Assembly: GCA_945867195.1 (NCBI GenBank)
Contig: CAMBHR010000003.1
Location: 3,958 to 67,957, forward strand
Length of the DNA stretch: 64,000 nt
DNA from: an uncultured bacterium
Lineage (GTDB): Bacteria > Bacteroidota > Bacteroidia > Bacteroidales > Bacteroidaceae
Reading direction: 5' to 3'
Numbering within the stretch: position 1 is the stretch's first letter; each line of letters starts with the position of its first letter. The notes below the pieces were generated by a model. It was given only the letters and a program-made list of their open reading frames with translations. It made no database searches and was not told where the DNA came from. Positions 1 to 64,000 of this stretch are shown here, one piece after another. The position numbers and the translations under genes were made by a program.

Positions 1-5
1 ACCTG

Positions 6-980
6 GTGCTCAAGGTAATCAACAGCAACCACAGCATCCCTGTCATAGTCACGGGTGCCGACGGACAGGTGCTGGCCATGCGCAACCTCACTCCGCCACC
101 GGCCGGTGCAGACTCGTTGCAGACTCTCCAAAAGGCCCTCCACCAGATGCAGGAGCAGGGGCACCGGATGCGAATGGACCTTGACACGCCGCAGCAGTCT
201 GCCGGGCGGCCTGACTACATCATGGTTTACTATACCGAGTCCATCATGTTGCGCCGTCTCACGGTTTATCCTTATGTGCAGCTGGGCTTGGTGGGCTTGG
301 TGGTCCTTGCCGCCATTATCGCCCTGCTTGCGTCTAAAAAGGCGGAGCAGAACCGAGTGTGGGTGGGACTGTCGCGCGAAACGGCTCATCAGCTGGGAAC
401 GCCCATTTCCGCCCTGATGGCGTGGAGCGAAGTGCTGCGTGACACCTATCCCGACGATGCCCTCCTGCCGGAAATGGACAAGGATGTCAGGCGGTTGCAG
501 CTCATCGCCGAGCGGTTTTCCAAAATCGGTTCGGCTCCCGAGCTGGAAACACAGGATCTTTGTCCCCTTTTGCGGGCCGTGGCCGATTATATGCGTCCCC
601 GCATCTCGCAGAAAGTAAGCCTTACCGTTGACCTGCCGCCCCATCCGCTGCCTGCACGTGTTTGTGCTCCGCTCTTTGAGTGGGTGGTGGAGAACCTTTG
701 CAAGAACGCAGTCGATGCCATGCAGGGAACGGGTAGCATCACCCTTACCGCCAAGGCGCAGGCCCGGGGTGCCAGCATTTTCGTGGCCGATACAGGCCGG
801 GGCATTCCACGAAGCCGTTTCAAAACGGTTTTCAAGCCGGGCTTCACTACAAAAAAACGCGGCTGGGGGCTCGGGCTCTCTCTGGCCAAGCGCATCGTTC
901 ATGATTACCATCACGGCCACATATTCGTGAAAGAAAGCATTGTGGGAAAGGGAACTACCTTTGAAATTGATTTTTTCTGA
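6..980 (+). CDS. Sensor histidine kinase (probably 5'-truncated by the window edge)
   Basis: TM helix, then H-box ETAHQLGTP, N-box VENLCKNAVDA, G1 DTGRG, F-box FKPGFTTK, G2 GWGLGL. Confidence 0.9.
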   Translation: MLKVINSNHSIPVIVTGADGQVLAMRNLTPPPAGADSLQTLQKALHQMQEQGHRMRMDLDTPQQSAGRPDYIMVYYTESIMLRRLTVYPYVQLGLVGLVVLAAIIALLASKKAEQNRVWVGLSRETAHQLGTPISALMAWSEVLRDTYPDDALLPEMDKDVRRLQLIAERFSKIGSAPELETQDLCPLLRAVADYMRPRISQKVSLTVDLPPHPLPARVCAPLFEWVVENLCKNAVDAMQGTGSITLTAKAQARGASIFVADTGRGIPRSRFKTVFKPGFTTKKRGWGLGLSLAKRIVHDYHHGHIFVKESIVGKGTTFEIDFF

Positions 981-1121
981 ACATTATTTTGGTAAATACA
1001 AATTATAAACTAAATTTCGCCCCGATTATTGCGCTGGGCATAGGGTGCGACCTCAGCGCACAGCCTCTTGAGACGCAATAATCGGGACGCATTTTTACAA
1101 CCTTTAATCGCTTTAGTTTCC

Positions 1122-3281
1122 ATGAAAGTCTACAATTCTCACGAAATCAAGAACATTGCACTTCTCGGTAACGATGGCTCGGGTAAGACCACACTGACCG
1201 AAGCCTTGCTTTTTGAGTGTGGTCAAATCAAACGGCGCGGACGCATCACCGCAAAGAACACCGTGTCAGACTATTTCCCCGTGGAGCAGGATTACGGCTA
1301 CTCTGTCTTCTCCACCGTCTTCCATACGGAGTGGGCCGGCAAGAAACTCAACATCATCGACTGCCCGGGCTCGGACGACTTCGTTGGTGCAGCACTCACC
1401 GCCCTTAACGTAACCGATACCGCCCTGTTGCTCATCAACGGCAACTTCGGTCCTGAAGTCGGCACACAGAACCATTTCCGCTACACCGAGAAACTCAGCA
1501 AACCCGTCATCTTCCTCGTCAACCAACTCGACAGTGAGAACACCGACTATGACCAGGTGGTAGAAAACCTCCAAGGCATTTATGGAAACAAAGTGGTGCC
1601 CGTACAGTATCCCATACAGACCGGACCGGACTTCCATGAACTTATTGACGTTATCCTCATGAAGAAACTCACCTGGAAGCCTGAGGGCGGTGAGCCGACA
1701 TTGGAGGATATTCCCGAAGCAGAAAAGGAGCGCGCCGAGGCCATGCATCGTGCGCTCGTAGAGGCTGCAGCAGAAAACGATGAAGGACTGATGGAGAAAT
1801 TCTTTGAAACAGAACAGCTCACCGAAGACGAAATGCGCGAAGGCATCCGCAAGGGTATGGTTACGCGCAGCATCTTCCCCGTGTTCTGCGTTTGCGCTTC
1901 CAAGAATATGGGTGTGGGACGCTTGATGGAATTCCTCGGCAACGTAGTACCCTTTGTCGATGAAATGCCTCCCGTTCACAACACGCGTGGTCAGGAAGTC
2001 AAGCTTGACCCCGAAGGCCCCACTTCCATCTACTTTTTCAAGACTGGTGTAGAACCCCATATCGGCGAGGTGCAGTACTTCAAGGTAATGAGCGGTACGG
2101 TACACGAGGGCGACGACCTCAATAATTCAGACCGTGGCTCCAAGGAGCGTATGGCACAGCTCTTCGTATGTTCCGGTGCCAACCGCGAGAAGGTGGAACA
2201 GCTCTCTGCAGGCGACATCGGCTGCACCGTCAAGCTCAAAGACGTGCGCACCGGAAACACCCTCAACGCCAAGGACTGCGAAAACCGCTTCAACTTCATC
2301 AAATACCCCAACCCCAAGTTCACCCGTGCCATCCGTGCCCTCAACGAAGCTGACACAGAGAAGATGATGGCTGCCCTCAGCCGGATGCGTCAGGAAGACC
2401 CCACGTGGCAAGTGGAGCAGAGCAAAGAACTGCGTCAAATCCTTGTTCACGGACAAGGAGAGTTCCACCTCCGCACCCTCAAGTGGCGTTTGGAGAACCT
2501 TGACAAGATTCCTGTGGAGTTCTATCCCCAGCGCATTCCTTACCGAGAAACTATCACTCGTATGGCACGTGCCGACTATCGTCACAAAAAGCAGAGCGGT
2601 GGTGCAGGCCAGTTCGGTGAGGTTCATCTCATTGTTGAGCCTTACAGCGAAGGAATGCCTGATCCCACTGTTTATAAGGTAGGAAACCAGGAAATCCGCG
2701 TGGCCATCAAGGGTAAGGAAGAGATTCCCTTGGAATGGGGCGGCAAGCTCGTATTCATCAACTCCGTTGTGGGTGGTGCCATTGACGCACGCTTCATGCC
2801 CGCCATTCTGAAAGGTGTAATGAGCCGCATGGAGCAGGGACCGCTCACCGGAAGCTACGCCCGTGATGTCCGTGTGGTTGTTTACGACGGCAAGATGCAC
2901 CCCGTTGACTCAAACGAACTCTCCTTCATGCTTGCAGGCCGCAATGCCTTCAGCCAAGCCTTCAAGGAAGCAGGTCCGAAAATCCTCGAGCCGATTTATG
3001 ATGTTGAGGTGTTCGTGCCCGCCGATAAGTTGGGCGATGTGATGAGCGACCTTCAGGGTCGTCGTGGCATGATTATCGGCATGAGCAGCGAGAACGGTTA
3101 CGAAAAGCTTCAGGCCAAGGTGCCCCTCAACGAAATGTCGTCCTACGCCACCACGCTCAGCTCCCTCACTGGCGGCCGCGCCTCGTTTATCATGAAGTTC
3201 GCCAGCTACGAACTCGTACCCGGCGACCTGCAGACCAAGCTTGTGCAGCAACACGAGCAAGAATTGTCTGAAGAAAAGTAA
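1122..3281 (+). CDS. fusA2: Elongation factor G paralog (EF-G2 type)
   Basis: EF-G domain order with YRETI and HKKQSGGAGQFG; G1 is GNDGSGKT, switch II is DCPGSDDF; domain IV insertion; start taken at ATG 1122 (MKVYNSHEIKN). Confidence 0.9.
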   Translation: MKVYNSHEIKNIALLGNDGSGKTTLTEALLFECGQIKRRGRITAKNTVSDYFPVEQDYGYSVFSTVFHTEWAGKKLNIIDCPGSDDFVGAALTALNVTDTALLLINGNFGPEVGTQNHFRYTEKLSKPVIFLVNQLDSENTDYDQVVENLQGIYGNKVVPVQYPIQTGPDFHELIDVILMKKLTWKPEGGEPTLEDIPEAEKERAEAMHRALVEAAAENDEGLMEKFFETEQLTEDEMREGIRKGMVTRSIFPVFCVCASKNMGVGRLMEFLGNVVPFVDEMPPVHNTRGQEVKLDPEGPTSIYFFKTGVEPHIGEVQYFKVMSGTVHEGDDLNNSDRGSKERMAQLFVCSGANREKVEQLSAGDIGCTVKLKDVRTGNTLNAKDCENRFNFIKYPNPKFTRAIRALNEADTEKMMAALSRMRQEDPTWQVEQSKELRQILVHGQGEFHLRTLKWRLENLDKIPVEFYPQRIPYRETITRMARADYRHKKQSGGAGQFGEVHLIVEPYSEGMPDPTVYKVGNQEIRVAIKGKEEIPLEWGGKLVFINSVVGGAIDARFMPAILKGVMSRMEQGPLTGSYARDVRVVVYDGKMHPVDSNELSFMLAGRNAFSQAFKEAGPKILEPIYDVEVFVPADKLGDVMSDLQGRRGMIIGMSSENGYEKLQAKVPLNEMSSYATTLSSLTGGRASFIMKFASYELVPGDLQTKLVQQHEQELSEEK

Positions 3282-3361
3282 CGCAAAGCCATTCTCTCTG
3301 TCCCTACTATCTGCTGCAAGGATGTGCAGACTGTAGCGTTGAACAGATTCAATAAGGATTT

Positions 3362-3405
3362 TGCCGAGTCGAACAGGTTGTATAATCTGTCGGCTCGGCA
3401 TTTTT
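3362..3405 (+). terminator. Intrinsic terminator after fusA2
   Basis: tgccgagtcga...tcggctcggca stem followed by ttttt. Confidence 0.7.
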
Positions 3406-3492
3406 GTGTGGGCTACTGGCAACCCTGCTTTGCATAACCTTGCGTGGAAAGGAAAAAATCATTGCTTTTCATCTTTTTGTCATCAAAAAACG

Positions 3493-3523
3493 TGTGTGCA
3501 GTTCTTTTTTAACTCTAATTTTG
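3493..3523 (+). promoter_or_regulatory. Bacteroidetes sigmaA promoter for the small-ORF transcript
   Basis: TGTG (3493-3496), 19-nt spacer, TAATTTTG (3516-3523). Confidence 0.55.
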
Positions 3524-3661
3524 CCTCTGTAAAGGAAACAGTGAAGTCCCTGTGCCGAGCACTTCCCAACTTCACAACTCGACGAAGCAACACAATAATT
3601 TATCAGGATAATAGACTTGCCCTTCGAAAGGCGAGGGGCGTAATTAAGACGAAGACTAAAC

Positions 3662-3820
3662 ATGGAAAAGAACAAGAACATCGTCATGCTCCGCTATCGT
3701 ATAGACCGATACAGAGCCATGGGTAACGGCGCGATGTGCCAAGCCCTGGAAAGAGAATTGAACCGTTTGACAACGTCTGCGAAAAACCAAGGAAGTACAT
3801 CTTCTTATTCGGAAATGTAA
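3662..3820 (+). CDS. 52-aa small hypothetical protein (not in ORF track)
   Basis: Hand translation MEKNKNIVMLRYRIDRYRAMGNGAMCQALERELNRLTTSAKNQGSTSSYSEM; A-rich start context, upstream promoter, downstream terminator. Confidence 0.6.
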   Translation: MEKNKNIVMLRYRIDRYRAMGNGAMCQALERELNRLTTSAKNQGSTSSYSEM

Positions 3821-3841
3821 TTCCTGATGCAAGAATATCAT

Positions 3842-3886
3842 AGCCCGGAGCGCGGTATTTCGGTATCGCACCCCGGGCTTTATTGT
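3842..3886 (+). terminator. Terminator after the 52-aa ORF
   Basis: agcccgg...gcggtat-ttcg-gtatcgc...ccgggct hairpin followed by ttattgt. Confidence 0.65.
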
Positions 3887-4004
3887 GCTTTCACGTCAGG
3901 TTCTGCTCAACATACATTTCTGGTCAGTACATTTTCGCTTGTCTTCCGTAGCCGCATTTTTATGAATAGGCATTTAAGTGATGAGCGAGGTGTGATAACC
4001 AGAA

Positions 4005-4062
4005 GAACAAAACGAGAGAATTCTCTCCGCCGTGTGGCAGTGGGAATTCTCTCTTGTTTTTT
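4005..4062. terminator. Likely bidirectional terminator downstream of rpsP
   Basis: aaacgagagaattctc / gggaattctctcttgttt stem with T-rich tails on both strands. Confidence 0.65.
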
Positions 4063-4099
4063 GATTGCCGTTACTCCAAAGAAAGTGGAGTGCAGTTTG

Positions 4100-4651
4100 T
4101 TATGCTTCGGCGGGAGCCTCAGCTTCAGCTTCGGCAGCAGCGGCTGCTTCAGCCTGAGCGGCAGCTTCAGCTTCAGCCTTGGCTGCAGCAGCGGCGGCCT
4201 TCTTTTCGGCTACCTTCTCAGCAATCTTTTCGTTTACTTTCTTCTCGGCCTCCAAGCGAGCCTCGGCAGCGGCCTTCTTGTCAGCGGCCTTCTGGTTGGC
4301 AGCGGCAGTAGCCTTGTTGCTCTTTTCCAGCTTCCAAGCTTCAAACTTGGCCTGAGCAGCAGCTTCGTCGAAAGCTCCCTTGCGCACGCCACCCTTGAGG
4401 TGCTTCATCAGCATGACACCTTCACGCGAAAGGATGTTGCGTACGGTATCGGTAGGCTGTGCGCCGGTTTCCAGCCAATAAAGTGCCCGGTCGAAATTCA
4501 AATCTACTGTGGCGGGATTGGTGTTGGGGTTGTAAGTACCAATCTTTTCAGTAAACTTACCATCACGTGGTGCTCTTGCGTCGGCGATAACGATGCTGTA
4601 GAAAGCGTAACCCTTACGGCCATGACGCTGCAATCTGATCTTAGTTGCCAT
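4100..4651 (-). CDS. rpsP: 30S ribosomal protein S16 with Ala/Lys/Glu-rich C-terminal extension
   Basis: [33 protein letters not shown]; GAQPTDTV. Confidence 0.97.
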
Positions 4652-4709
4652 TTTGTTGTTTAAGTTTTAAAATAGGTTTGAATTATGCCGCTATCTCGTA
4701 ACGGCGGCG

Positions 4710-4717
4710 CAAAATTA
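4710..4717 (-). promoter_or_regulatory. -7 box for rpsP
   Basis: TAATTTTG on minus strand. Confidence 0.55.
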
Positions 4718-4767
4718 CGTTTTTTATTTGTTCTGGCAAGTTTCGATTGCCCTTTTTCTGCTGATTT

Positions 4768-6744
4768 TTACTGCTTTACCTGCATGGATGCTTTCACGAG
4801 GTAGCCAATCAGCAGCAGGTACATGCCCAGCGAGAGCCATTCGGCAGGTGCTGAGGCCAGCCATTCGGCATTGGCAAAGTTCAGCCCGCAAAATTGCATG
4901 GCAGCACTGACCACACCCATCAAGGCACCTCCGGCAATGAAGCCGGAAGCGAGCAGCGTGCCCTTCTCGTTGCGCAGGCTGTTCAGCTTGGCATCGGTGG
5001 AGCGGCTGTTGACATACCAGTTGACGGCACCGCCCACGATGAGGGGCAGGTTGAGTTGCAGAGGGATGAACATACCCAGTGCAAAGGCCAGTGCCGAGAT
5101 GCCGCAGGCGTTGAGCACCAAAGCAATGAGGGCACCGATGCCGTAGAGCAGCCAGGGCGCGCCCTGACCCGACATGAGCGGTTCAATCACCGCAGCCATG
5201 GCGCGGGCCTGCGGGGCGGCCATCACGTCAGAGTTGTCGGGCGTGAAGCCGTAGGCCTTGTTCAAAATCATGATGACACCGCCCACAGTGGCTGCGCTGA
5301 CCAGGATGCCCAGGAACTTGAATGTTTCCTGGTGCTTGGGCGTGCTGCCCAGCCAGTAGCCGATTTTCAGGTCAGTGATGAAAGCACCGGCACTGGAGAG
5401 GGCGGTGCAGACAACGCCACCCATGACGAGGGCAGCCACCATGCCGCCGGTTCCCTTCAGACCCACCAGCACCATGATGATGGACGAAAGGATGAGCGTC
5501 ATGAGCGTCATGCCACTGACTGGGTTACTGCCCACGATGGCAATGGCATTGGCGGCCACCGTGGTAAAAAGGAAGGCGATAACGGCCACAATGAGAATGC
5601 CCACGATGGTGAACAGCAAGTTGCCTCCCATCACGTCGAAGTAGAAGAAGAGAGCCGTGATGACGATGGTGAGCAATGAGCCCACAGCAATGATTTTCAT
5701 GGACAGGTCGCGCTGGGTACGTGCCACCTGTTCAGGTACGGAACCTCCTTTGAATATTTTGCCTACGAGCGTGAAGGCACTGCGGATGACGCTCCAGCTC
5801 TTCACCACACCGATAATGCCGGCCATGGCGATGCCGCCGATGCCGATGCTCTTGGCATAGCTGAAGAGTTGTTCGGGCGAAGCCTCGGCAGCCGTCAGGG
5901 CAGGAGCACCGTTTGCGGCAATGTTCATGTCGGGGAAGATGAGCGCGATGCCGGGCACTATGACCCACCACACGGCCACAGAGCCGAAGCAGATGATGGC
6001 GGCGTATTTCAGGCCGACGATGTAGCCCATACCCAGCAGTGCAGCACTCGTGTTGCAGTTGAACACCAGTTTGGTCTTGTCGGCAAACGCTGCGCCCATT
6101 TCCGTCACGCGGCTGGTGAAGTTTTCCGTCCATGCGCCGAAAGTGGCCACCACAAAGTCATAGAGGCCGCCCAGCAGTCCGGCCACCAAGAGCGGTTTGG
6201 CCTGCGACCCGCTCTTCTCGCCCGAAATGAGCACCTGCGTCGAAGCGGTGGCTTCGGGGAAGGGGTATTTGCCGTGCATATCCTTCACAAAATATTTGCG
6301 GAAGGGGATGAGGAACAAGATGCCCAGTGCGCCGCCGAGCAGCGAAGCCAGGAACACCTGCACGAAGTTGACGGTGAGTTCGGGATACTTGTGTTGCAGG
6401 ATGTAGAGGGCGGGCAGGGTGAAGATGGCACCGGCCACAATCATGCCGGAGCACGCACCGATGCTCTGGATAATCACGTTTTCGCCGAGTGGGTCCTTGC
6501 GGAGGAAGCCACCGCTTAGGCCCACGGCTATGATGGTGATGGGAATGGCCGCTTCAAACACTTGGCCCACTTTCAAGCCGAGATAGGCCGTGGCCGCTGA
6601 GAAGATAACAGCCATGAGGATGCCCCAGGTGATGGACCACGGGGTCACCTCGCGATAGCTCTTGCCCGGTTTCATCAGGGGCTCGTACTCTTCGCCTTCA
6701 CGGAGTTCGCGAAAGGCGTTTTCGGGGAGGGAAGTTTCCTTCAT
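4768..6744 (-). CDS. OPT family oligopeptide transporter
   Basis: Many TM helices; YLGLKVG, FPEATA, SNPVSGM, DLKIGYWLGSTP motifs. Confidence 0.9.
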   Translation of the reverse strand: MKETSLPENAFRELREGEEYEPLMKPGKSYREVTPWSITWGILMAVIFSAATAYLGLKVGQVFEAAIPITIIAVGLSGGFLRKDPLGENVIIQSIGACSGMIVAGAIFTLPALYILQHKYPELTVNFVQVFLASLLGGALGILFLIPFRKYFVKDMHGKYPFPEATASTQVLISGEKSGSQAKPLLVAGLLGGLYDFVVATFGAWTENFTSRVTEMGAAFADKTKLVFNCNTSAALLGMGYIVGLKYAAIICFGSVAVWWVIVPGIALIFPDMNIAANGAPALTAAEASPEQLFSYAKSIGIGGIAMAGIIGVVKSWSVIRSAFTLVGKIFKGGSVPEQVARTQRDLSMKIIAVGSLLTIVITALFFYFDVMGGNLLFTIVGILIVAVIAFLFTTVAANAIAIVGSNPVSGMTLMTLILSSIIMVLVGLKGTGGMVAALVMGGVVCTALSSAGAFITDLKIGYWLGSTPKHQETFKFLGILVSAATVGGVIMILNKAYGFTPDNSDVMAAPQARAMAAVIEPLMSGQGAPWLLYGIGALIALVLNACGISALAFALGMFIPLQLNLPLIVGGAVNWYVNSRSTDAKLNSLRNEKGTLLASGFIAGGALMGVVSAAMQFCGLNFANAEWLASAPAEWLSLGMYLLLIGYLVKASMQVKQ

Positions 6745-6811
6745 AGTTGAAAGTCTTGAGGTTGAGTAGTTGATAGATTCTAAAAGGCGAATTTATTTGC
6801 CTTACACGGTC

Positions 6812-8839
6812 TTACCACACATCGACGCGCTCTTTCTGGGGAACGTAGAGCGGGTCCTTCTTGCTGATGTTGAAAGCCTTGTACCACGCTTCGATATGGG
6901 GCAGGGCACCGTTGACACGCCATTGTGCCGGAGAGTGCGGGTCAGTCTTGACCTGTTGCCGCAACTTTTCCTCGCGGATATTGTTGGCCCATATCAGGCC
7001 GTAGCTGAGGAAAAATCGCTGTTCGGGCGTGAAGCCGTCCTTGGAGGGCAGCGGATGTGACTTCATGGCATTTTGCAGTGACTGGAAGGCAATGTTCAGT
7101 CCGCCGTGGTCCGCAATGTTCTCTCCCAGGGTGAGCTGTCCGTTGGCGTTCAGGCCGGGCAGCACCTCCACGTGGTCAAAGAAGCGGCGCATCACCTCTG
7201 TGCGTTTCTTGAAGTTCTCCTTGTCGGCATCCGTCCACCAGTTCTTCAGGTTGCCGTCCTTGTCAAACTGCGAACCCTGGTCGTCGAAGCCGTGCGTCAT
7301 TTCGTGGCCGATCACCACGCCGATAGCCCCGTAGTTGCAAGCATCGTCAGCCTCGGCGTTGAAGAATGGCGGCTGCAAGATGCCGGCCGGGAAGCAGATT
7401 TCGTTGGTAGTCGGGTTGTAGTAGGCATTGATGGTCTGCGGTTTCATCAGCCATTCCGTGCGGTCGGTGCGTTTGTTCACGCGCTTGTCGATGTAGTAGT
7501 GGCTCATGAACTGCGTGGCGCGCACCATGTTCTCGTAATAGCTCAGCGATTCGTCAATGTCCAGTCCGCCGTAGTCCATCCATTGGTCGGGATAGCCAAT
7601 TTTCACATAGAAGGCATCCAGCTTTTCGTTGGCCTTGCGCTTGGTCTCCTCGCTCATCCAGGTTTGTTGCGCGATGCGTTCGCGTAGAGCCTGTTGCAGG
7701 TTCTTCACCAACTCCTCCATGCGTTTCTTGGACGATTCGGGGAAGTACTTCTCCACATACATCTTGCCGACCGCCATGCCCAGTGCCCCTTCGACCGAGC
7801 TGATGGCACGTTTCCAGCGCGGGCGGTCCTGTTCCGTTCCGGTCATGGTCCGGTTGTAAAAGTTGAAAGCCTCGGTGCGGAAACGGTCGCTCAGCGAGCT
7901 GGCCGCGTCGTCCACCACCTTATAATATAAGTATGCCTTCAGTTCCTCCAGCGAGCATTCCGCCAGCACCTTTTCCACTTCGTGGATAGGCTCCGGCTGG
8001 TTCACCGAAACGTGTTCCACCGCCGGAATGCCACTGAGCAGGAACAACGTGCTCCAGTCAATTCCGGGGAAGTCGGCCAGCAGTTGCCGGTAACTCATTT
8101 TGTGGTAGTTCTTCTCCACATCGCGTTGTTCTGTGGCACTGTACGATGCCCGGGCAATGCGTGTTTCGATGTTCATCACCGCCTCCATGCCCTTTTCGGC
8201 TTCGGCGGAACTTTTGCCTGTCATTTCAAACAAGTGCTTCACATACTGGCGGTAAGCTTCGCGGATGCGTCGGGTAGGCTCATCGTCGGCCAGGTAGTAG
8301 TCGCGTTCGCCCATCGAAATGCCGCCTTGGCTGATCTGCATCAAGTTCCACTCGGAGTCTTTCAGGTCGGCATCGCACCACAGGCCGAAAAAGCAACCGA
8401 TGCCGCGTGAGAAGAGGCGCGCCGTTGCATAGGAAATTTCCGCTTTGCTGCCGATGGCTTCGATTTCGTCCAGGGCAGGCTGGATGGGGGCGAAATCCTC
8501 CCGGTTGCGCCGCACGCTGTCCATGGCCAGCCGGTAGAGCGAGCCGATTTTCTGTTCGAGTGAGCCTTGCGGATACTGTTTGGAGGCGATGCCTTCAATC
8601 AGTTCGCGCAGCTGCTTGCGGTTGTTTTCGGCCAGTGCCTCAAACTGCGAATAGCGTGCATACTCTGCGGTGAGGGGATGTGCATCGCTCCAGCCTCCGG
8701 TGGCGTAACGGTAAAAGTCCGTTCCCGGCTTGGCAGTCAGGTCCATGTTAGCCTTGTCCAAGCCCGAGGCAAGGGGCTGCTGCGCCAGCGTTGTGCCGGC
8801 AAACATGGCCAAGGTCGGTAGGAATGTTTTGATGTTCAT
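6812..8839 (-). CDS. pepO: M13 family metallo-endopeptidase (PepO-like) with signal peptide
   Basis: NAYY, HEMTH, GENIAD, DPHSP motifs. Confidence 0.92.
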   Translation of the reverse strand: MNIKTFLPTLAMFAGTTLAQQPLASGLDKANMDLTAKPGTDFYRYATGGWSDAHPLTAEYARYSQFEALAENNRKQLRELIEGIASKQYPQGSLEQKIGSLYRLAMDSVRRNREDFAPIQPALDEIEAIGSKAEISYATARLFSRGIGCFFGLWCDADLKDSEWNLMQISQGGISMGERDYYLADDEPTRRIREAYRQYVKHLFEMTGKSSAEAEKGMEAVMNIETRIARASYSATEQRDVEKNYHKMSYRQLLADFPGIDWSTLFLLSGIPAVEHVSVNQPEPIHEVEKVLAECSLEELKAYLYYKVVDDAASSLSDRFRTEAFNFYNRTMTGTEQDRPRWKRAISSVEGALGMAVGKMYVEKYFPESSKKRMEELVKNLQQALRERIAQQTWMSEETKRKANEKLDAFYVKIGYPDQWMDYGGLDIDESLSYYENMVRATQFMSHYYIDKRVNKRTDRTEWLMKPQTINAYYNPTTNEICFPAGILQPPFFNAEADDACNYGAIGVVIGHEMTHGFDDQGSQFDKDGNLKNWWTDADKENFKKRTEVMRRFFDHVEVLPGLNANGQLTLGENIADHGGLNIAFQSLQNAMKSHPLPSKDGFTPEQRFFLSYGLIWANNIREEKLRQQVKTDPHSPAQWRVNGALPHIEAWYKAFNISKKDPLYVPQKERVDVW

Positions 8840-9092
8840 GAATAGAATGATGGAGTTATCTGAGATGAATGATTACTTTGATGAAGTGAGTCATGGGATT
8901 TCCGGATAGAACAAAGGAGCAGGCTGGGGATTTAAGCATGATTACAGATTGTGCTGATTTAACTGAAAATGCAAATCAGGAGCCTCAGAAAAATCTGTTA
9001 CCAAAGGAATAAGATTGCTGATGAAGCCGATAACAGAAGTGAAGCTTGCACCGCAAACGGATGTCCTGCGCTGCTTCAATGATCAATGTCCG

Positions 9093-11042
9093 TTATTCAT
9101 TGTTCATGGATTCCAGTTCCAGCAAAGCGTTTTCCCAATCCTCTTCGGCTTGCTTTAATTCTCGTTGTATGTCGGCATATTGTTCAAAGAGCTGTGCGTT
9201 GCTGCCGCCTTCGGGCGTAGAGAGCTTTTCTTCGAGCGCGGCTTTGTCCGTTTCGAGCTGCATCACCCGGTTTTCGCACTGTTCCACCAGCTTCTCCACC
9301 TTTCGGCGCAGGCGGTTCTGCTCCTTGCGTTCTTCGTAGGACAGTTTTCCTTCCGAAGGTTCGGTCTTGGATGGTGCAGGTGCGGCGGCTGTCCCCTGCG
9401 AGGGCGACCCGGCGGTATGCAGCTCGTCGAGCGTTTCCATTTCCTTCTTTTGCAGGAAATCGTAAATGCCCCCCAGATGCTCGCGCACCTGTCCGCCGCC
9501 GAACTCATACACTTTTGTCACCAGTCCGTCCAGGAAGTCACGGTCGTGGCTCACCACAATCACCGTGCCGTCGAAAGCCAGGATGGCCTCTTTCAGCACA
9601 TCCTTGGTTCGCATGTCCAGGTGGTTGGTAGGTTCGTCCAGGATGAGGAAGTTGACAGGTTCGAGCAGCAGCTTGATCATGGCCAGACGCGAACGCTCGC
9701 CGCCCGACAGCACCTTGACCTTCTTGTCAGAGGCTTCGCCGCCGAACATGAAGGCTCCCAGGATGTCGCGAATCTTGAGGCGGATGTCGCCTTTGGCCAC
9801 CCGGTCGATGGTGTCGAACACGGTCAGTTCCTCATCGAGTAGCTGCGCCTGGTTCTGGGCGTAGTAGCCAATGCTGACGTTGTGTCCCAACTTGAGGCTG
9901 CCGTCAAAGGGGATTTCGTTCATGATGCACTTCACCAGGGTCGACTTACCCTCGCCGTTCTTGCCCACGAAGGCCACTTTCTCGCCGCGTTTGATGGTGA
10001 GGCTCACCTTTTGGAACACGCAGTGGTCGCCGTAATCCTTGCGCACTTCATCGCAGATGACCGGGTAGTCGCCCGAGCGCGAACAGGGCGGAAACTTCAG
10101 GTGCAGGCAGGCGTTGTCCACCTCGTCCACCTCGATGGGCACAATCTTTTCCAGCTGTTTGATGCGGCTTTGCACCTGTACGGCCTTGGTGGGTTTGTAG
10201 CGGAAGCGTTCGATGAAGTCCTTGATGTCGGCAATTTCCTTCTGCTGGTTTTCGTAGGCGCGGAGCTGCTGTTCGCGGCGTTCGGCCCGCAGGCGCACGA
10301 ACTCGTCGTACTTCACCTTGTAGTCCGTGATTTTTCCGCAGGCTATCTCGAGCGTGCGGTTCGTGACATTGTTGATGAAGGCGCGGTCGTGGCTTACCAG
10401 CACCACAGCCCCTTGCGAGCGGTTCAGGAACTGCTCCAGCCAGCGTATGCTCTCAATGTCGAGGTGGTTGGTGGGTTCGTCGAGCAACAGGATGTCAGGG
10501 CGGCGCAGCAGGAGCTTGGCCAGCTCAATGCGCATACGCCAGCCTCCGGAAAATTCGCGGGTGGGGCGGTTGAAGTCGGCCGGGGCGAACCCCAGTCCCT
10601 GCAGGGTGCGTTCCAGCTCGGCGTGGTAGTTCATGCCGCCCATCATCTGGAAACGCTCACTCTCGTGGGTGAACCGCTCCACCAGCTTCATGTAGCTGGC
10701 ACTTTCGTAGTCAGTGCGGCTGGCCAGCTCGTCGTTCATGCGGGCAATGCGTTCCTGCATTTCGCTGATGTGTTCAAAAGCCTTTTCGGCCTCCTCCATC
10801 ACCGTATGTTCGTCGCTCAGCACCATCACCTGTGGCAGGTAACCGATGGTGATGTCGTTTTGTACGGAAACGGTGCCGCTGGTGGGCTGCTGGCTGCCGC
10901 TGAGGATTTTCAGGAGTGTAGATTTGCCGGCACCGTTCTTGCCGACGAGCGCGATGCGGTCCTTCTTGTTTATAACAAACGACACGTCCGCAAAAAGCGG
11001 ACGTGCGCTGAATTCTACACTGAGATTGTCTACTGATAGCAT
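9093..11042 (-). CDS. ABC-F family ribosome-associated ATPase with C-terminal coiled-coil extension
   Basis: Two intact NBDs (GKNGAGKST/FSGGW/LDEPTNHLD; GKNGEGKST/LSGGE/LDEPTNHLD), no TM segments. Confidence 0.92.
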   Translation of the reverse strand: MLSVDNLSVEFSARPLFADVSFVINKKDRIALVGKNGAGKSTLLKILSGSQQPTSGTVSVQNDITIGYLPQVMVLSDEHTVMEEAEKAFEHISEMQERIARMNDELASRTDYESASYMKLVERFTHESERFQMMGGMNYHAELERTLQGLGFAPADFNRPTREFSGGWRMRIELAKLLLRRPDILLLDEPTNHLDIESIRWLEQFLNRSQGAVVLVSHDRAFINNVTNRTLEIACGKITDYKVKYDEFVRLRAERREQQLRAYENQQKEIADIKDFIERFRYKPTKAVQVQSRIKQLEKIVPIEVDEVDNACLHLKFPPCSRSGDYPVICDEVRKDYGDHCVFQKVSLTIKRGEKVAFVGKNGEGKSTLVKCIMNEIPFDGSLKLGHNVSIGYYAQNQAQLLDEELTVFDTIDRVAKGDIRLKIRDILGAFMFGGEASDKKVKVLSGGERSRLAMIKLLLEPVNFLILDEPTNHLDMRTKDVLKEAILAFDGTVIVVSHDRDFLDGLVTKVYEFGGGQVREHLGGIYDFLQKKEMETLDELHTAGSPSQGTAAAPAPSKTEPSEGKLSYEERKEQNRLRRKVEKLVEQCENRVMQLETDKAALEEKLSTPEGGSNAQLFEQYADIQRELKQAEEDWENALLELESMNNE

Positions 11043-11066
11043 TTCTTGGTGATTATCAAAAACCTG

Positions 11067-12551
11067 TTAGTAGCTGCGCGCCACGATGACGCGGCAGGTG
11101 GCGGGCTTTCCGCTCACCATGTCAACGCCGAGGTTCTCTTGGCTGTAACCGTAGGGCACGCAGCGTATGGTGGCTTGCGTCTCGGCTTTGATGCGGGCTT
11201 CGGTTTCCTCGGTGCCGTCCCAGGGGCAGAGGAAGAAGCCTCCGTCCTTGATGCGTTCCTTGAATTCCTCGTAGTTGTCGCAGGTAAATACGTGGTCGTC
11301 CAGGTGCTTCTTGGCCTTGTTGTAGATATTGGCCTGGATTTCCTCCAGCAGCTGCTTGACGTAGTCCTCGATACCCTCGAACGAGCGCGTTTCCTTTTCG
11401 AGCGTGTCGCGGCGCATCAGTTCGATGGTGCCGTTCTCCAGGTCGCGTCCGCCCATTACCAAGCGTACGGGCACACCCTTCAGCTCGTAGTCGGCAAACT
11501 TGAAGCCGGGGCGTTTGTTGTCCGCGTTGTCATATTTCACGCGGATGCCCATGGCCTTGAGCCTTTCGGCCAGTCCGCCCAGCTTCTCGTTGAACGCCGC
11601 GAGTTCGGCATCGCCCTTGTAGATGGGCACAATCACAACCTGTATGGGTGCCAAGTGCGGCGGCAGCACGAGTCCGTTGTCGTCGGAGTGCGTCATGATG
11701 AGCGCGCCCATCAGTCGGGTGCTCACGCCCCACGAGGTGGCCCAGGCATAGTCCAGCTTGTTCTCCTTGTCCACGAACTGCACGTTGAAGGCGCGGCCGA
11801 AGTTCTGTCCCAGGAAGTGACTGGTGCCGCTCTGCAGTGCCTTTCCGTCCTGCATCATGGCTTCGATGGTGTAAGTGTCGAGCGCACCGGCAAAGCGTTC
11901 GGTGGCACTCTTCACACCGCGCACCACGGGGATGGCCAGCACGTCCTTGGCAAAGTCGGCATACACGTCGAGCATCTGCTTGGCGCGTGCTTCGGCCTCT
12001 TCGCGGGTGGCGTGGGCCGTGTGCCCCTCCTGCCAGAGGAATTCCGAAGTGCGGAGGAACAGTCGGGTGCGCATTTCCCAGCGCATCACGTTGCACCACT
12101 GGTTGCAGCAGAGGGGCAGGTCGCGCCAGGAGTGGATCCACTTGCGGTAGGTGTTCCAGATGGTCGTTTCGGAAGTGGGACGTATGATCAGTTCCTCTTC
12201 GAGCTTGGCGGCGGGATCCACCACCACGCCGTCGCCTTCGGGGTTGGCCTTCAGGCGGTAGTGGGTGACCACGGCGCACTCCTTGGCAAATCCCTCCACG
12301 TGTTCGGCCTCCTTGGAGAGGAAACTTTTGGGGATGAGCATGGGGAAGTAAACATTCTGCACGCCGGTTTCCTTGAAACGGGCATCGAGCGACTGCTGGA
12401 TGCGTTCCCAGATGGCATAGCCGTAGGGCTTGATAACCATGCAGCCGCGCACGTCGGCCTGCTCTGCCAAATCGGCCTTTACTACCAACTCGTTATACCA
12501 GCGCGAATAGTCAACACTGCGCTTGGTGAGGTCTTTCAGTTCTTTTGCCAT
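11067..12551 (-). CDS. proS: Proline--tRNA ligase (archaeal/eukaryotic type)
   Basis: [33 protein letters not shown]-terminal ARSY. Confidence 0.96.
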
Positions 12552-12617
12552 ATCAATTTGTGTGGTTTGCGTGTCCGGAGGGGCGCAAACATCTCATTTT
12601 TAATAAATTTTTCCGCG

Positions 12618-12625
12618 CAAAAGTA
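12618..12625 (-). promoter_or_regulatory. -7 box for proS
   Basis: TACTTTTG on minus strand. Confidence 0.55.
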
Positions 12626-12826
12626 CAACTTTGTCGTTGAAGTAGGGAACAAGTGGCACACTTTTTCACCTCCCCTTTTCTGCGAATGACGGATTGCCAG
12701 ACGGACAGGGGGCTGAAAAACAGAAGCCTTGACCGGTAAACGGAATGAGGCGTATCGTGTTTTTGGGGTAGGGGAGGTTTTTACAGGATGGGGCGGTCCG
12801 TCCGTCACACGGCCACTTTGTGCCGC

Positions 12827-12909
12827 CTACTCTTGGAATTGTAGAAAACAAGTCCAAGAGTAGTTGTAACAAGTCCTAGACTAGTTGTAACAAGTCCAAG
12901 AGTAGTTTT
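12827..12909. repeat. Three 21-bp tandem units plus one inverted copy
   Basis: aacaagtccaagagtagttgt / aacaagtcctagactagttgt / aacaagtccaagagtagtttt from 12847; inverted ctactcttggaattgt at 12827-12842. Confidence 0.85.
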
Positions 12910-13020
12910 TTTCAACTCCCTGATTTGTGAACGCAGCTCCGCCACTTGTGGGCGGCCGGTCCGGAAGGAGGCAGATTGGGGCATTGCATTCCCCGTTTTT
13001 GCCGGCCAGTCATTGCATCA

Positions 13021-13348
13021 TTATATATACGTAATTTCCCCTTTGATAAATATTGTTCAAACCTTCAGGAACTGTTCATTTCCCTTTTGAATATCAGCTG
13101 TTTTCATACTGAATGATTGGATTTTCAATCATTCATAGTCAGCCGGCTGCGGGAGGGAGGACAAGTGTATAGTTCAGACGGACTATCGACATTGGCCGAA
13201 CAACGGGAGGACGAAGTTCCGGCAGGAATGAGGAGGATGAATGTTTCTTATCAAAAGCTTCATGGCTAATTGCATTGATTTTCAGCAGGAAACAGGTGGT
13301 GCTGAATGATTGAAGAATAAATGGCAGGTAAAAAACACGTATATATAA
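13021..13348. repeat. Palindromic intergenic element A (two inverted ~90-bp modules)
   Basis: Perfect 12-bp termini ttatatatacgt (13021-13032) / acgtatatataa (13337-13348); both arms align with modules at 30643, 39341 and 39580. Confidence 0.7.
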
Positions 13349-13422
13349 GGTGTCATATTTGCACACTTTGCTTCGCCAAGACAGGCTGCGGCTCGGCAAT
13401 GAAAAGAAAAATGGTTTTTTCT

Positions 13423-13453
13423 TTTGCATTGCTCTCGCCTTGCACTATCTTTG
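13423..13453 (+). promoter_or_regulatory. sigmaA promoter for ompA, overlapped by an inverted repeat
   Basis: TTTG (13423-13426), 19 nt, TATCTTTG (13446-13453). Confidence 0.7.
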
Positions 13454-13501
13454 CACCTCAAATTAGACAAAAAAACCAATCATTTTATTCTTTACGTGTT
13501 T

Positions 13502-14218
13502 ATGAAAAAGATGAAGTTTTCAGTTTGTGCAGTAAGCTTGGCCATGTTGCTGAGCAGTTGCGGTATGTCTAACACGGCCAAAGGTGGCCTCATCGGTGGT
13601 GCAGGTGGTGGTGCACTGGGTGCCTTGGTAGGCCAGCTCGTTGGTGGTAACGGCAAGAGCACGGCCATCGGTGCAGCCGTTGGTACTGTTGTAGGTGCCG
13701 GTGCCGGTGTGCTTATCGGCAACAAAATGGACAAGGCCAAAAAGGCTGCCGAATTGGCTAACGCCGAAGCTCAAGTGCTGACCGACCAGAATGGTACGCA
13801 GTACGTAAAGGCAACTTTCGACAGCGGTCTTCTGTTCAATACTGGTTCTGCCACTTTGAGCGCAGCTGCTCAGGCTTCCATCAAGAAGTTCATCAGCAAC
13901 CTCGTGGCTGAGGACAATACTTACAACATGGCTATCTGTGGCTTCACCGACAATGCCGGTTGGAAGGGGTGCACCGCCGAGCAGAGCAAGGCAAAGAACC
14001 TTGACCTCTCACAGAAGCGTGCCGAATCGGTGAAGAACCAGATCGTAGGTTCCGGCTATCCCGCAAGCCGTTTGGTTAGCGTGAAGGGTTATGGCGAAGA
14101 AAACCCCGTGGCCGACAACTCCACTGCCGCTGGCAAGGAGCAGAACCGCCGCGTTGAGGTTTATATCCTGCCCAGCGATGACATGATCAAGGCTGCCAAC
14201 GCTCAGGCTGGCAAATAA
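13502..14218 (+). CDS. OmpA family lipoprotein with glycine zipper
   Basis: Lipobox LSSC, GAAVG glycine zipper, GFTDN, LSQKRAESV, NRRVEV; start at ATG 13502. Confidence 0.92.
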   Translation: MKKMKFSVCAVSLAMLLSSCGMSNTAKGGLIGGAGGGALGALVGQLVGGNGKSTAIGAAVGTVVGAGAGVLIGNKMDKAKKAAELANAEAQVLTDQNGTQYVKATFDSGLLFNTGSATLSAAAQASIKKFISNLVAEDNTYNMAICGFTDNAGWKGCTAEQSKAKNLDLSQKRAESVKNQIVGSGYPASRLVSVKGYGEENPVADNSTAAGKEQNRRVEVYILPSDDMIKAANAQAGK

Positions 14219-14247
14219 TTGCACATTTACTATAATGGCATGAATAA

Positions 14248-14284
14248 ATTGAAGGCCGCAGGCATACAGCCTGCGGCCTTCAAT
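14248..14284. terminator. Hairpin between convergent ompA and DAGK genes
   Basis: attgaaggccgcaggc-ataca-gcctgcggccttcaat, perfect 16-bp stem. Confidence 0.7.
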
Positions 14285-14417
14285 GCTGATTATCAGTAGC
14301 GTGGAGTTGATACGTTTAGAGTTTTGGTTTAAAGATGTTTCGGGTGTGGCAATGTTTCTTCGTCATATAATCAACTCATAATGCTCTGATTGAAAAACAC
14401 CACAATTATAGGATATG

Positions 14418-15464
14418 CTATTTGCCGCGCATGCCCAGCTTGTCAATGATGGTGCGGTTAAGACGCCGCAAGTCCTGCCCCGTGCGGTTGAGGAAGGCTT
14501 CGGGCAGTGTTTTCCATTCATTGAAGAAAACGGGCAGCAGTTGCAGCAAATTCATTTTTGTTTCGGTGCGTGGTTTGTTCGGTTTGTCGGGGTTGACAAT
14601 GACATTGAAGGCATGGCGTTCAACGCCCACTTCAATCGTTTCGCCTGTCCAAAATGGGTCGCCGTCGAAGTGGGCCACCCCTTCGCCCTCACGTCGGATG
14701 CGGAGTTTGGAAGCCTGGAAGGTTTTCACGTGGCTGTTGGCGGGCAAAGTCCCGTTGAACAGCTGGAGTGCCACCTGCGGTGCTTCAATGGCGTTGAAGG
14801 GTTCCATGACCACCACGTCGAGCAGCCCGTCTTTCATACTGGCATAAGGGGCTATGAAAGCGTCGTTGCCGTATTGCGAAGCATTGGCACAGGCTATGAG
14901 GAAAGCCTTGCAACTTTCCGTGCCCTTCTCGTCCTCGATGGTGTAAGGCTGTGGCTTGTACATCAAGCCTGAACGCAACGTGTTTTCCACATAGGTCAGC
15001 AGCCCCCTCCGGCCGGCAGCCGCAAATTTTTCGCAGATGAAGGCGTCGAACCCGATGCCACAGGTGCAGAAGAACGGGCGGCCGTTGATGGTGCCGTAGT
15101 CAAGTGTGTGTACCACATGTCGGTTGATGATATCAATGGCCTTTGTCGGCTCCATCGGCAGTGCCAGGTGGCGTGCCAAGCCGTTGCCCGAACCGCAAGG
15201 CACAATGCCCAGGGCGGTGTCGGTGTGTACCAATGCCCGGCCCACTTCGTTGACCGTTCCGTCGCCGCCTACGGCTACCACTACATCCATACCGCGACCC
15301 ACGGCCTCGGCTGCCAGCAGACTGGCATGGCCGGCATATTCGGTATAGGCAAGTTCCACATCGAACACATCTTTGTCTGTCCGTTCTTCGGCCAGCCGGG
15401 CAATGCCCTGCTTGCGTTGGGTGCCCGAAATGGGATTGATGATATAGCGGATTTTCTTTTTCAT
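14418..15464 (-). CDS. Diacylglycerol kinase family lipid kinase (YegS/BmrU-like)
   Basis: IINPISG, GGDGTVNEV, PCGSGNGLAR, SQYGN, FDGD; start at ATG 15464. Confidence 0.88.
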   Translation of the reverse strand: MKKKIRYIINPISGTQRKQGIARLAEERTDKDVFDVELAYTEYAGHASLLAAEAVGRGMDVVVAVGGDGTVNEVGRALVHTDTALGIVPCGSGNGLARHLALPMEPTKAIDIINRHVVHTLDYGTINGRPFFCTCGIGFDAFICEKFAAAGRRGLLTYVENTLRSGLMYKPQPYTIEDEKGTESCKAFLIACANASQYGNDAFIAPYASMKDGLLDVVVMEPFNAIEAPQVALQLFNGTLPANSHVKTFQASKLRIRREGEGVAHFDGDPFWTGETIEVGVERHAFNVIVNPDKPNKPRTETKMNLLQLLPVFFNEWKTLPEAFLNRTGQDLRRLNRTIIDKLGMRGK

Positions 15465-15501
15465 GAATATGGGTGCTTCCGGTTTTGGTATATAGTTTGG
15501 A

Positions 15502-15509
15502 CAAAGATA
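15502..15509 (-). promoter_or_regulatory. -7 box for the DAGK gene
   Basis: TATCTTTG on minus strand inside a 20-bp segment identical to the ompA promoter. Confidence 0.6.
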
Positions 15510-15668
15510 GTGCAAGGCGAGCGCATGAAAAAGGAAAAACCTGTGGTTTTGCTTTTTTTCATGCCCTGGCCGTACCGTGAAATCATGCTCAAACAATGAA
15601 ATCGCACAATTTGCGCCCCAACGTGCATTTTTTCTCTTGGATAATTAACCTTTTTATAAGGAATTGCG

Positions 15669-15676
15669 TACCTTTG
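15669..15676 (+). promoter_or_regulatory. -7 box for spt
   Basis: TACCTTTG. Confidence 0.55.
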
Positions 15677-15744
15677 CCCAAAATAAAAGTTGAAAAGCCT
15701 AAAAATCAATAATTATTAGGCGATTCTTACAACCTGATTTACAA

Positions 15745-16932
15745 ATGGGAATATTACAAGAAAGATTAGCAAAGTACACCTTGCCCCAGCAATACCAAGC
15801 AAAAGGTGTGTATCCCTATTTCCGTGCCATTGAAGGTAAACAGGGCACAGAGGTCGAGATGGGCGGCCATCACGTGCTGATGTTCGGCTCAAATGCATAT
15901 ACTGGACTCACCGGCGATGAACGCATCATTCAGGCTGGTATCAAGGCAATGGAGAAATATGGCTCAGGATGTGCCGGTTCTCGCTTCCTGAATGGCACCT
16001 TGGATCTCCATGTGAAATTGGAGAAGGAACTGGCAGAGTTTATCGGCAAGGAAGATGCGCTGTGCTATTCTACCGGATTTACGGTCAACTCTGGCGTGAT
16101 TTCCTGCTTGACCGGTCGCGAAGATTACATCATTTGCGATGACCGCGACCACGCCTCTATCGTGGATGGACGCAGGCTGTCCTTCTCCACTTGCTTGAAA
16201 TACAAGCACAACGATATGGCCGACCTGGAACGCCAACTCCAGAAATGTGCCCCGGAAGCTGTGAAGCTGATCGTGGTGGACGGTGTGTTTTCCATGGAAG
16301 GCGATTTGGCCAACCTTCCTGAAATCGTGAAGCTCAAGCACAAATACAACGCAACCATCATGGTGGACGAAGCGCATGGTATCGGTGTGTTCGGCCGTCA
16401 GGGACGCGGTGTTTGCGACTACTTCGGCCTGACGGGCGAGGTGGACCTCATTATGGGTACTTTCAGCAAATCGTTGGCCTCAATCGGCGGATTTATTGCA
16501 GCTGACGAGTCTATCATCAACTGGTTGCGCCACAATTCCCGCACGTATATTTTCTCCGCTTCCAATACGCCGGCGGCTACGGCCTGTGCCATGGAGGCCC
16601 TGCATATCATCCAGCAGGAACCGGAACGTATCGAGGCTTTGTGGGACGTGACGCGCTATGCCCTCAAACGCTTCCGCGAAGAAGGGTTTGAAATCGGTGA
16701 AACGGAATCGCCCATCATCCCCCTCTATGTACGCGACACGGAGAAAACCTTCGTGGCCACGGCAAGAGCCTTTGACGAAGGCGTGTTCATCAACCCGGTG
16801 ATTCCACCGGCTTGCGCTCCGCACGATACCTTGGTGCGTGTGGCGCTCATGGCAACCCACACCAAAGAACAGGTGGACCGCGCTGTGGCCGCACTCGGAA
16901 AAGTGTTCCGCGAATTAGACATTATTAAATAA
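15745..16932 (+). CDS. spt: Serine palmitoyltransferase (alpha-oxoamine synthase family)
   Basis: GCAGSRFLNGT, DHASIVDG, DEAH, GTFSKS PLP lysine; N-terminus resembles Bacteroides SPT as I recall it. Confidence 0.85.
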   Translation: MGILQERLAKYTLPQQYQAKGVYPYFRAIEGKQGTEVEMGGHHVLMFGSNAYTGLTGDERIIQAGIKAMEKYGSGCAGSRFLNGTLDLHVKLEKELAEFIGKEDALCYSTGFTVNSGVISCLTGREDYIICDDRDHASIVDGRRLSFSTCLKYKHNDMADLERQLQKCAPEAVKLIVVDGVFSMEGDLANLPEIVKLKHKYNATIMVDEAHGIGVFGRQGRGVCDYFGLTGEVDLIMGTFSKSLASIGGFIAADESIINWLRHNSRTYIFSASNTPAATACAMEALHIIQQEPERIEALWDVTRYALKRFREEGFEIGETESPIIPLYVRDTEKTFVATARAFDEGVFINPVIPPACAPHDTLVRVALMATHTKEQVDRAVAALGKVFRELDIIK

Positions 16933-16966
16933 GCATATCCAATAACTCTTATTCATTTTCTGCCTT

Positions 16967-18610
16967 ATGGAAAAAAGCGCACTGCAGATTGCACGTGCCG
17001 CCTACCAGCCCAAGCTCCCCGCTGGTTTGCGTGGCAATGTAAGCATCAAAGAAGGAGCACCCACTGAAAGCGTTGGCGATCAGGAGGATATCAAAAAGCT
17101 CTTCCCCAACACTTACGGGATGCCTCTCGTGGAGTTCGTTCCCACTGATGAGAAGAAGGAATATGCACCGATGAACATCGGTATCATCCTTTCCGGTGGA
17201 CAAGCTCCCGGTGGACACAACGTAATCTGTGGCCTTTATGATGAACTCAAAAAGCAAAATGCCTCCAACAAACTGTACGGCTTCCTGATGGGGCCCGGCG
17301 GTTTGGTTGACCACAAATATATTGAACTGACTGACGCTGTCATCGACGAATACCGCAATACCGGCGGCTTCGACATGATTGGTTCAGGACGTACCAAACT
17401 GGAGGAGGAAAGCCAGTTTGAGAGCGGGCTCGAGATTATCCGCGAACTGGGCATCAAGGCCGTTGTAATCATCGGCGGTGACGATTCCAATACCAATGCC
17501 TGCGTTTTGGCTGAATACTATGCCGCACACAATTATGGCGTGCAGGTTATCGGTTGCCCCAAAACCATTGACGGTGACTTGAAGAACGACCAAATCGAAA
17601 CGTCCTTCGGTTTCGACACGGCTTGCAAAACTTATGCTGAGGTGATCGGTAACATTCAGCGTGATGCCAACTCGGCTCGCAAATACTGGCATTTCATCAA
17701 GCTCATGGGACGCTCGGCAAGCCATATCGCACTGGAATGCGCTTTGCAGTGCCAACCCAACGTCTGCATCGTCAGTGAAGAGGTGGAAGAAAAGAACCAG
17801 ACACTCGATGACATCGTGACGTACATTGCCAGCGTTGTGGCCAAACGTGCTGAGGCAGGTAATAACTTCGGTACCGTGCTGATTCCGGAAGGTTTGATTG
17901 AGTTTATCCCGGCCATGAAGAAGCTCATTGCCGAACTCAACGACTTGCTCGCTACTCCGGAAGCTGCCGGCGTGGCACCCGCAGAACAGCGTGCATGGAT
18001 CCTTTCCAAACTTTCTGCCGCCAATGCTGCCATCTACGAAAGTCTGCCCGAAGGTGTGGCCAAACAGCTCACCATGGAGCGTGACCCCCACGGTAATGTG
18101 CAGGTTTCTCTCATCGAAACGGAAAAACTGCTTTCCGAAATGGTGGCAGTAAAACTCGCCGCTTGGAAGGAAGAAGGCAAGTTCAAAGGCAAATTTGCCG
18201 CTCAGCACCACTTCTTCGGTTACGAAGGACGCTGTGCAGCTCCTTCTAACTATGATGCTGACTATTGCTATGCACTCGGTACAAGTGCCGCACAGCTGGT
18301 AGCCAACGGCAAGACGGGTTACATGGCTATCGTGAAGAACACTACCGCTCCTGCCGAACAATGGATTGCTGGCGGTGTGCCCATCACCATGATGATGAAC
18401 ATGGAACGCCGTAACGGCAAAATGAAACCGGTGATCAAGAAGGCATTGGTTCGTCTGGACGGTGCTCCCTTTAAGGAATTTGCAGCTCACCGCGAAGAAT
18501 GGGCTGAAAAGACTTGCTTCGTTTATCCCGGCCCCATCCAGTACTTCGGTCCTACTGAGGTTTGCGACCAGTGTACGGTTACGCTGAAACTGGAACAAGG
18601 AAAGGCTTAA
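16967..18610 (+). CDS. pfp: Diphosphate--fructose-6-phosphate 1-phosphotransferase (PPi-PFK)
   Basis: [34 protein letters not shown]. Confidence 0.93.
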
Positions 18611-18657
18611 TTCTTTTTGCTCTGTTGGTGTTTACCAAAAGAGCTGACCATATTTTT

Positions 18658-18699
18658 ACAGAGGATGCAGTTCCCGACTGGGATGTGTCCTCTGTTTTG
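18658..18699 (+). terminator. Terminator after pfp
   Basis: acagaggatgca...tgtgtcctctgt followed by ttt. Confidence 0.6.
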
Positions 18700-18860
18700 C
18701 ATACTGGGGCGTAAAGCTTTTGTATGGATTTGGACCTTTACAGCAGTCTGACAACCCTCTGGCTCTGGAGAAATTTTGGCTTGTTTTGCATCACGGAGTG
18801 CGAATATGCAAACTCTCCAATTTTTCTTGTCAAATAACGCCTCATTCTAAAAAAATCCAA

Positions 18861-18868
18861 TACTTTTG
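18861..18868 (+). promoter_or_regulatory. -7 box for galE
   Basis: TACTTTTG. Confidence 0.55.
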
Positions 18869-18902
18869 CAATACGATAAACCCAACTTTAAAATATAGTA
18901 TC

Positions 18903-19943
18903 ATGAAAAAAACCATCTTGGTAACCGGTGGAACTGGCTTCATCGGTTCTCACACCACGGTTGAGCTGCAAAATGCCGGCTATGATGTTGTAATCATTGA
19001 CAATCTTTCCAATTCCAAGGCAGATGTAGTGGATGGCATCGAAAAGATTACGGGTGTGCGTCCTGCTTTTGAAGAGGTTGACTGCTGCGATTTGGCTGGA
19101 TTGGAAGCCGTTTTCCAAAAATATCCCGGCATTTCGGGCATCATCCATTTCGCTGCTTCCAAGGCTGTAGGCGAAAGCGTGGAAAAACCGCTGAAATACT
19201 ACGAAAACAACCTGCTCTCTCTTATTAACTTGCTGAAACTGATGCCTAAGTATGACGTGAAAGGCATCATCTTCTCATCTTCGTGTACGGTTTACGGCCA
19301 GCCTGATCCCGAAAACCTTCCCGTTACGGAAAAGGCTCCCATCAAGAAGGCTGAAAGCCCCTATGGAAACACGAAGCAAATCAATGAGGAAATCATTCAG
19401 GACTATATCCACAGTGGTGCCAAAATCAGTGCTATCATCCTTCGCTACTTCAATCCCATCGGTTCTCATCCCACGGGTATTATCGGTGAAATGCCCAATG
19501 GTGTGCCTGCCAACCTTATTCCTTACCTCACACAGACGGCTATCGGCATCCGTCCCAGCCTGAAGGTGTTTGGCGATGATTATGATACGCCCGACGGTTC
19601 TTGCATCCGCGACTACATCTATGTGCTTGACTTGGCTAAGGCTCACGTGGCTGCCATGGCTCGCATCGTGGACGGAAAGAATACTGAGCCTGTTGAAATT
19701 TACAATGTGGGTACGGGCAACGGTGTCAGTGTGCTGGAACTTATCAATACGTTCGAGAAATGCACGGGCGTTAAGCTCAATTATGAAATCGCTCCCCGTC
19801 GCGCCGGTGACATCGAAAAGGTTTGGGGCAACGTGGACAAGGCTAACCAAGTGTTAGGTTGGAAAGCTGTACACACATTGGAAGAAGCCTTGACTTCTGC
19901 CTGGAACTGGCAACAGAAGCTGCGTGAACGTGGCATCATGTAA
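18903..19943 (+). CDS. galE: UDP-glucose 4-epimerase
   Basis: TGGTGFIGSH, HFAASKAVGES, YGNTK, LRYFNP, RDYIYV; start at ATG 18903. Confidence 0.95.
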   Translation: MKKTILVTGGTGFIGSHTTVELQNAGYDVVIIDNLSNSKADVVDGIEKITGVRPAFEEVDCCDLAGLEAVFQKYPGISGIIHFAASKAVGESVEKPLKYYENNLLSLINLLKLMPKYDVKGIIFSSSCTVYGQPDPENLPVTEKAPIKKAESPYGNTKQINEEIIQDYIHSGAKISAIILRYFNPIGSHPTGIIGEMPNGVPANLIPYLTQTAIGIRPSLKVFGDDYDTPDGSCIRDYIYVLDLAKAHVAAMARIVDGKNTEPVEIYNVGTGNGVSVLELINTFEKCTGVKLNYEIAPRRAGDIEKVWGNVDKANQVLGWKAVHTLEEALTSAWNWQQKLRERGIM

Positions 19944-20040
19944 ACTGCTTGCACTCGCAGATTGATGGTATGATTGGACGCTTGTTGACGTTTGGGATAA
20001 CCGACATTTATCAGATGTACCAATTCTGCCTATGTTTATA

Positions 20041-20100
20041 ATAGAAAGATTAAGTGCTTTGAAACTCATGATTTTACGAGTTGGCACTTAATCTTTTTCT
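20041..20100. terminator. Hairpin between galE and nspC
   Basis: aaagattaagtgc (20045-20057) / gcacttaatcttt (20084-20096). Confidence 0.4.
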
Positions 20101-20145
20101 ATAATATATTTTCATCTCATTTTTCCTGTTATTGCTTGTTTGATT

Positions 20146-21294
20146 ATGCAACCTTATTACTTGCTTGAGGAGGCCGATTTGCGTCGTAACCTGCAACTCA
20201 TTGCCAACATTGCACGTGAAGCGGATGTGGAATTTATCTTGGCTTTCAAAGCCTTTGCTCTGTGGAAAACATTTCCTGTTTTCCGCGAATACATTCAACA
20301 TACCACAGCTTCTTCCGTTTATGAAGCACGGATGGCGGCAGAGCAGTTTGGTTCAAAAGCCCACACTTATTCTCCGGCTTATGAGGCAGACACGTTTGCG
20401 GATATTGTGCGATGGTCAAGCCATATCACTTTTAACTCACTCACACAATACGAACGCTTCATGCCCCAAGTGCTCTCTGCCGGAGCAGGTGCTCCTTCCT
20501 TAGGGTTGCGTGTAAATCCGGAATATAGCGAGATAGAAACAGCTTTGTATGACCCATGTGCTCCGGGTTCCCGGTTTGGTGTGCTGGCTGCCAATCTGGA
20601 AGCTCATGGCTTGCCTGATTCCATTGAAGGTTTTCACTGTCATTGTCATTGCGAAAGTTCTGCACTGGCTTTGGAACATACTTTGGAACATTTGGAGGCC
20701 AAGTTCGGACGGTGGTTCTCTCGTATCAAATGGCTGAATTTGGGAGGAGGGCATTTGGTTACCAGAGCGGATTATGATGTGGCACATCTTATTCGTATCT
20801 TGAGGGGCTTGCACGAGCGGTATCCTCATTTGAAAATCATTCTTGAGCCCGGTTCTGCCTTTGCATGGCGGACTGGCTCATTGGTTTCAGAAGTGGTGGA
20901 TATAGTTGAAAATCATGGAATAAAGACAGCGATATTAAATGTAAGCTTTACCTGTCATATGCCTGATTGTTTGGAGATGCCCTATCATCCTGCGGTGCGA
21001 GGTGCCGAGGTGCTGCCTGATGCGTCAGAAACGGGATTGGATAAGGAAAACAATGTATACAGATTGGGGGGCAACAGCTGCCTAAGTGGGGATTATATGG
21101 GGTATTGGCGTTTTGCTGCACCGCTGAAGGTGGGGGCGCAGGTCATCTTTGAAGATATGATACACTACACGACGGTCAAAACGAATATGTTCAACGGCGT
21201 GGCTCATCCTATGTTGAAAATGAGGCACTTGGATGGCAGCGTAGAGACATTGCGGCAGTTTACATACGAGGATTATTTGTCCAGAATGGATTAG
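20146..21294 (+). CDS. nspC: Carboxy(nor)spermidine decarboxylase
   Basis: LAFKAFA, DPCAPGSRFG, NLGGGH, EPGSAF, GNSCLSGD, KTNMFNG. Confidence 0.92.
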   Translation: MQPYYLLEEADLRRNLQLIANIAREADVEFILAFKAFALWKTFPVFREYIQHTTASSVYEARMAAEQFGSKAHTYSPAYEADTFADIVRWSSHITFNSLTQYERFMPQVLSAGAGAPSLGLRVNPEYSEIETALYDPCAPGSRFGVLAANLEAHGLPDSIEGFHCHCHCESSALALEHTLEHLEAKFGRWFSRIKWLNLGGGHLVTRADYDVAHLIRILRGLHERYPHLKIILEPGSAFAWRTGSLVSEVVDIVENHGIKTAILNVSFTCHMPDCLEMPYHPAVRGAEVLPDASETGLDKENNVYRLGGNSCLSGDYMGYWRFAAPLKVGAQVIFEDMIHYTTVKTNMFNGVAHPMLKMRHLDGSVETLRQFTYEDYLSRMD

Positions 21295-21338
21295 TTATCT
21301 CACTTTTTTCATCTCTTTTCCCAAAAAAATCTCTATTT

Positions 21339-22193
21339 ATGCTTTATCTTCCTGCCGGCTTGCCGGCTATGCAAAGTGTGAAGGCTACTCCATATGGTCT
21401 TTCCCGCTGGCATGAAGTGGGTAATGCCAAGCGTGTCCTTTTGTTGAACTTGATGCCACAGAAGTCTGTGACTGAATGTGACATTGCTCGCACTTTGGCT
21501 GCTACGGGGAAGGATGTTCAGCTTATTCCTGTAAAGATCAAGGGACAACATTATAAAACCACACCTCAGGAGCATATGGATGCGTTCTATCTGGATGTGG
21601 AAGATTTGATGGAGCAGCGTTTTGACGGAATGATTTTGACTGGTGCCCCTCTGGAGCAGATTCCCTTTGAGGAAGTGCGTTACTGGCAGCAACTATGCAA
21701 CATTATGGATTGGGCTGACATGAATATCAAACGCACACTTTATATCTGTTGGGGAGCGCAGGCTGGTTTGTATCATTTTTATGCCATCAACAAGTATGCG
21801 TTGCCTGCCAAAATGTTCGGCGTGTTCAGTCAGAAAGTCTTAGAGCCCAATTTGCAACTGATGGATGGACTTTCTCCGGCATTTCCCATGCCCAATTCTC
21901 GACATACGGAGGTCAGAAAGGATGAAGTACTGGAGAAATTGGGAGCGGATGCCTGTATCGTGGCAGAAAGTGAAGAGAGTGGGGTAGGCATTGTGGCTAC
22001 AATGGACTTGAAGCGCACTTTTATTGTGGGACATTTGGAATATGAGCCCATGACCTTGCATAACGAGTATCACAGGGATTTGGACAAGCATTTGCCCATC
22101 CAAGCTCCTCTTCATTATTATCAATCAGATGGTTCTGTGGACTATTCCTGGAGTACAGCTGCCATTCGTTTCTATGCCAATTGGATTGGGTAG
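21339..22193 (+). CDS. metA: Homoserine O-acyltransferase MetA, probably acetyl-type
   Basis: LLNLMPQK, LTGAPLEQ, ICWGAQAG (catalytic Cys), PNSRHT, GHLEY. Confidence 0.85.
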   Translation: MLYLPAGLPAMQSVKATPYGLSRWHEVGNAKRVLLLNLMPQKSVTECDIARTLAATGKDVQLIPVKIKGQHYKTTPQEHMDAFYLDVEDLMEQRFDGMILTGAPLEQIPFEEVRYWQQLCNIMDWADMNIKRTLYICWGAQAGLYHFYAINKYALPAKMFGVFSQKVLEPNLQLMDGLSPAFPMPNSRHTEVRKDEVLEKLGADACIVAESEESGVGIVATMDLKRTFIVGHLEYEPMTLHNEYHRDLDKHLPIQAPLHYYQSDGSVDYSWSTAAIRFYANWIG

Positions 22194-22228
22194 CCTTTTG
22201 CTGTAGGATTTAGTATTTCAGCGAACTT

Positions 22229-23527
22229 CTACTGATTCTCCTTCAAGTGCGCCAACAAGTCGGCTACAATGAAGCAGCTGCCGCCAACATAGATGAAATC
22301 ATCGGGTAGGGCATTGCTGAGTGCTGCTTCATAGGCAACAGGGACAGTTTCAAAAAAGTTTCCCGCCAAGCCATGTTTCTCTGCTTGTAACTGAAGTTGT
22401 TGCGAGTTCAATGCTCGGCGCACAGATGCTTGGGTCCAATAATAGCGTGCCTTTTTGGGGAGTAGGGAAAGTACATTGTCAATATCTTTGTCTGCTGCCA
22501 TGCCAAAAACCACATGGACTGTTGGATGTTCGTTGATGGCTTTTTCCAGTTTCTGGCTCAGGTATAGCCATCCACCGATGTTATGCCCTGCATCACAGAC
22601 AATCAAGGGAGAATGACCGATAGTTTGCCATCGACCTGCCAGTCCCGTCATTTCACAAACATGGCGAAAGGCAAATTGAACATCTTCAGTTTGCAGATTA
22701 AAAATTGGAGCCAACAGGTTAGCCGCACAGAGTATGGTATTGGCGTTTCTGATTTGCCATTCGCCCACCAGTTCCGCATCGAAGCTGCCCCAATGCAGCG
22801 TTTCGTAGTGATGCAGTCCAGATTCTGTTGTGGTAGCTTGTAATATTTCCGGATTTTGTTCGGCCAAGTGCAGTTCTGTGCCCACCTCCTTGGCTTTTTG
22901 TTTAAAAACGGGAAGTGTTTCAGGTAAAGATTCGCCAATCACTGTTGGGATGCCAGCTTTGATGGTACCAGCTTTCTCAATGGCAATTTCAGAGAGCGAA
23001 TGCCCCAGGAATTGGGTATGATCCAAGCTGATGTTGGTAATGAGCGAAAGCACAGGGCGGATGATGTTGGTGCAGTCCAATCTGCCTCCCAGCCCCACTT
23101 CGATCACAGCCACATCCACTTCGGCATCAGCAAAATATTTAAAAGCCAAGGCCGTTGTAAGTTCAAAAAAGGAAGGATGCAGAGGCTCGAAGAAGCAACG
23201 CTCCTGTTCAACGAACTTGACGACATAATCCTCAGGAATCATTTCTCCGTTTACCCTGATACGTTCACGGAAATCCACCAAATGCGGCGAAGTGTAAAGC
23301 CCTGTTTTCAAGCCTTTGTGTTGTAGAGTTGCAGCCAGAGTGTGTGCGCAACTCCCCTTTCCATTTGTTCCAGCCACATGAATGGTGCGGAAGTTCCGGT
23401 GCGGATGATGAAAGTGTTCATCCAGCAAAAGAGTAGTTTGAAGTCCCTCTTTGTAAGCAGCTCCGCCTACTTGTTGGAATAGGGGAGCTGCTGCATATAA
23501 ATAATCTATGGTTTCCGAATAGGTCAT
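22229..23527 (-). CDS. folC: Folylpolyglutamate synthase/dihydrofolate synthase
   Basis: HVAGTNGKGS, YTSPHL, EVGLGGRLD, DAGHN; start at ATG 23527. Confidence 0.94.
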   Translation of the reverse strand: MTYSETIDYLYAAAPLFQQVGGAAYKEGLQTTLLLDEHFHHPHRNFRTIHVAGTNGKGSCAHTLAATLQHKGLKTGLYTSPHLVDFRERIRVNGEMIPEDYVVKFVEQERCFFEPLHPSFFELTTALAFKYFADAEVDVAVIEVGLGGRLDCTNIIRPVLSLITNISLDHTQFLGHSLSEIAIEKAGTIKAGIPTVIGESLPETLPVFKQKAKEVGTELHLAEQNPEILQATTTESGLHHYETLHWGSFDAELVGEWQIRNANTILCAANLLAPIFNLQTEDVQFAFRHVCEMTGLAGRWQTIGHSPLIVCDAGHNIGGWLYLSQKLEKAINEHPTVHVVFGMAADKDIDNVLSLLPKKARYYWTQASVRRALNSQQLQLQAEKHGLAGNFFETVPVAYEAALSNALPDDFIYVGGSCFIVADLLAHLKENQ

Positions 23528-23549
23528 GTGAAAAGGATCAAGTAGACTC

Positions 23550-24725
23550 TTATTTGTTGAAATAGTTGCGGAATGCTTTAAAGATTTTGTCTTTAATTCC
23601 GGTGCTGGGCTGCATATGGTTCTTGCCTGCCAGTTTTTCAAAGCAAGCCTTTTCCTCTTTGTCAAGGTTTTCAGGAATATAGACACTGATATTCACAACA
23701 ATATCGCCGTTTCCATATCCATAGCCCTGAACAGCAGGAAGCCCCTTTCCACGTAATCGCAGTGCTGTGCCGGGCTGAGTGCCCGGTTCGATTTTGATTC
23801 TCGCTTTTCCTGATAAGGTAGGAATCTCTATTGTGTCGCCCAAGGCAGCTTGCGTCACGGTCAGCAGCAAGTTGTAAATCAGGTCATTTTCATCGCGGAT
23901 AAAATCGGGGTGGGGGAGTTCCTCGATAATGACTTGAATGTTTCCGGGCACGCCATTATGTTTGCCGGCATGTCCCTTTCCGGGAACATTAAGCACCATG
24001 CCTTCTCCGACACCAGCGGGAATTTTTATTTCCACGATTTCCTCACCACTCACGATGCCTTCGCCGTGGCAATGGGTACATTTGTTTTTTATGACAGTAC
24101 CTTCGCCGTGGCATGTAGGACATACCTCTTGCGATTGCATCATACCGAGGATGCTGCGTCGTGTCCGCACCACATACCCCTGACCATGGCAGGTAGGGCA
24201 ACTCTCAGGATGACTGCCTTTCTCACAGCCAGATCCGCCACATTCCGGACAGGTAATGTCTTTGCGTACTTTGAATTTTTTTGTCACTCCGCTGTAGATT
24301 TCATCCAGCGAGAGTTTTACTTTCATGCGCATGTCATTACCCTTATATTGTCGGGTTTGCGCATTTCCGCCGCCAAAATTTCCAAAGCCTCCGCTGAAGC
24401 CGCCAAAGCCTCCTCCTCCGAAGATATCGCCAAACTGGCGGAATATATCGTTAAGGTCCATGCCTTGACCGCCAAAGCCACCGAAACCGGCACCGCCGTT
24501 CACGCCTTCGGCACCGAACTGGTCATATCGTGCCCTTTTGTCCGGGTCGCGCAGAACATCATAAGCTTCGGCTGCCTGTTTGAATTTTTCTTCCGCCTCT
24601 TTGTTTCCCGGGTTACGGTCGGGATGATATTTGATGGCTACTTTTTTATAAGCCTTTTTTATTTCATCGGCAGAAGCGTTGCGTTCCACGCCTAATATCT
24701 TATAATAATCTTTTTCTTCAGCCAT
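23550..24725 (-). CDS. dnaJ: Molecular chaperone DnaJ
   Basis: J domain with HPD, G/F-rich region, four CxxCxGxG motifs. Confidence 0.97.
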
Positions 24726-24802
24726 ACAGCATTGATGTAGTTAAAAAGGTTTATCTGATGATAGCTTAATGGGGAGCAGCAAGATGATTTGAATGAGAAC
24801 CG

Positions 24803-25393
24803 TTATTGTCCTACCACCACTTTGGCATGGCGTATAACCTTTTCATTCAGCATATAGCCAGGTTGCACGCAGTCAATGACATGATTTTTCTGAGCCTCTT
24901 CAGTAGATGGAATAAGTGCTACCGCTTCATGGAAATCTGTGTCAAACATTTTTCCGATGGCATCCATCTTCTGCAAACCCTGTCCTTGGAGCGTTTTGGT
25001 CAGCTTGTCCATGATGAGCGATACACCCTCCTTCAGGGTTTCCACGTCTGTGCTCTTTTCGATGTTTTGCATGGCGCGGTCCAAATCGTCCAGCACGGGG
25101 AGCAATGCCGACAGTACCTTTTCTCCGCCGTTCAATATCAATTCGGTTTTTTCCTTGAGCGTACGTTTCCGGTAATTGTCGAATTCAGCCACTTGTCTCA
25201 GGTATTTGTCCTTCAGCGAATCGATTTCGGCCAAAGCTGCTGCAAGTTTGTCAGTTTCGGTTTCGGCATTATCGTCGACAACACCGGTTTCCTGTTCCTT
25301 CGTGTCGTCATTTGCTGATGCCTGTTGTGAATTATCGTTATTGTTGTTTACCACGTTTTCTGTTTCTTTCAGTTCTTGGTCATTCTTACTCAT
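24803..25393 (-). CDS. grpE: Nucleotide exchange factor GrpE
   Basis: AEFDNYRKRT, LLPVLDDL, FDTDFHEA, GYMLNEKVIRHAKVVV; start at ATG 25393. Confidence 0.95.
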   Translation of the reverse strand: MSKNDQELKETENVVNNNNDNSQQASANDDTKEQETGVVDDNAETETDKLAAALAEIDSLKDKYLRQVAEFDNYRKRTLKEKTELILNGGEKVLSALLPVLDDLDRAMQNIEKSTDVETLKEGVSLIMDKLTKTLQGQGLQKMDAIGKMFDTDFHEAVALIPSTEEAQKNHVIDCVQPGYMLNEKVIRHAKVVVGQ

Positions 25394-25593
25394 GATTGCA
25401 ATATATTTATTTTGAAAATAAGATAGCAAATAGTATGCCATATATGAAAGAACCGGGGATGATATAAGCAATCTCCCCGGTTTTGTCATGTTAGCGAGCT
25501 TTCTTGCCGTCGGAGACAGAGCCAAGGATTGTTTGAGCTATGTCGCGTCCGACCGGAAGGGTGAAAGATACCTCACTTCAAGGGCAGCGTATT

Positions 25594-27961
<2,368 letters not shown>

Positions 27962-28206
27962 GGCGAAACAATAAGATTGTTCGGAGGATTGGTAAAATCA
28001 AGGGCTTCGGGTTGGCGGAACAAAACTTTGAAGCGGAATATCTGATGAGGAAAAGCCGGAGCTTCAGGCAGGCACATGATTTCAAAGGTGCTGCATACCT
28101 GCAACCTTGGGATAGACAGAGATGCGCATGCAAAGCCCGGTTGTGGTATGCAGGAGCCCATGCCCCAGCACGGCCGGGCATATTTTTCACAACTCTTCTT
28201 CCTGCA

Positions 28207-28545
28207 CTAACTTTTGGATGTCAGTATTTCCATGTTGCTTGCCCAAATTTCGGTGATATAGTGCGTGATGCCTTTTTTGTCCGTGTAGCTTCTGGTGCGG
28301 AGTTCCCCTTCGATGTACAGCTTGTCGCCTTTATGCACATAGCGTTCCACATTCTCTGCCAGGGTTCTCCAAAGCAGAATGCGGTGCCACTCGGCTCTTT
28401 CTGGCACTTGGGTCCCGTTTTGCAGGGTGTAGCCTGGGGTCGTGGTGGCCAGGCTCAGTGAAGCCGTGCATACCCCGGCATCGACATAGCGTATTTCCGG
28501 TTCTTTGCCTACGTTGCCAATCAGCATGACTTTGTTCAACGACAT
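28207..28545 (-). CDS. ssb: Single-stranded DNA-binding protein (OB fold only)
   Basis: NKVMLIGNVG, EWHRI, GDKLYIEG; stop directly after ILTSKS; start at ATG 28545. Confidence 0.9.
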   Translation of the reverse strand: MSLNKVMLIGNVGKEPEIRYVDAGVCTASLSLATTTPGYTLQNGTQVPERAEWHRILLWRTLAENVERYVHKGDKLYIEGELRTRSYTDKKGITHYITEIWASNMEILTSKS

Positions 28546-28588
28546 AGTTGCAGCAATGTTAGAAGGTGAAACGGCACAAGCGAAGCAT

Positions 28589-29047
28589 TCATCGTATGCG
28601 GTCGGCGGCGCGCACCAAAGCCTCGTCTTTGCAAATGGCCCGTCGTGCCAGCAGCAGCAAGACGATGGACAACAAGGGGAACACACATCCCACGCCCACA
28701 CTCGGGGTGAACCCCGTGCGGCTTGCTATGGCATAAGTGTATGCGCCCAGTGCTACAAACCACAGCACTTGGCAGGCAACGGCCCAAAGTGTTTTCCGGG
28801 CTTGCTTCTTCCGGTTTTTGTAGCCCATGATAGCCCAAAGGGAAAGCAGTATGGCCACCGATGACCACACCATCAAACCCCAAGGATGCCTGCCAGCCAT
28901 TTCGGCCACCTGGGTGGCGTCATAGTGGCAGCTGTACACCGTGAGCCACACTTCGCCGGATGACAGGCGGGCTGAAGGAACAAAAAACGTAAAGGCCGGG
29001 AGCAGACCGGCCAATAAGAGATATATACTTTGGATTCGCTGTATCAT
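28589..29047 (-). CDS. DUF4293 family membrane protein
   Basis: MIQRIQSIYL N-terminus, DEALVRAADRIR C-terminus, position after rpoZ. Confidence 0.85.
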   Translation of the reverse strand: MIQRIQSIYLLLAGLLPAFTFFVPSARLSSGEVWLTVYSCHYDATQVAEMAGRHPWGLMVWSSVAILLSLWAIMGYKNRKKQARKTLWAVACQVLWFVALGAYTYAIASRTGFTPSVGVGCVFPLLSIVLLLLARRAICKDEALVRAADRIR

Positions 29048-29388
29048 GCCTCTGAACTCAAATTGTCTTTATCCTTGGCAGGATTACGGAAATAGATGTT
29101 GTGGTTGACAAACTCTTCTGCGGCAATCAGCGTAGGTTTCGGCAATTTTTCGTAGTAGCGCGAAATCTCTATCTGTTCGCGGTTTTCATAAGTTTCTTCC
29201 AGATTGTCATTGGCTGAAGCAAACTCCTTCAGTTTTCTGGAAAGGTCTTCTTTCATTTGCACAGAAATCTGGTTGGCACGCTTCGACATGATGACCACGC
29301 TTTCGTAGATGTTGTTCGTTCCGTCGCAGAAGTCCATTAAGTTGTGAGTTACCGTGTTGGTGGGAGCTTTGCTTTTTTTGTAATCCAT
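29044..29388 (-). CDS. rpoZ: RNA polymerase omega subunit (Bacteroidetes type)
   Basis: NIYESVVIMSKRANQI, EQIEISRYYEKLPKPT; bamD-rpoZ-DUF4293 synteny. Confidence 0.88.
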   Translation of the reverse strand: MDYKKSKAPTNTVTHNLMDFCDGTNNIYESVVIMSKRANQISVQMKEDLSRKLKEFASANDNLEETYENREQIEISRYYEKLPKPTLIAAEEFVNHNIYFRNPAKDKDNLSSEA

Positions 29389-29450
29389 TGTTCTATTGCG
29401 TAATAAGAAGTTATCGGTTGGGATTTTGTCCGGTGGCCGTTGCCAGCAGG

Positions 29451-30275
29451 TTATTCAGTCTCGGGCACGTATGCCTTGGCTTTGTCAAACAGGCTTTTGG
29501 CCTCCTTCATGTATTTTGATTCGGGGTATTCGGTCACGAAGCCGTAGTATTCGTCGATGGCACTGTGGTAGCGTTCCTCCTTTTTGGATTCAATGCTCAG
29601 GGCGGCCAATGCGAATTTGGCTTTCAGCACCAACATGGCGAAATCCTCGCGCCGTGAGGTGTAGGGGTAGTCCTTGATGGCATTTTCGGCCGTCACGATG
29701 CACGCGCCGTAGTTGCCGTTGACACCGTTGCCGATATAAGTGCCCAGGTCGTAGTACAGTTTGGCAGACAGGTACTCCTTCTCCACCAGGATGTCCTGCA
29801 ACTTGAAGATATAGTCTTGTGCTTCCTGCCGGTGGCTGCTGTAGGGGAAGTTTTCGATGAAGTTTTGGAATTCCGTTACGGCTTCGTACGTTGCAGTCTG
29901 GTCAAGCCGGGGTTCAGAAACCAACTGGTACAGCGATTTGGCACAATTATACCGTGCCATCTCAGCATATTTTCCTTTCGGATAAGTTTGGTAATATTTT
30001 TTGAACACCGTGGCGGCAGCATCGTACGAATGTGCTTTCATGTTGCACAATCCCGTGAGGTAGAGCGACTCTTCGCCCTGCTCCGTTCCCTTGAGCACAG
30101 AAAGCACATCCTGCAACAGCAGGGCGGCCCGGTTGTACATACCTTCGGCATAAAACTGCTTGGCAGCCTCGTATTTGTATTCGTAATCCTGCGTCTTGAC
30201 AATGCGGTTGTAGCCAGTGCATGAAAACGAAATCATAGCTAACAACAAGCAGGACAGGGCGGCTATTGGCTTCAT
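29451..30275 (-). CDS. bamD: Outer membrane protein assembly factor BamD (lipoprotein)
   Basis: Lipobox FSC, TPR-like repeats, RLDQTAT, AKLYYDLG; start at ATG 30275. Confidence 0.88.
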   Translation of the reverse strand: MKPIAALSCLLLAMISFSCTGYNRIVKTQDYEYKYEAAKQFYAEGMYNRAALLLQDVLSVLKGTEQGEESLYLTGLCNMKAHSYDAAATVFKKYYQTYPKGKYAEMARYNCAKSLYQLVSEPRLDQTATYEAVTEFQNFIENFPYSSHRQEAQDYIFKLQDILVEKEYLSAKLYYDLGTYIGNGVNGNYGACIVTAENAIKDYPYTSRREDFAMLVLKAKFALAALSIESKKEERYHSAIDEYYGFVTEYPESKYMKEAKSLFDKAKAYVPETE

Positions 30276-30360
30276 ACTGATATATTGTTTTTTGTGCCAT
30301 TCCGGGGTGGTGATGGCGTTGTCGGTTTGCCAGATGTTGCTGTACATGGCAAATCCGCCG

Positions 30361-30368
30361 CAAATTTA
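30361..30368 (-). promoter_or_regulatory. -7 box for the bamD operon
   Basis: TAAATTTG on minus strand. Confidence 0.5.
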
Positions 30369-30642
30369 TAAATAATTTGTCACTATCCGGACGTTGTCGC
30401 AAAGAGAATAATGAAACATTTCGATAAAAACGGCACTTTTTCGGTCGAACGCCCGTTTGGGAAATGGTGATTTCACCGAAGAAGTCGGCGATTTGTGCCG
30501 ACAACCCAAGGACTTTTTTTACTAATAGGCGAATAGAAATAACAAGTCCGGGCTGACGGGTCGATCTGGCGCATCTGGGTTCATCTCCCTCAGGATTATG
30601 CTCACGATTTGACAATGACTGCCGTCTTTTGTACACATTTTC

Positions 30643-30735
30643 TATATATATACGTGTTTTTTTCTTTTAAAAATAAGGTTCAAATCTTCATTGCACCCTT
30701 GTTATGTCTGATTGCCATCTGTTTAGGTATGAATG
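30643..30735 (+). repeat. Solo copy of the ~90-bp intergenic module
   Basis: tatatatatacgtgttttttt...ttcaaatcttca...ttgttatgtctgatt...tgaatg aligns with arms at 13348(-) and 39341(+). Confidence 0.6.
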
Positions 30736-30966
30736 TTTGGTGTTTTGTGGCTTTCATGCTGACGTTTTGCCTAAAAATATGTTGAGCTGGACATGTGTGG
30801 CTGTGCCGGTATAGTTTTGCAGTATTGTGGGGAGTTGCAGTTCGGCTTCAGCCCCCATTGTTTTGGTCATCAAGCAATGGTGGCGCAGCACACGTTGTAA
30901 AAGGATATGTCCAAATTGTCCCAAATTGTCCCAAGTGGTTAGCCGATGTAAAAAAAAGAGCTATAA

Positions 30967-30998
30967 TTTGCACGTAAAAATCAGATTCTGTACTTTTG
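30967..30998 (+). promoter_or_regulatory. sigmaA promoter for fba
   Basis: TTTG (30967-30970), 20 nt, TACTTTTG (30991-30998). Confidence 0.7.
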
Positions 30999-31041
30999 CA
31001 TCATACAAACCCAATTATTCCTTTATTTACAACAAACAGTT

Positions 31042-32052
31042 ATGATAAACTACAAAGACTTAGGTTTGGTGAACACCCGCGAGATGTTCAAGCGTGCCAT
31101 TGACGGAGGTTATGCCATCCCCGCCTTCAACTTTAACAACATGGAGCAGCTTCAGGCTATCATCCAGGCTGCTTCCGAGAAGAAGAGTCCTGTGATTCTC
31201 CAGGTTTCCAAGGGTGCGCGTGCCTATGCCAACCAGACACTGCTTCGCTATATGGCCGAAGGTGCCGTTGAATACGCCAAGGAACTGGGTTGCAAGCACC
31301 CTGAAATCGTGCTGCACCTTGACCATGGTGATTCTTTTGAAACCTGCAAGAGCTGCATCGACATGGGCTTCAGCTCGGTGATGATTGACGGTTCCGGCCT
31401 TCCCTATGAAGAAAACGTGGCCCTGACCAAGAAGGTGGTTGATTATGCCCATCAGTTCGATGTAACGGTTGAAGGTGAGCTGGGCGTGCTGGCTGGTGTG
31501 GAAGATGAGGTTTCCCACGCTGAAAGCCACTATACCAAGCCCGAAGAAGTGGTTGACTTCGCTACCCGCACTGGTTGCGACAGCTTGGCTATTTCCATCG
31601 GTACCAGCCACGGTGCTTACAAGTTCACTCCCGAGCAGTGTACCCGCGACGAGAAAACCGGTCGTCTGGTTCCTCCTCCTCTCGCATTCGATGTGCTCGA
31701 CGCTGTAATGGAACAGCTTCCCGGATTCCCCATCGTGCTTCACGGCTCTTCCAGCGTGCCCCAGGAAGAAGTTGACACCATCAACAAATACGGTGGCAAG
31801 CTCCCCAACGCAGTAGGTATTCCTGAAGAACAGCTCCGCAAGGCTTCTGCCAGCGCAGTTTGCAAAATCAATATCGACTCCGACTCCCGTCTGGCCATGA
31901 CGGCTGCCGTACGTCAGGTGTTCGCCGAAAAACCGGGCGAATTTGACCCGCGCAAATATCTTGGCCCCGCTCGCGAGAACATGAAGAAACTCTACGAGCA
32001 CAAGATTGTGGAAGTTTTGGGTTCTGACAACAAGCTGGCTCAGCTCGACTAA
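31042..32052 (+). CDS. fba: Class II fructose-1,6-bisphosphate aldolase
   Basis: LHLDHG, SVMIDGS, VEGELG, IGTSHGAYK, VLHGSS, KINIDS. Confidence 0.96.
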   Translation: MINYKDLGLVNTREMFKRAIDGGYAIPAFNFNNMEQLQAIIQAASEKKSPVILQVSKGARAYANQTLLRYMAEGAVEYAKELGCKHPEIVLHLDHGDSFETCKSCIDMGFSSVMIDGSGLPYEENVALTKKVVDYAHQFDVTVEGELGVLAGVEDEVSHAESHYTKPEEVVDFATRTGCDSLAISIGTSHGAYKFTPEQCTRDEKTGRLVPPPLAFDVLDAVMEQLPGFPIVLHGSSSVPQEEVDTINKYGGKLPNAVGIPEEQLRKASASAVCKINIDSDSRLAMTAAVRQVFAEKPGEFDPRKYLGPARENMKKLYEHKIVEVLGSDNKLAQLD

Positions 32053-32344
32053 CAAGGATTTCCTTTTTTTCTTCCCCGGTAGCAACGGCCCGGAGCATTG
32101 ATGTGTCTGTCCGATGATTTGACCTATGCTGTTTCACCTTAGGGTGGGCGCGTGGGTTCGGACATATCCAAGATGTGGCACACGATGCCGCCCGGAAAAT
32201 GTGGCCGTGGAAGATGTATGCCAGAGGTTTCCAAGGAACAGCTATCCTTGGAAACCTCTGGGTTGTTTTCAGAAGGCCTTACAGTTAGGATGAGGTTTCC
32301 CTGTCGGCACACTGAAACGGACAGGACATTTCAGGCAATATAGA

Positions 32345-33154
32345 ATGGATAGAAATCAGGCAATGATGAAAGAGTACAGCGTATGTATGTCAGTGGCCGG
32401 TTCGGACCCTTCAGGAGGTGCGGGACTGCAGGCCGATCTGAAAACATTCACCCTGTTGGGCTGTTACGGACAAGCCGTGCCGACAGCACTGACAGTGCAA
32501 AACTCGCTGGGCGTGCGCGACAGTGTGCCCGTTGATGCAGCACTTGTATATCAGCAGATGGCCTGCGCGATGCAGGACCTGATGCCGCAAGCCGTAAAAA
32601 TCGGAATGTTGCCCAATGCCGATGTGGTCAAGGCCGTGGCCGAAGCCCTCAGGCAGTTCAGGCCGCATTTCATCGTGTTGGATCCGGTCATGATTTCTTC
32701 TTCCGGCAGGAGGCTTGTCGACGAACAGGCCGTTCGGACGATGGATGAAGAGCTGATGCCCCTTTGCACCTTGGTCACTCCGAATATTCCCGAAGCCGTA
32801 GTCCTGTCGGGATGTCTGGCCGCTTCTCCCGGCAAATGGGCTGAGATGCTGTCACGCAAGTGGGGTGGGGTGGCCGTACTTGTGAAGGGAGGCCATGCAG
32901 CCGGCCGTCCGGTAGATGTGCTCTTTGCTGATAGACATTATACCTTCGAGAGCGAAAGGGTGGACACACCTCATACCCATGGAACTGGATGCGTGCTATC
33001 GTCGGCCATAGCGGCACATAGTGCGCGGGGCTACGGACTTCCTGCGGCAGTGGAAGGGGCAAAGGCATTCCTCACCAATGCCTTGCGCCAAGGGGCAGGT
33101 TACCATGCCGGAGCAGGGCATGGAGCCATGTATCTGCTGCCTGCCGACTTGTAA
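32345..33154 (+). CDS. thiD: Hydroxymethylpyrimidine/phosphomethylpyrimidine kinase
   Basis: AGSDPSGGAGLQADLKT, LDPVM, TPNIPEA, KGGH, HTHGTGC. Confidence 0.93.
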   Translation: MDRNQAMMKEYSVCMSVAGSDPSGGAGLQADLKTFTLLGCYGQAVPTALTVQNSLGVRDSVPVDAALVYQQMACAMQDLMPQAVKIGMLPNADVVKAVAEALRQFRPHFIVLDPVMISSSGRRLVDEQAVRTMDEELMPLCTLVTPNIPEAVVLSGCLAASPGKWAEMLSRKWGGVAVLVKGGHAAGRPVDVLFADRHYTFESERVDTPHTHGTGCVLSSAIAAHSARGYGLPAAVEGAKAFLTNALRQGAGYHAGAGHGAMYLLPADL

Positions 33155-33234
33155 TCCGCAGTTTTCTTTTCCGTTCCTTTTTCCCTGAATGTTTGCCCAT
33201 TTTGCGTGGGACTATGCAAAACTTCGGGTTTTCT

Positions 33235-33265
33235 TTTGCTTTTCATCTCTGTTGCGCTACCTTTG
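33235..33265 (+). promoter_or_regulatory. sigmaA promoter for fabD
   Basis: TTTG (33235-33238), 19 nt, TACCTTTG (33258-33265). Confidence 0.7.
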
Positions 33266-33401
33266 CAAGGAATAAAGGCAGGTTCTCAGAATGTAGCCGG
33301 ACTGGGGGATATGTCTGCCGACAGTCCGGATTTCCGTTTCAGAGGGACAATCTGTCTGTCCGTTTCATCCTTATTAACATCAATAGAAATACAATAATTA
33401 T

Positions 33402-34304
33402 ATGAAGGCATTTGTTTTTCCCGGACAGGGCGCACAATTCGTAGGCATGGGTAAGGACTTGTATGAAAAGCATCCCATTGCCAAGCAATTTTTTGAAAAA
33501 GCCAATGACATTCTCGGTTTCCGCATTACCGACATCATGTTCAGCGGAACAGACGAGGAGCTGAAGCAAACCAAGGTCACGCAACCGGCCATGTTCTTGC
33601 ACAGTGTGGTCAGTGCGCTTTGTATGGGAGCCGATTTCCAGCCCGACATGGTGGCCGGTCACTCCTTGGGCGAGTTGTCCGCCCTGACAGCTTCGCGCTG
33701 TTTGAGTTTTGAAGACGGCCTGCGGCTTGTGGCCGCCCGTGCCATAGCCATGCAGCGTGCTTGTGAGGCGCAACCCGGCACGATGGCTGCCATCATCGCC
33801 TTGGCTGACGAAAAGGTGGAAGCAGTCTGCGCAGCCGTCCGTGAGGAAACCGGTCTGGTAGTCGTCCCGGCCAACTACAACTGTCCCGGACAGCTGGTCA
33901 TTTCCGGCCAGGCAGAGGCCATTGAAGTAGCTTGCCAGCGACTGAAGGAAGCCGGCGCCAAGCGCGCTTTGGTGCTGCCCGTGGGCGGCGCGTTCCACTC
34001 GCCGCTGATGCAGCCTGCACAGGAAGAACTGGAAAGGGCCATTGCCGTTACGGAATTCCATAAGCCCATCTGTCCTGTTTACCAAAACGTGGACGGCCTG
34101 CCGCACACCGACCCTGAGGAAATCAAGGCCAACCTGATTGCCCAGCTCACGGCTTCCGTTCTTTGGACCAAAGAGGTCAACAACATGGTGGCTGATGGAG
34201 CTACCGACTTCACCGAATGTGGTCCCGGCAAGACCCTGCAGGGTATGATTGTGAAAATCTGCAAGGGAAATGACCAAGTAAGGGCTCACGGAGTAAATGA
34301 TTGA
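33402..34304 (+). CDS. fabD: Malonyl-CoA-ACP transacylase
   Basis: FPGQGAQ, AGHSLGE, ANYNCPGQ, GAFHS. Confidence 0.96.
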   Translation: MKAFVFPGQGAQFVGMGKDLYEKHPIAKQFFEKANDILGFRITDIMFSGTDEELKQTKVTQPAMFLHSVVSALCMGADFQPDMVAGHSLGELSALTASRCLSFEDGLRLVAARAIAMQRACEAQPGTMAAIIALADEKVEAVCAAVREETGLVVVPANYNCPGQLVISGQAEAIEVACQRLKEAGAKRALVLPVGGAFHSPLMQPAQEELERAIAVTEFHKPICPVYQNVDGLPHTDPEEIKANLIAQLTASVLWTKEVNNMVADGATDFTECGPGKTLQGMIVKICKGNDQVRAHGVND

Positions 34305-34516
34305 TTGCGCACTGCGTGAATGTGGCGGGAGCTGAGACTTCCCGCTTCCCTCAAACGAGTTGGTGCAGGGCATGGAATGATACGCTGGGTTCCGGCATAA
34401 GGATACAGTGCATCATTGTCTGCCGACCAACTCGTTTCCCCGTTATAGTAACCCTGTAAGTCTCTCTGTTCCCTTGGCGGAACACAGCAGCAGACATTGC
34501 ATCACAAAAACTACTT

Positions 34517-36190
34517 ATGAAACCGCTGATATATCAAATATTCACACGTCTTTACACCAACAAAACCACCAACAATGTGCCTGCAGGCACTTTGGAACAG
34601 AATGGCTGTGCCAAAATGAACGACTTTACTGCGGCACAGTTGAAGCGCATCGCCGATTTCGGCTTCACTCATGTGTGGTTTACAGGACTTATAGAACATG
34701 CCACGCAAACGAACTATGAGGCATACGGCATACAGCCCGACCATCCGGCTGTGGTGAAAGGGCGTGCCGGCTCACCGTATGCCATCAAGGACTACTACGA
34801 TATTGATCCGGACCTGGCTGTGAATGTGCCCGGCAGAATGAAGGAGTTCGAGAACCTGGTGAAGCGCACGCACAAGGCCGGACTGAAAATGGTCATCGAC
34901 TTTGTGCCGAACCACGTGGCACGTCAATACAAAAGCGATGCGTGCCCCAAGGGGGTGAGAGACCTCGGGGCCGACGATGACGTGAACAAGGCATTCGACC
35001 CTAACAACAACTTCTATTATATTGTAGACCAAAACCTCCATACCGGTTTCGACACAGAGCATCGTTCCGGCACACCTTATGAAGAGTTTCCTGCCAAGGT
35101 TACCGGAAATGACCACTTCGACGCGTGGCCTTCGCGAAACGATTGGTACGAAACGGTGAAGCTGAACTATGGGGTCGACTACATCGGTGGCCGTCAGACC
35201 CACTTCTCTCCCATACCTTCCACCTGGCTGAAAATGACAGACATCCTCCTCTTTTGGGCCAAGAAAGGGGTTGATGCCTTCCGTTGCGACATGGCCGAAA
35301 TGGTACCGGCGGAGTTCTGGGCTTATGCCACAGCCAAGGTAAAGGAAAAATATCCCGAAATCCTTTTCATTGCCGAGGTCTATAATCCTTCGGAATACCG
35401 TCACTACATTGCCAGCGGTTTCGACTATTTGTACGATAAGGTAGGGCTTTATGACACCCTTCGCGGCATCGTGGCAGGCGGTTGGTCGGCCAGCTGCATC
35501 ACCGGCTGTTGGCAAGCCATCGACGACATACGTCCGAAGATGCTCAACTTCCTCGAAAACCATGATGAACAACGCATTGCTTCAGCTTTCTTTGCCGGGG
35601 ATGCCCGAAAAGCCTTACCCGCCCTCGTCGTGAGTGCCATGATGGGAACCAGTGCCTTTATGGTCTACGCAGGACAGGAAATCGGCGAGCCCGCCATGGA
35701 GGCCGAAGGGTTCAGCGGCAGTGACGGACGGACCACCATCTTCGACTATTGGTCTGTGGCTTCGTTGCGCAAACTGACGGCCAGAAGGCCAGAGGCGCAG
35801 TTCACGCAGCAGGAAAAGGAACTCTATGATTTCTACAAGCGTGTGGTGCAGTTGTGTCGTTCGGAGCGTGCTTTGTCAGATGGCAGTTTCTATGATTTGC
35901 AGTATGCCAACTATTCCCACACCAATGGGTATAATTGTGACAGGCAGTATGCCTTTATCCGTCAGTCATCAGGAGGTCAGACCTTGTTGGTGGTGGTAAA
36001 TTTCGATGCCGTGAAAATCCACGCCGGGGTTTGCATCCCTCAGCACGCTTTTGATTTCCTGAATCTGCGCAGGGGTTTCCGTGAAGCCCGTTGCTTGCTG
36101 ACCGGCCACAATCAGCCTTTAGATGTGAAGCCCGATGTACCGGTTTATGTGGACGTGCCCGCTTATGGAGCTGTCGTGTTGGAGCTCTGA
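34517..36190 (+). CDS. GH13 alpha-amylase family glycosidase, no signal peptide
   Basis: GSPYA, DFVPNH, FRCDMAE (nucleophile), IAEVY (acid/base), LENHDE. Confidence 0.9.
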   Translation: MKPLIYQIFTRLYTNKTTNNVPAGTLEQNGCAKMNDFTAAQLKRIADFGFTHVWFTGLIEHATQTNYEAYGIQPDHPAVVKGRAGSPYAIKDYYDIDPDLAVNVPGRMKEFENLVKRTHKAGLKMVIDFVPNHVARQYKSDACPKGVRDLGADDDVNKAFDPNNNFYYIVDQNLHTGFDTEHRSGTPYEEFPAKVTGNDHFDAWPSRNDWYETVKLNYGVDYIGGRQTHFSPIPSTWLKMTDILLFWAKKGVDAFRCDMAEMVPAEFWAYATAKVKEKYPEILFIAEVYNPSEYRHYIASGFDYLYDKVGLYDTLRGIVAGGWSASCITGCWQAIDDIRPKMLNFLENHDEQRIASAFFAGDARKALPALVVSAMMGTSAFMVYAGQEIGEPAMEAEGFSGSDGRTTIFDYWSVASLRKLTARRPEAQFTQQEKELYDFYKRVVQLCRSERALSDGSFYDLQYANYSHTNGYNCDRQYAFIRQSSGGQTLLVVVNFDAVKIHAGVCIPQHAFDFLNLRRGFREARCLLTGHNQPLDVKPDVPVYVDVPAYGAVVLEL

Positions 36191-36234
36191 GGCTTTAGCG
36201 TCAGTTCCGTTTCTGTTAGTACGAGTTCAAAATT

Positions 36235-36277
36235 GGCTTGCATCATCTGCACCCTCTTGGTGTAGATGATGTAAGCC
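36235..36277 (+). terminator. Hairpin after the GH13 gene
   Basis: ggcttgcatcatctgcacc-ctctt-ggtgtagatgatgtaagcc, 19-bp stem with G-U pairs. Confidence 0.55.
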
Positions 36278-36327
36278 GGTATTTGGCCAATCAAATTCAC
36301 TGCTGTTTTACTGTTACTTCATAACCG

Positions 36328-36777
36328 ATGAAAGAAACTTCTGCCGAAAAGCATACGGTGGGAACGCCGGTAAAAACGTACCGCCTCCCAGTCAAAAGAT
36401 TTTGCCAAACGCTCGACTTGCGCGATAATCCGGATTTGATAGCCACCTACCGCCGGCTGCACAGCCGGGAAGGCATCTGGCCCGAGATTTTGCAAGGCAT
36501 CCGTGAAGTGGGTATATTAGAAATGGAAATATACCTGCTGGGTACGCGGCTGTTTATGATTGTGGAGATGCCGCAGGAACTGGAGTGGGACGAGGTGATG
36601 TCACGTTTGGCCACATTGCCTAAGCAGGCCGAATGGGAAGCATTGACAGCACAGTACCAGCAGGCAGAGGCAACGGCCACATCGGACGCGAAATGGAAAA
36701 TGATGGAGCGCATTTTCCACCTCTACGAGCATGAAGCCGATAATTCCGAGTACATTTCCGAAGACATTTGTCATTAA
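36328..36777 (+). CDS. L-rhamnose mutarotase family protein
   Basis: RFCQTLDL, YRRLH, IWPEI, EMEIYL motifs. Confidence 0.8.
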   Translation: MKETSAEKHTVGTPVKTYRLPVKRFCQTLDLRDNPDLIATYRRLHSREGIWPEILQGIREVGILEMEIYLLGTRLFMIVEMPQELEWDEVMSRLATLPKQAEWEALTAQYQQAEATATSDAKWKMMERIFHLYEHEADNSEYISEDICH

Positions 36778-37098
36778 AAACTTGAAAAAAACCGGCACTT
36801 CCCTTGCCGTTTCCCTGTGCTTGTACTACTTTTGCCGACATGGTTGCCGGCGAACACGCATTCATTCGCCCCAACAGCCCTGACAGACAGAATGCCACGT
36901 TTCACCTCCTAACCCCTATTCCGCGCCTATTCCGCCGCAGCACCCTTCCGCCAGCGGCCCGGATTGCCACCTACGAAACAGACAGGATCCGATGAACGCA
37001 TTGCCTCCGCGTGCCACCATGAAGGGCAGCGGTCAGGCCATTTAGAGATGTAACAACGAGGCACACAGCCTCCCTTTTTTATTCCGCGTGCGTTCCGT

Positions 37099-37106
37099 TA
37101 CCTTTG
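37099..37106 (+). promoter_or_regulatory. -7 box for the bspA-peptide transcript
   Basis: TACCTTTG about 220 nt upstream of the ATG. Confidence 0.5.
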
Positions 37107-37143
37107 ACTTGATTTAGAACACATACATATATTACTGAGCTTT

Positions 37144-37290
37144 TTGCTCTTGTTTTCTTTCTATCCGAATACCGCCAATATTCAACAACTGGGAACAAGC
37201 AGTATGAAGGTTCACGCCTTTAGGCGTGAGCCGTTCTGTGCTTGTTAGTTGTGAGGCCACTTGGCGGTAGCCCGATAGAAAGGCAAGCAA
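37144..37290 (+). promoter_or_regulatory. Long hairpin in the bspA 5' leader (candidate structured RNA)
   Basis: Nested stems ctttctatc/gatagaaag, taccgccaa/ttggcggta, acaact/agttgt, aacaagca/tgcttgtt, ggttcacgcc/ggcgtgagcc. Confidence 0.6.
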
Positions 37291-37323
37291 TGGAATGGTG
37301 TACGCCTTTTTTTATCCTTTTTC

Positions 37324-38994
37324 ATGAAAAAAATATTTTCACTCCTCACCCTTTTCCTCTGCTTCAACGCGGTGTGGGCACAAAAAACGATGTACACGGT
37401 GTTCAACACCAAGACCGGTACGCTGACGTTCAAGTATGATGAAAACAAGCCGAAGAGTACAGCAAGCCAGCTGGTGTATGATGTTCCTACGTCTTTTTAT
37501 TCCGGACCCAAGTGGTATTCCCACAGGTCAAACATTAAGAAAGTTGTAATTGACACATCGTTCGCTGAAGCACGACCAATTACATGCTTTGAGTGGTTCT
37601 ATAATTGTAGTGCATTGACAGAGATCCAAGGTATGGAGAACCTCAATACTTCTGAGGTAACGGATATGATCGAAATGTTCTATGGTTGCTCCAGCCTCAC
37701 TTCTCTTGACCTCTCAAACTTCAATACCGCCAAGTTGCAATATATGTACTCTATGTTCTATGGTTGCTCAGGCCTCACCTCTCTCAATCTGTCAAGTTTC
37801 AATACAAGTAATGTGATATATATGCACGCTATGTTCTCTGATTGCTCAGGCCTCACCTCTCTTGACCTGTCAAACTTCAACACCGCCAAGGTGACGAATA
37901 TGAGTTATATGTTCAATTCTTGTTCAGACCTCGTTACCATATATGCTTCTGACTTGTTCACAACAGAGAGCGTCACTAATTCATCTGGTATGTTTTCCGA
38001 CTGTACCTCTCTTGTAGGAGCCATTTCGTATGACCCCTACAAAGCAGATGCCACCTATGCCAACTACACTACCGGCTATTTCACGTTGAAGGGCAATGTA
38101 ACCACGGAGCATGACTTCACGGGTGAAACCTTATTCAACAACGACAAAAAGATTTACTATAAGGTTTGTCAGGAAGAAGGGTGCCGACAAATAAAATATT
38201 TTGCAGATGCGGCAGGAACTGTCGAAGCTATTCCCAATGAGGATGAAACGGCTTTCAGCGTGGCAACTTACGAATTGCTGGATGCCACAACGTACGACAA
38301 CCAAGCGGTGTTCACCGTGGCTGACTTCACCTACAGCCGCTCGTTTGGCGGGGCAGAATGGACTACGTGGTACGTACCTTTCGACTTGACGCTGACCTCC
38401 GAGCTTTGTGACAAATATGCCTTCTCACGCATCAACAACGTGCATCAGTATGACTTGGACAACAACGGCAGGGCAGAAAAGACCGTGGTGGAGAGCTTCC
38501 GCCAGCAGCCCGGCGTGACGTTGAAGGCCAACTATCCTTACTTGGTGAAGCCGCTCAGCAGTGACTACTGTGACATGGTGCTGCAATTGTCAGATATCAC
38601 TCCCGCACCGGCAGTGACGAACAGCATCGATTGCCAGAGCGTGGACTTCACCTACACCTTCACGGGTACTTACAATGAAATGGGCGAGAGCGGCGCAACG
38701 CTGTACGACCCGTACACGCTGTGGACCAACGGCACATGGCAGCACTTCTACAGCCTGGAATCTATGCGCCACTACCTGACCATCGCACCGCGTCATTCGG
38801 CATCGCCTGCAGCTTCCATCAGCAGCATCGTGCTCTCCGTCATCGGCGAGGAGAACGTGACGGGCATCGTGAACGTCTATGGCGAGGAGCGCAAGGCGAC
38901 GGAGACCTACGACCTGAGCGGCCGCCGTCTGCCGGCAGGAAGTCAGCAAAAGGGACTGGTCATCCGGAACGGAAAAGTGGTTTACAACAAATAA
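37324..38994 (+). CDS. BspA/DUF285-like leucine-rich-repeat surface protein with signal peptide and Prevotella-type T9SS C-terminal domain
   Basis: 26-aa repeats MFxxCSxLTSLDLSNFNTxxV; C-terminus TGI...YDLSGRRL...KGLVIRNGKVV. Confidence 0.85.
   Translation: MKKIFSLLTLFLCFNAVWAQKTMYTVFNTKTGTLTFKYDENKPKSTASQLVYDVPTSFYSGPKWYSHRSNIKKVVIDTSFAEARPITCFEWFYNCSALTEIQGMENLNTSEVTDMIEMFYGCSSLTSLDLSNFNTAKLQYMYSMFYGCSGLTSLNLSSFNTSNVIYMHAMFSDCSGLTSLDLSNFNTAKVTNMSYMFNSCSDLVTIYASDLFTTESVTNSSGMFSDCTSLVGAISYDPYKADATYANYTTGYFTLKGNVTTEHDFTGETLFNNDKKIYYKVCQEEGCRQIKYFADAAGTVEAIPNEDETAFSVATYELLDATTYDNQAVFTVADFTYSRSFGGAEWTTWYVPFDLTLTSELCDKYAFSRINNVHQYDLDNNGRAEKTVVESFRQQPGVTLKANYPYLVKPLSSDYCDMVLQLSDITPAPAVTNSIDCQSVDFTYTFTGTYNEMGESGATLYDPYTLWTNGTWQHFYSLESMRHYLTIAPRHSASPAASISSIVLSVIGEENVTGIVNVYGEERKATETYDLSGRRLPAGSQQKGLVIRNGKVVYNK
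37600..37940 (+). repeat. Intragenic 78-bp coding tandem repeats
   Basis: Units begin at 37678, 37756, 37834 and 37912 (period 78 bp = 26 aa). Confidence 0.85.
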
Positions 38995-39007
38995 ATAATA
39001 GATGATT

Positions 39008-39181
39008 ATGAAGAAACAATATATCAAGCCCGAGATAGCGTCATATGGTGTGCAGCTTGCACAGCTGCTGTGTCTGTCAGGAGTGGACGAAACGGAAGTG
39101 AATTTCGGTGAAGGCTATCCTACCAGAGCCAGAAAGAGTTTTTTTGACAGTATGACAGAAAGCTATCCTGACGAAGAATGA
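39008..39181 (+). CDS. 57-aa acidic peptide with MKKxYxxP...LLCxS N-terminus (not in ORF track)
   Basis: Hand translation MKKQYIKPEIASYGVQLAQLLCLSGVDETEVNFGEGYPTRARKSFFDSMTESYPDEE; starts 13 nt after the bspA stop. Confidence 0.75.
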   Translation: MKKQYIKPEIASYGVQLAQLLCLSGVDETEVNFGEGYPTRARKSFFDSMTESYPDEE

Positions 39182-39223
39182 TGGCTTAACCATCTATCTT
39201 CCCCCGTCCTTCATGGGAACGAC

Positions 39224-39261
39224 AAGGGTCTATGCGCCACGATGGTGGTGTATAGACCCTT
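39224..39261 (+). terminator. Hairpin ending the bspA-peptide unit
   Basis: aagggtctatgcgccac-gatg-gtggtgtatagaccctt, 17-bp stem; weak U tail. Confidence 0.55.
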
Positions 39262-39340
39262 TGCTGTATGGTCAGATTTTCTTGAACTTTACCTGACAAA
39301 ATGAGCATACGGTTTTATTGCTGTCCGCTAATAGTACTTC

Positions 39341-39580
39341 TCTATACGCTTTTTATTCCTCAAAAAAGTATTCACTCTTTCACATGAAGTTTGTTTCTGT
39401 CTGATTCTCAATGGTTTTGGTGTGAAGGCTTACTCGTTCCGCCCTTTACAAGCGTTCACCGTCCGTGTGAATGTTTTGAAATTCAATCCTTCACACTAAA
39501 ACCGTTGAAAATCAGAGGGAAACAAGCTCTGTGTGAAGGTGTGAATGTTTTTTCGGGGGAAAAATTACGTATATATATAC
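39341..39580. repeat. Palindromic intergenic element B (two inverted ~90-bp modules)
   Basis: Arm 1 39341-39428(+), arm 2 39488-39580(-); inner 28-bp ctgattctcaatggttttggtgtgaagg / ccttcacactaaaaccgttgaaaatcag with 3 differences. Confidence 0.75.
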
Positions 39581-39676
39581 GCGCGCGAAAGGAGTATCTG
39601 CCCAACAGACAGCGGTTTTCGCAGCGTGAACGGTCCGCTTCGGCTGCCCAGCCGGACAAGGCGTGGAGTAACACTT

Positions 39677-39760
39677 CACAAGTCCGGGACTTGTCCGCAC
39701 AACTCGGGGAGTAGGAAAAACAAGTCCAGGACTTGTGAAAACAAATCCCGGACTTGGTTA
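39677..39760. repeat. Four 21-bp tandem units with palindromic ACAAGTCC-N-GGACTTGT core
   Basis: Units at 39677, 39698, 39719 and 39740. Confidence 0.85.
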
Positions 39761-39853
39761 GAATGGCATTTCGTAACCTCAACACCTTATAAGTAGGTGA
39801 TAGCCATAAATTCTGTTATTGTAGACTTGGCTCTTCTGAAAGGGTCAATGGTT

Positions 39854-41506
39854 TTAGGGTACGAGGTATTTGTCACCGGTTTCGCGGATAATCACTTCTT
39901 TGTAGTTGTCGTCAAATCCCGGACGTGCGGGGCGTGCGCCCAGCCCCTCGGGTGTGCGTTCAAACTTGCCGTCTTTTTCGGGCTTGACGGTCTGGTCGTT
40001 GTACTTGACAATGAGGTATTGCCCCAGCCGTGTCCAGCGTTCCATCATTTGGCGGGCACATTCTGCCGAATAGTCCGTGAGGTAGGCTGCTGCCCTGTCG
40101 GCATCGTAGCGTAACAATTCAACGGCCTGCTTTTCCACCGAGGCCTGACGGGCGGCGTAGGCATCTTCCAACTCCTGACGGGCTGCCTTCAAACCGGGGA
40201 AGAGTTGGGAATAGCGCGGATAGGTCATGTTGGACACCCAGTTCTGTACCCAGAAGGCGGAGTTCCAGGAGAAGGTCACGCCGTCGGCATCCTTCGGGTC
40301 GTAACACTCGGGTGCTTGGGTGGCCGAGCAATAGACGGGGGTATAGGGCACCATGTTGGGGTCGTCGTTGCCGAACCACAAAACGCCGCCCACCGCATTG
40401 GGCAGGAAGTCGCGCAACTGGATGACATACGTGCCGGCAGTTTGCTGGGTGGAGATGGGCCGCTCGTTGAAATAGCGTTTGCCCTTATGCTCCCATGAGA
40501 GCGGGGTAGGACGATAAGGCGCATTGTACGGGCCGGCTCCCACATCCTGCGTCACATCGAAGGGCGTGCCCTCAAAGTGGTCGCGCATGGAGTTCATCAC
40601 ATCGTGGAGCGAGAGTTTTTGCTTGGGCTCGAAATAGAGCGGCATGGGACGGGCTTGGCCGATGTGTTTGCCGTCGACATAGTCCAGGTACTTGTCCATG
40701 CCTTCCACCCACCGGTTGTAGAAGCTCCACACGCGGGCTTCGCAATAACGGATGGCACCGAAGTCGGCCGGCGCGTAGGCATCGGCAAAGGAGAAGTCGG
40801 CATCCTTGCCGGAGAAGTAGCCGCGCTGGCGGGCAAAACTGATGACATCCTTGGAGTAGCGCACGTTCTTCTTGTCCTTGAGGTCGAACTGGTGGATACG
40901 GCTTTGGTTGGCATGGCAGGCAATGCAGTTGTCTGGAATGCGCACGGCCACCCACACTGTTCCGCGCTGCTCGGGGCCTTTGCCTATCATCTCCAAAATC
41001 CAGACTTCGTTGGGGTCGGCAATGGAGAAACTTTCGCCTTCGGAGGCATAGCCGTAAGTCTGGACGAGGGAGGTCATCACGTCGATGGCTTCGCGGGCCG
41101 TGCGTGAGCGTTGGAGAGCGATGGTCATGAGGCTGACGTAGTCGATGATGCCCTTGGGGTCGGCCAGCTCTTCGCGCCCGCCGAAGGTGGTTTCGGTGAT
41201 GGCCACCTGATGTTCGTTGATGTAGCCCATGACGGCGTAGGTGAAGGGTGCTTCGGGAATTTCGCCATGGTATACATGGGTGTCGCCGTCGACGATGCGG
41301 CGCATGGTGCCGGGGGCGTGATGGGCGGCGGGCAGATAGAGAAGCCGGCCGAACATGCCGTAATCGTCCTGGTTGTAGGTGATGAATGCCGAGCCGTCGG
41401 TGGAGGCTTTCTTGCCTACCAGGAAACTGGTGCAGGCTTGGGCGGAGGGGGTGAAGCCGAAGGCTGCGAGGCAGGCGGCTCCAAGCGATTTCAGAAGTTT
41501 CATCAT
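39854..41506 (-). CDS. C69 family dipeptidase with signal peptide
   Basis: Signal peptide then ACTSFLVGK (N-terminal Cys nucleophile), INEHQV, HANQSRI, NERPIS. Confidence 0.9.
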   Translation of the reverse strand: MMKLLKSLGAACLAAFGFTPSAQACTSFLVGKKASTDGSAFITYNQDDYGMFGRLLYLPAAHHAPGTMRRIVDGDTHVYHGEIPEAPFTYAVMGYINEHQVAITETTFGGREELADPKGIIDYVSLMTIALQRSRTAREAIDVMTSLVQTYGYASEGESFSIADPNEVWILEMIGKGPEQRGTVWVAVRIPDNCIACHANQSRIHQFDLKDKKNVRYSKDVISFARQRGYFSGKDADFSFADAYAPADFGAIRYCEARVWSFYNRWVEGMDKYLDYVDGKHIGQARPMPLYFEPKQKLSLHDVMNSMRDHFEGTPFDVTQDVGAGPYNAPYRPTPLSWEHKGKRYFNERPISTQQTAGTYVIQLRDFLPNAVGGVLWFGNDDPNMVPYTPVYCSATQAPECYDPKDADGVTFSWNSAFWVQNWVSNMTYPRYSQLFPGLKAARQELEDAYAARQASVEKQAVELLRYDADRAAAYLTDYSAECARQMMERWTRLGQYLIVKYNDQTVKPEKDGKFERTPEGLGARPARPGFDDNYKEVIIRETGDKYLVP

Positions 41507-41608
41507 GAGAAGGGAAAGAGGGGATAACGGAAAGTGGAGAACACAAAAAATAGTCTTGGGTTTTCGGAAGTGTGCCGGAAACCGCAAGACTATCAGCTAT
41601 GAATGATT

Positions 41609-42472
41609 TTAGAATGCTTTTTCGTCAGTGGCCTTGAACGACATGTCCAGACCTTTCACGGAATGGGTGAGGGCACCCACGGAAATGAAGTCGACGCCGC
41701 ATTCGGCATAATCGCGCAGGGTGTCGAAGGTGATGCCGCCGCTGGACTCTGTCTCGAACTTGCCGCCGATGAGTTCCACGGCTTTGCGGGTGTCTTCCAC
41801 GGAGAAATTGTCGAGCATGATGCGGTCGGCTCCGCCATGTTCCATGACTTGGCGTATCTCATCGAACGTGCGGCACTCGATTTCGACTTTAAGATGCAGC
41901 CCCTTTTCCTTTTGGTAGGCGGCGCAGCGGTCCAAGGCGCGGGCTATGCCGCCGCAGAAGTCGACGTGGTTGTCCTTGAGCAAAATCATGTCGAACAGCC
42001 CGATGCGGTGGTTGACACCGCCGCCGATCTTCACGGCTTCTTTTTCGAGCATTCGCATACCGGGTGTGGTCTTGCGCGTGTCAAGCACACGGGTGTGGGT
42101 GCCCTTGAGCCGTTCCACATAGCGGTGGGTCATGGTGGCGATGCCGCTCATGCGCTGCATGATGTTGAGCATGAGGCGTTCGGTTTGCAAGAGGGAACGC
42201 ACCTTTCCCGTGACGAGCATGGCAACATCGCCGGGCTTGACGGGGGTGCCGTCGGTGAGCAGTACTTGCACCCGGAGCGTGGGGTCGAAACGGTGGAACA
42301 CTTCCTGGGCAATGCGCACGCCGGCAAGTATTCCTTCTTCCTTGATGAGCAGTTTGGAAGTTCCCTCTGCATCTTCGGGGATGCAGCAGAGGGTGGTGTG
42401 GTCGCCGTCGCCGATGTCCTCGGAGAAGGAGAGGTCGATGAGACGGTCGTTCAATTCGTCAACTGTGTACAT
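41609..42472 (-). CDS. nadC: Nicotinate-nucleotide diphosphorylase (carboxylating)
   Basis: DTRKTTPG, NHRIGL, LKDNH, MLDNF, ISVGALTHS. Confidence 0.96.
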   Translation of the reverse strand: MYTVDELNDRLIDLSFSEDIGDGDHTTLCCIPEDAEGTSKLLIKEEGILAGVRIAQEVFHRFDPTLRVQVLLTDGTPVKPGDVAMLVTGKVRSLLQTERLMLNIMQRMSGIATMTHRYVERLKGTHTRVLDTRKTTPGMRMLEKEAVKIGGGVNHRIGLFDMILLKDNHVDFCGGIARALDRCAAYQKEKGLHLKVEIECRTFDEIRQVMEHGGADRIMLDNFSVEDTRKAVELIGGKFETESSGGITFDTLRDYAECGVDFISVGALTHSVKGLDMSFKATDEKAF

Positions 42473-42514
42473 GGTGTGGATGTTTGATGTATGTTAATCA
42501 GCTTTTTGCGGCAG

Positions 42515-44083
42515 TTAAAATTCGCTCGTGAAATGGAACTTGATGTGCTTGAAGTCCTGCTGCGCCATTTGCAGCACATAGCCGGAGTCGGCCAGAAATA
42601 CATCGCGGCCTTCGCGGTCCTTGGCCATGTACTGGTATTTGCGCTTCTTGAAGTTTTCCAGCTCTTCGGGACTGTCGCTTTCAATCCAGCAGGCTTTGTA
42701 GAGGTGGATGGGTTCCCAGCGGCATTTGGCGTTGTACTCGTTTTCCAAACGGTACTGGATGACTTCAAACTGGAGCTGTCCGACCGTGCCGATGATTTTG
42801 CGGCCGTTGAACTGGTTGATGAAGAGCTGTGCCACGCCTTCGTCCATGAGTTGCTCGATGCCTTTGTTCAGCTGTTTGGTTTTCATGGGGTCGGCGTTCT
42901 CGATGTATTTGAACATCTCGGGCGAAAAGGAGGGGAGGCCCCTGAAGTGCAGCTTTTCGCCTTCGGTCAGGGTGTCGCCTATTTTGAAGGTGCCGTTGTC
43001 GGGCAGGCCGACAATGTCGCCGGCCCAGGCTTCGTCAATGGTGTTCTTGCGCTGGGCCATGAACTGGGTGGGCGAGGAGAAACGGAGTGTCTTGCCGTCG
43101 CGCACGTGGAGGTAGGGCTTGTTGCGCTCAAAACGTCCGGAACATACTTTGCAGAAGGCGATGCAGGAACGGTGGTTGGGGTCGATGTTGGCAGTTATCT
43201 TGAAGATGAAACCCGTGAACTTTTCTTCGTCCGGGTCAACCTGCCGCTCCTCAGCCTTGGTGGGGCGGGGGCACGGGGCTATCTTGACGAAACAGTCCAG
43301 CAGTTCCTTGACACCGAAATTGTTCAGTGCAGAGCCGAAGAAGACGGGAGCGACTTGGGCGTTGAGGTAGTCGTCGTGGTCGAAGGCGGGATATACGCCA
43401 TCGACCAGTTCCAGGTCATCGCGCAGCCGGCGGGCGTTTTCTTCGCCAACGTGTTCTTCAAGGGCGGAGCTGTGGATGTCGACGTCGAACTTCTCGGTCA
43501 CTTTCTGCTTGTCGGGGGCGAAAAGCTGGAGTTGCTCTTCATAGATGTTATATACGCCCTTGAATCGCGCTCCCTGGGCAATGGGCCAGGAGAGGGGACG
43601 CACGCTGATTTGCAGTTCCTGCTCCAGTTCGTCCAAGAGGTCGAAGGGGTCTTTTCCCTCGCGGTCCATTTTGTTGACGAAGATGATGACAGGGGTGTTG
43701 CGCATGCGGCATACCGTCATGAGCTTGCGCGTCTGTGCCTCCACACCCTTGGCACTGTCGACCACAATGATGGCTGAGTCGACGGCGGTGAGGGTACGGA
43801 AGGTGTCCTCGGCAAAGTCCTGGTGGCCGGGGGTGTCAAGTATGTTGACCTTATAGTCTTCGTAGTCAAACTCCATGACCGAGGTGGTCACGGAGATGCC
43901 GCGCTGCTTCTCGATTTCCATCCAGTCGGAGGTGGCGGTTTTCTTTATCTTGTTGTTCTTTACCGCACCGGCCACCTGTATCTGTCCGCCAAAGAGCAGG
44001 AGCTTCTCGGTGAGCGTGGTCTTACCTGCGTCGGGGTGGGAGATGATGGCAAAGGTGCGTCGGCGAGCTATTTCCGGATTCAT
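42515..44083 (-). CDS. prfC: Peptide chain release factor 3
   Basis: [41 protein letters not shown]. Confidence 0.97.
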
Positions 44084-44197
44084 TGTCAGTGTGAAGGGGT
44101 TTGGTATTCTGGGGATAGAGCGCCCTGGGCTTGATTTGTTGGACTTGATGCGTGTTGTGACCCAAGGAGGATATGGGCGGGAGAGCGTAGGTCGCGG

Positions 44198-45052
44198 TCA
44201 GAGCTTTTTCAGACAATCTTTCAGCGCGTCTTCCCACCAACGGATGTCCAGTTCGTAGGTTTGTTTGATTTTGGTTTTGTCCAGTACGGAGTAGTGGGGC
44301 CGCTTGGCCGGCACGGGGTAGTCTTCGGTGTGGATAGGGCTTACTTCGCAGTCCTCTATGCCTTCCATGCGGTGGATGGCCTTGGTGAAGTCATACCAGG
44401 AGCAGGTGCCTTCGTTGGTGAAATGGTACACGCCGGGCTTGATGCCTTTTTCTATGACCGTGAGGATGGCGTTGGCCAGGTCGCGTGCGTAGGTGGGGGT
44501 GCCGATTTGGTCGGCCACCACGCCCAGCTTGTCGCGCTCCTTGCCTAAGCGGAGCATGGTTTTTACGAAGTTGTTGCCATAGGTGGAGTAGAGCCAGGCG
44601 GTGCGGATAACCATAGAGCCGGCGCAGGTGCGGATGACGCTTTCTTCACCGGCCAACTTCGTGCGGCCGTAAACGGTCTGGGGATTGGTGATGTCTTCTT
44701 CCTTATAGGGTTTGCAGGCCGTGCCGTCGAAGACATAGTCGGTGGAAATCTGTATCATCGTGCCGCCCACGGAAGCGATGGCTTCGGCCAGGTAGCCCGG
44801 GGCGATGTGGTTGAGCAGATTGCAAAGTTCCGGCTCGCTCTCGGCCTTGTCGACAGCGGTGAATGCGGCGCAGTTGACGATGACGGAAATGCGGTTTTGT
44901 TCGATGAAGGAATAGACGGCCTGGCGGTCGGTGATGTCGAGCTCCGCCACGTCGGTGAAGAAAAAGCGGCAGGTGTCGTCGTGTGCGGGAGCCAGTGCTT
45001 GCAGCTCGCTGCCCAGTTGTCCGTTGCTGCCGGTAACGAGTATATGTTTCAT
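44198..45052 (-). CDS. rfbD: dTDP-4-dehydrorhamnose reductase
   Basis: TGSNGQLG, NCAAFTAVD, ISTDYVFDG, YGRTK, DQIGTPT. Confidence 0.95.
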   Translation of the reverse strand: MKHILVTGSNGQLGSELQALAPAHDDTCRFFFTDVAELDITDRQAVYSFIEQNRISVIVNCAAFTAVDKAESEPELCNLLNHIAPGYLAEAIASVGGTMIQISTDYVFDGTACKPYKEEDITNPQTVYGRTKLAGEESVIRTCAGSMVIRTAWLYSTYGNNFVKTMLRLGKERDKLGVVADQIGTPTYARDLANAILTVIEKGIKPGVYHFTNEGTCSWYDFTKAIHRMEGIEDCEVSPIHTEDYPVPAKRPHYSVLDKTKIKQTYELDIRWWEDALKDCLKKL

Positions 45053-45058
45053 TATGCT

Positions 45059-45616
45059 TTAGAATTCGATAGGTTCTTGTTTGTTCTTGAAGTAGTAATC
45101 GGAGAGCTGTCCCAGAAGTGTTGCGACATCGCGCGCCGCCTTTTCGGTATCTTGCGCCACGGGTTTTCCTTGCAAACGCAGCAACATGAGGCCGTAAAGC
45201 AGTTCAAAGCAGGTTTGGAGTTCGCCCGTTTCCTGCGTCTGTCCTGCGGCTGTGCCGTTCTTGGCTCTTAGCTCTACGATGTAAGGCAGTACCTTATAAT
45301 ACATTTCGCGGTAGTAGGGGAATTTGGGCGAGTTGACCAGTTGGTTGTGGAGTTCGTCCAATCCGGTGAGGATGTTCTGGCAGATTTGCAGATGGCCTTT
45401 CTCGCGTTTCCCTTCCTCTGCCATCATCCGGCACAGGTCGGCGTACCATTGCTCTGTCTGGGATTTTTGTTCTTTGTCCAGGTCAAAGCGGGCGACATAT
45501 TCCTTGGCTATGCGTTCTGCATCGAGATGGTAGGCGCGGATGAGGTCCTCCACTTGCCACATGTACAGCAGGTATTCAGCCCTGTTGGTATTCCTGAGTT
45601 TCTCAGCAATCGTCAT
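45059..45616 (-). CDS. DUF4924 family protein
   Basis: AEYLLYMWQVEDLIRA, EKGHLQI; synteny with rfbD. Confidence 0.8.
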   Translation of the reverse strand: MTIAEKLRNTNRAEYLLYMWQVEDLIRAYHLDAERIAKEYVARFDLDKEQKSQTEQWYADLCRMMAEEGKREKGHLQICQNILTGLDELHNQLVNSPKFPYYREMYYKVLPYIVELRAKNGTAAGQTQETGELQTCFELLYGLMLLRLQGKPVAQDTEKAARDVATLLGQLSDYYFKNKQEPIEF

Positions 45617-45626
45617 GTTTTTTCCC

Positions 45627-46295
45627 TTAATAAAGTGATAGGTTGAAGAGCGTCATGGCCGCATAGATGACGGAGGCGGCGAGCACGATGCTGCCGATGG
45701 TGCGGTTCAGGCGAAGAATGCCGCGCAAACCGAAATTGCTGCGCATCTTGTTGATGACATAGGTAAGTCCGAGCCACCATAACATGGCTCCGGCCACAAT
45801 GGACAGGTATCCCACACATTGCCCGAAGAAATTGCCCGGAATGACAAACGTAAGCATATTGTAAAGGGCAATGAAAAGGAAAATGATGAGGGGATTGGAC
45901 AAGGTGACTAAAAAGGCTGTGGTGAAGTTGTGCAGCAATGTCCCCTTGCTGCCGGATGAAGGTCTCATACATTTCCGGGGGTCGGTGCGGAACATGTATA
46001 TGCCGAATATGAAAAGCATGACGCTACCCACAAGTTTAAGCCAAAAGATGTTCTGTTCCTTGTCGATAAAATCCATCACTACCGACATGCCTAAACCTGT
46101 TATGAGTGCGTATATGATGTCGCTAAGCGCGGCTCCTGCTCCCGTTACTATTCCGTACGCTCTGCCTTTTTGCATCGTTCGCTGAATACACAATATGCCT
46201 ACGGGACCCATGGGGGCCGAGGCGATGATGCCTACAAGCAAACCTTTGATTATCAGCAATAGCGGACTTGCAAATTCTGCAAAAATATTGTTCAT
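45627..46295 (-). CDS. LysE family translocator
   Basis: APMGPVG, GAALSD, TLSNP; six hydrophobic segments. Confidence 0.85.
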   Translation of the reverse strand: MNNIFAEFASPLLLIIKGLLVGIIASAPMGPVGILCIQRTMQKGRAYGIVTGAGAALSDIIYALITGLGMSVVMDFIDKEQNIFWLKLVGSVMLFIFGIYMFRTDPRKCMRPSSGSKGTLLHNFTTAFLVTLSNPLIIFLFIALYNMLTFVIPGNFFGQCVGYLSIVAGAMLWWLGLTYVINKMRSNFGLRGILRLNRTIGSIVLAASVIYAAMTLFNLSLY

Positions 46296-46325
46296 TGAAA
46301 CTGAGGCTAATCATAGATAGGTGCG

Positions 46326-46333
46326 CAAAAGTA
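46326..46333 (-). promoter_or_regulatory. -7 box for the lysE operon
   Basis: TACTTTTG on minus strand. Confidence 0.55.
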
Positions 46334-46445
46334 CGTAAAACCACGCGAAATGCAAAGAATTCAATGGTCTTTCAGCTCTTTCTGCTTTTGCCGCCTCAAT
46401 GAACTGTGGATTGGACTGCAATATAAGGGGGCCGGGTCCATATAG

Positions 46446-46480
46446 ACAAAACCCCGGTTGAGCTTCAACCGGGGTTTTGT
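46446..46480 (-). terminator. Terminator after rng
   Basis: acaaaaccccggttga-gct-tcaaccggggttttgt, perfect 16-bp stem. Confidence 0.75.
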
Positions 46481-46514
46481 AGATGATTGGGCAAGTGCAT
46501 GGTGGCGCACTCTT

Positions 46515-48101
46515 TTACTTCATGTCGTTTTGTTGCTTCATGGATATTTCTTCTCCGTGCTGGTTGTAGAAAGCGTATTGCAGATAGGCTAATTCCTGAT
46601 TGGGGATGATTTTTACTCCGAAGCCATATTTCATTTGCCATTGCCGCTTTATTGACAGCAACCCTTGATTGATGTATGCTGCAACGAAGGGGTGAACATG
46701 GAGCGTGAATTTCTTGATACCGATTTTGTTGACTAACGTGTCAATTTTGGTTTCAAGCGCATCGGTGAAGAGGATGCTGGGCTTTATCTTGCCAGTTCCG
46801 CCGCAGGTGGGGCATGATTCTTCCACATTCACATCCATTGCCGGCCTCACCCTTTGACGGGTAATCTGCATCAGTCCGAATTTGGATAGTGGCAGGATGC
46901 TGTGCCGTGCTCTGTCTTGGCGCATATTTTCAACCATGCGTTCATAGAGCTTCTGGCGGTTTTCGGGCAGGTTCATGTCGATAAAGTCCACCACGATGAT
47001 GCCTCCCATATCACGCAGGCGCAGCTGTCTTGCCAGTTCGTCGGCAGCCCCGAGGTTTACGTCAAGGGCGTTTGTTTCTTGTCCTTCCGGGCTCTTCGAG
47101 CGGTTTCCGCTGTTGACATCTACCACATGGAGCGCTTCCGTCTGTTCGATGATGAGGTAGGCTCCGTGTTTGTATGTTACGGTTCGTCCCAGAGAGGTTT
47201 TTATCTGCTTGGTTACAGAGAAGTTGTCAAAAATAGGGACATTGCCCTTGTAGAGCTTCACTACGTCTTTGCATTCCGGTGCGATCAACGTCACGTAGTC
47301 GCGCACTTCGCGGTACACATTGGTGTCGTTGATGTAGATGTTTTCGTAGGAAGGGTTAAAGAGGTCACGCAGTAAAGCTACGGTACGGCTTGTTTCTTCG
47401 TAGGCCAGCTGTGGCAGCTTCAGTTTTTTGCTGTGTGTTTGTCTGACTTTTTTGATGACTTCTTCCCATCGTCCGAGCAATATGCGCAGCTCGGTATCCA
47501 ATTCAGGGGCACGTTTGTTTTCTGCAACGGTACGGATGATGACACCGAACCCTTTAGGTTTGATGCTTTGTACCAGCTGTTTGAGGCGTGCCCTTTCAGC
47601 AGCGGATTTGATTTTTGTAGAAACTGAGATTTTGTCGCTGAAGGGAATCAGTACGAGAAATCTGCCGGCAAAGGAGAGTTCCGCAGTCAGTCTTGGCCCT
47701 TTGGTGTTGATGGGTTCTTTGACTATTTGCACCAGCAGTTCCTGACCTACCTTGAGGGTGTTTTGGATGCTACCGTCCTTGTCCAGATCCGGTTGCCGAA
47801 GCACTTTTTCGAGCGAAGGCGGGTTTTTGCTTCCGTCGCCAAGCAGTTGCAGGTATTTTTCCTGTGCTGCATAGTGAGTGCCCAGGTCAAGGTAGTGAAG
47901 AAACGCATCGCGTTCGAAACCTACATTCACGAAGCAAGCATTAAGTCCCGGCATCAGTTTCCTGACTTTTGCCAAATAGATGTTTCCTACCGAAAAGTGC
48001 TCTGTTCTCCCTTCGCGCTGGTATTCCACGAGACGTTTGTCCTCGAGGAGTGCTATGGAGATGTCTTTCGATGTAACATCTACAATAACTTCGCTTGTCA
48101 T
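46515..48101 (-). CDS. rng: Rne/Rng family ribonuclease
   Basis: S1 domain GNIYLAKV, KEPINTKGPRLT, DVNSG, RLRDMGGIIVVDFIDM, CPTCGG. Confidence 0.93.
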   Translation of the reverse strand: MTSEVIVDVTSKDISIALLEDKRLVEYQREGRTEHFSVGNIYLAKVRKLMPGLNACFVNVGFERDAFLHYLDLGTHYAAQEKYLQLLGDGSKNPPSLEKVLRQPDLDKDGSIQNTLKVGQELLVQIVKEPINTKGPRLTAELSFAGRFLVLIPFSDKISVSTKIKSAAERARLKQLVQSIKPKGFGVIIRTVAENKRAPELDTELRILLGRWEEVIKKVRQTHSKKLKLPQLAYEETSRTVALLRDLFNPSYENIYINDTNVYREVRDYVTLIAPECKDVVKLYKGNVPIFDNFSVTKQIKTSLGRTVTYKHGAYLIIEQTEALHVVDVNSGNRSKSPEGQETNALDVNLGAADELARQLRLRDMGGIIVVDFIDMNLPENRQKLYERMVENMRQDRARHSILPLSKFGLMQITRQRVRPAMDVNVEESCPTCGGTGKIKPSILFTDALETKIDTLVNKIGIKKFTLHVHPFVAAYINQGLLSIKRQWQMKYGFGVKIIPNQELAYLQYAFYNQHGEEISMKQQNDMK

Positions 48102-48172
48102 GTTGAGAAAGGTTGATTTAAGAGAAGGGAGTTGTTTTGCCTTCGTCAGGTTTGTTCAACTCCTTGGTGTAT

Positions 48173-48235
48173 CAAAAAAACGAGTAAACGAGGATGCTTC
48201 TCGCTGTGCGGGGTTGGCTTTGCTCGTTTACTCGT
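48173..48235 (-). terminator. Terminator-like hairpin between bS22-like ORF and rng
   Basis: acgagtaaacgag / ctcgtttactcgt 13-bp stem followed by a T run on the minus strand. Confidence 0.6.
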
Positions 48236-48271
48236 CAGGTTCTAAAGACTTCTCAGGCTTTGACGCCGAGC

Positions 48272-48361
48272 TTATTTGCTCTTATGACGGTTCTTGCGCA
48301 GTCTTTTTTTACGTTTGTGGGTTGACATCTTGTGTCTTTTTTTCTTTTTTCCGTTAGGCAT
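48272..48361 (-). CDS. 29-aa bS22-like (AURKAIP1/COX24-domain) small ribosomal protein (not in ORF track)
   Basis: Hand translation MPNGKKKKRHKMSTHKRKKRLRKNRHKSK. Confidence 0.85.
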   Translation of the reverse strand: MPNGKKKKRHKMSTHKRKKRLRKNRHKSK

Positions 48362-48400
48362 ACCTATTTACGTTTTAGGGTTAATTATGTGAGTTATGAA

Positions 48401-48691
48401 TTATTCTTCGACCGTAGCTTTGCAAATGGCGTCGGAGAATTCCTTGGCCGGTTTGAACATAGCTACTTTGTGAGCCGGAATCAGTATGGTCGTGTTGGTC
48501 ATCAAGTTGCGTCCGGTTTTGGGTGCTCGGCGTTTGAGGTAAAATGTTCCGAAATTTCGGAAGTTAATGGACTCGCCTTCGATGAGTGTTTCCTTCACTG
48601 TATCCACGTAGGATTCGATAATTCGGGTTACCGTTTCTCTGTCAACACCGGTTTGCTTTGCAACAGACTTGATGATGTCAGTTTTAGTCAT
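48401..48691 (-). CDS. HU/IHF family DNA-binding protein
   Basis: MTKTDII, NFRNFGTF, RAPKTGRN, FKPAKEF; start at ATG 48691. Confidence 0.9.
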   Translation of the reverse strand: MTKTDIIKSVAKQTGVDRETVTRIIESYVDTVKETLIEGESINFRNFGTFYLKRRAPKTGRNLMTNTTILIPAHKVAMFKPAKEFSDAICKATVEE

Positions 48692-48797
48692 GTCTATGAA
48701 TTTGTTTTTTGAATGGTTGTTCTTACTTCCCGCCTTTGGCAACACTTTGCGGACTTTGCAGCCGCGCCCACGTGTTGTCCCTTTTGGAAAGTGGGTG

Positions 48798-48805
48798 CAA
48801 AGATA
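48798..48805 (-). promoter_or_regulatory. -7 box for HU
   Basis: TATCTTTG on minus strand. Confidence 0.55.
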
Positions 48806-48890
48806 TGTTTTTCTGTTGTTTTAGAGAAGCTACAGCACTTTTTTTGGACTAATTCTCAACAGAAAAGTATCTTCGCCATACAATGGAGAG

Positions 48891-49325
48891 CTATTTTACG
48901 GCAATCTTTTCGATGCGTTTGATGTGTCGTCCTCCTTCAAAGTCCGTGTGGAGGAACTCTTCCATGATGTCATGAGCCGTAGCGTGGTCAATATACCTGC
49001 CCGGCATCACCAGCACATTGGCATCGTTGTGCAGACGGGTCATGTGGGCAATTTCCGGACACCAAACCAGTGCTGCGCGGATGTGTTGGTGCTTGTTCAG
49101 CGTCATGGAGATACCTTCACCGCTGCCACAGATGGCTATGCCCTTTTCCACTTCGCCCCGTTCCATGCCCAGCGCCAAGGCGTGTGCATAGTCGGGATAG
49201 TCGCAGCTCTCCGTGGTGTAAGTGCCGTAGTCCTTGAATGAGATTCCCTTTTCTTGGAGATACTGGATGACGTACTGTTTGAGTTCAAAACCAGCGTGGT
49301 CGCTGGCCAGACCTATCATTTCCAT
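48891..49325 (-). CDS. rpiB: Ribose 5-phosphate isomerase B
   Basis: SDHAG, DYPD, CGSGEG, HNDAN, GGRH. Confidence 0.95.
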   Translation of the reverse strand: MEMIGLASDHAGFELKQYVIQYLQEKGISFKDYGTYTTESCDYPDYAHALALGMERGEVEKGIAICGSGEGISMTLNKHQHIRAALVWCPEIAHMTRLHNDANVLVMPGRYIDHATAHDIMEEFLHTDFEGGRHIKRIEKIAVK

Positions 49326-49393
49326 TATTGTCAATGTTTGGGGTTGTTAGATAGCAAGTTGATATCTATAATTATATATAAGGGAGGGGCGGG

Positions 49394-51430
49394 TCATTCC
49401 GTTTCCTTCAGGTAAGCCAGCACCTCTTTGCGGATGTTGGAGGCTGTATAGCCCAGTTTCTCATCCAGCACTTTATAAGGTGCGCTGAAGCCGAAACTTT
49501 CCAATCCATACACTTTACCCGTTGCTCCTACCAGTCCTTCAAAGGTGATGGGCAGTCCTGTCGTAAGACCGAAAATCTTGCCGTTTTTCGGCAGGAGCGA
49601 TTCCTGATAAGCCTTGTCTTGTCTGCGGAAGAGGCCTTCGCTCGGGCAGCTTACCACCCTGGCCTTGATGTTGTCCTCCTTCAGCAAGGCAGCTGTTTCG
49701 GCCAGTGTGCTTACTTCGGAGCCCGAGGCCACGAGGATAACATCCGGATTTTCCTCCTTCACCACCTCGTAGGCACCTCGTGCCACACCGTCTTTGTAAT
49801 TTGTGTCGGCAGGCAGGTCGTTGACATTCTGGCGGCTGAAAATCAGGGCCGTAGGCGTGTCCATGTTCTCCATGGCCATGCGCCAGCATTCTGTCACGGC
49901 GTGAACGTCGCAAGGGCGGAACACCCGCACGCTGTCGCGTCCGCTGTGGTTCTTCATTTTCTCCATCAGTCTGATTTGCGCCTCCTGTTCCACGGGTTCG
50001 TGGGTCGGTCCGTCTTCGCCTACGCGGAAGGCATCGTGCGTCCAGATGAATTTGACGGGTATTTCCATCAGTGCTGCCATACGGATGGCCGGTTTCATGT
50101 AGTCAGAGAAAACGAAGAATGTTCCCATGGCAGTGATGATACCACCGTGCAGCATCATGCCGATGCACACACAGGCCATGGTAAGTTCGGAAACACCGGC
50201 CTGAAGGAAACCTCCGGCGAAATTCGTCCGTGTGATTTCTGTGGAATGCGCCAGGAAGCCGTCCGTCTTGTCCGAGTTGCATAAGTCGGCAGACGACACA
50301 ATCATGTTGGGCACATACTGTGACAGCAGGGCCAGGCATGCCGATGAACCGTTGCGGGTGGGTGAGTTGGGTTTCTGTTGGATTTCTTCCCAGGGGATGT
50401 GGGGCAGCCGTCCTGCCATCCAGTCGTTCAGTTGGGCAGCCTTTTCGGGATTGGCCTCTTCCCAAGCTTTTTCCTCTGCCTTGCGTTCGGCGATAAGGGC
50501 GCGGAGTTCGTTTTTCCGTTCTTCGTACATCTCGGCCACTTCCGGACGGATGACAAAAGGATTCTCCGGGTCAGCACCCAGGTTCTTTATCGTGTTGACA
50601 TAGGCATCGCCTCCCAGCGGTGCGCCATGCGTTTTGCAGTTGCGTTCATACGAAGTGTTGTCCGCTTTGCGGCATCCTTTGCCCATCACGCAGTGGCCGA
50701 TGATAAGGGTGGGACGGTTCTCCTCCTCCTGTGCGGCAGCCAGAGCCTTTCGGATTTGTTCGCAGTCGTTGCCGTCAATTTCCAGTACATTCCAGTTCCA
50801 AGCGCGGTATTTCATGCCCGTGTCTTCCGAAATCACGGCAGCCGTCTCGGTCGACAGCTGTATTTCGTTGGCATCGAAGAACATGATCAGGTTGTTCAGT
50901 CCCAGGTGTCCGGCTATGCGTCCGGCTCCCTGCGAAATCTCCTCTTGAACGCCGCCGTCGGAAATATAGGCATAGATTTTTTCCTTGTCAAAGCCCGGAT
51001 TGCCGGTTCTGGCATAGAGAGCCTTGGCAGCGATGGCGGCACCCACTGCGTAGGTATGGCCTTGTCCAAGGGGGCCGCTGGTGTTTTCAATACCCCGTTC
51101 GAAGCACACCTCCGGGTGTCCCGGTGTGGGCGAACCCCATTGGCGGAACTTCATGAGGTCCTCTATAGAGTAGTTGCCAATCAGCGCCAGTTGAGAATAT
51201 AGCATGGGAGACATGTGCCCCGGGTCTAGGAAGAAACGGTCGCGGCACCGCCATGTGGCATTGTCCGGATCGAATTGGAGAAATTCCGAGTAAAGCACGT
51301 TGATAAAATCCGCGCCTCCCATGGCACCTCCGGGATGCCCTGATTTTGCGCGTTCTACCATACTTGCAGCCAACACGCGGATATTGTCTGCGGCAAGGTT
51401 CATGAGTTCTTTTGAATGTACAGTGGACAT
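49394..51430 (-). CDS. tkt: Transketolase
   Basis: SGHPG, TPGHPE, TSGPLGQG, SDGGVQE, THDAFRVGEDGPTHEP. Confidence 0.96.
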   Translation of the reverse strand: MSTVHSKELMNLAADNIRVLAASMVERAKSGHPGGAMGGADFINVLYSEFLQFDPDNATWRCRDRFFLDPGHMSPMLYSQLALIGNYSIEDLMKFRQWGSPTPGHPEVCFERGIENTSGPLGQGHTYAVGAAIAAKALYARTGNPGFDKEKIYAYISDGGVQEEISQGAGRIAGHLGLNNLIMFFDANEIQLSTETAAVISEDTGMKYRAWNWNVLEIDGNDCEQIRKALAAAQEEENRPTLIIGHCVMGKGCRKADNTSYERNCKTHGAPLGGDAYVNTIKNLGADPENPFVIRPEVAEMYEERKNELRALIAERKAEEKAWEEANPEKAAQLNDWMAGRLPHIPWEEIQQKPNSPTRNGSSACLALLSQYVPNMIVSSADLCNSDKTDGFLAHSTEITRTNFAGGFLQAGVSELTMACVCIGMMLHGGIITAMGTFFVFSDYMKPAIRMAALMEIPVKFIWTHDAFRVGEDGPTHEPVEQEAQIRLMEKMKNHSGRDSVRVFRPCDVHAVTECWRMAMENMDTPTALIFSRQNVNDLPADTNYKDGVARGAYEVVKEENPDVILVASGSEVSTLAETAALLKEDNIKARVVSCPSEGLFRRQDKAYQESLLPKNGKIFGLTTGLPITFEGLVGATGKVYGLESFGFSAPYKVLDEKLGYTASNIRKEVLAYLKETE

Positions 51431-51473
51431 TGCTATATTCGTTTGTTATGTGATGCTTATGGTTAATGCTTTG

Positions 51474-51481
51474 CAAAGGTA
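51474..51481 (-). promoter_or_regulatory. -7 box for tkt-rpiB
   Basis: TACCTTTG on minus strand. Confidence 0.55.
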
Positions 51482-51574
51482 AGACAAAAAATGAGAACTA
51501 TACTAAAGCGTCATGGAATAGTTTAAGGATGCACTGAAAATTAGGAATAAAGGGCATCAATAAGTGCATCGATA

Positions 51575-51615
51575 ATCAAAACCGTTCCGGCTTCATTGGA
51601 GAGGCCGGAACGGTT
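51575..51615 (-). terminator. Terminator after galK
   Basis: aaccgttccggc / gccggaacggtt 12-bp stem. Confidence 0.65.
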
Positions 51616-51642
51616 ACATACAATATATATATTATAGGTGTA

Positions 51643-52803
51643 TCAGCACAGTTTGCGAGAGCCATCGCCAATCACTACGTCGATGATGATGGGCTTCTTG
51701 CCATACTTCGCGTTGAACTTCTCGGCAACCACCTTCTTGAAGTTGTCAGCCAGTTCATCGGCCACGAGGTTGATGGTGCAGCCGCCGAATCCGCCGCCCA
51801 TGATGCGCGAGCCGGTTACGCCGGCCTCCTTGGCCACATCGTTGAGGAAGTCGAGTTCTTCGCAGCTGACCTCGTATTCCTTGCTCAGGCCGTAGTGTGT
51901 TTCGTACATCATCTTGCCGACCATTTCGTAGTCGTCATGTTTCAGAGCGTCGCAGACAGCCAGCACACGTTCCACTTCGCCAATCACGTAGCGGGCACGC
52001 TTATATTCATCGCCGGTAACCTTGCCCTTCACCTCGTCGAGCATTTCCATCGTGGCATCGCGCAGGCTCTCCACTTCGGGGTGCGACTGCTTGATGATTT
52101 CGGCCACGTGCTCGCACTGCAGGCGTCGTTCGTTGTAGGGCGAACCTGCCAGTATATGCTTTACGCAGCTGTTCACGAGGATGAGCTGGTAGCCCTTCGG
52201 GTTCCAGGGGAAGTACTGGTATTCACCGCTGCGGCAGTCCAGACGCATCAGGCGGCCCTTACGTCCGAATACGGAAGCGAACTGGTCCATGATACCGCAG
52301 TTGCAGCCCACGTACTTGTGTTCAGTGCGCTGACCTACGCGAGCCAGTTCCATCTTTTCAATCTTGTTTTCACCCCACAGGTCGTTGAGTGCGAAAGCGT
52401 ATGTGCTTTCCAGTGCAGCCGATGAAGACATACCGGCACCGAGGGGTACATCGCCTGCGAAGGCAGTGTTGAAGCCTTCAACGGGAACGCCGAGTGCCAT
52501 CATTTCGCGGCAAACGCCGAAGATGTAGCGTGCCCAGGTGGCAGAAGGTCCGGCTTCGTCGTCGAGCGAAAATTCCACATAGTCTTTCAGGTCGATGGAG
52601 TAGGCGCGCACGTTGCGGGTGCCGTTGGGTTTGATTTCGGCTATCATGCCTTGTTCTACAGCGCCGGGGAATACAAAGCCATTGTTGTAGTCGGTGTGCT
52701 CACCGATCAGGTTGATACGTCCCGGGCTGGCATATACACTTCCGGTTTCACCGTCAAAATGCTTCACGAAGCGAGAACGAACGTCCTCAATAGTCAGTTT
52801 CAT
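51643..52803 (-). CDS. galK: Galactokinase
   Basis: PGRINLIGEHTDYN, GAGMSSSAA, CGIMDQ, GGGFGG. Confidence 0.96.
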   Translation of the reverse strand: MKLTIEDVRSRFVKHFDGETGSVYASPGRINLIGEHTDYNNGFVFPGAVEQGMIAEIKPNGTRNVRAYSIDLKDYVEFSLDDEAGPSATWARYIFGVCREMMALGVPVEGFNTAFAGDVPLGAGMSSSAALESTYAFALNDLWGENKIEKMELARVGQRTEHKYVGCNCGIMDQFASVFGRKGRLMRLDCRSGEYQYFPWNPKGYQLILVNSCVKHILAGSPYNERRLQCEHVAEIIKQSHPEVESLRDATMEMLDEVKGKVTGDEYKRARYVIGEVERVLAVCDALKHDDYEMVGKMMYETHYGLSKEYEVSCEELDFLNDVAKEAGVTGSRIMGGGFGGCTINLVADELADNFKKVVAEKFNAKYGKKPIIIDVVIGDGSRKLC

Positions 52804-52850
52804 AGGTATTCAGTTTTAGGAGTTAGTTGTAAAGATTAGGGATATGGAGA

Positions 52851-52890
52851 AGGCAAACGGCAATGCGCAGACCGCCAACGCCGTTTGCCT
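52851..52890 (-). other. Intra-operonic hairpin between the sugar permease and galK
   Basis: aggcaaacggc / gccgtttgcct 11-bp stem. Confidence 0.45.
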
Positions 52891-52897
52891 GAGAAAA

Positions 52898-54166
52898 TTA
52901 GTTTTCGCGTTTGCTGACGCGGCTGCCGATGAGTGCGTAGAAGAGGATGTAGGCAGCACAGAACACTACTACCCAGAAGCTGTTGATGTAGCCGGCGACG
53001 TCAGCCACAGTAGCCTGGATAAACATCATGACGGCGCAACCGAACACCATCGTCATGAAAATACCCGAAGCGATGGCTGTGTATTTGCCAAGACCTTCAA
53101 CAGCCATGTTGAAGATGCCGCCCCACATAACGGAGGTGCAGAGGCCAACAAGCAGGAAGGAGAAGATGCCGAGGGGAACTTCTTGCCAGATGAGTTCGAG
53201 TTTGCCCCAGTCAACGCCCGGGAAGTTTACGGTTACATCGCTGGGAGCGTACATACCGAAGAGCACGAGCAGCAGGGTGATGACCGACACGGTGGTGATC
53301 ATGGCGCGGCTGGAAACCTTGCCGCCGATGCTGGCACCTACCAAACGGCCGATGAGCATCATGAACCAATAAACAGCTACCAGCATGCCCACCGTACCGG
53401 CGGGGATGCCCTCACCGATGAGGTAGAGGTTCACGAAGTTAGGCACACCCACTTCAATACCCATATAAAGGAAGATGGCCAGTGCGCCGAGGGCGAAATG
53501 GCGGTAGCTCATGGCCTCCTTGACCAGTTCCACCTGTACGGGAGCCTGTTCCGGTTCATCAATCTTGGTGAAGCAGATTACCACAAAAGCTACCACGAAA
53601 ATGGCAAGGGCTATCATCAGGGCAGGAGTAGCATCGTCAATCTTGGCTTTTGTGGCATCGGCTATCAGCGCACCCATCAGGATGTAGCAGGCCACGGCAG
53701 CCGATGAGTTGAACACACCGCCCAGCTGGATGAGCTGGTTACCCTTGTTGCCGCCGCCGCCAAGAAGGTTAAGCATGGGGTTCACCACGCAGTTGAGGAT
53801 GGCCATGCACAGTCCGGCTATGAAAGCACCGGCGAGGTAAACACCGAAGACCAAGCCCAGGTTTTCTTTTGCGTCGAGCTGGCCGCTGAACCACTGGATG
53901 GCAATACCCACGATACCTACAACAAGGCCGATGAGAGCCGTTTTCTTGTAGCCGTACTTGGAGATGAGCATACCTGCGGGGATACCCATTACCAGATAGG
54001 CCACGAAGTTGCCATAGTTGCCAATCTGGGCAAGCACGTTAGAGATTTCGCCTTGGTTCTTGATGATGGTAGCCATCGGCGTACACAGGTTCGTCACGAA
54101 GGCAATCATGGCGAAGAGCGCAATCATCACTATGATGGCTCCCCATTGTTTCTTTTGATTACTCAT
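52898..54166 (-). CDS. MFS sugar permease, FucP/GluP family
   Basis: 12-TM pattern, NPML, FLYMGIEV, SVMWGGIF; lies between galM and galK. Confidence 0.85.
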   Translation of the reverse strand: MSNQKKQWGAIIVMIALFAMIAFVTNLCTPMATIIKNQGEISNVLAQIGNYGNFVAYLVMGIPAGMLISKYGYKKTALIGLVVGIVGIAIQWFSGQLDAKENLGLVFGVYLAGAFIAGLCMAILNCVVNPMLNLLGGGGNKGNQLIQLGGVFNSSAAVACYILMGALIADATKAKIDDATPALMIALAIFVVAFVVICFTKIDEPEQAPVQVELVKEAMSYRHFALGALAIFLYMGIEVGVPNFVNLYLIGEGIPAGTVGMLVAVYWFMMLIGRLVGASIGGKVSSRAMITTVSVITLLLVLFGMYAPSDVTVNFPGVDWGKLELIWQEVPLGIFSFLLVGLCTSVMWGGIFNMAVEGLGKYTAIASGIFMTMVFGCAVMMFIQATVADVAGYINSFWVVVFCAAYILFYALIGSRVSKREN

Positions 54167-54348
54167 GATGTAATGAAGTTTGTTAGATTAAAGATTAGTA
54201 AATTAGATGGTTTTCAGCATAAAAGCAAGTGACTGTTAACTTGCTTGTCTAACAGCTTCCGTATGAAAAACGGCTGAGTTGACGGGTACGCCTTGGCGGT
54301 ATTTGTCGTGCTCAGGCTGTGACTCGTCAACTCTGCTGTCGTTCCGGC

Positions 54349-55431
54349 TTATTCCACGCCGAATTTATAGATGGTCTTCTGTGTGTAAACCTGCCCGGGT
54401 TTGAGCACCACGGGCGGGAAGTAGGCACGGTTGGGGCTGTCGGGGAAGTGCTGCGCTTCGAAGCAGAGTGCGGAGCGGCGGCCGAAGGTGGCGCCGTGCT
54501 GACCCTTGTAGCCGTCGGCCCAGTTGTCCGAATAGAACTGCACACCCGGTTCCGTGGTGTACACCTCCATGGAGCGTCCGCTCTTCGGTTCCACGATTTT
54601 GGCTGCGAAGGTCAGTTCGCCCGGTTCCTGCTTGTTCAGCACGAAGCAGTGGTCATATCCTGCGCCGTTCTTGATTTGCTCATCATCGGCATCGATGCGT
54701 TCGCCTACGGCGTGCGGCGTGGTGAAGTCGAAGGGCGTGCCTTTCACGCTGCGGATTTCGCCCGTGGGGATGGAGTTCTCGTCAATGGGGATGTAGAAGT
54801 CGGCATTGATTTGGCAAATCACGTCGTCGCACACCGGTGTGGGGTCTGCGATGCCAGCCAGCGAGAAGAAGCCGTGGCTCGTCATGTTCACGATGGTCTT
54901 CTTGTTCGTTGTGCCTTTGTAATCAATCTTCAGTTCATTTTCCTCTGTGAGCGAATACATCACCGTCATGCTCAGTTCGCCGGGGAAACCCTCTTCATAA
55001 TAGGGCGAAACGTAGCGGAGCACCAGGGTCTGTCCGTTGATTTGTTCGGCATCCCAAACGCGGGCGTGGAAGCCGGTGGGTCCGCCGTGCAAGTGGTTCG
55101 GGCCGTTGTTGATGGCCAGGCTGTATTCCTTGCCGTTGAGCGAGAATTTGCCGTGGCAGATGCGGTTGCCGTAGCGTCCCACCAGTGTGCTGAGGAATGG
55201 TTCGGGCGATGCGATGCAGTCATCGATGTTGTCATGTCCCTGGATGACGTTGGCGTAGTTGCCGTCACGGTCGGGCACCATGATGGCCACCAGCGCGCCG
55301 CCGTAGTTCGTTACGGCCACCTCCATGCCGCTGCTGTTGCGCAGGAAGAAAAGATCCGTCTCCTTTCCTTGTACCGTTTTTTGGAAGTCCTCTCTTTTAA
55401 GTCCGCTTAGGGACTGGGCATTGTTTTCCAT
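54349..55431 (-). CDS. galM: Aldose 1-epimerase (galactose mutarotase)
   Basis: GRYGNRI, NHLHGG, NMTSHGFF, GYDHCF, CFEAQ. Confidence 0.94.
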   Translation of the reverse strand: MENNAQSLSGLKREDFQKTVQGKETDLFFLRNSSGMEVAVTNYGGALVAIMVPDRDGNYANVIQGHDNIDDCIASPEPFLSTLVGRYGNRICHGKFSLNGKEYSLAINNGPNHLHGGPTGFHARVWDAEQINGQTLVLRYVSPYYEEGFPGELSMTVMYSLTEENELKIDYKGTTNKKTIVNMTSHGFFSLAGIADPTPVCDDVICQINADFYIPIDENSIPTGEIRSVKGTPFDFTTPHAVGERIDADDEQIKNGAGYDHCFVLNKQEPGELTFAAKIVEPKSGRSMEVYTTEPGVQFYSDNWADGYKGQHGATFGRRSALCFEAQHFPDSPNRAYFPPVVLKPGQVYTQKTIYKFGVE

Positions 55432-55651
55432 GATATTGAAAGGTTTATGTAGCTGAATGTATTATTTACCTTGCAAATTTGGATAAAAGAATTGGAACGC
55501 CAAAGGTTTGTATGTATTTTTTGTCAATAGATGTTATCATGCACCCACTTTACGAGAGTTTCTGGGGCTGCTGCTGAAGGCCGTCGTCAAGCTGTATGAT
55601 GCAGTGGGCGGCGGAGCGTGTGGTATTCGTGTTTTTCGTAACGGAAGAACA

Positions 55652-55699
55652 ATGGCGTAGCTGGAGAGAGATGGAAAGGGTTCTCCCCGGCTACGCCAT
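55652..55699 (-). terminator. Hairpin after the HMA gene
   Basis: atggcgtagc / gctacgccat stem. Confidence 0.4.
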
Positions 55700-55723
55700 G
55701 GGCGGTTATAGAAATGGTGTTGC

Positions 55724-56038
55724 TTATTTTTTGCCGGGAGCGACGGCGATGTCGTAGCCGATTTTCTTGAAGGCTTTGACAAAATCCTGATAGGTGCTCT
55801 TCTTGGGGTTATAGATGATGGTCACTCTTTGCTCGGGGACGGAGGTCTCGATCTTTTTCACCCCTTTCACGAAGCGGATGTTGCTTTTGATTTTCTTTTC
55901 GCAATTCTCGCAGTGCATCTGAGGCGTGGTGGTCACTTGCAGCGTGTCGGCGGAGGAAACGTCGGCGGTGTGTGCGGCGTAGGCCGAGGTCGACCATGAT
56001 GCGGCGGCCATGAGGGTGAGGAGGAATGTCTTTTTCAT
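55724..56038 (-). CDS. Exported heavy-metal-associated (HMA) domain protein
   Basis: Signal peptide then MHCENC metal-binding loop, KKIGY. Confidence 0.88.
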   Translation of the reverse strand: MKKTFLLTLMAAASWSTSAYAAHTADVSSADTLQVTTTPQMHCENCEKKIKSNIRFVKGVKKIETSVPEQRVTIIYNPKKSTYQDFVKAFKKIGYDIAVAPGKK

Positions 56039-56090
56039 CAGGCTTGAGTTTGGGCTTAATTATTGTGTTTGAATAAAGTTTTTCAGTTGA

Positions 56091-58109
56091 TCAGAATGTT
56101 TCCCATTTGAAGCGCAGGCCGATGTAGGCCATGGCTCCGCTCACGGGTCCCCACACCTGCGTGGCATCGAAGGCAGAGGCCCAAGGGTCCGCCGCTCCAC
56201 GTATGGGTTGGGGGATGGTGTAGCCCGTGAGGTTTTCGCCGCCGATGTAGATGGCGAAGCGGGGAAAGTCGCGGGTTATCTGCGCCTGTAGTTGGAAGTA
56301 GGCGGGATAACGCGAGTGGTCATAGAGTTCGCCGCCACCGTTCAGGCTGCCCGTGAGGTCAAAGTGCCAGAGTTCAAGCGGTGTCTTGTAGGCCAAGGTG
56401 AGCAGGCTTTTGTAGCGCGAGGTGAGGGGGCGGCGGCGCAGGCTGCCGTCGTAGGTGGTGCGTGCATCAGTGTAGCGGAAGGCCCCTGTGGCGGTGAAGC
56501 CTGCAAAGAAGGGGTAGTTGGCATCGATTTGCGCGGCATGGGTGCGGCTCTTGCCCGACAGGTTTTCAAACGAGAAGGTGTCGGAGCCTTTGGCACCATC
56601 GGGGTTGATGACGAGCTGTTGACTGAAGTCGGTGTAGTAATAATCGAGGTTCAGCTCCAGCGTCTTGCCGAAGATGGGGAGACGGAACGAGGCCGAGAGC
56701 CCGGTGTTCCAGGCCTCCTCCTGCCGCAGCTTCTCGGTGGCGATGAGCGTCTTCCCACTGGCCAGCAACGACACGTTTTCGGCTAAGGCATGGGGCGAAC
56801 GGTAACCTTTGCCTGCCGAAGCGCGGAGGGTGAGGCAGTCCTTGGGGGAGTATTTCAGATGCAGGCGCGGGGTGAGGAAACCGCCGTAGACTGACGAGTA
56901 GTCCCAGCGCAGGCCCGGCATAAGGGTGAACCGCTCGCCCTGCTTGAAGGTGTATTGGGCGTAAAATCCCGAGGTCGTTTCGTGGCGCGGTCCGAAGAGG
57001 TTTTGCTGGTCGCCCGTCAGCGCGTTGTACAAATCGATTGTCTGGTTGTAGGTATCGTGGTTGACAGATGTCCCCACGCTGAGATTGTGCCGGTCGGTGA
57101 AGTCCGTTTCAAACATAAGCTGTGCGTAGCCGCTCTTTTGGTTGGCATCGTACAGGGTGCGCCCGAAGCGGTTGTCGGCATCGTGTATGGAACCGTTGAG
57201 CATGAGGGCCACGGAAGTGTTGTGCTCAGGGTCAAGGGTGAAACCGTTCTTCCACTGCGCTTCGTAACGGAGGGTGTTGACCTCAATGCCGTAGTGGGGC
57301 GTTGTATGGTTCGTTCCGTGGTGGCTCATGCCGCTTTCGCGTTCGTCGGCCAGTGCCTTGAAACTCAGCTGGCTGATCCAGCGGGGCGACACGTAGGCCA
57401 TGCGTGCCATGGCGTTCCATCCGCGCAGCTTGGGCATGTCCATGAAACCGTCGCCATCCCCGTCGTGGTCTGTCTGCCGGTTCTCAAAATGCAGCAGTCC
57501 GCTGGCCGAGAGGCGTTCGTTGAGGTGGAAACTGCCGTCGAGGTTGGCTTCCTGCTTCAGTTCTGTGTCGGCATAGGCATTGGCGCGGATGCCGTCCGTA
57601 CCTTGGGGCTTGAGGTATTCCACGTTGATTTGCCCCGTGATGCTCTCGTAGCCGTTCTTGACGCTGGCGGCCCCTTTGCTCACCTGTATGCTCTGCATCC
57701 ACGGCCCGGGCACGTAGGCGAGGGAGTAGGGGATGGATGCGCCGCGCAGGTTGGGCATATTTTCCGTGAGCATCTGCACATAGGTGCCACTCAGTCCCAG
57801 CAGTTTGATTTGCCGTGCTCCCGTCGCCGCATCGCTGTAGGAAACGTCCACTGAAGGATTGGTGGTGAATGACTCGCCCAGATTGCAGCACGCCGCCCGC
57901 ATGAGTTCGCCTTTGCCGATGATGTCGGTGTTGGTAACGCGGAAGCGCGACTTGCCGCCCGGCGATGCTTTGACCGTCACGTTGTGGAGGTTCTGACTCC
58001 GGGGCACGGTGTCCTGTACCACGCTGTCAGTAGGGTGCATGGCACTCTGGGCGACAGCACATAGTGTAGGGCTGATTGTCAGTAAGAGTGTAGTAGTAAC
58101 TCTTTTCAT
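56091..58109 (-). CDS. TonB-dependent receptor with Cys-Cys plug motif
   Basis: AACCNLGESF, QIKLLGL, KGAASV plug motifs; C-terminal barrel strand; start at ATG 58109. Confidence 0.88.
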   Translation of the reverse strand: MKRVTTTLLLTISPTLCAVAQSAMHPTDSVVQDTVPRSQNLHNVTVKASPGGKSRFRVTNTDIIGKGELMRAACCNLGESFTTNPSVDVSYSDAATGARQIKLLGLSGTYVQMLTENMPNLRGASIPYSLAYVPGPWMQSIQVSKGAASVKNGYESITGQINVEYLKPQGTDGIRANAYADTELKQEANLDGSFHLNERLSASGLLHFENRQTDHDGDGDGFMDMPKLRGWNAMARMAYVSPRWISQLSFKALADERESGMSHHGTNHTTPHYGIEVNTLRYEAQWKNGFTLDPEHNTSVALMLNGSIHDADNRFGRTLYDANQKSGYAQLMFETDFTDRHNLSVGTSVNHDTYNQTIDLYNALTGDQQNLFGPRHETTSGFYAQYTFKQGERFTLMPGLRWDYSSVYGGFLTPRLHLKYSPKDCLTLRASAGKGYRSPHALAENVSLLASGKTLIATEKLRQEEAWNTGLSASFRLPIFGKTLELNLDYYYTDFSQQLVINPDGAKGSDTFSFENLSGKSRTHAAQIDANYPFFAGFTATGAFRYTDARTTYDGSLRRRPLTSRYKSLLTLAYKTPLELWHFDLTGSLNGGGELYDHSRYPAYFQLQAQITRDFPRFAIYIGGENLTGYTIPQPIRGAADPWASAFDATQVWGPVSGAMAYIGLRFKWETF

Positions 58110-58120
58110 TAAAGAAAAAT

Positions 58121-58279
58121 CTATGGACGCCAGAAAACCCACCATGGCAATGGTCCCGAATTTTTACGGGAAAGGGCATAGCGGAAAAGTTCCATCATAT
58201 ACCATACCACGGCAATAAAGGCGAGCACAAGAGCGGCGATAAAGAGCCACCCGATGATGTGGGCTGCTATATTGATCAT
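58121..58279 (-). CDS. 52-aa single-pass membrane protein (not in ORF track)
   Basis: Hand translation MINIAAHIIGWLFIAALVLAFIAVVWYMMELFRYALSRKNSGPLPWWVFWRP; exactly fills the lysA-TBDR gap. Confidence 0.65.
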   Translation of the reverse strand: MINIAAHIIGWLFIAALVLAFIAVVWYMMELFRYALSRKNSGPLPWWVFWRP

Positions 58280-58281
58280 GA

Positions 58282-59433
58282 TTATTCGCTGAAATATGCC
58301 GGGGCGAGGGGGCGTAGGTTGTACTGCGAGGCCATCACTTCGCCGTAAGCACCGGCAGAACGGAAGGCGATGAGGTCGCCCCGGTGGGTGACGGGCAGCA
58401 CTTCGTCCTTGCTAAACACGTCGCTGCTTTCGCAGATGGGTCCCACGATGTCGTAGGTATCATGGGGAGCACCATCGGGCGCGCTGATATTTTGGGTGAA
58501 GTGGTGAGAGCCGTACATGGCAGGCCGGATGAGGTCGGTGAAGCCCGCGTCGACAATGACAAATTGTTTGGTATGGCCTTGTTTCACGTAGAGCGTGCGG
58601 GCAATGAGCGAGCCGCACTGTGCCACGATGCTGCGTCCCAGTTCAAAATGCAGTTGCTGGTGGGGGCGGAGCTGCAGGTGTTTTTCAAAGACGGCGAAAT
58701 ACTTTTCAAAATCAGGCACGGGATGCGCATCGGGCTGTCCGTAGTCAATGCCCAGGCCACCGCCCACGTTGATGCTTTCGGTGCGGATGCCTTCGGCTTC
58801 GAGCACGTTCTGTAGCTCGTTCACCTTCAGGCAGAGTGCGCGGAAAGGTTCCATGTCCGTAATCTGGCTGCCGATGTGGAAATGCAGTCCGACGTAGTGT
58901 ACCCCGGGCAATTCATTGGCCCTGCGGATGGCCGCCAGCGTGTCTTCCCACGCGATGCCGAATTTGTTCTCGTTCAGGCCGGTGGTAATCTTGGCGTGGG
59001 TGTGTGCATCCACGTTGGGGTTGATGCGGAAGGCCACCTTTGCCTGCTTGCCCATGGCAACAGCCTGCTCGTTGATGGCTTCCAGCTCGGGCAGACTTTC
59101 CACGTTGAAGCTATGGATGCCCGCTTCGAGAGCCAGCCGTATTTCCTTGTCGGTTTTCCCCACGCCGGCAAAGACGATGGATGAGGAAGCAAATCCGTTT
59201 TTCAATGCCGCTTCAATCTCGCCGCCCGAAACGCAGTCGGCTCCCAGTCCGGCCGCACTGATGATTTGCAGCAGTCGCGGGTTGGCATTGGCCTTGATGG
59301 CATAATGCACGTGATAGGCATTGCGGCCAGCCAGCAGGTGTCTGATGTTTTGGAGCGTTGTCTTGAGCAGTCCGAGGTCGTAGTAATAAAAAGGAGTGTC
59401 CAGTTGTTGAAATTGTGTCAGAGGGAAGTTCAT
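58282..59433 (-). CDS. lysA: Diaminopimelate decarboxylase
   Basis: YAIKAN, DCVSGGE, HFHIGSQ, NVGGG, ELGR, GPICES, GAYG. Confidence 0.95.
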   Translation of the reverse strand: MNFPLTQFQQLDTPFYYYDLGLLKTTLQNIRHLLAGRNAYHVHYAIKANANPRLLQIISAAGLGADCVSGGEIEAALKNGFASSSIVFAGVGKTDKEIRLALEAGIHSFNVESLPELEAINEQAVAMGKQAKVAFRINPNVDAHTHAKITTGLNENKFGIAWEDTLAAIRRANELPGVHYVGLHFHIGSQITDMEPFRALCLKVNELQNVLEAEGIRTESINVGGGLGIDYGQPDAHPVPDFEKYFAVFEKHLQLRPHQQLHFELGRSIVAQCGSLIARTLYVKQGHTKQFVIVDAGFTDLIRPAMYGSHHFTQNISAPDGAPHDTYDIVGPICESSDVFSKDEVLPVTHRGDLIAFRSAGAYGEVMASQYNLRPLAPAYFSE

Positions 59434-59446
59434 CGGTTGGTTATTG

Positions 59447-59484
59447 TTGAAAATCCCTGTCGCCGCAGTGGAGGGGACAGGGAT
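59447..59484 (-). terminator. Terminator-like hairpin between lysC and lysA
   Basis: atccctgtc / gacagggat stem followed by ttt on the minus strand. Confidence 0.4.
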
Positions 59485-59501
59485 AGTGTTCAGGTTATGG
59501 G

Positions 59502-60830
59502 TTATGCGTTGTTTTCGGTTACGAAGAGCTTGTTGCTCAGGGCGCAGAGTGCCGCCTTCTTGTCGGCCTCGCGCACTAAAAGAGAAATGTTGTGATTGCT
59601 GCCGCCGTAGGAAATCATGCGTACGGGAATTTCCGCCACGGCTTCCACCACGCGTGTTTCAAAGCCCACGTTGCCCCAGCGGAGGTCGCCCACGACGCAG
59701 ATGATGCACATGTTCTCGTCGGTTTCCACCGTGCCGTACTTCTTCAGCTCTTCGGTGATGGCGGCCAGATGTGCCGTGTTGTCAATCGTCACAGTCACGC
59801 CCACCTCGCTGGTTGTTACCATGTCGATGGGTGTGTGGTTCGTCTCGAAAATCTCGAACACCTTGCGCAGGAACCCAGTGGCGAGGAGCATCCGTGAGGA
59901 GACAATCTTGATGGCGGTGATGTTGTCCTTGGCGGCCACGGCCTTGATGTTGCCGCGTTGCATCTCGTTGTTGATGATGGTGCCCGGTGCGTTGGGGTCC
60001 ATGGTGTTGAGCAGTTTCACGGGCACCCCGGCGTAGCGTGCGGGTTGGATGCAGGTAGGGTGGAGGATTTTCGCACCGAAATAAGCCAGTTCGGCAGCCT
60101 CTTCAAAGTTGAGCTGGCGCACGGGCGTCGTGCCTTCCACGAAGCGCGGGTCGTTGTTGTGCATACCGTCAATGTCCGTCCATATCTGGATTTCCTCCGC
60201 TCCGAGCGCGGCACCGATGAGGCAGGCCGTGTAGTCAGAGCCGCCACGTTGCAGGTTGTCGATTTCGCCCAGGTGGTTGCGGCAGATGAAGCCCTGCGTG
60301 ATATACAGGTCGTAGCCGGGATGCTGCTTCAGTTGTTCGGCAATGTGCGTTTTGATGAAGCCCATGTCCGGCTCGCCGTTGTCATCGGTGCGCATATAAT
60401 CAAGTGCCGGAAGCAGTTTCACCTTCACGCTACACTCCAGTAGGTAGTTGGTCACCATGTTGGTGCTCATCAGCTCGCCCTGTGCCAGAATTTCCTTCTC
60501 CAGAGAGAGGGAATATTCCTGTGCGGTGAGGTTGTGCAGGTGGCGGAATATGCCGTTGAGCAATGCTTGGGTCTTGTCTGCGTTTTCGGATTGCACGTAG
60601 AGGTTGTCCACGTGCTGCATATAGAGGTTGCGCAGTTTGTTGATGACATTGTTGGCAGCTTCTGGATTGCGCTTGTTGATGTAGTCGGCAATTTCTACCA
60701 GCGAGTTGGTCGTGCCCGACATGGCGGAGAGGACCACAATCTTCTGTTCGCCGTCGTGTATGAGTTTGCACACATCTTTCATGCGCTGGGGCGAGCCTAC
60801 CGAAGTGCCGCCGAATTTCAATATTTTCAT
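59502..60830 (-). CDS. lysC: Aspartate kinase
   Basis: KFGGTSV, VLSAM, RGGSD, WTDIDG, C-terminal ACT domains. Confidence 0.95.
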   Translation of the reverse strand: MKILKFGGTSVGSPQRMKDVCKLIHDGEQKIVVLSAMSGTTNSLVEIADYINKRNPEAANNVINKLRNLYMQHVDNLYVQSENADKTQALLNGIFRHLHNLTAQEYSLSLEKEILAQGELMSTNMVTNYLLECSVKVKLLPALDYMRTDDNGEPDMGFIKTHIAEQLKQHPGYDLYITQGFICRNHLGEIDNLQRGGSDYTACLIGAALGAEEIQIWTDIDGMHNNDPRFVEGTTPVRQLNFEEAAELAYFGAKILHPTCIQPARYAGVPVKLLNTMDPNAPGTIINNEMQRGNIKAVAAKDNITAIKIVSSRMLLATGFLRKVFEIFETNHTPIDMVTTSEVGVTVTIDNTAHLAAITEELKKYGTVETDENMCIICVVGDLRWGNVGFETRVVEAVAEIPVRMISYGGSNHNISLLVREADKKAALCALSNKLFVTENNA

Positions 60831-60901
60831 GTGTGGTATAGTTTTGTATGAAAAAGGGTAGTTGTATGAAGGGGATAAAGTGGAGGAAAGGCGGGAAGCC
60901 G

Positions 60902-61594
60902 TCAGATAGACAGTTCCATGGCCCGGTTGTACTCCTCGGTCACGAGTTTGGCTTCACCGTCCTGCAGGCGGTAAACGATGCCGGGAAATTCGGAGAGCAG
61001 GTGCAGGTTGTGCGTCACCATGACCACTGCCGTACCTTTTTCTCGTATGCCGAGCAGGAGCTGCATGATTTGCCGGCTCGTTTCGGTATCGAGGTTGCCG
61101 ATGGGTTCGTCCGCCAGCACGATTTCCGGGTGATTCAGCAGGGCTCGTGCGATGCACACCCTTTGCTGTTCTCCGCCGGAGAGCTCGTGAGGGTATCGGT
61201 CTATTTTGTCTGCCAGCCCCACGAGTTCGAGCACCTCTGCCATGCGTTGGGGGCGCAGTTTCTTTTTCCATCCCGTGGCGCGCAGCACGAAGTCGAGGTT
61301 TTGCCTCACTGTGCGGTCGTGCAGCAGCTCGAATTTCTGGAACACGATGCCCAGCTTGCGCCGCAGTGGCGGGATGTGCTTGTTCTTCAGTTTTCGCAGG
61401 TCATAGTCCAGGATGCGTGCCTGTCCCTTCTTCACCGGCACCTCGCCGTAGAGCGATTTGAGCAGTGTGCTCTTTCCGCTGCCCACTTTGCCCACGATGT
61501 AGACAAAGTCGCCCCGGTCAACCTGAAAATTGACATGGGAGAGCACGGGGTCTTCTTCATGGCTCAGTGCCACGTCGTTGAGTTCTATCAGCAT
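60902..61594 (-). CDS. ftsE: FtsE-like ABC ATP-binding protein
   Basis: GKVGSGKST, LRRKLGIVFQ, LSGGEQQR, ADEPIGNLD; ftsE-lysC-lysA order as in Bacteroides. Confidence 0.75.
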   Translation of the reverse strand: MLIELNDVALSHEEDPVLSHVNFQVDRGDFVYIVGKVGSGKSTLLKSLYGEVPVKKGQARILDYDLRKLKNKHIPPLRRKLGIVFQKFELLHDRTVRQNLDFVLRATGWKKKLRPQRMAEVLELVGLADKIDRYPHELSGGEQQRVCIARALLNHPEIVLADEPIGNLDTETSRQIMQLLLGIREKGTAVVMVTHNLHLLSEFPGIVYRLQDGEAKLVTEEYNRAMELSI

Positions 61595-61606
61595 GGTCTC
61601 TGCGTG

Positions 61607-63388
61607 TTAGTCAAGTTTGAGAACGGCGAGGAAGGCTTTCTGGGGCACCTGTACGTTGCCTATTTCCTTCATGCGCTTTTTGCCTCGTTTCTGTTTTTCA
61701 AGCAGTTTGCGCTTGCGGCTGATGTCGCCGCCGTAACATTTTGCCGTCACGTCCTTTCGCACCTGCTTCACTGTTTCGCGGGCAATGATCTTGGCACCGA
61801 TGGCGGCCTGGATGGCAATGTCGAACTGTTGCCGGGGCAGCAGTTCCTTCAGTTTCTCGCACATCCGCCGTCCGAAGAACACCGAGTTGTCCACGTGTGT
61901 CAGGGTGGAGAGCGCGTCCACCGGTTCGCCGTTGAGCAGGATGTCCAGCTTCACGAGTTTGGAGGGCCGGAAACCGATGGGGTGGTAGTCGAAGGAGGCA
62001 TAGCCTTTCGAGAGACTTTTGAGTTTGTCGTAGAAGTCAATGACGATTTCCGCCAGCGGCATGTCGTAGTACAGCTCCACGCGGTTGCCCGAAACGTATT
62101 CCTGCTTGATCAGCTCGCCGCGTTTGCCGAGGCAGAGCGTCATGATGTTGCCGATGTAGTCCGTGCGGGTGATGATGGATGCCCTGATGTACGGCTCCTC
62201 GATGTGGTCAATCTCCGTTTGGTCGGGCATACCGGCCGGATTGTGTACTTCGAGCAGCGTCATGTGCTTGTCGTACACGTTATAGCTCACGTTCGGCACG
62301 GTGGTGATGACGTTCATGTTGAACTCGCGGTCCAGTCGTTCCTGCACGATTTCCATGTGCAGCAGTCCCAGGAAGCCGCAGCGGAAGCCGAAGCCCAGTG
62401 CCACGGACGACTCAGGCTGGAAGGTGAGCGAGGCATCGTTGAGCTGGAGTTTCTCCAGACTGGCGCGCAGCTGCTCGAAGTCCTCCGTCTCCACGGGATA
62501 CACCCCGGCAAACACCATGGGTTTCACCTCTTCAAAGCCCTCGATGGCCTTCTCGCAAGGGTTCGCCACGGCGGTGATGGTATCGCCCACCTTCACCTCG
62601 GTGGCCGTTTTGATGCCGCTCACGATGTAGCCCACATCGCCGCACTTCAGTTCCTTGCGCGGCGAGAGTTCCATTTTCAGCACCCCCACCTCGTCGGCAT
62701 GATACCTCTTGCGCGTGTTGACAAAGAGCACCTCCTCATCCTTGTGGATGGAACCGTTGACGATTTTGTAATAGGCAATGATGCCCCGGAAGGGGTTGAA
62801 CACAGAGTCGAAGATAAGAGCCTGCAAAGGCGCGTTCTCGTCGCCCGTGGGAGCGGGAATGCGTTCGATGACGGCACGCAGGATGTCGTCCACACCCTGT
62901 CCCGTACGTCCCGAAGCGTGGATAATCTCCTCGCGCTTGCATCCGAGCAGGTCGATGATTTCGTCCTCCACCTCCTCGGGCATGGCGTTCACCATGTCGC
63001 ACTTGCTCAGCACGGGAATGATTTCCAGGTTGTGCTCGATGGCCATGTACAGGTTCGAGATGGTTTGCGCCTGTACGCCCTGAGTGGCATCGACGAGCAG
63101 CAGGCAGCCTTCGCAGGCCGCAATGCTGCGAGACACTTCGTAGGCAAAGTCAACGTGTCCCGGCGTGTCTATCAGGTTGAGCCGGTAGGTCTCGCCGTCG
63201 AGTGTGTACTCCATCTGTATGGCGTGACTCTTGATGGTAATGCCTCTTTCGCGCTCCAGGTCCATGTCGTCGAGCATCTGTCCTTCTGTAACTTGGATGG
63301 TCTGCGTGCGTTCCAGCAAACGGTCGGCCAGGGTGCTTTTACCGTGGTCGATATGGGCTATGATACTGAAATTGCGTATATGCTTCAC
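61607..63388 (-). CDS. lepA: Elongation factor 4
   Basis: [37 protein letters not shown]; GTG start. Confidence 0.97.
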
Positions 63389-63523
63389 GTGAGGAAGGGG
63401 ATTGGGGTTTGTCGGAAACAGCCGGTATGTGGCTGGTGTCTACAGGCCGAAACCGTATGTGTTCCTATATATAATATAATGAGTATGAACTGATGAAGTG
63501 GGGCGTGCTTGTGCCGGCCAGTG

Positions 63524-64000
63524 TCAGAATTTCTCTGCCGCCTCGAAGCTCACTGCGTGCTGCAGGTCCTTTTCGCTGAGCACGACCTCCTCGCCCTTGA
63601 TGGGCCAGTCGATGCCCAATGAAGGGTCGTCGTAGCGTATGGAACATTCACATTCGGGGGCATAGCGGTTGTCTACCTTGTAAGTGAACACGGCCTTGTC
63701 GCTGATTACCTGGAAACCGTGGGCAAAACCACGGGGTATGAACAGCTGGCGTTTGTTCTCAGCCGAGAGTTCCACCATCACGTGCCGTCCGTAGGTGGGA
63801 GAGTCCTGGCGCAGGTCCACCGCCACGTCAACCACCGTTCCCTGCAACACGCGCACCAGCTTGGCCTGTGAGGCTTCGCCGCGTTGGTAGTGAAGTCCGC
63901 GCAGCACGCCGCGTGACGACATCGATTGGTTGTCCTGTACGAAATGGACCTCGCGGCCCATAGCGCGGTTAAAGTCCTCTTCGCGCCATGTTTCCATAAA
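63524..64000 (-). CDS. rfbC: dTDP-4-dehydrorhamnose 3,5-epimerase (5'-truncated by the window edge)
   Basis: FVQDNQS, LRGLHYQ, QAKLVRV, GFAHGF, YKVDN. Confidence 0.93.
   Translation of the reverse strand, partial: FMETWREEDFNRAMGREVHFVQDNQSMSSRGVLRGLHYQRGEASQAKLVRVLQGTVVDVAVDLRQDSPTYGRHVMVELSAENKRQLFIPRGFAHGFQVISDKAVFTYKVDNRYAPECECSIRYDDPSLGIDWPIKGEEVVLSEKDLQHAVSFEAAEKF

Follow-up and report, generated by a model that had tools for sequence, protein, structure and literature searches.

The short stretch of DNA between the EF-G2 gene (fusA2) and rpsP in this Bacteroidaceae genome raises the question of whether it holds a regulatory RNA, a ligand-sensing leader or a gene for a small protein. 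The original prediction, made within the window (the whole stretch of 64,000 nucleotides that was analysed), had placed here a stand-alone 52-aa open reading frame (ORF) with its own promoter, structured leader and terminator, and had read it as a riboswitch- or sRNA-like leader controlling a small protein, or as a dual-function sRNA. Comparison of the homologous loci suggested that positions 3493-3892 are very probably a monocistronic unit, complete in itself, that encodes a conserved microprotein, and not a riboswitch unit or a purely non-coding sRNA.

The open reading frame and its family

The ORF lies on the plus strand at 3662-3820, is present as a single copy in the source genome and was skipped there by most gene callers. 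Its assignment as a microprotein gene of 52 aa was based on homologs, dN/dS, frame openness and an AlphaFold2 (AF2) model. When same-genus genomes were searched with blastn, the DNA similarity was limited to the first ~100 nt of the ORF (query 247-364, with the query starting at 3400), and an intact ORF of 44-52 aa was found at each of these loci; across all loci the length ranged from 41 to 52 aa. In the alignment of 61 distinct sequences, the sense frame was open in every one (61/61), the other five frames had stops in 43-61 of the 61, and the indels were whole codons only. The nucleotide entropy was 0.66, 0.35 and 1.15 at the first, second and third codon positions of this alignment, showing that third positions vary most, and the codons varied at invariant Gly, Asn, Cys, Gln and Tyr residues. 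The median pairwise dN/dS was 0.057 in the core (783 pairs), and a value of 0.127 was obtained for ORF 3662-3820 against its homolog in the nearest relative (locus L011), indicating purifying selection on the protein. Conservation of the ORF together with its dN/dS had been proposed as a check of the original prediction, and the outcome, with homologs in 231 species, spoke for the ORF.

Thirteen columns were invariant in the 61-sequence alignment (M1, L10, Y12, R16, Y17, M20, G21, N22, G23, M25, C26, Q27 and L29), and the peptide of ORF 3662-3820 has all 13 of these residues, with an E-value of 3e-22 in the family profile search. The family is marked by the core L-x-Y-[RQ]-[IL]-x-R-Y-x-x-M-G-N-G-x-M-C-Q-x-L in a peptide of about 41-52 aa, which the 52-aa protein carries in the form LxYRIxRYxxMGNGxMCQxL. 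The 231 species, with homologs of 41-52 aa, came from a pattern-plus-tblastn scan of one genome per species and belong to genera such as Prevotella, Prevotellamassilia, Alloprevotella, Bacteroides, Phocaeicola, Mediterranea and Caecibacteroides, with B. thetaiotaomicron, B. ovatus, B. xylanisolvens and B. finegoldii among the Bacteroides species. A HMMER scan of 1.84 billion protein representatives gave 179 clusters at 50% identity, nearly all of them small proteins. Only 2 relatives were returned by a word-indexed protein search, which reflects the sensitivity limit of that search for short queries and was overcome by the other searches. The gene was patchy: 49 of the 201 genomes of the taxonomic family had it, in 12 of 35 genera, as did 10 of 301 genomes from across the order (four to five families). 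It is therefore dispensable. One copy was present in every searched genome other than G516, in which contig C27 carries two tandem copies ~325 nt apart on the minus strand (89758-89886 and 90211-90342).

Scans of the peptide against Pfam, NCBIfam, PHROGs and PADLOC gave no family, the only hit being a non-significant PHROG match (E 0.022). A search for evidence of translation in the supplements of MetaRibo-Seq and of a smORF multi-omics study from 2026 did not find the peptide. Public records call the homologs "hypothetical protein" (e.g. WP_175560898.1, WP_022102697.1 and UniRef K5BS73_9BACE). Such entries belong to the same sequence family but are annotation only, with no Pfam or NCBIfam model and no mention of a leader hairpin. 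The earlier statement that no named family could be assigned was borne out, since Pfam, NCBIfam, PADLOC, PDB and Rfam were all without a match. By its sequence, ORF 3662-3820 is a member of a widespread Bacteroidales family without assigned function.

Promoter, terminator and genomic setting

The predicted promoter, TGTG followed by 19 nucleotides and a box, was present on the plus strand at 3493-3523. It is of the Bacteroidetes type: a -33-like TGTG (3493-3496) is separated by 19 nt from TAATTTTG at 3516-3523, which is a perfect Bacteroidetes -7 box (TAnnTTTG). This box aligned with TAAATTTG in L011, and a perfect TAnnTTTG recurred upstream of the ATG in 80 of 81 loci. The distance from box to ATG was 74-89 nt in 78 loci, 133 nt in L031 and, atypically long, 146 nt for the box at 3516-3523. 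Transcription was predicted to start at about 3527-3531; alternatively, it could start downstream of an imperfect box, TAATTTAT (3596-3603), inside the leader insertion described below. From the first of these sites, a sigma-ABfr-type promoter would drive a transcript of ~360 nt ending at a hairpin at 3842-3879.

Upstream of the promoter, a conserved block on the plus strand (3420-3486) was near-identical to L011 although the flanking intergenic DNA was divergent, and a similar AAAAA...CATTTTG block was seen in Prevotella-type homologs. This block may be a regulator-binding or UP-like site. In Bacteroides and three other families, a palindrome of 14-16 bp, TATGTTnTAnARCATA, was observed ~18 nt upstream of the homolog -7 box; it stands at ~2883-2898 of locus L045, at the same place in the Bacteroides-type loci L027-L090, and also in L095-L098. 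The palindrome had 5-6 sites per Bacteroides genome, compared with 0-1 for the reversed control, and when it was tested as a regulon operator the other sites were heterogeneous in spacing and context.

The expected terminator was found on the plus strand as an intrinsic-terminator-like hairpin at 3842-3879 with a U-rich tail, UUUAUUG, the whole element covering 3842-3892. The hairpin had a dG of -23.9 kcal/mol and a z of -3.7, folded better than all 200 shuffles, and was missed by a generic terminator scan because the loop and T-run rules of the scan are strict. A strong hairpin with a T-run stood 20-65 nt past the stop codon in most homologous loci, and the fold of the whole transcript reproduced the hairpins at 3541-3575, 3619-3639 and 3842-3879. 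In the Bacteroides loci, conservation went up from about -125, continued through the terminator and was at background level outside. The unit was therefore taken to consist of promoter, leader, ORF and terminator. The locus here has the marks of such a unit: the -7 box, the terminator and, 15-22 nt upstream of the AUG, a hairpin whose loop is AAA(C/G)G. A leader peptide or attenuation uORF was also considered and rejected, as the ORF has its own terminator, the next gene, rpsP, is convergent, and the downstream genes differ among homologs.

The place of the gene between fusA2 and rpsP had been described correctly for this genome, but the synteny was kept in the closest relatives only. EF-G2 is encoded on the plus strand at 1068-3281 (NF058620, 1296 bits vs a cut-off of 1000). 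The start of its ORF was given as TTG at 1068, and the alignment to the NCBIfam EF-G2 model begins at residue 19; the real start is probably the ATG at 1122. Its predicted intrinsic terminator on the plus strand (hairpin 3362-3400, element 3362-3405; dG -25.9 kcal/mol, z -6.2, then TTTTT) was partly picked up by the generic scan and keeps fusA2 apart from the small-gene unit. On the other side, rpsP (4100-4651, minus strand) is convergent with the small gene and encodes a ribosomal protein S16 of 183 aa, which has a long C-terminal extension rich in Ala, Lys and Glu and matched the long-form S16 model (NF011094) from end to end. A long inverted repeat at 4011-4062 (gagagaattctct...gggaattctctc), with flanking T-runs on the two strands, probably serves as a terminator in both directions: it would end rpsP on the minus strand and could also stop transcripts that read through from the small gene.

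Among the homologous loci, the EF-G2 neighbor was common only to L011 and to L093, a contig of the same species. The neighbors in Bacteroides loci were transglutaminase-like, LytTR, YccF, heparinase-like or DinB genes, and a cytidine deaminase gene was the neighbor in Prevotella-type loci. Since the neighbor genes differ beyond the closest relatives, the position between fusA2 and rpsP is incidental, and synteny with EF-G2 or S16 was dropped as a functional clue. In an uncultured Prevotella genome (L012), an sRNA of the Bacteroidetes FopS family (RF04319, 72.4 bits vs a gathering score of 56) was observed on the minus strand at 4072-4140, ~1 kb downstream of the microprotein gene.

The leader and the readings of the transcript

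Both predicted leader stems were present, at 3541-3575 (hairpin 1) and 3619-3639 (hairpin 2), each with a z of -3.3 and each folding better than all 200 shuffles. Hairpin 2, on the plus strand, pairs gcccttcg (3619-3626) with cgaggggc (3632-3639) in an 8-bp stem closed by the 5-nt loop AAAGG, has a dG of -14.6 and lies 22 nt upstream of the AUG. Its pairing was kept in 96.1% of the cells in 67 distinct leaders, compared with 35-60% in controls slid by 1-3 columns. Two-sided changes were found at all of its pairs (8/8), with G-C as the closing pair in 39 sequences and A-U in 26, and none of 500 shuffles matched the observed covariation values. Because U-G pairs are abundant, hairpin 2 was regarded as an RNA structure of the sense strand and not as a DNA operator. 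Its loop was AAACG in 52 of the 67 leaders and AAAGG in 10, the hairpin at 3619-3639 being among the latter.

The stem of hairpin 2 was 15-22 nt away from the AUG, with a spacer of 63% A, and this spacing was kept even where an insertion lengthens the leader. In the Bacteroides transcripts, ~30 nt separate the hairpin from the 5' end. As the distance to the AUG is kept despite a longer 5' side, the role of hairpin 2 would be linked to the translation start region and not to protection of the 5' end. The same layout was found in three other families (f63, f131 and f135), which makes at least four Bacteroidales families in all, and the divergent homologs L031 and L054 had different hairpins at this place. 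A covariance model of the leader (R1) gave exactly one match per genome in 5 genomes, located at the microprotein gene; with a single match per genome, hairpin 2 was rejected as the mark of a regulon.

Hairpin 1, also on the plus strand, pairs gtgaagt (3541-3547) with acttcac (3569-3575), encloses gtgc-cga-gcac (3552-3562) and has a dG of -11.9 kcal/mol. It lies within an insertion of ~57 nt (about 3536-3601) that is absent from L011 and every other homolog, the leader being ~132 nt long here and roughly 60-75 nt in the other homologs. Hairpin 1 was identical in a 99%-identical contig of the same species and was seen in the source species only. The proposed check of leader covariation succeeded for hairpin 2. 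As no second copy of the 57-nt insertion was found in the genome, the insertion was ruled out as a dispersed repeat. We take it to be a recent, probably neutral addition upstream of the module formed by hairpin 2 and the start codon.

The B. thetaiotaomicron counterpart of the gene is BTnc253, an intergenic sRNA candidate of strain VPI-5482 (Ryan et al. 2020, PMC7366714, supplementary tables). BTnc253 extends over NC_004663.1 5813783-5814066 on the minus strand (283 nt). Its start site was mapped by dRNA-seq to 5814066, its promoter is a canonical PM1 promoter, and it is flagged with the candidate sORF_00383 at 5813860-5813997 (PMC7366714). We found that the sequence of sORF_00383 encodes a peptide homologous to the 52-aa protein, with the core RYxAMGNGAMCQ. 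The BTnc253 leader is 69 nt long, the start site lies 4-5 nt after the TAnnTTTG box, and the 3' end is 77 nt past the stop. This start site stands at the place equivalent to the one predicted here, which agrees with the original view of a stand-alone small-protein gene with its own promoter, structured leader and terminator. The two units are alike in having the TAnnTTTG promoter, the leader hairpin with an AAA(C/G)G loop, a small ORF and a terminator, and both are monocistronic and intergenic. They differ in that the BTnc253 peptide has 45 aa and the one here 52 aa, with a longer and different C-terminal tail; in that the leader here is ~60 nt longer, owing to the insertion with its extra hairpin; and in that the operator-like palindrome of Bacteroides is replaced here by another conserved block, the genomic neighbors being unrelated.

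BTnc253 was induced by bile salts with a log2FC of 3.34 (about 10-fold; -log10 padj 8.65; Ryan et al. 2024, PMC10994844, Fig. 2c source data) and appeared in the source list of mucin-induced genes (PMC10994844). By homology, the gene at 3662-3820 is probably also highly expressed and stress-inducible by bile salts and mucin. In the literature searched, BTnc253 and the peptide motif were named in no main text.

The listing of BTnc253 as an abundant, stress-regulated intergenic sRNA candidate raises the idea of a dual-function RNA, in which the mRNA of the microprotein would also base-pair as an sRNA through the hairpin loop, the A-rich region or the 3' end. Conservation of the non-coding parts of the unit among Bacteroides, and of hairpin 2 beyond what is ordinary for a 5' UTR, would fit this idea. 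However, conserved unpaired sequence is limited to the 5-nt loop and the A-rich tract before the AUG, and in the 3' UTR the presence of a terminator, but not the sequence, is conserved between genera. The supplements of the RbpB RNA-binding study do not list BTnc253, the literature search found it named in no main text, and selection acts overwhelmingly on the protein. We therefore consider a second role as a base-pairing RNA improbable.

A riboswitch, or another ligand-sensing leader controlling the small ORF, is far less probable. The ~132-nt leader does fold into two stable hairpins, but hairpin 1 and ~57 nt of the leader are missing from all other homologs, and the riboswitch-like leader of ~130 nt in the original prediction is thus reduced, in its conserved part, to one hairpin of 8 bp. 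This hairpin has a 5-nt loop, lacks internal loops and junctions and is too small for a ligand pocket, and a terminator/anti-terminator alternative was excluded at this place because no U-tract follows it; the conserved, covarying multi-helix aptamer and expression platform of a riboswitch were not seen. The Rfam check proposed for the leader gave no match near threshold: nothing relevant was found at permissive thresholds in the region here and in the B. thetaiotaomicron-type locus, or at gathering thresholds in six further loci, the best score being 23.4 bits vs a gathering score of 70, with all E-values at 0.2 or above.

A non-coding sRNA with a fortuitous ORF, conserved for its RNA structure or sequence, is equally hard to credit, for although the B. 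thetaiotaomicron copy is annotated as an sRNA and most gene callers skip the ORF in the source genome, the variation has a three-base periodicity with varying codons at invariant residues, the dN/dS is 0.06, the frame is open in 61/61 sequences with all other frames broken, and the indels come in whole codons.

Predicted fold, possible action and meaning

With the transcript read as the mRNA of a conserved microprotein, attention turns to the product. The AF2 model, computed with the family alignment, has a helix at residues 2-20, a turn at G21-N22, a second helix at 23-43 and a disordered tail at 44-52, with a mean pLDDT of 76.5 overall and ~90 over residues 11-30. The MGNGxMCQ motif was placed at the turn of this predicted helical hairpin. 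The tail is the diverging part of the protein, the L011 homolog being 73% identical overall and near-identical over the first 30 residues. The net charge is +4 for the 52-aa protein and +8 for the B. thetaiotaomicron homolog, and the sequence is hydrophilic with no hydrophobic stretch. The basic helical core given in the original prediction is in agreement with this net basic charge and the two modeled helices. The product is therefore predicted to be a small, basic, soluble two-helix protein with a variable tail. A type I toxin or membrane microprotein was rejected, as the peptide is hydrophilic and basic, is predicted to form a soluble helical hairpin and had no PADLOC match. A profile search of the PDB and a Foldseek search against the PDB gave nothing significant, only generic or designed helical hairpins with E > 0.7.

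The conserved face would be made up of the Tyr and Arg residues of helix 1 and the turn-proximal MGNGxMCQ with its invariant single Cys, leaving the tail free to vary. We infer that the microprotein most likely works by binding a macromolecular partner. In size and predicted fold, with two antiparallel helices and a tight turn, it resembles Rop of plasmid ColE1 and Sda of Bacillus subtilis. Such miniproteins can act by binding RNA hairpin loops, as Rop does, or a histidine kinase, as does Sda. Rop variants were among the weak fold matches, with E-values of 4-10 that are not significant, and neither protein has sequence similarity to the microprotein, so that the likeness is an analogy of possible action and not of membership.

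Shine-Dalgarno pairing is little used in Bacteroidetes, in which A-rich ribosome landing sites are typical. Translation of the microprotein would begin on the unstructured A-rich stretch (~63% A) just past hairpin 2. Lying at the upstream edge of the ribosome footprint, hairpin 2 could set the translation or the stability of its own mRNA. The most economical version would be a feedback in which the basic microprotein binds hairpin 2 of its own leader; alternatively, another RNA-binding factor may act through this hairpin. Autoregulatory leaders of the ribosomal-protein type likewise have a gene-specific covarying 5' UTR hairpin before the start codon of the mRNA of a basic protein. Unlike in those leaders, hairpin 2 leaves the start codon unsequestered, and no Rfam leader family matches it; RNA or ribosome binding by the microprotein is in this comparison a putative property. 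In its most specific form, the idea is that the family comprises RNA- or ribosome-binding stress microproteins that recognize their own hairpin with the AAA(C/G)G loop in a Rop-like autoregulation, the invariant Met/Cys turn possibly serving as a redox or bile-stress sensor. We put this forward as a speculative and, in all its parts, rather unlikely proposal. If it were true, the catalogued Bacteroides 'sRNA' would be the mRNA of a new class of post-transcriptional regulators common to the dominant gut Bacteroidales.

As far as the literature and catalogues searched show, the covarying leader hairpin and the strength of the protein-level selection had not been described before. For the source genome, the annotation gains a missed gene at 3662-3820, and the conspicuous hairpin 1 and the EF-G2/S16 neighborhood turn out to be incidental. 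Bacteroides and Prevotella are dominant in the gut of humans and animals, and roles are known for very few of their small proteins. BTnc253, listed as a non-coding sRNA candidate, is abundant and bile-inducible, and its protein family shows strong selection at the protein level in at least four Bacteroidales families. This favors a new label for BTnc253-like loci, as protein-coding or, at the least, dual-function.

Follow-up and report, generated by a model that had tools for sequence, protein, structure and literature searches.

Repeat units in the proS/ompA gap and at two further loci

The window analyzed here is a 64,000-nucleotide stretch of contig CAMBHR010000003.1 from the genome of an uncultured pig-gut Bacteroidaceae (G000; 2.62 Mb, 55% G+C, 110 contigs). 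It includes a divergent gap between proS (11067–12551, minus strand) and a gene for an OmpA-family lipoprotein (ompA, 13502–14218). Within this gap, TTATATATACGT is found at 13021–13032 and its exact reverse complement at 13337–13348, giving perfect 12-bp ends around 328 bp. A first-pass annotation made from the sequence alone had described this 328-bp unit with its perfect 12-bp termini, and both could be read exactly in the sequence; its naming of the site as a proS/ompA divergent gap agrees with Pfam matches on the same genes in strain contigs. The annotation had also proposed a module of ~90 bp, present in five copies at three loci (13021+, 13348−, 30643+, 39341+, and 39580−). All five arms could be aligned, across ~115 nt rather than ~90, and they belong to a family of ~88 loci. 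The motif order common to the five arms is TATACG, a T-tract followed by an A-tract, TTCAnnCnTTCA, TGAnnnTCA, and TGAA.

The window holds two composites, at 12828–13348 (array on the left) and 39341–39760 (array on the right), and a solo arm at 30643–30762. In the proS/ompA gap, the arm pair had been delimited correctly, whereas the unit extends about 190 bp further and its array at 12828–12906 had been missed; an nhmmer search with a single copy as query aligned the window from 13348 down to 12847 as one unit. The features are as follows.

12828–12906, unstranded: unit A array of ACAAGTCC-type half-sites and palindromes, three 21-bp units and one inverted copy, within the ~500-bp consensus unit
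12907–13020, unstranded: unit A spacer linking array to arm, with weak conservation across the family (full-unit consensus, 41 copies)
13021–13140, plus strand: unit A left arm (terminal inverted repeat), outer end TTATATATACGT, nhmmer E 3e-23
13141–13232, unstranded: unit A centre between the arms, variable and G+C-rich; strain variants cluster here
13233–13348, minus strand: unit A right arm, outer end at 13348, nhmmer E 6.5e-22
30643–30762, plus strand: unit B solo arm, located in the divergent gap that precedes a fructose-bisphosphate aldolase gene, nhmmer E 1.2e-21
39341–39454, plus strand: unit C left arm, outer end CTCTATACG, nhmmer E 2.2e-24
39463–39580, minus strand: unit C right arm, outer end TATATATATACG followed by CGCGCG, nhmmer E 6.3e-29
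39581–39676, unstranded: unit C alternating (CG)n tract and spacer, the spacer homologous among composite copies
39677–39760, unstranded: unit C array of ACAAGTCCnGGACTTGT-type palindromes, separated from the arm by 96 bp

Unit B is accompanied by one ACAAGTCC half-site remnant at about 30543, and unit C is flanked by convergent genes. Scans of the window for tRNAs and, at gathering score, for Rfam families gave no match.

Other repeats were seen in the window. The ompA promoter block (TAGTGCAAGGCGAGAGCAATGCAAAAGAAAAA..., 13380–13460) is duplicated, with 80–130 bp extra, in three of eight strain contigs (L028, L031, and L032), and the block recurs in inverted orientation as a 38-nt near-copy (15502–15539) ahead of a DAGK-like gene. 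A large surface-protein ORF (37324–38994) contains three tandem 78-bp repeats at 37643–37932 that are 73–75% alike over 134 nt.

The repeat family in the genome

With an nhmmer profile built from the five window arms, which themselves scored E values of 1e-21 to 6e-29, we counted ~160 arms at ~88 loci in G000, as the first-pass annotation had suggested doing. The similarity is also significant against shuffled DNA, a point on which the annotation had staked its reading: the pattern TATACG-N20–34-TTCANNCNTTCA gave 116 matches in G000 and none in either the shuffled or the reversed control. BLAST with one copy was too insensitive, recovering 17 of the ~160 copies in the genome itself and nothing in 40 relatives, so the motif pattern was used instead for comparison among genomes.

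Of the arms, 24 are solo, mostly at contig ends, and the others form 68 convergent pairs. Pairs are 253–442 bp long (mode 339–340), with a centre of 8–209 bp between the two arms. After merging, each of the 88 loci proved intergenic, and together the MITE-like repeats take up ~5% of the intergenic regions. Pairs and composites are shorter than 1 kb and have no coding content beyond short spurious ORFs that overlap the units. Flanking genes are oriented ++ in 24 cases, −− in 12, −+ in 11, and +− in 10, the same as the genome background, and among the neighboring gene families tested for enrichment none stood out except rep, which is described below.

Any two arms are ~62% alike in all-versus-all comparison, and the closest full copies in the genome reach only 82–88%, with no near-identical pair. 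Conservation is concentrated in blocks. The arm consensus holds TATACG, an A-run, TTCAnnCnTTCA, TGATTTTCA, GTgTGAAgG, and TTCAC at >90% conservation with poorly conserved stretches between them; the conserved motifs thus comprise the TATACG end, the T/A tract, four TTCA(C) pentamers, and TGATTTTCA.

From 41 full copies we derived a composite consensus of about 500–650 bp with the order arm, variable centre, inverted arm, often (CG)n, a weak spacer of ~70 nt, and an array of ~85 nt made of ACAAGTCCnGGACTTGT / ACAACTCCnnGAGTAG units with a 21-bp period. An nhmmer search with one long copy gave alignments of about 530 bp with dozens of further copies. We conclude that window positions 13021–13348 are the inverted arm pair of one ~500-bp non-coding composite copy. 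Copy A has perfect 12-bp termini at its arms, and the composite with its array has only one definable terminus in G000. Of 84 arrays in the genome, 58 sit 29–207 bp outside the outer end of an arm, never within a pair, and 26 stand alone. Since these 26 arrays and ~30 arm pairs are solitary, the two modules may be separate entities. One solo array (C42:23034–23113) keeps the TATACACGCGCG end and the spacer and lacks arms; we considered it as an empty site and rejected it, as it is a paralogue rather than an allele and so holds no boundary information.

A different repeat of ~200 bp occurs in at least eight copies with 96–99% identity (C38:6792–6995 and 8303–8504, also on C67, C75, C25, C87, C9, and C31). 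The two C38 copies are inverted and flank a 1.3-kb stretch that holds one arm/array unit. This ~200-bp repeat looks like a young, separate mobile element.

Distribution and insertion

We applied the motif pattern to 301 genomes that span 35 genera of the GTDB family to which G000 belongs. More matches than expected by chance were found only in G000 and one congener, and the family was absent from the other 34 genera. Across the genus, 12 of 148 species were carriers, defined by six or more pattern matches per genome: G356 (159 matches), G000 (116), G435 (52), G432 (32), G411 (27), G431 (21), G304 (16), G383 (16), G437 (15), G394 (11), G380 (9), and G358 (6). These carriers are pig and ruminant gut MAGs labelled Bacteroidales bacterium, Alloprevotella sp., or Prevotellamassilia, and the subfamilies among the 12 are species-specific.

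proS and ompA are divergent neighbors throughout the genus. The gap between them measures 950 bp in G000 versus 99–428 bp in 22 congeners, so that the unit adds about 600 bp, although its exact boundaries are not alignable. Judged by this comparison, the copy at proS/ompA is best read as an insertion relative to the congeners. The closest species, G356, also has a unit in this gap, with its array on the side away from proS, and the units of the two species do not appear to reflect simple inheritance of one insertion.

Within the species, all eight metagenome contigs that cover the locus carry the unit at proS/ompA. They differ in the number of array units (2 or 3), in the promoter-block duplication, and in scattered substitutions. 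The variation in 21–22-bp units at 12845–12906 (2 versus 3 in conspecific strains) has the form of minisatellite-like slippage. At the aldolase locus, the gap is 713–795 bp in three strain contigs, close to its length in the window. No empty allele was seen at these two loci (eight contigs for proS/ompA and three for aldolase). Among 64 pairs, no direct repeat of 3–9 bp was found at any offset that could represent a target-site duplication, and a TA duplication would be inseparable from the (TA)n termini.

A gene-carrying cassette with the same arms

In G000, just one long stretch is bounded by arms. It lies outside the window, at C63:12243–14137, and consists of an arm, an array, a promoter, a gene for 434 aa (C63:12449–13753), and an inverted arm. 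Its promoter is of the canonical Bacteroidetes form, TTTG-N20-TACCTTTG. An orthologous copy with arms on both sides of the gene is present in G356 (locus L087), and G435 (locus L089) carries a 2.9-kb cassette, also with arms on both sides, sharing identical blocks of 32 and 38 nt. The general cassette is thus 1.9–2.9 kb long, with a ~115-bp arm, a palindrome array of 21–22-bp period, a Bacteroidetes-type promoter, one gene, and an inverted arm, and its flanks beyond the arms are unrelated between species. The left arm of unit A was alignable with cassette arms from other species. The arms of the family are the terminal inverted repeats of the cassette, and the array of the composite corresponds to the cassette's internal repeat array.

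The cassette gene product has a VapE-like domain and DUF3874 in Pfam. A profile of 21 homologues matched SaPI1 Rep (PDB 7PDS) with an E value of 3e-11, and an AlphaFold model (pLDDT 81.5, pTM 0.70) matched the same structure over its full length (E 1e-16, TM 0.63–0.65), followed by the primase-helicases of NrS-1 and ASFV. The C-terminal end of the model consists of a helix-turn-helix and a beta-hairpin and is winged-helix-like. The gene is accordingly predicted to encode an SF3 self-loading helicase with a C-terminal winged helix. SaPI Reps act as self-loading initiator-helicases and use a C-terminal winged helix to bind iterons adjoining rep (PMC9371898).

Arms and close Rep homologues occur together in other genomes. 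At 9 of 18 public-genome loci encoding a Rep at least 53% identical, arms were found in the same orientation, either as a plus arm 0.25–1.3 kb upstream or as a minus arm 13–580 bp downstream; several of the arm-less loci in this set are cut by contig ends. No arms were found at the loci of 23 more distant homologues. A close Rep is present in 9 of the 12 arm-carrying species versus 8 of 136 others (Fisher p = 6e-8) and is absent from the carriers G411, G432, and G358. In arm-less species, three close homologues (G021:C44:363–1511, G011:C248:1047–2195, and locus L094) have in-frame stop codons and are therefore probable pseudogenes.

Arrays adjoin rep in G000 (C63 and C93), G356, G435, and G304. 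Distances of 100–250 bp upstream of rep promoters were measured for arrays, and the G000 paralogue C93 and a fragment on C87 have an arm pair and an array directly upstream. In G304, the gene-carrying copies have an array of four CCACAATTGTGG units with a 22-bp period, and gene-less elements of 0.6–0.9 kb have arms outside and an array of TTACAAAsTTTGTAA inside that differs from the G000 array. Two array types follow two Rep groups, although there are only two groups and the gene-less G304 elements carry another array type. Between arm/array and rep, G304 locus L078 (3185–3544) has a tandem duplication of ~200 bp as well as further short tandem repeats, which indicates that cassette interiors are repeat-rich.

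Search for a mobilizing enzyme

The cassette has no recognizable transposase or recombinase, and no integrase or primase. We scanned for two transposase families. Y1_Tnp (PF01797) is absent from G000 and G435, and the Y1 genes of G304, G356, G411, and G432 have no arm within about 2 kb; IS630-type DDE_3 is absent from six carrier genomes. The cognate transposase or RAYT gene that the first-pass annotation had thought worth seeking was, for these families, either missing or unlinked to arms. The annotation's remark that the window contains no transposase is consistent with what we saw, short of a Pfam scan of every ORF.

As further transposase candidates we considered multi-copy proteins, which comprised only BspA-like, Rpn-like PD-(D/E)XK, and AAA/PDDEXK_9-like proteins (labelled by sequence, not by Pfam) and the Rep paralogues, and we rejected them. 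The Rpn-family PD-(D/E)XK paralogues, which by sequence appear similar to 'putative transposase' proteins, have QQG-repeat tails (C57:8418–9431, C85:1–696, C20:25534–26517, and C36:14143–15030). One Rpn-like paralogue begins 47 bp from a solo arm.

Origin and nature of the repeats

We interpret the feature in the window as probably a gene-less, old, non-autonomous MITE-like relic of an arm-bounded Rep cassette. The MITE-like reading, which the first-pass annotation had already offered and which is now the best supported, follows from the high copy number, the strictly intergenic and non-coding location, the inverted arms, and the patchy distribution within one genus, together with the insertion relative to 22 congeners and the longer gene-carrying relative with the same arms. 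Under this reading, a cut- or copy-and-insert process recognizing the conserved arm motifs would have spread the copies, and the arrays would be putative binding sites (iterons or an operator) of the cassette Rep. The copies in the window are taken to be old and fixed because copies are about 62% alike and all strains carry them, and they may now be inactive. Several observations count against this reading: there is no target-site duplication longer than 2 bp, no strain-level presence/absence difference at the two window loci compared, no near-identical copies, and no recognizable transposase in the cassette. The three carriers without a close Rep, and the arrays and arm pairs that occur alone, also weigh against it. 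A partner with the same arms exists, and its only gene encodes a VapE/Rep-like helicase, so that it is not the transposase-encoding partner of a MITE. The array also changes position, lying outside the arm pair in G000 and inside it in the cassettes and the G304 elements.

Alternatively, selection for a host function could explain why motif blocks stay strongly conserved in copies that have otherwise diverged. Arm pairs and arrays would then form a protein-binding module retained by the host, with mobility only as its historical origin; a nucleoid-associated protein or a regulator might bind there, or the module could act as a Rep sink or as a secondary origin for this helicase. Such a module is consistent with short motifs kept at >90% and at fixed spacing versus 30–50% for the remaining arm, with fixation in all eight strain contigs, and with a 21-bp palindrome period equal to two helical turns. 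The location of arrays upstream of rep promoters also fits, as does the winged-helix-like end of the Rep model, since SaPI Reps use a winged helix at the C-terminus for iteron binding (PMC9371898). However, absence from 136 of 148 congeners argues against a general host requirement, the units prefer neither promoter-side nor terminator-side gaps and have no enriched neighbor family except rep, and descent from functional master copies would produce equal motif conservation. Retention for a host or Rep-related binding function is the main rival of the relic reading, but we regard it as unlikely.

A bolder proposal, which we consider rather improbable, is that the Rep cassette belongs to a novel class of mobile element whose spread needs no transposase and relies on an initiator helicase and origin-like repeats, and that its ~85 gene-less descendants are still working Rep-binding, origin-like sites. 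If this were true, the chromosome would contain dispersed Rep-binding sites able to fire, to titrate Rep, or to block forks.

It is very improbable that the units act as structured RNA or DNA hairpins, such as a REP/ERIC-like terminator, an RNA stabilizer, or a small RNA, in which the arms form a long stem when transcribed. The arms are inverted, each has a TTCACA...TGTGAA complement, and the position of unit C between convergent genes would suit a terminator. However, units are equally frequent in divergent gaps, and the window yielded no Rfam match. RNAalifold on 142 arms gave no consensus structure, and the sole intra-arm helices (TTCACA/TGTGAA) never vary and show no compensatory change. 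Similarity between partner arms is 66%, versus 62% for any two arms, with the partner at a median rank of about 40 of 141. Least credible is a REP/REPIN-type element moved by a RAYT (Y1, IS200-like) transposase, the REP-like alternative of the first-pass annotation: the inverted doublets of a repeated intergenic unit do resemble REPINs and BIMEs and four other carrier genomes have Y1_Tnp genes, but G000 and G435 lack such genes, those of the four carriers are unlinked to arms, and the 115-nt arms do not maintain a hairpin.

Comparison with known elements

Bacterial MITEs, such as the Correia elements of Neisseria, are small, non-coding elements with inverted termini and lineage-restricted intergenic copies. 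The preferred reading as MITE-like relics rests on the same traits: the units are 250–650 bp long and non-coding, tens to more than 100 intergenic copies are present, and a longer relative has the same ends. Unlike bacterial MITEs, the window family has unusually long arms (about 115 bp) with several internal conserved motifs and no demonstrable target duplication, and in place of a DDE transposase the longer relative has a gene for a Rep-type helicase. REP/BIME and REPIN-RAYT elements are intergenic inverted doublets with conserved motifs in otherwise diverged copies, as are the units of the window family, whose units are however three times longer, have no linked Y1 transposase, and do not maintain a hairpin.

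BrickBuilt of Porphyromonas gingivalis is a MITE with an internal minisatellite, present in 19 always intergenic copies; its TIRs are 12 nt long and IS5-like (GAGACCTTTGCA), and its internal 23-nt repeats are not palindromes (PMC4596501). It is the closest described analogue in Bacteroidales, as an intergenic, non-autonomous element with inverted ends and a tandem array (~22–23-nt units in BrickBuilt) of variable copy number. It differs in its ends, repeats, and parent: here the arms are 115 nt long and begin with TATACG, the array units are palindromic, the array lies outside the pair in G000, and the parent is not IS5.

The cassette also resembles the SaPI/PICI replication module in its Rep, which matches by profile and by full-length fold, in having a short-repeat array adjoining the gene, and perhaps in having array sequences that differ between Rep variants (ACAAGTCC-type versus CCACAATTGTGG). 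A SaPI is a 15-kb island with an integrase; its origin directly follows rep and has an AT-rich centre with penta- or hexanucleotide iterons on either side (PMC9371898). In contrast, the cassette array lies upstream of rep with 12–17-bp palindromes as units, and integrase and primase are missing. Long inverted arms enclose the cassette, moreover, and the chromosome carries about 85 dispersed copies of its repeats. To our knowledge, the combination of a SaPI-Rep-like helicase, an iteron-like array, and long inverted ends has not been described for bacterial transposable elements.

The make-up of the apparent parent points to either a mobilization enzyme acting in trans in gut Bacteroidaceae or spreading linked to replication. 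The MITE-like repeats also break the G000 assembly, as seen from the many copies at contig ends. The family could serve as a lineage marker within the genus, and the Rep protein with its palindrome array provides a concrete, testable pair in uncultured gut bacteria.

What the first reader, a model, noticed from the sequence alone, without database searches (positions are those of the whole stretch)
39008..39261. Unannotated precursor-like peptide co-transcribed with a T9SS surface protein
Seen: a 57-aa ORF 13 nt after the bspA stop and just before a strong hairpin. It has MKKQYIKP, 11 mostly uncharged residues, LLCLS, then an acidic Gly/aromatic region with an internal RARK and a DEE end. Known: YxxP is the RRE-binding leader motif of several RiPP classes; from memory, similar short MKKxYxxP peptides are frequent unannotated ORFs in Prevotella-like genomes. 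Inference: a leader-cleaved exported peptide (possible cut or modification at Cys22-Ser24) acting with the adjacent cargo as an anchor, chaperone or signal. No modifying enzyme is encoded locally, so processing would be in trans. This is my best candidate for an undescribed system.
Basis: partly seen in the sequence, partly recalled or inferred. Interest (0 to 1): 0.8.

Follow-up and report, generated by a model that had tools for sequence, protein, structure and literature searches.

The report
Modified-peptide precursor trailing a surface-protein gene
The 57-codon ORF is a real gene from a very large, unnamed family of small acidic peptides in Prevotella-like gut bacteria; it looks like the precursor of a recently described class of phosphorylated peptides, its likely processing enzymes are encoded elsewhere in the genome, and family members sit directly behind genes for one class of secreted surface protein, which may point to what these peptides do.

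Summary
ORF 39008-39181 (57 aa; alternative ATG at 39002) lies 13 nt after a BspA/DUF285 protein gene and before a strong hairpin.

It is one of 17 paralogs in this genome. The family has at least 1,214 clusters at 50% identity, all 52-69 aa. Consensus: MKKtYIxP-x6-L-xx-E-xx-LA-x-SS...SNkkGWsSdnWseEE.

All 17 copies lie -4 to 127 nt behind genes for signal-peptide proteins that share a roughly 200-aa C-terminal module plus a short T9SS-like tail. Seventeen of the 18 module-bearing proteins have a copy. About 40 other T9SS-tailed proteins have none.

The leader (YxxP, Glu at Y+13, Ser at Y+19/20) resembles LppA precursors of linear polyphosphorylated peptides (LPPs; Popov 2026, reported as restricted to Bacillota). 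The genome has one unlinked operon encoding an HprK-like kinase, an archaeal-type signal-peptidase-like protease and a lasso-type recognition protein (RRE). Relatives add the nucleotidyltransferase, an ABC exporter and a nearby YxxP peptide. Family hits occur only in genomes that carry this operon.

Best reading: an LPP-type precursor processed in trans. The window copy has lost the GWxSxxW end. Processing, export and any role with the neighbouring protein are untested.

The parts
39008..39181 (+). Small ORF, 57 aa plus stop (gene callers in metagenomes use the ATG at 39002, giving 59 aa). Predicted LppA-like precursor peptide and a divergent member of the MKKxYIxP...S family.
39020..39031 (+). 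Y5-I-K-P8, the invariant YxxP motif. Predicted docking site for the RRE.
   Evidence: Y and P are invariant in 147 of 147 family sequences. YxxP is essential for LppB-LppA binding in PMC13381572. The RRE model matches lasso B1 proteins solved with YxxP leaders.
39008..39073 (+). Predicted leader, about residues 1-22. Residues 9-18 occur as two very different alleles in the population (EIA[S/L]YGVQLA versus EMKC[Y/F][E/D]VHPA).
   Evidence: The leader boundary is inferred by analogy with LppA.
39077..39079 (+). Ser24 (TCA), at Y+19. Predicted phosphorylation site and core start region.
   Evidence: Ser at Y+19 or Y+20 in 142 of 147 members. In LppA the phosphorylated Ser3 of the core lies at Y+18 (PMC13381572). 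Modification was not tested.
39122..39178 (+). Atypical C-terminal tail (TRARKSFFDSMTESYPDEE). It replaces the family's GWxSxxW-acidic end and arose by an indel relative to the paralog on contig C103.
   Evidence: DNA alignment; W-W motif nearly invariant; 4 nonsynonymous and no synonymous differences in this tail between the window and ortholog L033.
37324..38994 (+). Upstream gene: 556-aa signal-peptide protein with BspA-type DUF285/PARCEL repeats.
   Evidence: NCBI names close homologs 'BspA family leucine-rich repeat surface protein'.
38293..38907 (+). Shared C-terminal module (about residues 324-528; beta-sandwich in the model). It carries no Pfam or NCBIfam annotation and is the feature whose presence predicts a peptide gene downstream.
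38908..38991 (+). Short T9SS-like tail: YDLSGRRLPAGSQQKGLVIRNGKVVYNK.
   Evidence: Only weak cross-similarity to TIGR04183 (one paralog, 14.4 bits).
39224..39262 (+). Stem-loop ending the two-gene unit; likely terminator. It is conserved in the C103 paralog.

Best explanation
The ORF encodes a ribosomally made precursor peptide of the LPP (linear polyphosphorylated peptide) type. It is co-transcribed with the surface-protein gene in front of it and processed by enzymes encoded elsewhere in the genome.

Proposed steps:
1. The N-terminal leader of about 22 residues (MKKQYIKP...QLL) is bound through its YxxP motif by the single discrete RRE (PqqD-fold protein on contig C80).
2. The RRE presents the peptide to the adjacent HprK-like kinase, which phosphorylates the conserved Ser (Ser24 here).
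3. It also presents the peptide to the adjacent archaeal-type signal-peptidase-like Ser/His/Asp protease, which removes the leader.
4. This leaves an acidic core of about 35 residues.

In this genus the precursor genes have multiplied (17 here). Each has become fixed directly behind a gene for a secreted protein that ends in one particular module of about 200 aa plus a short T9SS-like tail. Peptide and surface protein would therefore be made from one mRNA.

Shown here: the gene, the family, the conserved residues, the adjacency rule, the operon and its conserved catalytic motifs, the RRE fold, and the co-occurrence. Inferred: RRE binding, phosphorylation, cleavage, and any function with the neighbouring protein.

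This particular copy keeps the leader and Ser24 but has lost the family's GWxSxxW end. It may be a variant or a decaying member.
For: - Family: 17 paralogs in the genome. 1,214 clusters at E <= 1e-3, the 150 best listed 52-77 aa and nearly all matched end to end. Y and P are invariant; K3 and two Trp are nearly invariant. Ser at Y+19/20 in 142 of 147, Glu at Y+13 in 124 of 147, median net charge -5, no signal-peptide-like hydrophobic stretch.
- Published LPP leader: YxxPxVLxHQxIxFET|xxS, with Ser3 of the core polyphosphorylated. [quoted passage not shown]
- Own genome, contig C80, three adjacent genes. A kinase with GKSGTGKST (TIGR04352 at E 3.9e-5). A peptidase (TIGR02228 archaeal signal peptidase I at E 2e-4) with GxSM, HR and GD invariant in 14 homologs. 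A PqqD protein (PF05402 at 51.9 bits; weak lasso_PqqD NCBIfam hits).
- RRE model: pLDDT 88.5. Its best PDB matches are lasso B1 proteins solved with their leader peptides (5V1U, 5V1V, 6JX3; TM 0.71-0.77), ahead of PqqD itself.
- The operon sits among housekeeping genes with no precursor beside it.
- The same operon keeps its gene order across many families of the order. In G130 it is followed by NTP_transf_5 (PF14907, 119 bits) and an ABC exporter, and preceded by a 47-aa peptide ...LYLSPDIEVVEIEFEQNILAGSGS.... In G178 a 40-aa peptide MKKLYTSPEIEVVEVIEYGFAASEP... lies 39 nt upstream of the kinase.
- Co-occurrence: family hits in 6 of 15 genomes with a strong kinase match, 0 of 5 with a weak match and 0 of 20 without. 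All 3 peptide-positive genomes of a 251-genome sample of the order are kinase-positive.
- Coding selection: 3-4 synonymous and 0 nonsynonymous changes in residues 19-38.
Against: - No biochemical or expression data.
- 9 of 15 operon-bearing genomes show no detectable family member, so the operon must have other or more divergent substrates there. Within the genus the operon is nearly universal, so co-occurrence there says little.
- The spacing differs from LppA: conserved Glu at -4/-6 rather than -2, and Ser at Y+19/20 rather than Y+18. The residues before the Ser are Leu/Ala rather than Phe-Glu-Thr.
- Similarity of the kinase and the peptidase to named families is weak (22.9 and 21.3 bits, far below cut-offs).
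- No NTP-transferase was found in this genome (the assembly is 91% complete), and no exporter is linked to the operon.
- LPP-type chemistry does not explain why every copy follows a module-bearing gene.
- The window copy lacks the conserved GWxSxxW end, and its tail shows mostly nonsynonymous differences.
Confidence: 0.62

Rival explanations
1. The peptide is an unmodified small cytoplasmic or periplasmic partner protein of the module-bearing surface proteins. It would act as a cargo-specific escort, assembly factor or stoichiometric regulator, in the way PorP/SprF-like proteins serve type B T9SS cargo. On this reading the YxxP resemblance to RiPP leaders is coincidental and the kinase/peptidase/RRE operon serves other substrates.
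For: - Strict adjacency: 17 of 17 copies follow module-bearing genes, and 17 of 18 module genes have a copy.
- Per-genome counts of modules and peptides correlate, Spearman 0.90 over 25 genomes.
- In other species, 77 of 133 listed hits lie behind a listed module hit; this is a lower bound.
- 9 of 15 operon-bearing genomes lack the family.
- There is a precedent for cargo-specific accessory genes encoded next to T9SS cargo (PMC10202324).
Against: - An AlphaFold model of a natural read-through fusion (module + tail + peptide, 45-row alignment) left the peptide below pLDDT 50 with no docking. This is a weak negative.
- The peptide has no signal peptide, whereas its supposed partner is Sec-exported.
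- This reading does not explain the invariant YxxP, the Glu and Ser spacing, or why the family occurs only in genomes with the RRE operon.
- It does not explain why look-alike peptides sit beside that operon in G178 and G130.
Confidence: 0.2
2. The peptide is a precursor of a different class of modified peptide. Its conserved C-terminal GWxSxxW would be the core, cross-linked by an unlinked enzyme (as in streptide, darobactin or dynobactin), with the N-terminus serving only as a leader.
For: The two Trp residues and the Ser between them are nearly invariant across the family. Earlier notes from this scan compared the family with streptide- and darobactin-type cores.
Against: - No radical-SAM or other maturase is linked to any copy in the own genome. 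The flanks of the 17 copies were inspected only through their ORFs.
- The only RRE above the Pfam cut-off in the genome sits in the kinase/peptidase operon.
- The window copy and its many population variants lack the motif yet persist.
- The two ideas are not exclusive: the Trp motif could be a recognition element of an LPP-type core.
Confidence: 0.08
3. This particular copy is a decaying, non-functional member (a pseudogene in the making). It would be kept only because it lies inside the transcription unit of the BspA gene.
For: - It is the weakest of the 16 copies that search recovered against an outside profile (22.4 bits).
- Its 3' end was rearranged and the GWxSxxW motif lost.
- The new tail shows 4 nonsynonymous and no synonymous differences between close orthologs.
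Against: - The frame is open, at the same length, in 38 metagenome clusters at 77-95% identity.
- Residues 19-38 show only synonymous change.
- The leader, YxxP and Ser24 are intact.
- LppA-type precursors are described as having highly variable C-termini (PMC13381572).
Confidence: 0.1

Closest known systems
LppA precursors and the lpp gene cluster of linear polyphosphorylated peptides (Paenibacillus alginolyticus DSM5050; Popov et al., Nat Commun 2026, PMC13381572)
   Same: - Short precursor with a conserved N-terminal YxxP leader, a conserved acidic residue, and a Ser about 18-20 residues after the Tyr; variable C-terminus.
- Same enzyme set: HprK-like kinase, archaeal-type (SipW-like, Ser/His/Asp) signal-peptidase-like leader peptidase and a discrete RRE. 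Relatives also carry NTP_transf_5 and an ABC exporter.
   Different: - Phylum: the paper states that LPPs are restricted to Bacillota. Its supplementary table lists a few Bacteroidales SpI homologs in a separate network cluster, and these were not analysed.
- Here the precursors are not in the cluster. There are up to 17-19 copies per genome, each behind a surface-protein gene.
- The leader is longer and ends in Leu/Ala-x-Ser-Ser rather than Phe-Glu-Thr|x-x-Ser.
- There is a conserved GWxSxxW-acidic C-terminus.
- No NTP-transferase or exporter is linked in this genome.
- Sequence similarity of the kinase and peptidase to named models is weak.
Lasso-peptide precursors and B1 recognition proteins (TbiA/TbiB1, TfuA/TfuB1; paeninodin-type clusters with an HprK-like kinase)
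   Same: YxxP leader motif. The RRE model superposes best on TbiB1 and TfuB1 (TM 0.71-0.77). Weak NCBIfam lasso_PqqD hits.
   Different: No lasso cyclase (C) or B2 cysteine protease was seen next to the operon in the 22 loci inspected. The peptide has no Thr at -2 and no Gly1...Asp/Glu8-9 ring motif.
T9SS type B cargo with a cognate PorP/SprF-like gene encoded alongside (Flavobacterium johnsoniae SprB/SprF; P. gingivalis PG1035)
   Same: A secreted cargo class defined by its C-terminal region, with each cargo gene accompanied by its own small accessory gene.
   Different: The accessory here is a leaderless 57-aa acidic peptide, not an outer-membrane beta-barrel. The cargo tail is neither TIGR04131 nor TIGR04183. 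No functional link has been shown.

Membership tests
LPP-type RiPP precursor (LppA-like) | N-terminal leader carrying the RRE-binding YxxP motif | tested here: met
   Y5-I-K-P8 in the window copy. Y and P are invariant in 147 of 147 family sequences.
LPP-type RiPP precursor (LppA-like) | Full leader consensus YxxPxVLxHQxIxFET followed by xxS (phospho-Ser3 of the core at Y+18) | tested here: inconclusive
   The layout is similar but the consensus is not the same: hydrophobic residues at Y+8 and Y+10, Glu at Y+13 (124 of 147; the window copy has Ala), Ser at Y+19/20 (142 of 147). No FET motif.
LPP-type RiPP precursor (LppA-like) | Genome encodes an SpI-like (archaeal-type Ser/His/Asp) leader peptidase, a discrete RRE and an HprK-like kinase as neighbours | tested here: met
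   Contig C80 positions 639-2317 encode kinase, peptidase and PqqD in a row. GxSM, HR and GD are invariant in 14 homologs. The RRE fold matches lasso B1 proteins. HMM scores for the kinase and peptidase are weak.
LPP-type RiPP precursor (LppA-like) | NTP-transferase (LppN) and MsbA-like exporter (LppD) in the cluster | tested here: not met
   Absent from this genome's operon, and tblastn with five relatives' NTP-transferases found nothing in this genome (the assembly is 91% complete). Both are present in relatives: PF14907 plus an ABC exporter in G130, and PF14907 in G178.
LPP-type RiPP precursor (LppA-like) | Precursor gene lies inside the biosynthetic cluster | tested here: not met
   All 17 copies are unlinked to the operon. 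Look-alike peptides lie beside the operon only in G178 and G130, with a further YxxP...E...SS peptide about 2 kb from the cluster on the opposite strand in G081.
LPP-type RiPP precursor (LppA-like) | Polyphosphorylation of the core Ser and RRE-dependent leader cleavage | not testable with these tools
   Needs mass spectrometry or in vitro reconstitution.
Lasso peptide precursor | Cluster with a lasso cyclase (Asn-synthetase-like C) and a B2 cysteine protease; core with Gly/Ala1 and Asp/Glu at 7-9 | tested here: not met
   No such genes flank the operon in the 22 loci inspected. The core region after Ser24 has no ring-forming pattern.
T9SS type A cargo (for the upstream gene) | C-terminal domain matching TIGR04183/PF18962 | tested here: not met
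   No hit at E <= 1 for the window protein. One of six paralog C-termini gives 14.4 bits. The 23 TIGR04183 matches in the genome (16 over the family cut-off) are other proteins. The tail resembles only the first and last strands of that domain. The SprA/Sov translocon is present.

The most novel reading that the evidence does not exclude
Prevotella-like gut Bacteroidales carry an LPP-type peptide-modification system outside the Bacillota. Its precursor genes have been dispersed and hard-wired, one each, to the 3' ends of genes for a specific class of surface proteins (those with the shared C-terminal module and short T9SS-like tail). The phosphorylated, leaderless acidic peptide would be a dedicated partner of that module, acting for example as a secretion, anchoring or display cofactor made in fixed ratio with its cargo. 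This would give the first functional context for LPPs, whose biological role is unknown, and would define a new cargo subclass of the type IX secretion pathway.
Probability: 0.3. Interest if true: 0.85.

Novelty: new variant of a known kind. Interest (0 to 1): 0.7.

Why it matters
- LPPs were described only in 2026. They were reported as restricted to Bacillota and have no known function.
- This work finds a matching enzyme set in many Bacteroidales families. It also finds a very large unannotated peptide family (at least 1,214 clusters) whose leader fits that set.
- In one abundant gut and rumen lineage, these peptides obey a strict genomic rule: one peptide gene directly behind each gene for a module-bearing secreted surface protein (BspA-like, GLUG-containing and others).
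- That rule ties a modified-peptide pathway to cell-surface protein biogenesis. It suggests simple experiments in cultivable Prevotella.
- It also flags about 10-20 missed genes per genome in current annotation.

Tried and rejected
- Pfam and NCBIfam scans of the peptide, of all 17 paralogs, and of six C-terminal modules gave no family.
- Lipoprotein or signal-peptide reading: Cys is not conserved (41 of 147). The most hydrophobic 15-residue window in the first 30 residues has a median Kyte-Doolittle score of 0.86. Rejected.
- Non-coding RNA reading: Rfam finds nothing over the ORF.
- Docking of the peptide onto its neighbour's module: AlphaFold2 on a natural TAA read-through fusion from the orthologous metagenome locus left the peptide below pLDDT 50. 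Foldseek of that model against the PDB found nothing significant.
- PDB sequence searches with the kinase and the peptidase found nothing useful.
- A DNA pattern for MKKxYxxP across 251 genomes was too noisy to be useful; only the own genome and G158 stood out, apart from G217, whose 10 matches are mostly one repeated sequence.
- dN/dS on orthologs is limited by near-identity; only regional counts could be given.
- The 2023 survey of Bacteroidales RiPP clusters (PMC10352776) does not mention this system.

Full report
**1. The observation**

The window holds an ATG at 39008, with another in frame at 39002, and a TGA stop at 39179-39181. The product is MKKQYIKPEIASYGVQLAQLLCLSGVDETEVNFGEGYPTRARKSFFDSMTESYPDEE.

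The ORF begins 13 nt after the stop of a 556-aa protein (37324-38994). That protein has a signal peptide and BspA-type DUF285/PARCEL repeats. About 40 nt after the ORF there is a strong stem-loop at 39224-39262 (z = -5.2).

One correction: neither TIGR04183 nor PF18962 hits the neighbour's C-terminus, so calling it a T9SS CTD is only an approximation.

**2. It is a real gene in a very large family**

- Fifty metagenome proteins are 77-95% identical to the peptide. They fall into two C-terminal forms...TRA[R/S]KSFFDSVTESYPDE[E/K] and ...DDFEDDSQDNYW.
- A motif scan followed by an HMM search found 17 paralogs in the window's own genome. They are only 16-32% identical to the window copy, apart from one close paralog on contig C103.
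- A profile of these 17, searched against 1.84 billion representative proteins, found 1,214 clusters at E <= 1e-3. All 150 best hits are 52-77 aa, and nearly all are matched end to end.
- In an alignment of 146 of them plus the window copy, Y5 and P8 are invariant, and K3 and two C-terminal Trp residues are nearly so. The consensus is MKKtYIxP-x4-(I/V)-x-L-xx-E-xx-(L/I)(A/L)-x-S-S ... (f)SNkkGWsSdnW(s/t)eEE.
- Median length is 58 aa and median net charge is -5. There is no signal-peptide-like hydrophobic stretch. Ser lies 19 or 20 residues after the Tyr in 142 of 147 sequences. Cys occurs in only 41.
- A profile built without the window copy recovers it at E = 3.5e-4 among 50,382 small frames of the genome. 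It is the weakest of the 16 hits, and there are no false hits.
- Neither Pfam nor NCBIfam has a model for the family.
- In seven orthologous loci from pig-gut metagenomes, the DUF285 gene is always directly upstream.
- Between variants, residues 19-38 differ by 3-4 synonymous and no nonsynonymous changes. Residues 9-18 exist as two strongly diverged alleles. The C-terminal tail shows mainly nonsynonymous differences.

**3. The window copy is atypical**

A DNA alignment with the C103 paralog shows that the 3' end was rearranged by an indel. The family's GWxSxxW-acidic end is replaced by TRARKSFFDSMTESYPDEE. The leader, YxxP and Ser24 are intact.

**4. The adjacency rule**

- All 17 copies lie -4 to 127 nt downstream of long ORFs of 370-2428 aa. 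Those whose N-terminus lies in the assembly show a signal peptide.
- These proteins share a short tail (YDLSGRRV-x6-10-KG(I/L)YIxNGKKxxxK). In front of the tail is a module that no library annotates.
- A profile of the roughly 145 residues before the tail finds exactly 18 proteins in the genome. Seventeen of them have the peptide gene behind them.
- About 18 other proteins with only the short tail have no peptide gene. Neither do the 23 proteins that match TIGR04183.
- The module joins different passenger domains: BspA-type LRR, GLUG, F5/8 type C and others.
- Across 25 genomes of the genus, the per-genome counts of modules and peptides correlate (Spearman 0.90, p = 8e-10). Both are absent from two genomes of the genus and from 16 genomes of other families.
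- In other species, at least 77 of 133 listed peptide hits lie a median of 145 nt behind a listed module hit. Both lists were truncated, so this is a lower bound.
- The genome has the T9SS translocon SprA/Sov.
- The nearest named relatives are MAGs labelled Prevotellamassilia sp., Prevotella sp. and uncultured Prevotellaceae.

**5. The processing machinery in trans**

The only PqqD-family hit above the Pfam cut-off in the genome is on contig C80 (PF05402, 51.9 bits). It is the third gene of a compact operon that sits among housekeeping genes (purH-like, tsaB, murA, rimM, dxr, rseP), with no precursor gene beside it.

- Gene 1 is a P-loop protein with GKSGTGKST. Its best named relatives are HprK-related kinase A and ScmC.
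- Gene 2 resembles archaeal-type signal peptidase I and S24 peptidases. In 14 homologs the motifs GxSM, HR and GD are invariant. This fits a Ser/His/Asp peptidase of the SipW type.
- Gene 3, the PqqD protein, gave an AlphaFold2 model with pLDDT 88.5. Its best PDB matches are the lasso-peptide B1 proteins TbiB1 and TfuB1, both solved with their YxxP leader peptides (TM 0.71-0.77), ahead of PqqD itself.

The same kinase-peptidase-RRE order recurs in about 15 genomes from many families of the order, often followed by a PF14907 nucleotidyltransferase.

- In G130 the set is complete: a 47-aa peptide (...LYLSPDIEVVEIEFEQNILAGSGS...), a fimbrillin-like protein, the kinase, the peptidase, the RRE, NTP_transf_5 and an ABC exporter.
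- In G178 a 40-aa peptide, MKKLYTSPEIEVVEVIEYGFAASEP..., lies 39 nt upstream of the kinase.

**6. What is known**

Popov et al. (Nat Commun 2026, PMC13381572) defined linear polyphosphorylated peptides (LPPs).

- The precursors are 35-200 aa with a conserved YxxPxVLxHQxIxFET|xxS leader and variable C-termini.
- Ser3 of the core is polyphosphorylated, and leader removal needs the RRE.
- The clusters often lie in capsule loci, and the function is unknown.
- The authors state that LPPs are restricted to Bacillota. Their supplementary table does list a few Bacteroidales SpI homologs with RRE neighbours in a separate network cluster, but these were not analysed.
- A 2023 survey of Bacteroidales RiPP clusters does not mention the system.

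**7. The link between peptide family and operon**

In an even sample of 251 genomes of the order, only three have family hits, and all three have strong kinase matches; 16 of the 251 do. With the broader profile, hits occur in 6 of 15 genomes with a strong kinase match, 0 of 5 with a weak match and 0 of 20 without. If the six hits fell at random among the 40 genomes, the probability that all six land in the 15 is about 0.001.

This is suggestive rather than conclusive. The sample is not corrected for phylogeny. Nine operon-bearing genomes lack the family, and within the genus the operon is nearly universal.

**8. Mechanism**

The best-supported reading is that the ORF is an LppA-like precursor processed in trans. 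The RRE would bind YxxP, the kinase would phosphorylate the conserved Ser (Ser24 here), and the SpI-like peptidase would remove a leader of about 22 residues.

All processing steps are inferred.

What the peptide does for the neighbouring protein is unknown. An AlphaFold2 model of a natural in-frame read-through fusion from the orthologous locus L037 was built with a 45-row alignment. It folded the module confidently as a beta-sandwich (pLDDT 70-91 over residues 10-150). The peptide stayed below pLDDT 50 and undocked. Foldseek found no PDB relative of the module.

Because the cargo is Sec-exported and the peptide has no signal peptide, a direct partnership would need an exporter. One is present in G130's cluster, but none is linked here.

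**9. Rivals**

- An unmodified cargo-specific partner protein, with a coincidental YxxP (0.2).
- A different RiPP class centred on the GWxSxxW core (0.08).
- For this copy only, a decaying member (0.1).

**10. Verdict**

I rate it a new variant of a known kind: an LPP-type system in Bacteroidales with dispersed precursors tied to surface-protein genes.

Earlier notes from this scan had already seen the peptide family and its adjacency in other Bacteroidales genomes.

Noticed in passing
window 39390-39526 (and 39677-39760): A hairpin-forming inverted repeat of about 135 nt lies just downstream of the peptide's terminator. It gave spurious miRNA-precursor hits in Rfam, which reflects a long hairpin. 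A second strong hairpin lies at 39720-39756. Other first-stage notes describe these as a dispersed intergenic element with copies at 12.8-13.3 kb and 30.6 kb of the window.
   Followed up: no
G000 contig C5:67450-69550 (+), outside the window: This is the only module-bearing protein of the genome (699 aa) with no peptide gene behind it. Its 506-nt downstream stretch up to the contig end contains repeats of GAACACCCCTTTA-like sequence instead.
   Followed up: partly
window 39032-39061 (peptide residues 9-18): Two sharply different alleles of this 10-residue leader segment (EIA[S/L]YGVQLA and EMKC[Y/F][E/D]VHPA) circulate in pig-gut metagenomes, flanked by nearly identical DNA. This suggests gene conversion between paralogs or diversifying selection on the stretch predicted to pair with the RRE.
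   Followed up: partly
L023 (G130:C81) 559-2773: In this distant relative the YxxP peptide precedes, rather than follows, a 673-aa fimbrillin-like (Mfa-like, weak hit) protein that sits directly upstream of the complete kinase/SpI/RRE/NTP-transferase/ABC cluster. This is another tie between these peptides and surface proteins.
   Followed up: partly
window 36328-36777 and 34517-36190: An L-rhamnose mutarotase (PF05336) and a GH13 alpha-amylase-family gene lie upstream of the BspA-peptide unit. The rhaM-DUF285-peptide order is kept in metagenome locus L039.
   Followed up: no

Follow-up and report, generated by a model that had tools for sequence, protein, structure and literature searches.

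A lineage-restricted mobile repeat family of uncultured gut Bacteroidales, with a 21-bp array, a large internal palindrome, and modules resembling those of VapE-type helicase loci

What is the composite of inverted arms and short tandem repeats that lies between an accessory bspA-type gene unit and a convergent peptidase gene in an uncultured Bacteroidales, and does it move by itself, serve the host, or mark a site of gene gain? The window analyzed here is a stretch of 64,000 nt of contig CAMBHR010000003.1, and it holds this composite at positions 39341 to 39760 (locus B) together with a related one (locus A) elsewhere in the same stretch. The genome searched is a MAG of 2.62 Mb in 110 contigs, with 54.8% GC and an estimated completeness of 91%; the relatives of the C69 peptidase encoded beside locus B come from uncultured Prevotellamassilia/Alloprevotella-like gut Bacteroidales. 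We regard it as reasonably likely that locus B is an old, gene-less copy of a modular, MITE-like element with an internal minisatellite, built from modules of the kind present at VapE/DUF3874 genes. The repeat family itself is real, mobile, restricted to a narrow lineage, and apparently undescribed.

Architecture of locus B and its match to locus A

Both composites are located amid ordinary chromosomal genes. Locus B is bordered by a DUF285/LRR "BspA-like" gene with a trailing 59-codon open reading frame (ORF) and by a convergent C69 peptidase gene, with nadC, prfC, and rmlD beyond. The distance from the stop of the 59-codon ORF (39181) to the element is 160 nt, and the terminator hairpin of the bspA-peptide unit (39224-39261) lies about 80 nt before it; on the other side, 95 nt separate it from the stop (39854) of the peptidase gene. 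Locus A is flanked by proS and an OmpA-family gene, and its parts are in the opposite orientation to those of locus B. The features of both loci are collected in Table 1.

Table 1. Positions of the arms, arrays, and associated parts in the window
Feature	Position	Strand	Evidence and remarks
Locus A array, three 21-nt units (12847/12868/12889)	12847-12909	+	Repeat finding; collinear with locus B
Locus A arm pair, TATATATACG-ended	13024-13345 (13024-13113 +, 13258-13345 -)	.	Repeat finding and nhmmer; 144-nt loop
Solitary arm, third arm-bearing site in the window	30647-30733 (C3:34604-34690)	+	nhmmer, 33.8 bits
Locus B array-distal arm, TCTATACGC...GGTGTGAAGG type	39341-39431	+	Repeat finding; nhmmer, 61 bits; TTCAC/GTGAAGG boxes inside
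Locus B central loop, 53-59 nt	39432-39484	.	Repeat finding and nhmmer; 59-245 nt elsewhere in the family
Locus B array-proximal (right) arm, TATATATACGTAATTT...GTGTGAAGG	39485-39580	-	Repeat finding; nhmmer, 74.9 bits, E = 1e-20
Locus B GC-rich spacer, ~90 nt	39587-39674	-	BLAST matches spanning query 39419-39756; alignment of copies
Locus B 21-bp-period array, four units	39675-39759	-	Repeat finding; RNA fold z = -4.0; genome-wide unit statistics
Locus B degenerate array-side end, AATGCCATTCT...GGTTACG...AAGGTGTTGAGG	39760-39800	-	Comparison with the intact subfamily

The inverted arms that an initial annotation had placed at 39341-39428 (+) and 39488-39580 (-) were recovered at near-identical coordinates by two approaches. 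Repeat finding delimited a palindrome with 89-nt arms (39343-39431 and 39485-39573, 76% complementary) around a 53-nt loop, and the iterated nhmmer arm model matched 39341-39428 (+) and 39488-39575 (-). An alternating (CG)n(TA)n run at 39566-39586 closes the proximal arm; in the alignment of copies, this CGCGCG-TATATA junction is conserved at proximal arms only. The spacer, which is terminated by a small GTGAAG...CTTCAC hairpin, is kept within a subfamily (C51, C36, C53, C43, C10, C15, and others) at 73 to 77% identity. The four array units start at approximately 39678, 39699, 39720, and 39741; three are palindromic and of the ACAAGTCCnGGACTTGT type, and one is degenerate. The distal-arm type of locus B was also seen repeatedly across other copies.

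The correspondence of the two loci was examined by a pairwise BLAST of A against B, which served as the dot plot and was accompanied by 100 shuffles. Two collinear, antiparallel segments of together ~200 nt were obtained, one in the arm (13022-13135 against 39577-39468; 114 nt, 69% identity, 39.2 bits) and one in the array (12846-12931 against 39759-39675; 86 nt, 70%, 35.6 bits), while the best of the shuffles scored 25.6 bits. The proposal that locus B, read on the minus strand, repeats the order of array, spacer, and arm at locus A is therefore upheld. Because both segments exceed the shuffles, the similarity is not confined to the short TATATATACGT match but extends through array and arm alike.

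Locus B has lost its outer parts. All that survives on its array side is a degenerate leader (GGTGTTGAGGTTACGAAATGCCATTCT), which aligns with the GATGATATGCCTTTTCC leader of intact copies. Comparison with these copies revealed no recognizable CTGAAGTTTCGG terminus or outer repeat at either side, no target-site duplication was seen at the locus, and its best identity to any other copy is at most 77%. On account of this divergence and the lack of recognizable ends, locus B is probably inert, that is, an old, decayed, gene-less copy that probably has no function.

A dispersed family and its moving unit of about 640 bp

Locus B had been described as the second complete composite element. The structure is real, but it is not one of a rare pair; it is one of about 70 copies genome-wide. 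With the iterated nhmmer arm model, 156 arms were found in the genome, and 67 convergent arm pairs were recognized, with loops of 59 to 245 nt. Unpaired arms sit mostly at contig ends, and these repeats therefore break the assembly. An array, scored beside a pair when at least two units in 21-nt register occurred within 300 nt, was present on exactly one side of 58 pairs, on both sides of 2, and on neither side of 7, three of which lie within ~60 nt of a contig end. In total, 118 arrays were identified, all of them intergenic and composed of 17-nt palindromic cores at a 21-nt period (3 to 7 units at exactly 21 bp). Sixty-nine are within 300 nt of an arm, at a median distance of 112 nt, and the remaining 49 are solo arrays, often located 35 to 50 nt past stop codons.

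All copies are intergenic and noncoding, with lengths of approximately 420 to 640 bp, and none overlaps a called gene. Between co-directional genes, composites favor by 21:6 the orientation in which the arms face the upstream gene and the array, beyond the spacer, faces the downstream gene. The proximal arm reads CGCGCG-TATATACGTA...CCCCGAAAAA and the distal arm TCTATACGC...CCTCAAAAAA; this consistent difference between the two arm types suggests that whole composites were copied rather than single arms. Some loops contain GTGAAGG boxes in 21-nt register. When locus B was used as a BLAST query, neither 60 genomes of the same family nor 12 relatives gave a match; the sister genome SUG461 carries at least 40 composite loci. 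By BLAST, the repeat sequences are thus confined to this species and its sister, which makes the sequence family very narrow, although the architecture is not.

The extent of the moving unit is given by six young copies (C38, two on C43, C15, C18, and C10), which align from a sharp start to a sharp end between unrelated flanks. An intact example is C43:535-1172. The unit is 638 to 640 bp long and consists of CTGAAGTTTCGG, a leader of ~40 nt, the array, a spacer of ~105 nt, an arm, a 143-nt loop, the inverted arm, a tail of ~75 nt, and CCGAAACTTCAG. It thus has 12-bp terminal inverted repeats (TIRs) of its own (CTGAAGTTTCGG/CCGAAACTTCAG), and AT-rich target duplications of 7 to 8 bp (TAATTTA, TAATATA, and CCTCATAA) surround the three copies in which neither end is damaged. 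An intact copy in the sister genome has no target duplication.

Two sites were found to be filled in one genome and empty in another. A full composite with an outer repeat in the sister genome (L148) corresponds to a site at which the flanks are 35 nt apart here (C9:46489-46524), and this insertion did not change gene content. Locus A is empty in the genus relatives G008 and G001, where the proS-ompA spacer measures 235 and 492 nt versus 949 nt here, again with no gene difference. The exact junctions of these pairs are blurred by divergence. Several sister loci are orthologous to copies here (L128/C36, L131/C20, L132/C47, and L129/C91) and align through element and flanks at ~92% identity, and at L141 the sister genome joins the flank of the C8 copy to the C2 copy, a rearrangement at the elements.

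Array and arms therefore move as one unit, as the predominance of one-sided arrays, the sharp shared ends, and the L148 insertion indicate. The details of the earlier proposal of a unit of ~420 to 500 bp need correction: the intact unit is about 640 bp, the arms are internal parts of it and not its termini, and the array also occurs as an independent module (49 of the 118 being solo). The TATATATACG ends of the arms were considered as termini at TA targets and rejected for the young subfamily, in which similarity continues ~75 nt past the distal arm and ~45 nt past the array.

Our best reading of the family is a minisatellite-bearing, MITE-like element derived from a helicase cassette. Among the hallmarks of MITEs, the family is small, noncoding, and dispersed, and TIRs are present in the young subfamily and unrecognizable at locus B. 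An autonomous parent was sought as a CTGAAGTTTCGG or CAAGTTTCGCAA pair enclosing an ORF, and none was found in this genome; in four relatives, counts of the one-mismatch pattern for a transposase element with matching ends were no higher than those of a reversed-pattern control. This absence is weak evidence because the assemblies are fragmented and many contigs break at repeats. Points against the MITE-like reading are that target duplications were seen in three copies only, that 49 arrays are solo, and that no cognate transposase was found.

Classical MITEs such as Correia/NEMIS, ERIC, and RUP are noncoding, intergenic, and present in high copy number, and they can form long hairpins when transcribed; a mobile insertion cassette (MIC) consists of a passenger gene between inverted repeats and has no transposase. 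The present family shares the noncoding nature, high copy number, intergenic location, and hairpin-forming potential of the former, and the gene-bearing cassettes described below resemble the latter. It differs from both in being larger and more modular, with ~640 bp, an internal minisatellite, and an internal palindrome of 230 to 420 bp, and from a MIC in that every passenger belongs to one and the same helicase family.

Among published elements, the nearest analogue is BrickBuilt of Porphyromonas gingivalis, an intergenic MITE in which a leader and a tail enclose a 23-nt minisatellite; its inverted ends measure 12 nt, and its cognates are IS5-like (PMC4596501). It has the IS5-like TIR GAGACCTTTGCA, is present in 19 copies, and is accompanied by cognate ISPg elements (Klein et al. 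2015, PMC4596501). Like BrickBuilt and MITEPgRS/464, the present family is an intergenic, non-autonomous element of Bacteroidales with a spacer-less tandem array (of 23 nt there versus 21 nt here), a variable unit number, 12-nt TIRs, a unique leader and tail, frequent partial copies, and a narrow host range. The two have no sequence relation: here, the TIR is CTGAAGTTTCGG, the 21-nt units are palindromic, and there are about 70 copies, or four times as many. Only the present family has a large internal palindrome and a link to helicase genes, and only here was no cognate transposase found. As unit and TIR both differ from the published consensus (compared by reading), membership in BrickBuilt was rejected, and it is treated as an analogue.

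Folding, divergence, and neighboring genes

The palindrome of locus B is predicted to fold as RNA at -105.9 kcal/mol on the plus strand (z = -13.7) and at -84.9 kcal/mol on the other strand, so that the plus-strand fold is more stable by 21 kcal/mol; as DNA, it folds at -51.7 kcal/mol. Across the family, this strand asymmetry is weak (38/56, P = 0.02, with copies that are not independent), and it tracks the orientation of the element, not host transcription. Within the 21-bp units, Watson-Crick pairing is above the independent expectation at 7 of the 8 pairs, and CG and GC are exchanged at the central pair (280:89). This pattern fits hairpin-forming or dyad-symmetric sites.

Sister-species comparison provides a measure of constraint. 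Identity is 94.7% in genes and 91.7% in other intergenic DNA, compared with 90.2% for the arms, 88% for the loops, 82% for the arrays, and 75% for the spacers, in a comparison based on only five orthologous pairs. Gene-less copies at orthologous sites have changed at least as quickly as the rest of the intergenic DNA, and there is thus no sign of sequence conservation for a host function.

These data bear on the idea that the repeats are host-adapted, REP/BIME-like extragenic palindromes that are kept for transcription termination, for protection of mRNA 3' ends, or as sites for nucleoid proteins or gyrase. In the REP, BIME, and REPIN systems of Proteobacteria, repeats flank a single-copy RAYT gene and gene-less doublets are dispersed, and REPINs have no TIRs or target duplications. 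The resemblance is considerable: short palindromes are clustered in tandem, exclusively extragenic, and combined in mosaics with other motifs, inverted repeat copies flank a gene, many solo arrays closely follow stop codons, and the excess complementarity of the units, the stability of the arm fold, and the orientation bias in tandem gene contexts would all agree with such a role. We nevertheless consider this explanation decidedly improbable. A search for RAYT (Y1, PF01797) in the genome, at its 91% completeness, gave no match while control genomes did match, and the family is therefore not a REP/RAYT system in the strict sense. The flanked gene is VapE/DUF3874, the arms are 90 nt long versus 20 to 40 nt, and the youngest copies have TIRs and target duplications. 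Moreover, a conserved terminator belonging to the bspA-peptide unit itself lies upstream of the composite, arrays and spacers diverge faster between sisters than other intergenic DNA, sites are empty in relatives without consequence (locus A and L148), and the fold asymmetry is both weak and tied to element orientation.

A family of structured noncoding RNA genes of ~350 to 450 nt would likewise account for very stable predicted folds, and one subfamily does contain a conserved stretch of ~340 nt that runs from the loop through arm and spacer to the array. Against it, a search of the whole window with Rfam gave no match at the gathering threshold, and permissive settings returned only spurious miRNA-hairpin look-alikes on the arm palindrome. 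By reading, the consensus has no promoter-like TAnnTTTG box, copies are 70 to 80% identical and differ by indels of whole modules, orthologues diverge quickly, and the TIRs and target duplications are evidence of transposition. This explanation is accordingly the one to which we give hardly any credence.

It had also been suggested that the composites may mark sites of gene gain. In the sister genome, a 3.1-kb block comprising the BspA-like gene, the peptide ORF, and the composite (36731-39852) is missing, and its place is taken by ~260 nt containing another kind of small repeat, a GGTTATGAGG element that has CAAGTTTCG at its ends; GGTTAT-type remnants occur at the sister's site orthologous to locus B. 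A paralogue of the gene pair on C103 is 88% identical over window positions 36779 to 39272, the terminator hairpin included, and is also followed by a composite. On C4, a composite precedes a related bspA-type promoter region. A composite therefore adjoins each of three related bspA-type units, as would be expected if it marked or mediated the acquisition of accessory genes at an integration or recombination hotspot; the composite that borders a low-GC island starting with VapE (C93) and the one sister synteny break at elements (L141) point the same way.

Several findings render such a hotspot very unlikely. Most copies are flanked by conserved housekeeping genes, and the insertion polymorphisms at locus A and L148 involve no gene change. 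The composite on C103 has the opposite orientation to that at locus B and belongs to another subfamily, and homology between the two paralogous loci ends before the composite. The composites show some association with this accessory gene family but were not co-duplicated with the bspA-type genes. For this reason, and because other insertions occurred without gene change, the notion of a gene-gain marker is only weakly supported. The bspA paralogues are 12% apart versus ~5 to 8% between the species, so that loss from the sister genome is no less likely than gain in this one.

Modules at VapE/DUF3874 helicase loci

At C63, a 434-amino-acid (aa) ORF (C63:12449-13753) with VapE-like (PF05272) and DUF3874 domains is located between a plus and a minus arm, and its homologues in five other genomes (54 to 81% identity) are flanked by arms likewise. 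No nuclease or primase domain was detected in the 434-aa protein. In this locus and in three others (L081, L083, and L085), the arms enclose a VapE-like gene together with an array of the same 21-bp unit family, which lies between the left arm and the gene promoter; VapE is the sole gene in the C63 and L081 cassettes. At L094 and L095, arms flank a VapE gene with a different array inside, of 22 bp and with CCACAATTGTGG units. A second arrangement is seen at C93, C87, and L090 (sister), where a full composite in the order arm pair, spacer, array stands directly upstream of the VapE gene; at C93, it is this gene that opens the low-GC island. L086, initially taken as another example of arm pair, spacer, and array, was dropped, since the palindrome upstream is a different, GGGGAGAGG-type hairpin.

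The modules of the composite are homologous to those found beside, and usually upstream of, VapE genes. In gene-less composites, the array is outside the TATATACG end of the arm, whereas in C63-type cassettes it is inside the arms, so that neither form can be derived from the other in a simple way. The literature contains hardly anything on DUF3874, which has been described as the C-terminal domain of BT4734-type primase-helicases (PMC11724360).

The association of arrays with VapE extends beyond this repeat family. Tandem Repeats Finder was run on 41 VapE loci from Bacteroides, Phocaeicola, Parabacteroides, Alloprevotella, and others, 32 of which had enough upstream sequence. An array with a period of 21 to 23 and 2 to 4 units was found no more than 600 nt upstream of the projected start at 15 of these 32, compared with an expectation of 0.0165 per locus (~0.5 for 32 loci), calculated from how densely such arrays occur in control loci of 799 kb in total. 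Different VapE lineages have different units, which are often palindromic (TCCACATAATGTGGA, CCACAATTGTGG, and TTCACCTGGGTGAA). Arrays with lineage-specific units thus recur upstream of VapE-like genes across Bacteroidales. Preserved architecture combined with full sequence turnover is expected of protein-binding repeats tied to the adjacent gene and suggests that the arrays may be iteron- or operator-like sites; the co-variation of array unit and VapE lineage could also reflect simple linkage. Iterons are direct repeats, at least three in number, of ~17 to 22 bp and spaced by whole helical turns, and the 3 to 7 units at 21 bp agree with this. Adjacency to a candidate initiator gene was seen at C63, C93, C87, and the 15 VapE loci of the survey, and no helicase gene is near locus B. 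VapE homologues are also present on virus-like contigs of 4.6 to 15 kb; of three small VapE-bearing "Bacteriophage sp." contigs, two have no such array, and the 22-bp array of the third is not near the gene, so that this set lends the association no support.

Initiators of the SF3 type, among them P4 alpha, SaPI Rep, and SV40 T antigen, act at repeated sites that adjoin an AT tract and a palindrome. Their origins (P4 alpha ori/crr, SaPI/PICI Rep-ori, and the SV40 core origin) present often dyad-symmetric sites beside the helicase gene, with lineage-specific repeats. Read from sequence alone, the composite is similar in that repeated sites, an AT-rich region that could melt, and a palindrome are found beside a helicase gene; it differs by its ~70 gene-less chromosomal copies and transposon-like ends. 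One possibility, which we hold to be unlikely, is that the composite would be the cis origin or recognition module of the VapE/DUF3874 SF3 helicase and that the ~70 gene-less copies were spread, or are still replicated, by that helicase in trans. If this were true, the family would represent a class of mobile elements that encode a replicative helicase alone, in place of a transposase, and whose 21- to 23-bp iteron arrays diversify in step with the helicase across Bacteroidales.

In a more explicit form, which we find a shade more doubtful, the composite is an orphan origin of a VapE-type helicase, made up of iterons, a melt site, and a palindrome, and its copies were moved by helicase-dependent replication. 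The melt site would be AT-rich or alternating purine-pyrimidine, and the (CG)n(TA)n junction and A/T tracts at the proximal arm could supply it. The recurrence of two-helical-turn arrays with lineage-specific units upstream of VapE genes, the composites directly upstream of VapE at C93, C87, and L090, the 21-nt register of GTGAAGG boxes in some loops, the cassettes with VapE as the only gene, the virus-like contigs, and the likeness to the SF3 origins named above would all be consistent with this. The classical outer TIRs and target duplications of the youngest copies point instead to transposition; in addition, a chromosome with ~70 functional origins would be at risk, arrays and spacers change rapidly between orthologues, and the 434-aa protein is without a detected nuclease or primase domain.

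We retain the MITE-like reading, on which the parts could work as follows. An intact member of ~640 bp comprises a TIR (CTGAAGTTTCGG), a leader, 3 to 7 palindromic 21-bp units, a spacer of ~100 nt, the (CG)n(TA)n junction, an arm of ~90 nt, a loop, an inverted arm of ~90 nt, a tail of ~75 nt, and the second TIR, flanked by the AT-rich duplication of 7 to 8 bp. At VapE/DUF3874 (SF3-type helicase) loci, the corresponding order is arm, array, promoter, gene, arm or, alternatively, arm pair, spacer, array, promoter, gene. The array may provide iteron- or operator-like binding sites for the cassette helicase or a partner protein, and the period of two helical turns would place these putative sites on one face of the DNA. 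The arms, studded with GTGAAGG boxes, would be cis sites that tend to form cruciforms or hairpins. A transposase supplied in trans and recognizing the outer repeats could have dispersed the 640-bp form. With its ends decayed, locus B would no longer be mobile, and its local effect would be limited to a very stable hairpin between two convergent transcription units.

A noticeable part of the intergenic sequence in this abundant, uncultured lineage of gut Bacteroidales consists of such repeats; numerous contigs break off within them, and at least one synteny break between the sister species falls at them. Seeing array, spacer, and arms as one mobile unit avoids misreading them locus by locus as regulatory sites, CRISPR-like arrays, or RNA genes. 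The recurrent two-helical-turn array before VapE-type genes is a more interesting result than the decayed copy at locus B. VapE/DUF3874 helicase genes abound in the mobile DNA of Bacteroidales, yet have hardly been studied; the upstream arrays offer a testable handle on binding and make the iteron or origin reading testable, and the findings are relevant to the question of whether a cassette that encodes only a helicase can spread the cis sites belonging to it. The architecture is found even around a VapE gene with only 38% identity (L118), which is enclosed by unrelated inverted arms of ~105 nt with a 22-bp array inside.

Composites at BspA-like loci and rearrangement at repeats

The BspA-like gene beside locus B, an old composite copy in the window, has an 88%-identical paralogue at C103:3652-721 on another contig of the same genome. 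The paralogous span (window 36779-39272) runs across the gene and its structured leader as well as the terminator hairpin and the 59-codon peptide ORF, and a third copy of the promoter/leader is located at C4:70077-70673. A composite adjoins all three BspA-type loci, in differing orientations.

Comparison of the sister-species locus L141 with C8:10439-11974 and C2:110061-111877 of the own genome revealed a synteny break at the repeats, where the flank of one own-genome composite is joined, in the sister, to another composite and the flank of that composite. At the sister orthologue of C103 (L156 228-812), one plus-strand arm is followed by three tandem minus-strand arms spaced by ∼170 nt, indicating that a single copy can undergo tandem amplification of its arms. 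The loop of a further sister locus, L148, contains GTGAAGGCTTTA boxes in a 21-nt register.

Small repeats and stand-alone arrays

The 21-bp arrays also occur on their own in this genome, with up to 6 to 8 units and no arm for kilobases around, and usually start 35 to 50 nt 3′ of a stop codon. Seven such arrays and no arms are present on the 70-kb contig C6 (e.g., 10815-10936 and 39629-39730), and six stand-alone arrays are present on C1. Arrays of short CTATAG-containing units lie immediately past the distal arm in several composites, and at C18:493 such units replace most of the 21-bp array.

A promoter-like module of ∼100 nt, with more than 30 occurrences in the own genome and in the genus relatives G006 and G001, is found immediately 5′ of genes, frequently as tandem pairs. 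A second repeat family of ∼230 bp has inverted ends of the CAAGTTTCGCAAGT type, similar to the outer repeat of the composite (…AAGTTTCG…), and encloses palindromic arrays (GGTTATGAGGTTATAAAGTTAC / GTAACTTTATAACCTCATAACC). Some composites carry this repeat as an insertion; in the sister genome, it is found at the locus B site, in the region orthologous to window ∼36780-39850.

Coordinates of arms, arrays, and associated repeats
Feature	Location	Remarks
CTATAG-unit arrays (GGGAGCTATAGAAATCTATAGCAACCTATAG…)	C23:10855-10950; C24:13400-13570; C12:26400-26510; C3:71483-71560	own genome, outside the window
Solitary arm	window 30647-30733	33.8 bits; no partner arm nearby
Promoter-like module, ∼100 nt (…AGGCTGCGGCTCGGCAATGAAAAGAAAAA…CTCGCCTTGCACTATCTTTGC…)	window 13359-13457; C9:13174-13245; C19:4685-4787; C87:5090-5285	many more sites
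Second repeat family, ∼230 bp	L001 6700-6990; C63:14330-14560; C45:17031; C41:23286	L001 in the sister genome; last two within composite spacers
L118 inverted arms, ∼105 nt	L118 1481-1586 / 3727-3832	enclose VapE gene; sequence unrelated; GGTGGCAGGAGTCCTGCCACC motifs
L118 22-bp array, 3.6 units	L118 2266-2345	156 nt upstream of VapE gene

Distant VapE loci

L118, from a goat caecum Bacteroidaceae MAG, encodes a VapE homologue of only 38% identity, and its inverted arms also enclose a second small gene. Further VapE homologues (33 to 37% identity) were found on MT839260.1 (4651 bp), MT838091.1, MT838192.1, and about 480 other phage collection records. These "Bacteriophage sp." contigs, of human faecal origin, are very small and carry no annotation; they may represent small replicons or satellites. 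In MT838091.1, a ∼3-kb segment with the VapE gene is bracketed by inverted arrays of three CGTTGCAGATA units.

Follow-up and report, generated by a model that had tools for sequence, protein, structure and literature searches.

An orphan phage moron encoding a Trp-rich small membrane protein next to lysA in Bacteroidales, a candidate entry-exclusion gene

Lactococcal Sie2009 is an envelope protein that is expressed from a prophage and blocks genome entry, and phage sensitivity to Sie2009, as to Ltp, maps to the tape measure protein. Ltp of S. thermophilus TP-J34 (PMC3952083) and SieA of P22 (PMC10883804) are likewise prophage-expressed envelope proteins that block genome entry. HK97 gp15 is a prophage-expressed inner-membrane protein that blocks genome entry of HK97 and HK75 in a manner dependent on the tail region, and it has chromosomal relatives, YebO (PMC3594210); the work on gp15 as a moron and as an exclusion protein (Juhala 2000, Cumby 2012) is reviewed in the same source (PMC3594210). 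In the GenBank record of HK97, gp15 is a "moron product" of 62 aa with one helix, encoded between the frameshifted chaperone (7472–8145) and the tape measure gene (from 8435).

We analyzed a stretch of 64,000 nt from an uncultured bacterium of the Bacteroidaceae (the window), in which a small ORF lies between lysA and the gene of a TonB-dependent receptor. The features of this region are as follows:

58121..58279, minus strand: small membrane ORF of 52 codons (stop included; ATG at 58279, TAG at 58121–58123), an orphan, chromosomal member of the "PLPWWVFWRP" class of phage slot genes
58193..58267, minus strand: predicted single transmembrane helix, residues 5–29 (from the sequence, the AlphaFold2 helix 2–40 and the alignments)
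58124..58153, minus strand: Trp-rich C-terminal motif PLPWWVFWRP, residues 43–52
58282..59433, minus strand: lysA, diaminopimelate decarboxylase (TIGR01048, 9.6e-123)
59502..60830, minus strand: aspartate kinase (AK); the AK–lysA pair is conserved genus-wide
56091..58109, minus strand: TonB-dependent receptor (Plug and TonB_dep_Rec_b-barrel domains)
55724..56038, minus strand: secreted HMA-domain protein (PF00403, 5.7e-14)

The small gene belongs with morons of the HK97-gp15 type, as a new form that is unrelated to gp15 in sequence. In the window, it is present as a domesticated orphan, and it is more likely to block phage entry than to serve the receptor. By analogy with gp15, we give about an even chance to the reading that the window ORF encodes a domesticated inner-membrane entry-exclusion protein.

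Re-reading of the sequence confirmed all the elements that the original prediction had listed: an ORF of 52 aa, located 2 nt (TC) after the lysA stop and ending 11 nt before the receptor ATG, with a single transmembrane helix and a basic linker that leads into the tail PLPWWVFWRP. The receptor most plausibly starts at ATG 58109, which gives a signal-peptide-like beginning (MKRVTTTLLL...AVAQS); the alternative ATG 58145 produces an overlap of 25 nt with the small ORF, and this longer form is the choice of the gene callers on the sister contigs. The small ORF is already called as a gene on these contigs, and NCBI is among the listed sources of its cluster. Its GC content is 49.1%, vs. 57.0% for lysA and 59.6% for the receptor, over a length of only 159 nt.

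The peptide (MINIAAHIIGWLFIAALVLAFIAVVWYMMELFRYALSRKNSGPLPWWVFWRP) consists of hydrophobic residues 5–29, followed by ELFRYALSRKNSG and then by PLPWWVFWRP, its presumed functional end; the predicted membrane helix (residues 5–29) appears in the alignments as the variable part of the family. AlphaFold2, with a 21-sequence alignment, gave a helix at residues 2–40 and a short helix at 46–50 (mean pLDDT 85.5), with pLDDT values of 91–97 across residues 1–30, i.e., one N-terminal transmembrane helix. There are 0–1 basic residues on the N-terminal side of the helix and four on the C-terminal side (R33, R38, K39 and R51), which, by the positive-inside rule, points to an N-out, C-in topology. The peptide would then be bitopic, with a very short outside N-terminus and a single transmembrane helix, followed by a basic juxtamembrane stretch and by the Trp-rich tail at the cytoplasmic face.

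Intact homologues of 49–62 aa are present at more than 40 loci. A word-indexed search of 5.8 billion proteins gave nine clusters (49–52 aa, 52–94% identity), all ending in GPLPWWVFWR(P/S), and scans of IMG/VR and GTDB genomes gave 26 further loci with the ORF intact in 26/26. The median dN/dS (Nei–Gojobori, NG86) was 0.185 for 216 pairs among 24 distinct nucleotide sequences, a set in which synonymous sites are close to saturation. Within the window's lineage, represented by sister contigs of 95–97% nucleotide identity, omega was 0.18–0.33, comparable with 0.07–0.19 for lysA and 0.15–0.28 for the HMA gene. Residues L44, P45, W46, W47, F49, W50 and R51 are invariant across 21 distinct sequences, and LPWW.FWR is fixed in the protein while its codons are diverse: all six codons occur for Arg and four each for Leu and Val, and Pro is also variable. 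On the basis of purifying selection, intact homologues and tight packing, we consider the small ORF to be a genuine coding gene, as had been proposed; an ORF conserved in this way greatly exceeds what chance would produce.

Across 1.84 billion cluster representatives, a full profile search with HMMER yielded no more than 25 clusters, and the peptide family is therefore real but narrow. Pfam, NCBIfam and PHROGs hold no family for this peptide (at E ≤ 1, Pfam and NCBIfam returned noise only), and none of the defense-protein models of PADLOC-DB 2.0 matched any of four alleles at E ≤ 1.

Two possible roles had also been suggested for the peptide, as an accessory subunit in the receptor/HMA metal-uptake system or as a coupler of lysA and receptor translation. 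Such roles would agree with the spacing of 2 nt and 11 nt on the same strand and with the conservation of the arrangement across the sister contigs (95–97% identity), but the wider comparison points the other way. Receptor orthologues with 44–53% identity occur in 13 congeners, and the 12 that were examined are all located at other loci with their own upstream regions, none of which contains a small ORF that is homologous or conserved in any other way; the receptor system thus functions in the absence of the peptide. The HMA gene directly follows the receptor in six of these 12 congeners and also in some more distant Bacteroidales. Conversely, the ORF is present without any receptor in phages and in two orphan chromosomal copies (L098 and L105), where its neighbors are unrelated genes. 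The adjacency of lysA and the receptor is itself lineage-specific: the AK–lysA pair is conserved in 18 lysA-bearing relatives, the next gene varies (queE/queD-like, radical SAM, valS and others), the receptor is downstream of lysA in none of the 18, and the order AK–lysA–ORF–receptor–HMA is confined to sequences with 92–94% identity. It follows from the variable gene order after lysA that the lysA–ORF–receptor junction is specific to the window's lineage. Neither the accessory nor the coupler function was borne out; both are largely refuted by these sequence comparisons, and we give them almost no chance. The tight spacing is a result of the ORF's assimilation into a host operon and is no evidence of an ancestral functional link.

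It should be noted that the 3′ side of lysA (window 58282–59433; loci L037–L049) is a synteny breakpoint in this genus, with a different downstream gene in every species examined. Upstream of the receptors of some congeners, there are genes for secreted proteins of 130–176 aa that are His-rich (HTHDHTHDHNHD...) or Cys/His-rich (L070:1150–1680; L066:658–1074; L067:961–1350), which supports a role of the receptor/HMA pair itself in metal uptake.

All homologues with less than about 90% identity are found in phage tail modules or as orphans beside unrelated genes. The approximately 30 phage loci belong to a single family, Mu-like transposable myophages of Bacteroidales; the nearest of them show 72% nucleotide identity to the window ORF, and the homology ends at the ORF limits. 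Their tail genes encode a tail sheath (phrog_907), tube, baseplate hub, tape measure and Amidase_2. The phages also encode a Mu-type transposase (phrog_310, 1e-48) and a MuB-like ATPase (phrog_296), with neither a tyrosine integrase nor rve in the phage records, and one record is classed as a provirus. These phages are temperate and transposable. The genome of one congener (G010) has such a prophage, with an allele of class a as defined below, and no prophage of this family was found in the window's genome. A tblastn search with the peptide against 50,697 GenBank phage records gave no match; the closest deposited phages are Flavobacterium myophages, with a sheath identity of only 36%.

Several other properties of these phages and of the host genome were observed. 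Some phages have an RVT_1 reverse transcriptase just past the tail genes (L028:1–1183, L029:198–1556), which probably represents a diversity-generating retroelement targeting a tail protein. Contigs of this Bacteroidales phage family also occur in MAGs labeled Oscillospiraceae, Lachnospiraceae and Staphylococcus (L099, L100, L101, L104), probably as a result of mis-binning. The window's genome (G000) contains CRISPR arrays at C13:37093–37930 and C40:118–1176; the C13 repeat ends in ...AATTTCTACTATTGTAGAT and is presumably of the Cas12a type, and none of the spacers of this genome matched the phage segments compared, a negative of little weight given the 4–10 kb covered per phage.

In the phages, the small gene occupies a slot of about 200 nt, on the opposite strand, between the frameshifted tail chaperone and the tape measure gene. 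In L028, the 112-aa tail chaperone ends at the canonical slippery sequence A_AAA_AAC (6371–6377, minus strand), and the −1 frame runs for 70 more codons; the tail chaperone of lambda, G/GT, likewise has a frameshift extension. The stop codons of the chaperone extension and of the small ORF, on the two strands, overlap as TTAA, and the small-ORF ATG is 46 nt from the tape measure ATG, the two genes being divergent. Since the extension ends at the end of the ORF, the ORF has about 200 nt of its own; for the same reason, we rejected the possibility that the phage ORF is an antisense shadow of the chaperone extension. The A_AAA_AAC sequence with the 70-codon extension is also present in related phages; the gene callers missed the extension, leaving an apparent gap of 400 nt.

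We compared this region in 80 related phage loci, fetched with the chaperone. The 13 distant loci (chaperones 38–44% identical) have no slot: the extension and the tape measure gene are −3 to 36 nt apart, with no small ORF between them. The slot in the other loci is 147–230 nt long, with one exception (L154, 391 nt), and every slot holds an opposite-strand one-helix ORF of 28–62 aa. These ORFs fall into diverse classes by their ends: ...GPLPWWVFWRP in class a, ...GKNGSLPWL in class b, and ...MPWG, ...PWWVWWSS..., ...PWWAFW... or a simply basic end in others. One class-a slot ORF (L124/L125) reads PLHWWVFWRP, with His for the second Pro, the only change there among the phage alleles examined.

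Between the start codons of the small ORF and the tape measure gene, 25–39 nt upstream of the small-ORF ATG, an exact TAnnTTTG box was found in 19/21 class-a loci and 16/17 loci of other classes (35/38 overall), as a match to the consensus only. We take this sequence to be the Bacteroidetes −7 promoter box, the consensus being that of the Bacteroides promoter literature. Between positions 61000 and 55650 of the window, TAnnTTTG is not found upstream of the ORF or of the receptor, and one copy lies within the receptor gene. The phages therefore contain an extra gene between genes that are adjacent in related phages, with its own promoter as judged by the consensus box, which is missing from the window copy. 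By this comparison of loci, the phage small gene qualifies as a moron in the strict sense (Juhala/Hendrix definition).

The peptide and the adjoining part of the tape measure protein are hypervariable. Over 465 phage pairs, the mean identity was 38% for the peptide, 51% for tape-measure residues 15–75, 88% for residues 76–250 and 65% for the chaperone. Peptide identity correlated with that of tape-measure residues 15–75 with a Spearman coefficient of 0.74 (0.83 among close phages), vs. 0.44 (0.21 among close phages) for residues 76–250; given the non-independence of the pairs, we rely on the effect sizes alone. Residues 15–75 of the tape measure protein fall into types that match the peptide class. 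Different slot classes occur in near-identical phages: L112 and L110 share 97% identity as far as the chaperone extension reaches and 94.6% beyond the first ~210 nt of the tape measure gene, whereas the slot and these ~210 nt either cannot be aligned or show 76% identity. Co-adaptation or simple linkage could account for the co-variation of peptide and tape measure, and it could also arise because the upstream, regulatory DNA of the peptide gene is antisense to tape-measure codons 15–75.

Exchange of the gene as one cassette with tape-measure codons 15–75, together with its presence in nearly all close phage relatives, would also be expected of a phage-cycle factor that acts with the N-terminal part of its own tape measure in ejection, tail assembly or lysis timing, the orphan copies being functionless leftovers. 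This explanation is at odds with the location of the gene on the strand opposite to the late operon under its own promoter, with its absence from more distant relatives sharing this tail module, and with the three orphans described below, which are trimmed to this gene and still intact (omega 0.18–0.33 in the window lineage); we regard it as rather unlikely.

Entry exclusion of the gp15 kind is proposed because HK97 gp15 occupies the same slot, is of similar size and has one helix. The likeness comprises the slot between chaperone and tape measure, a length of 62 aa vs. 49–62 aa, one N-terminal membrane helix, absence from related phages, and chromosomal relatives outside prophages. The present family differs in that it is inverted relative to the tail genes, has an invariant Trp-rich C-terminal motif and belongs to Mu-like myophages of Bacteroidales, and its exclusion function would be assigned by analogy. 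Membership in the gp15/YebO family was rejected, since there is no sequence or profile similarity: BLASTP gave no alignment of the peptide with gp15, the hhalign probability was 1.7%, and there was no Pfam match to the YebO model (PF13974). As an exclusion factor, the peptide would also resemble SieA, Ltp and Sie2009 in being a prophage-expressed envelope protein directed against genome entry, but these proteins are unrelated in sequence and are much larger or lipoproteins. To our knowledge, none of the proteins of this type is a 50-aa peptide with a cytoplasm-facing motif.

Three bacterial lineages carry the gene outside any phage, with 159, 289 and 188 nt of phage DNA. Each orphan is closest to a different phage subclade and has unrelated, non-phage surroundings. 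In a Prevotellaceae MAG (L105), 188 nt are 92.6% identical to one subclade and retain the promoter box; this orphan is located between a 202-aa gene and an MFS transporter. In a Bacteroidales MAG (L098), 289 nt are 87.5% identical to a second subclade and retain the promoter box and ~45 nt of the tape-measure start. The window copy, between lysA and the receptor, is closest to a third subclade (72% at the nucleotide level), with homology limited to the ORF and the promoter box gone. Judged by subclade and surroundings, the three captures are independent. That a phage of ~35 kb was reduced three times to this one gene, each time with the gene intact, speaks for a benefit to the host. A plausible route to such orphans would be random Mu-type insertion with subsequent deletion.

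The L098 orphan is located just after three tandem repeats of ~418 nt (3542–4839), with a fourth, partial copy 2.2 kb downstream (7029–7239). The repeats bracket the peptide gene and two others (164 aa and 379 aa), have no Rfam match, and may be a cassette-like or recombination-prone array. Neither the window nor the orphan loci gave a match to any RNA family of Rfam.

A hydrophobic protein of 50 aa, encoded antisense to the late tail transcript in phages, could also be a small membrane toxin, whether type I toxin-like, abortive-infection, holin or antiholin, that antisense late transcription silences in phages. However, the window copy took its place behind a co-oriented housekeeping gene before the sister lineages diverged (dS ~0.13–0.24), which a toxic product would make difficult to explain, and Amidase_2 is encoded ~3.4 kb away on the other strand, so that the phage gene does not lie in a lysis cassette. 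We consider a toxin very improbable.

The gene began as a moron of temperate Mu-like transposable myophages infecting Prevotella-like Bacteroidales. According to the entry-exclusion model, transcription would run backwards from the gene's own promoter, so that synthesis of the peptide in the lysogen need not depend on the late operon. By analogy with gp15, the peptide would most likely be located in the inner membrane and stop DNA delivery by incoming phages of the matching tape-measure type, for which the co-variation with tape-measure residues 15–75 is indirect support. An ancestor of the window's species retained nothing but this gene of a decayed phage insertion; after loss of the phage promoter, the window copy would be read through from the AK–lysA transcription unit, which would provide constitutive stand-alone protection. 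The model is weakest in that, by the predicted topology, the conserved motif would face the cytoplasm, where contact with the incoming tape measure is not obvious.

A more specific version is a lock-and-key cassette, in which the ~50-aa peptide and the first 75 tape-measure residues together would set which phages a lysogen excludes, the Trp-rich decapeptide would be the conserved effector, and gut bacteria would repeatedly "vaccinate" themselves by keeping the peptide gene of 159–289 nt, one lineage having wired it into a housekeeping operon. We put this forward tentatively, as possible and on the whole doubtful.

The enterobacterial regulatory proteins AcrZ, SgrT and MgrB each have a single helix plus a short tail, through which they bind a larger membrane protein. 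The peptide has the same size and architecture, an N-terminal helix with a short cytoplasmic tail, and could similarly tune a transporter or sensor in the host inner membrane, giving the lysogen a benefit apart from exclusion. The invariant 10-residue motif suggests a conserved partner, for which a host protein fits better than a hypervariable phage protein, and retention of the gene in host operons would also be explained. On the other hand, the membrane helix and the adjoining tape-measure segment are hypervariable in an arms-race-like manner, and other slot classes lack the WW motif. Unlike the peptide, AcrZ, SgrT and MgrB are neither phage-borne nor hypervariable and share no sequence with it, so the analogy is mechanistic only. 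Modulation of host physiology therefore appears unlikely.

Small membrane proteins regularly escape detection, and next to nothing is known of what they do in Bacteroidales. The present analysis sets right the assignment to the receptor/HMA system, a guilt-by-adjacency annotation that was plausible but wrong, and ties a "hypothetical" chromosomal peptide to a phage slot with an experimentally characterized analogue, HK97 gp15, which makes its function directly testable. If the peptide is an exclusion factor, the slot between chaperone and tape measure would be an exclusion locus far beyond the lambdoid phages, and the gene would be a minimal defense gene of 50 aa that current defense-finding tools do not detect. 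Hosts would then repeatedly domesticate a single phage moron, which would bear on phage resistance in gut Prevotella-like bacteria.
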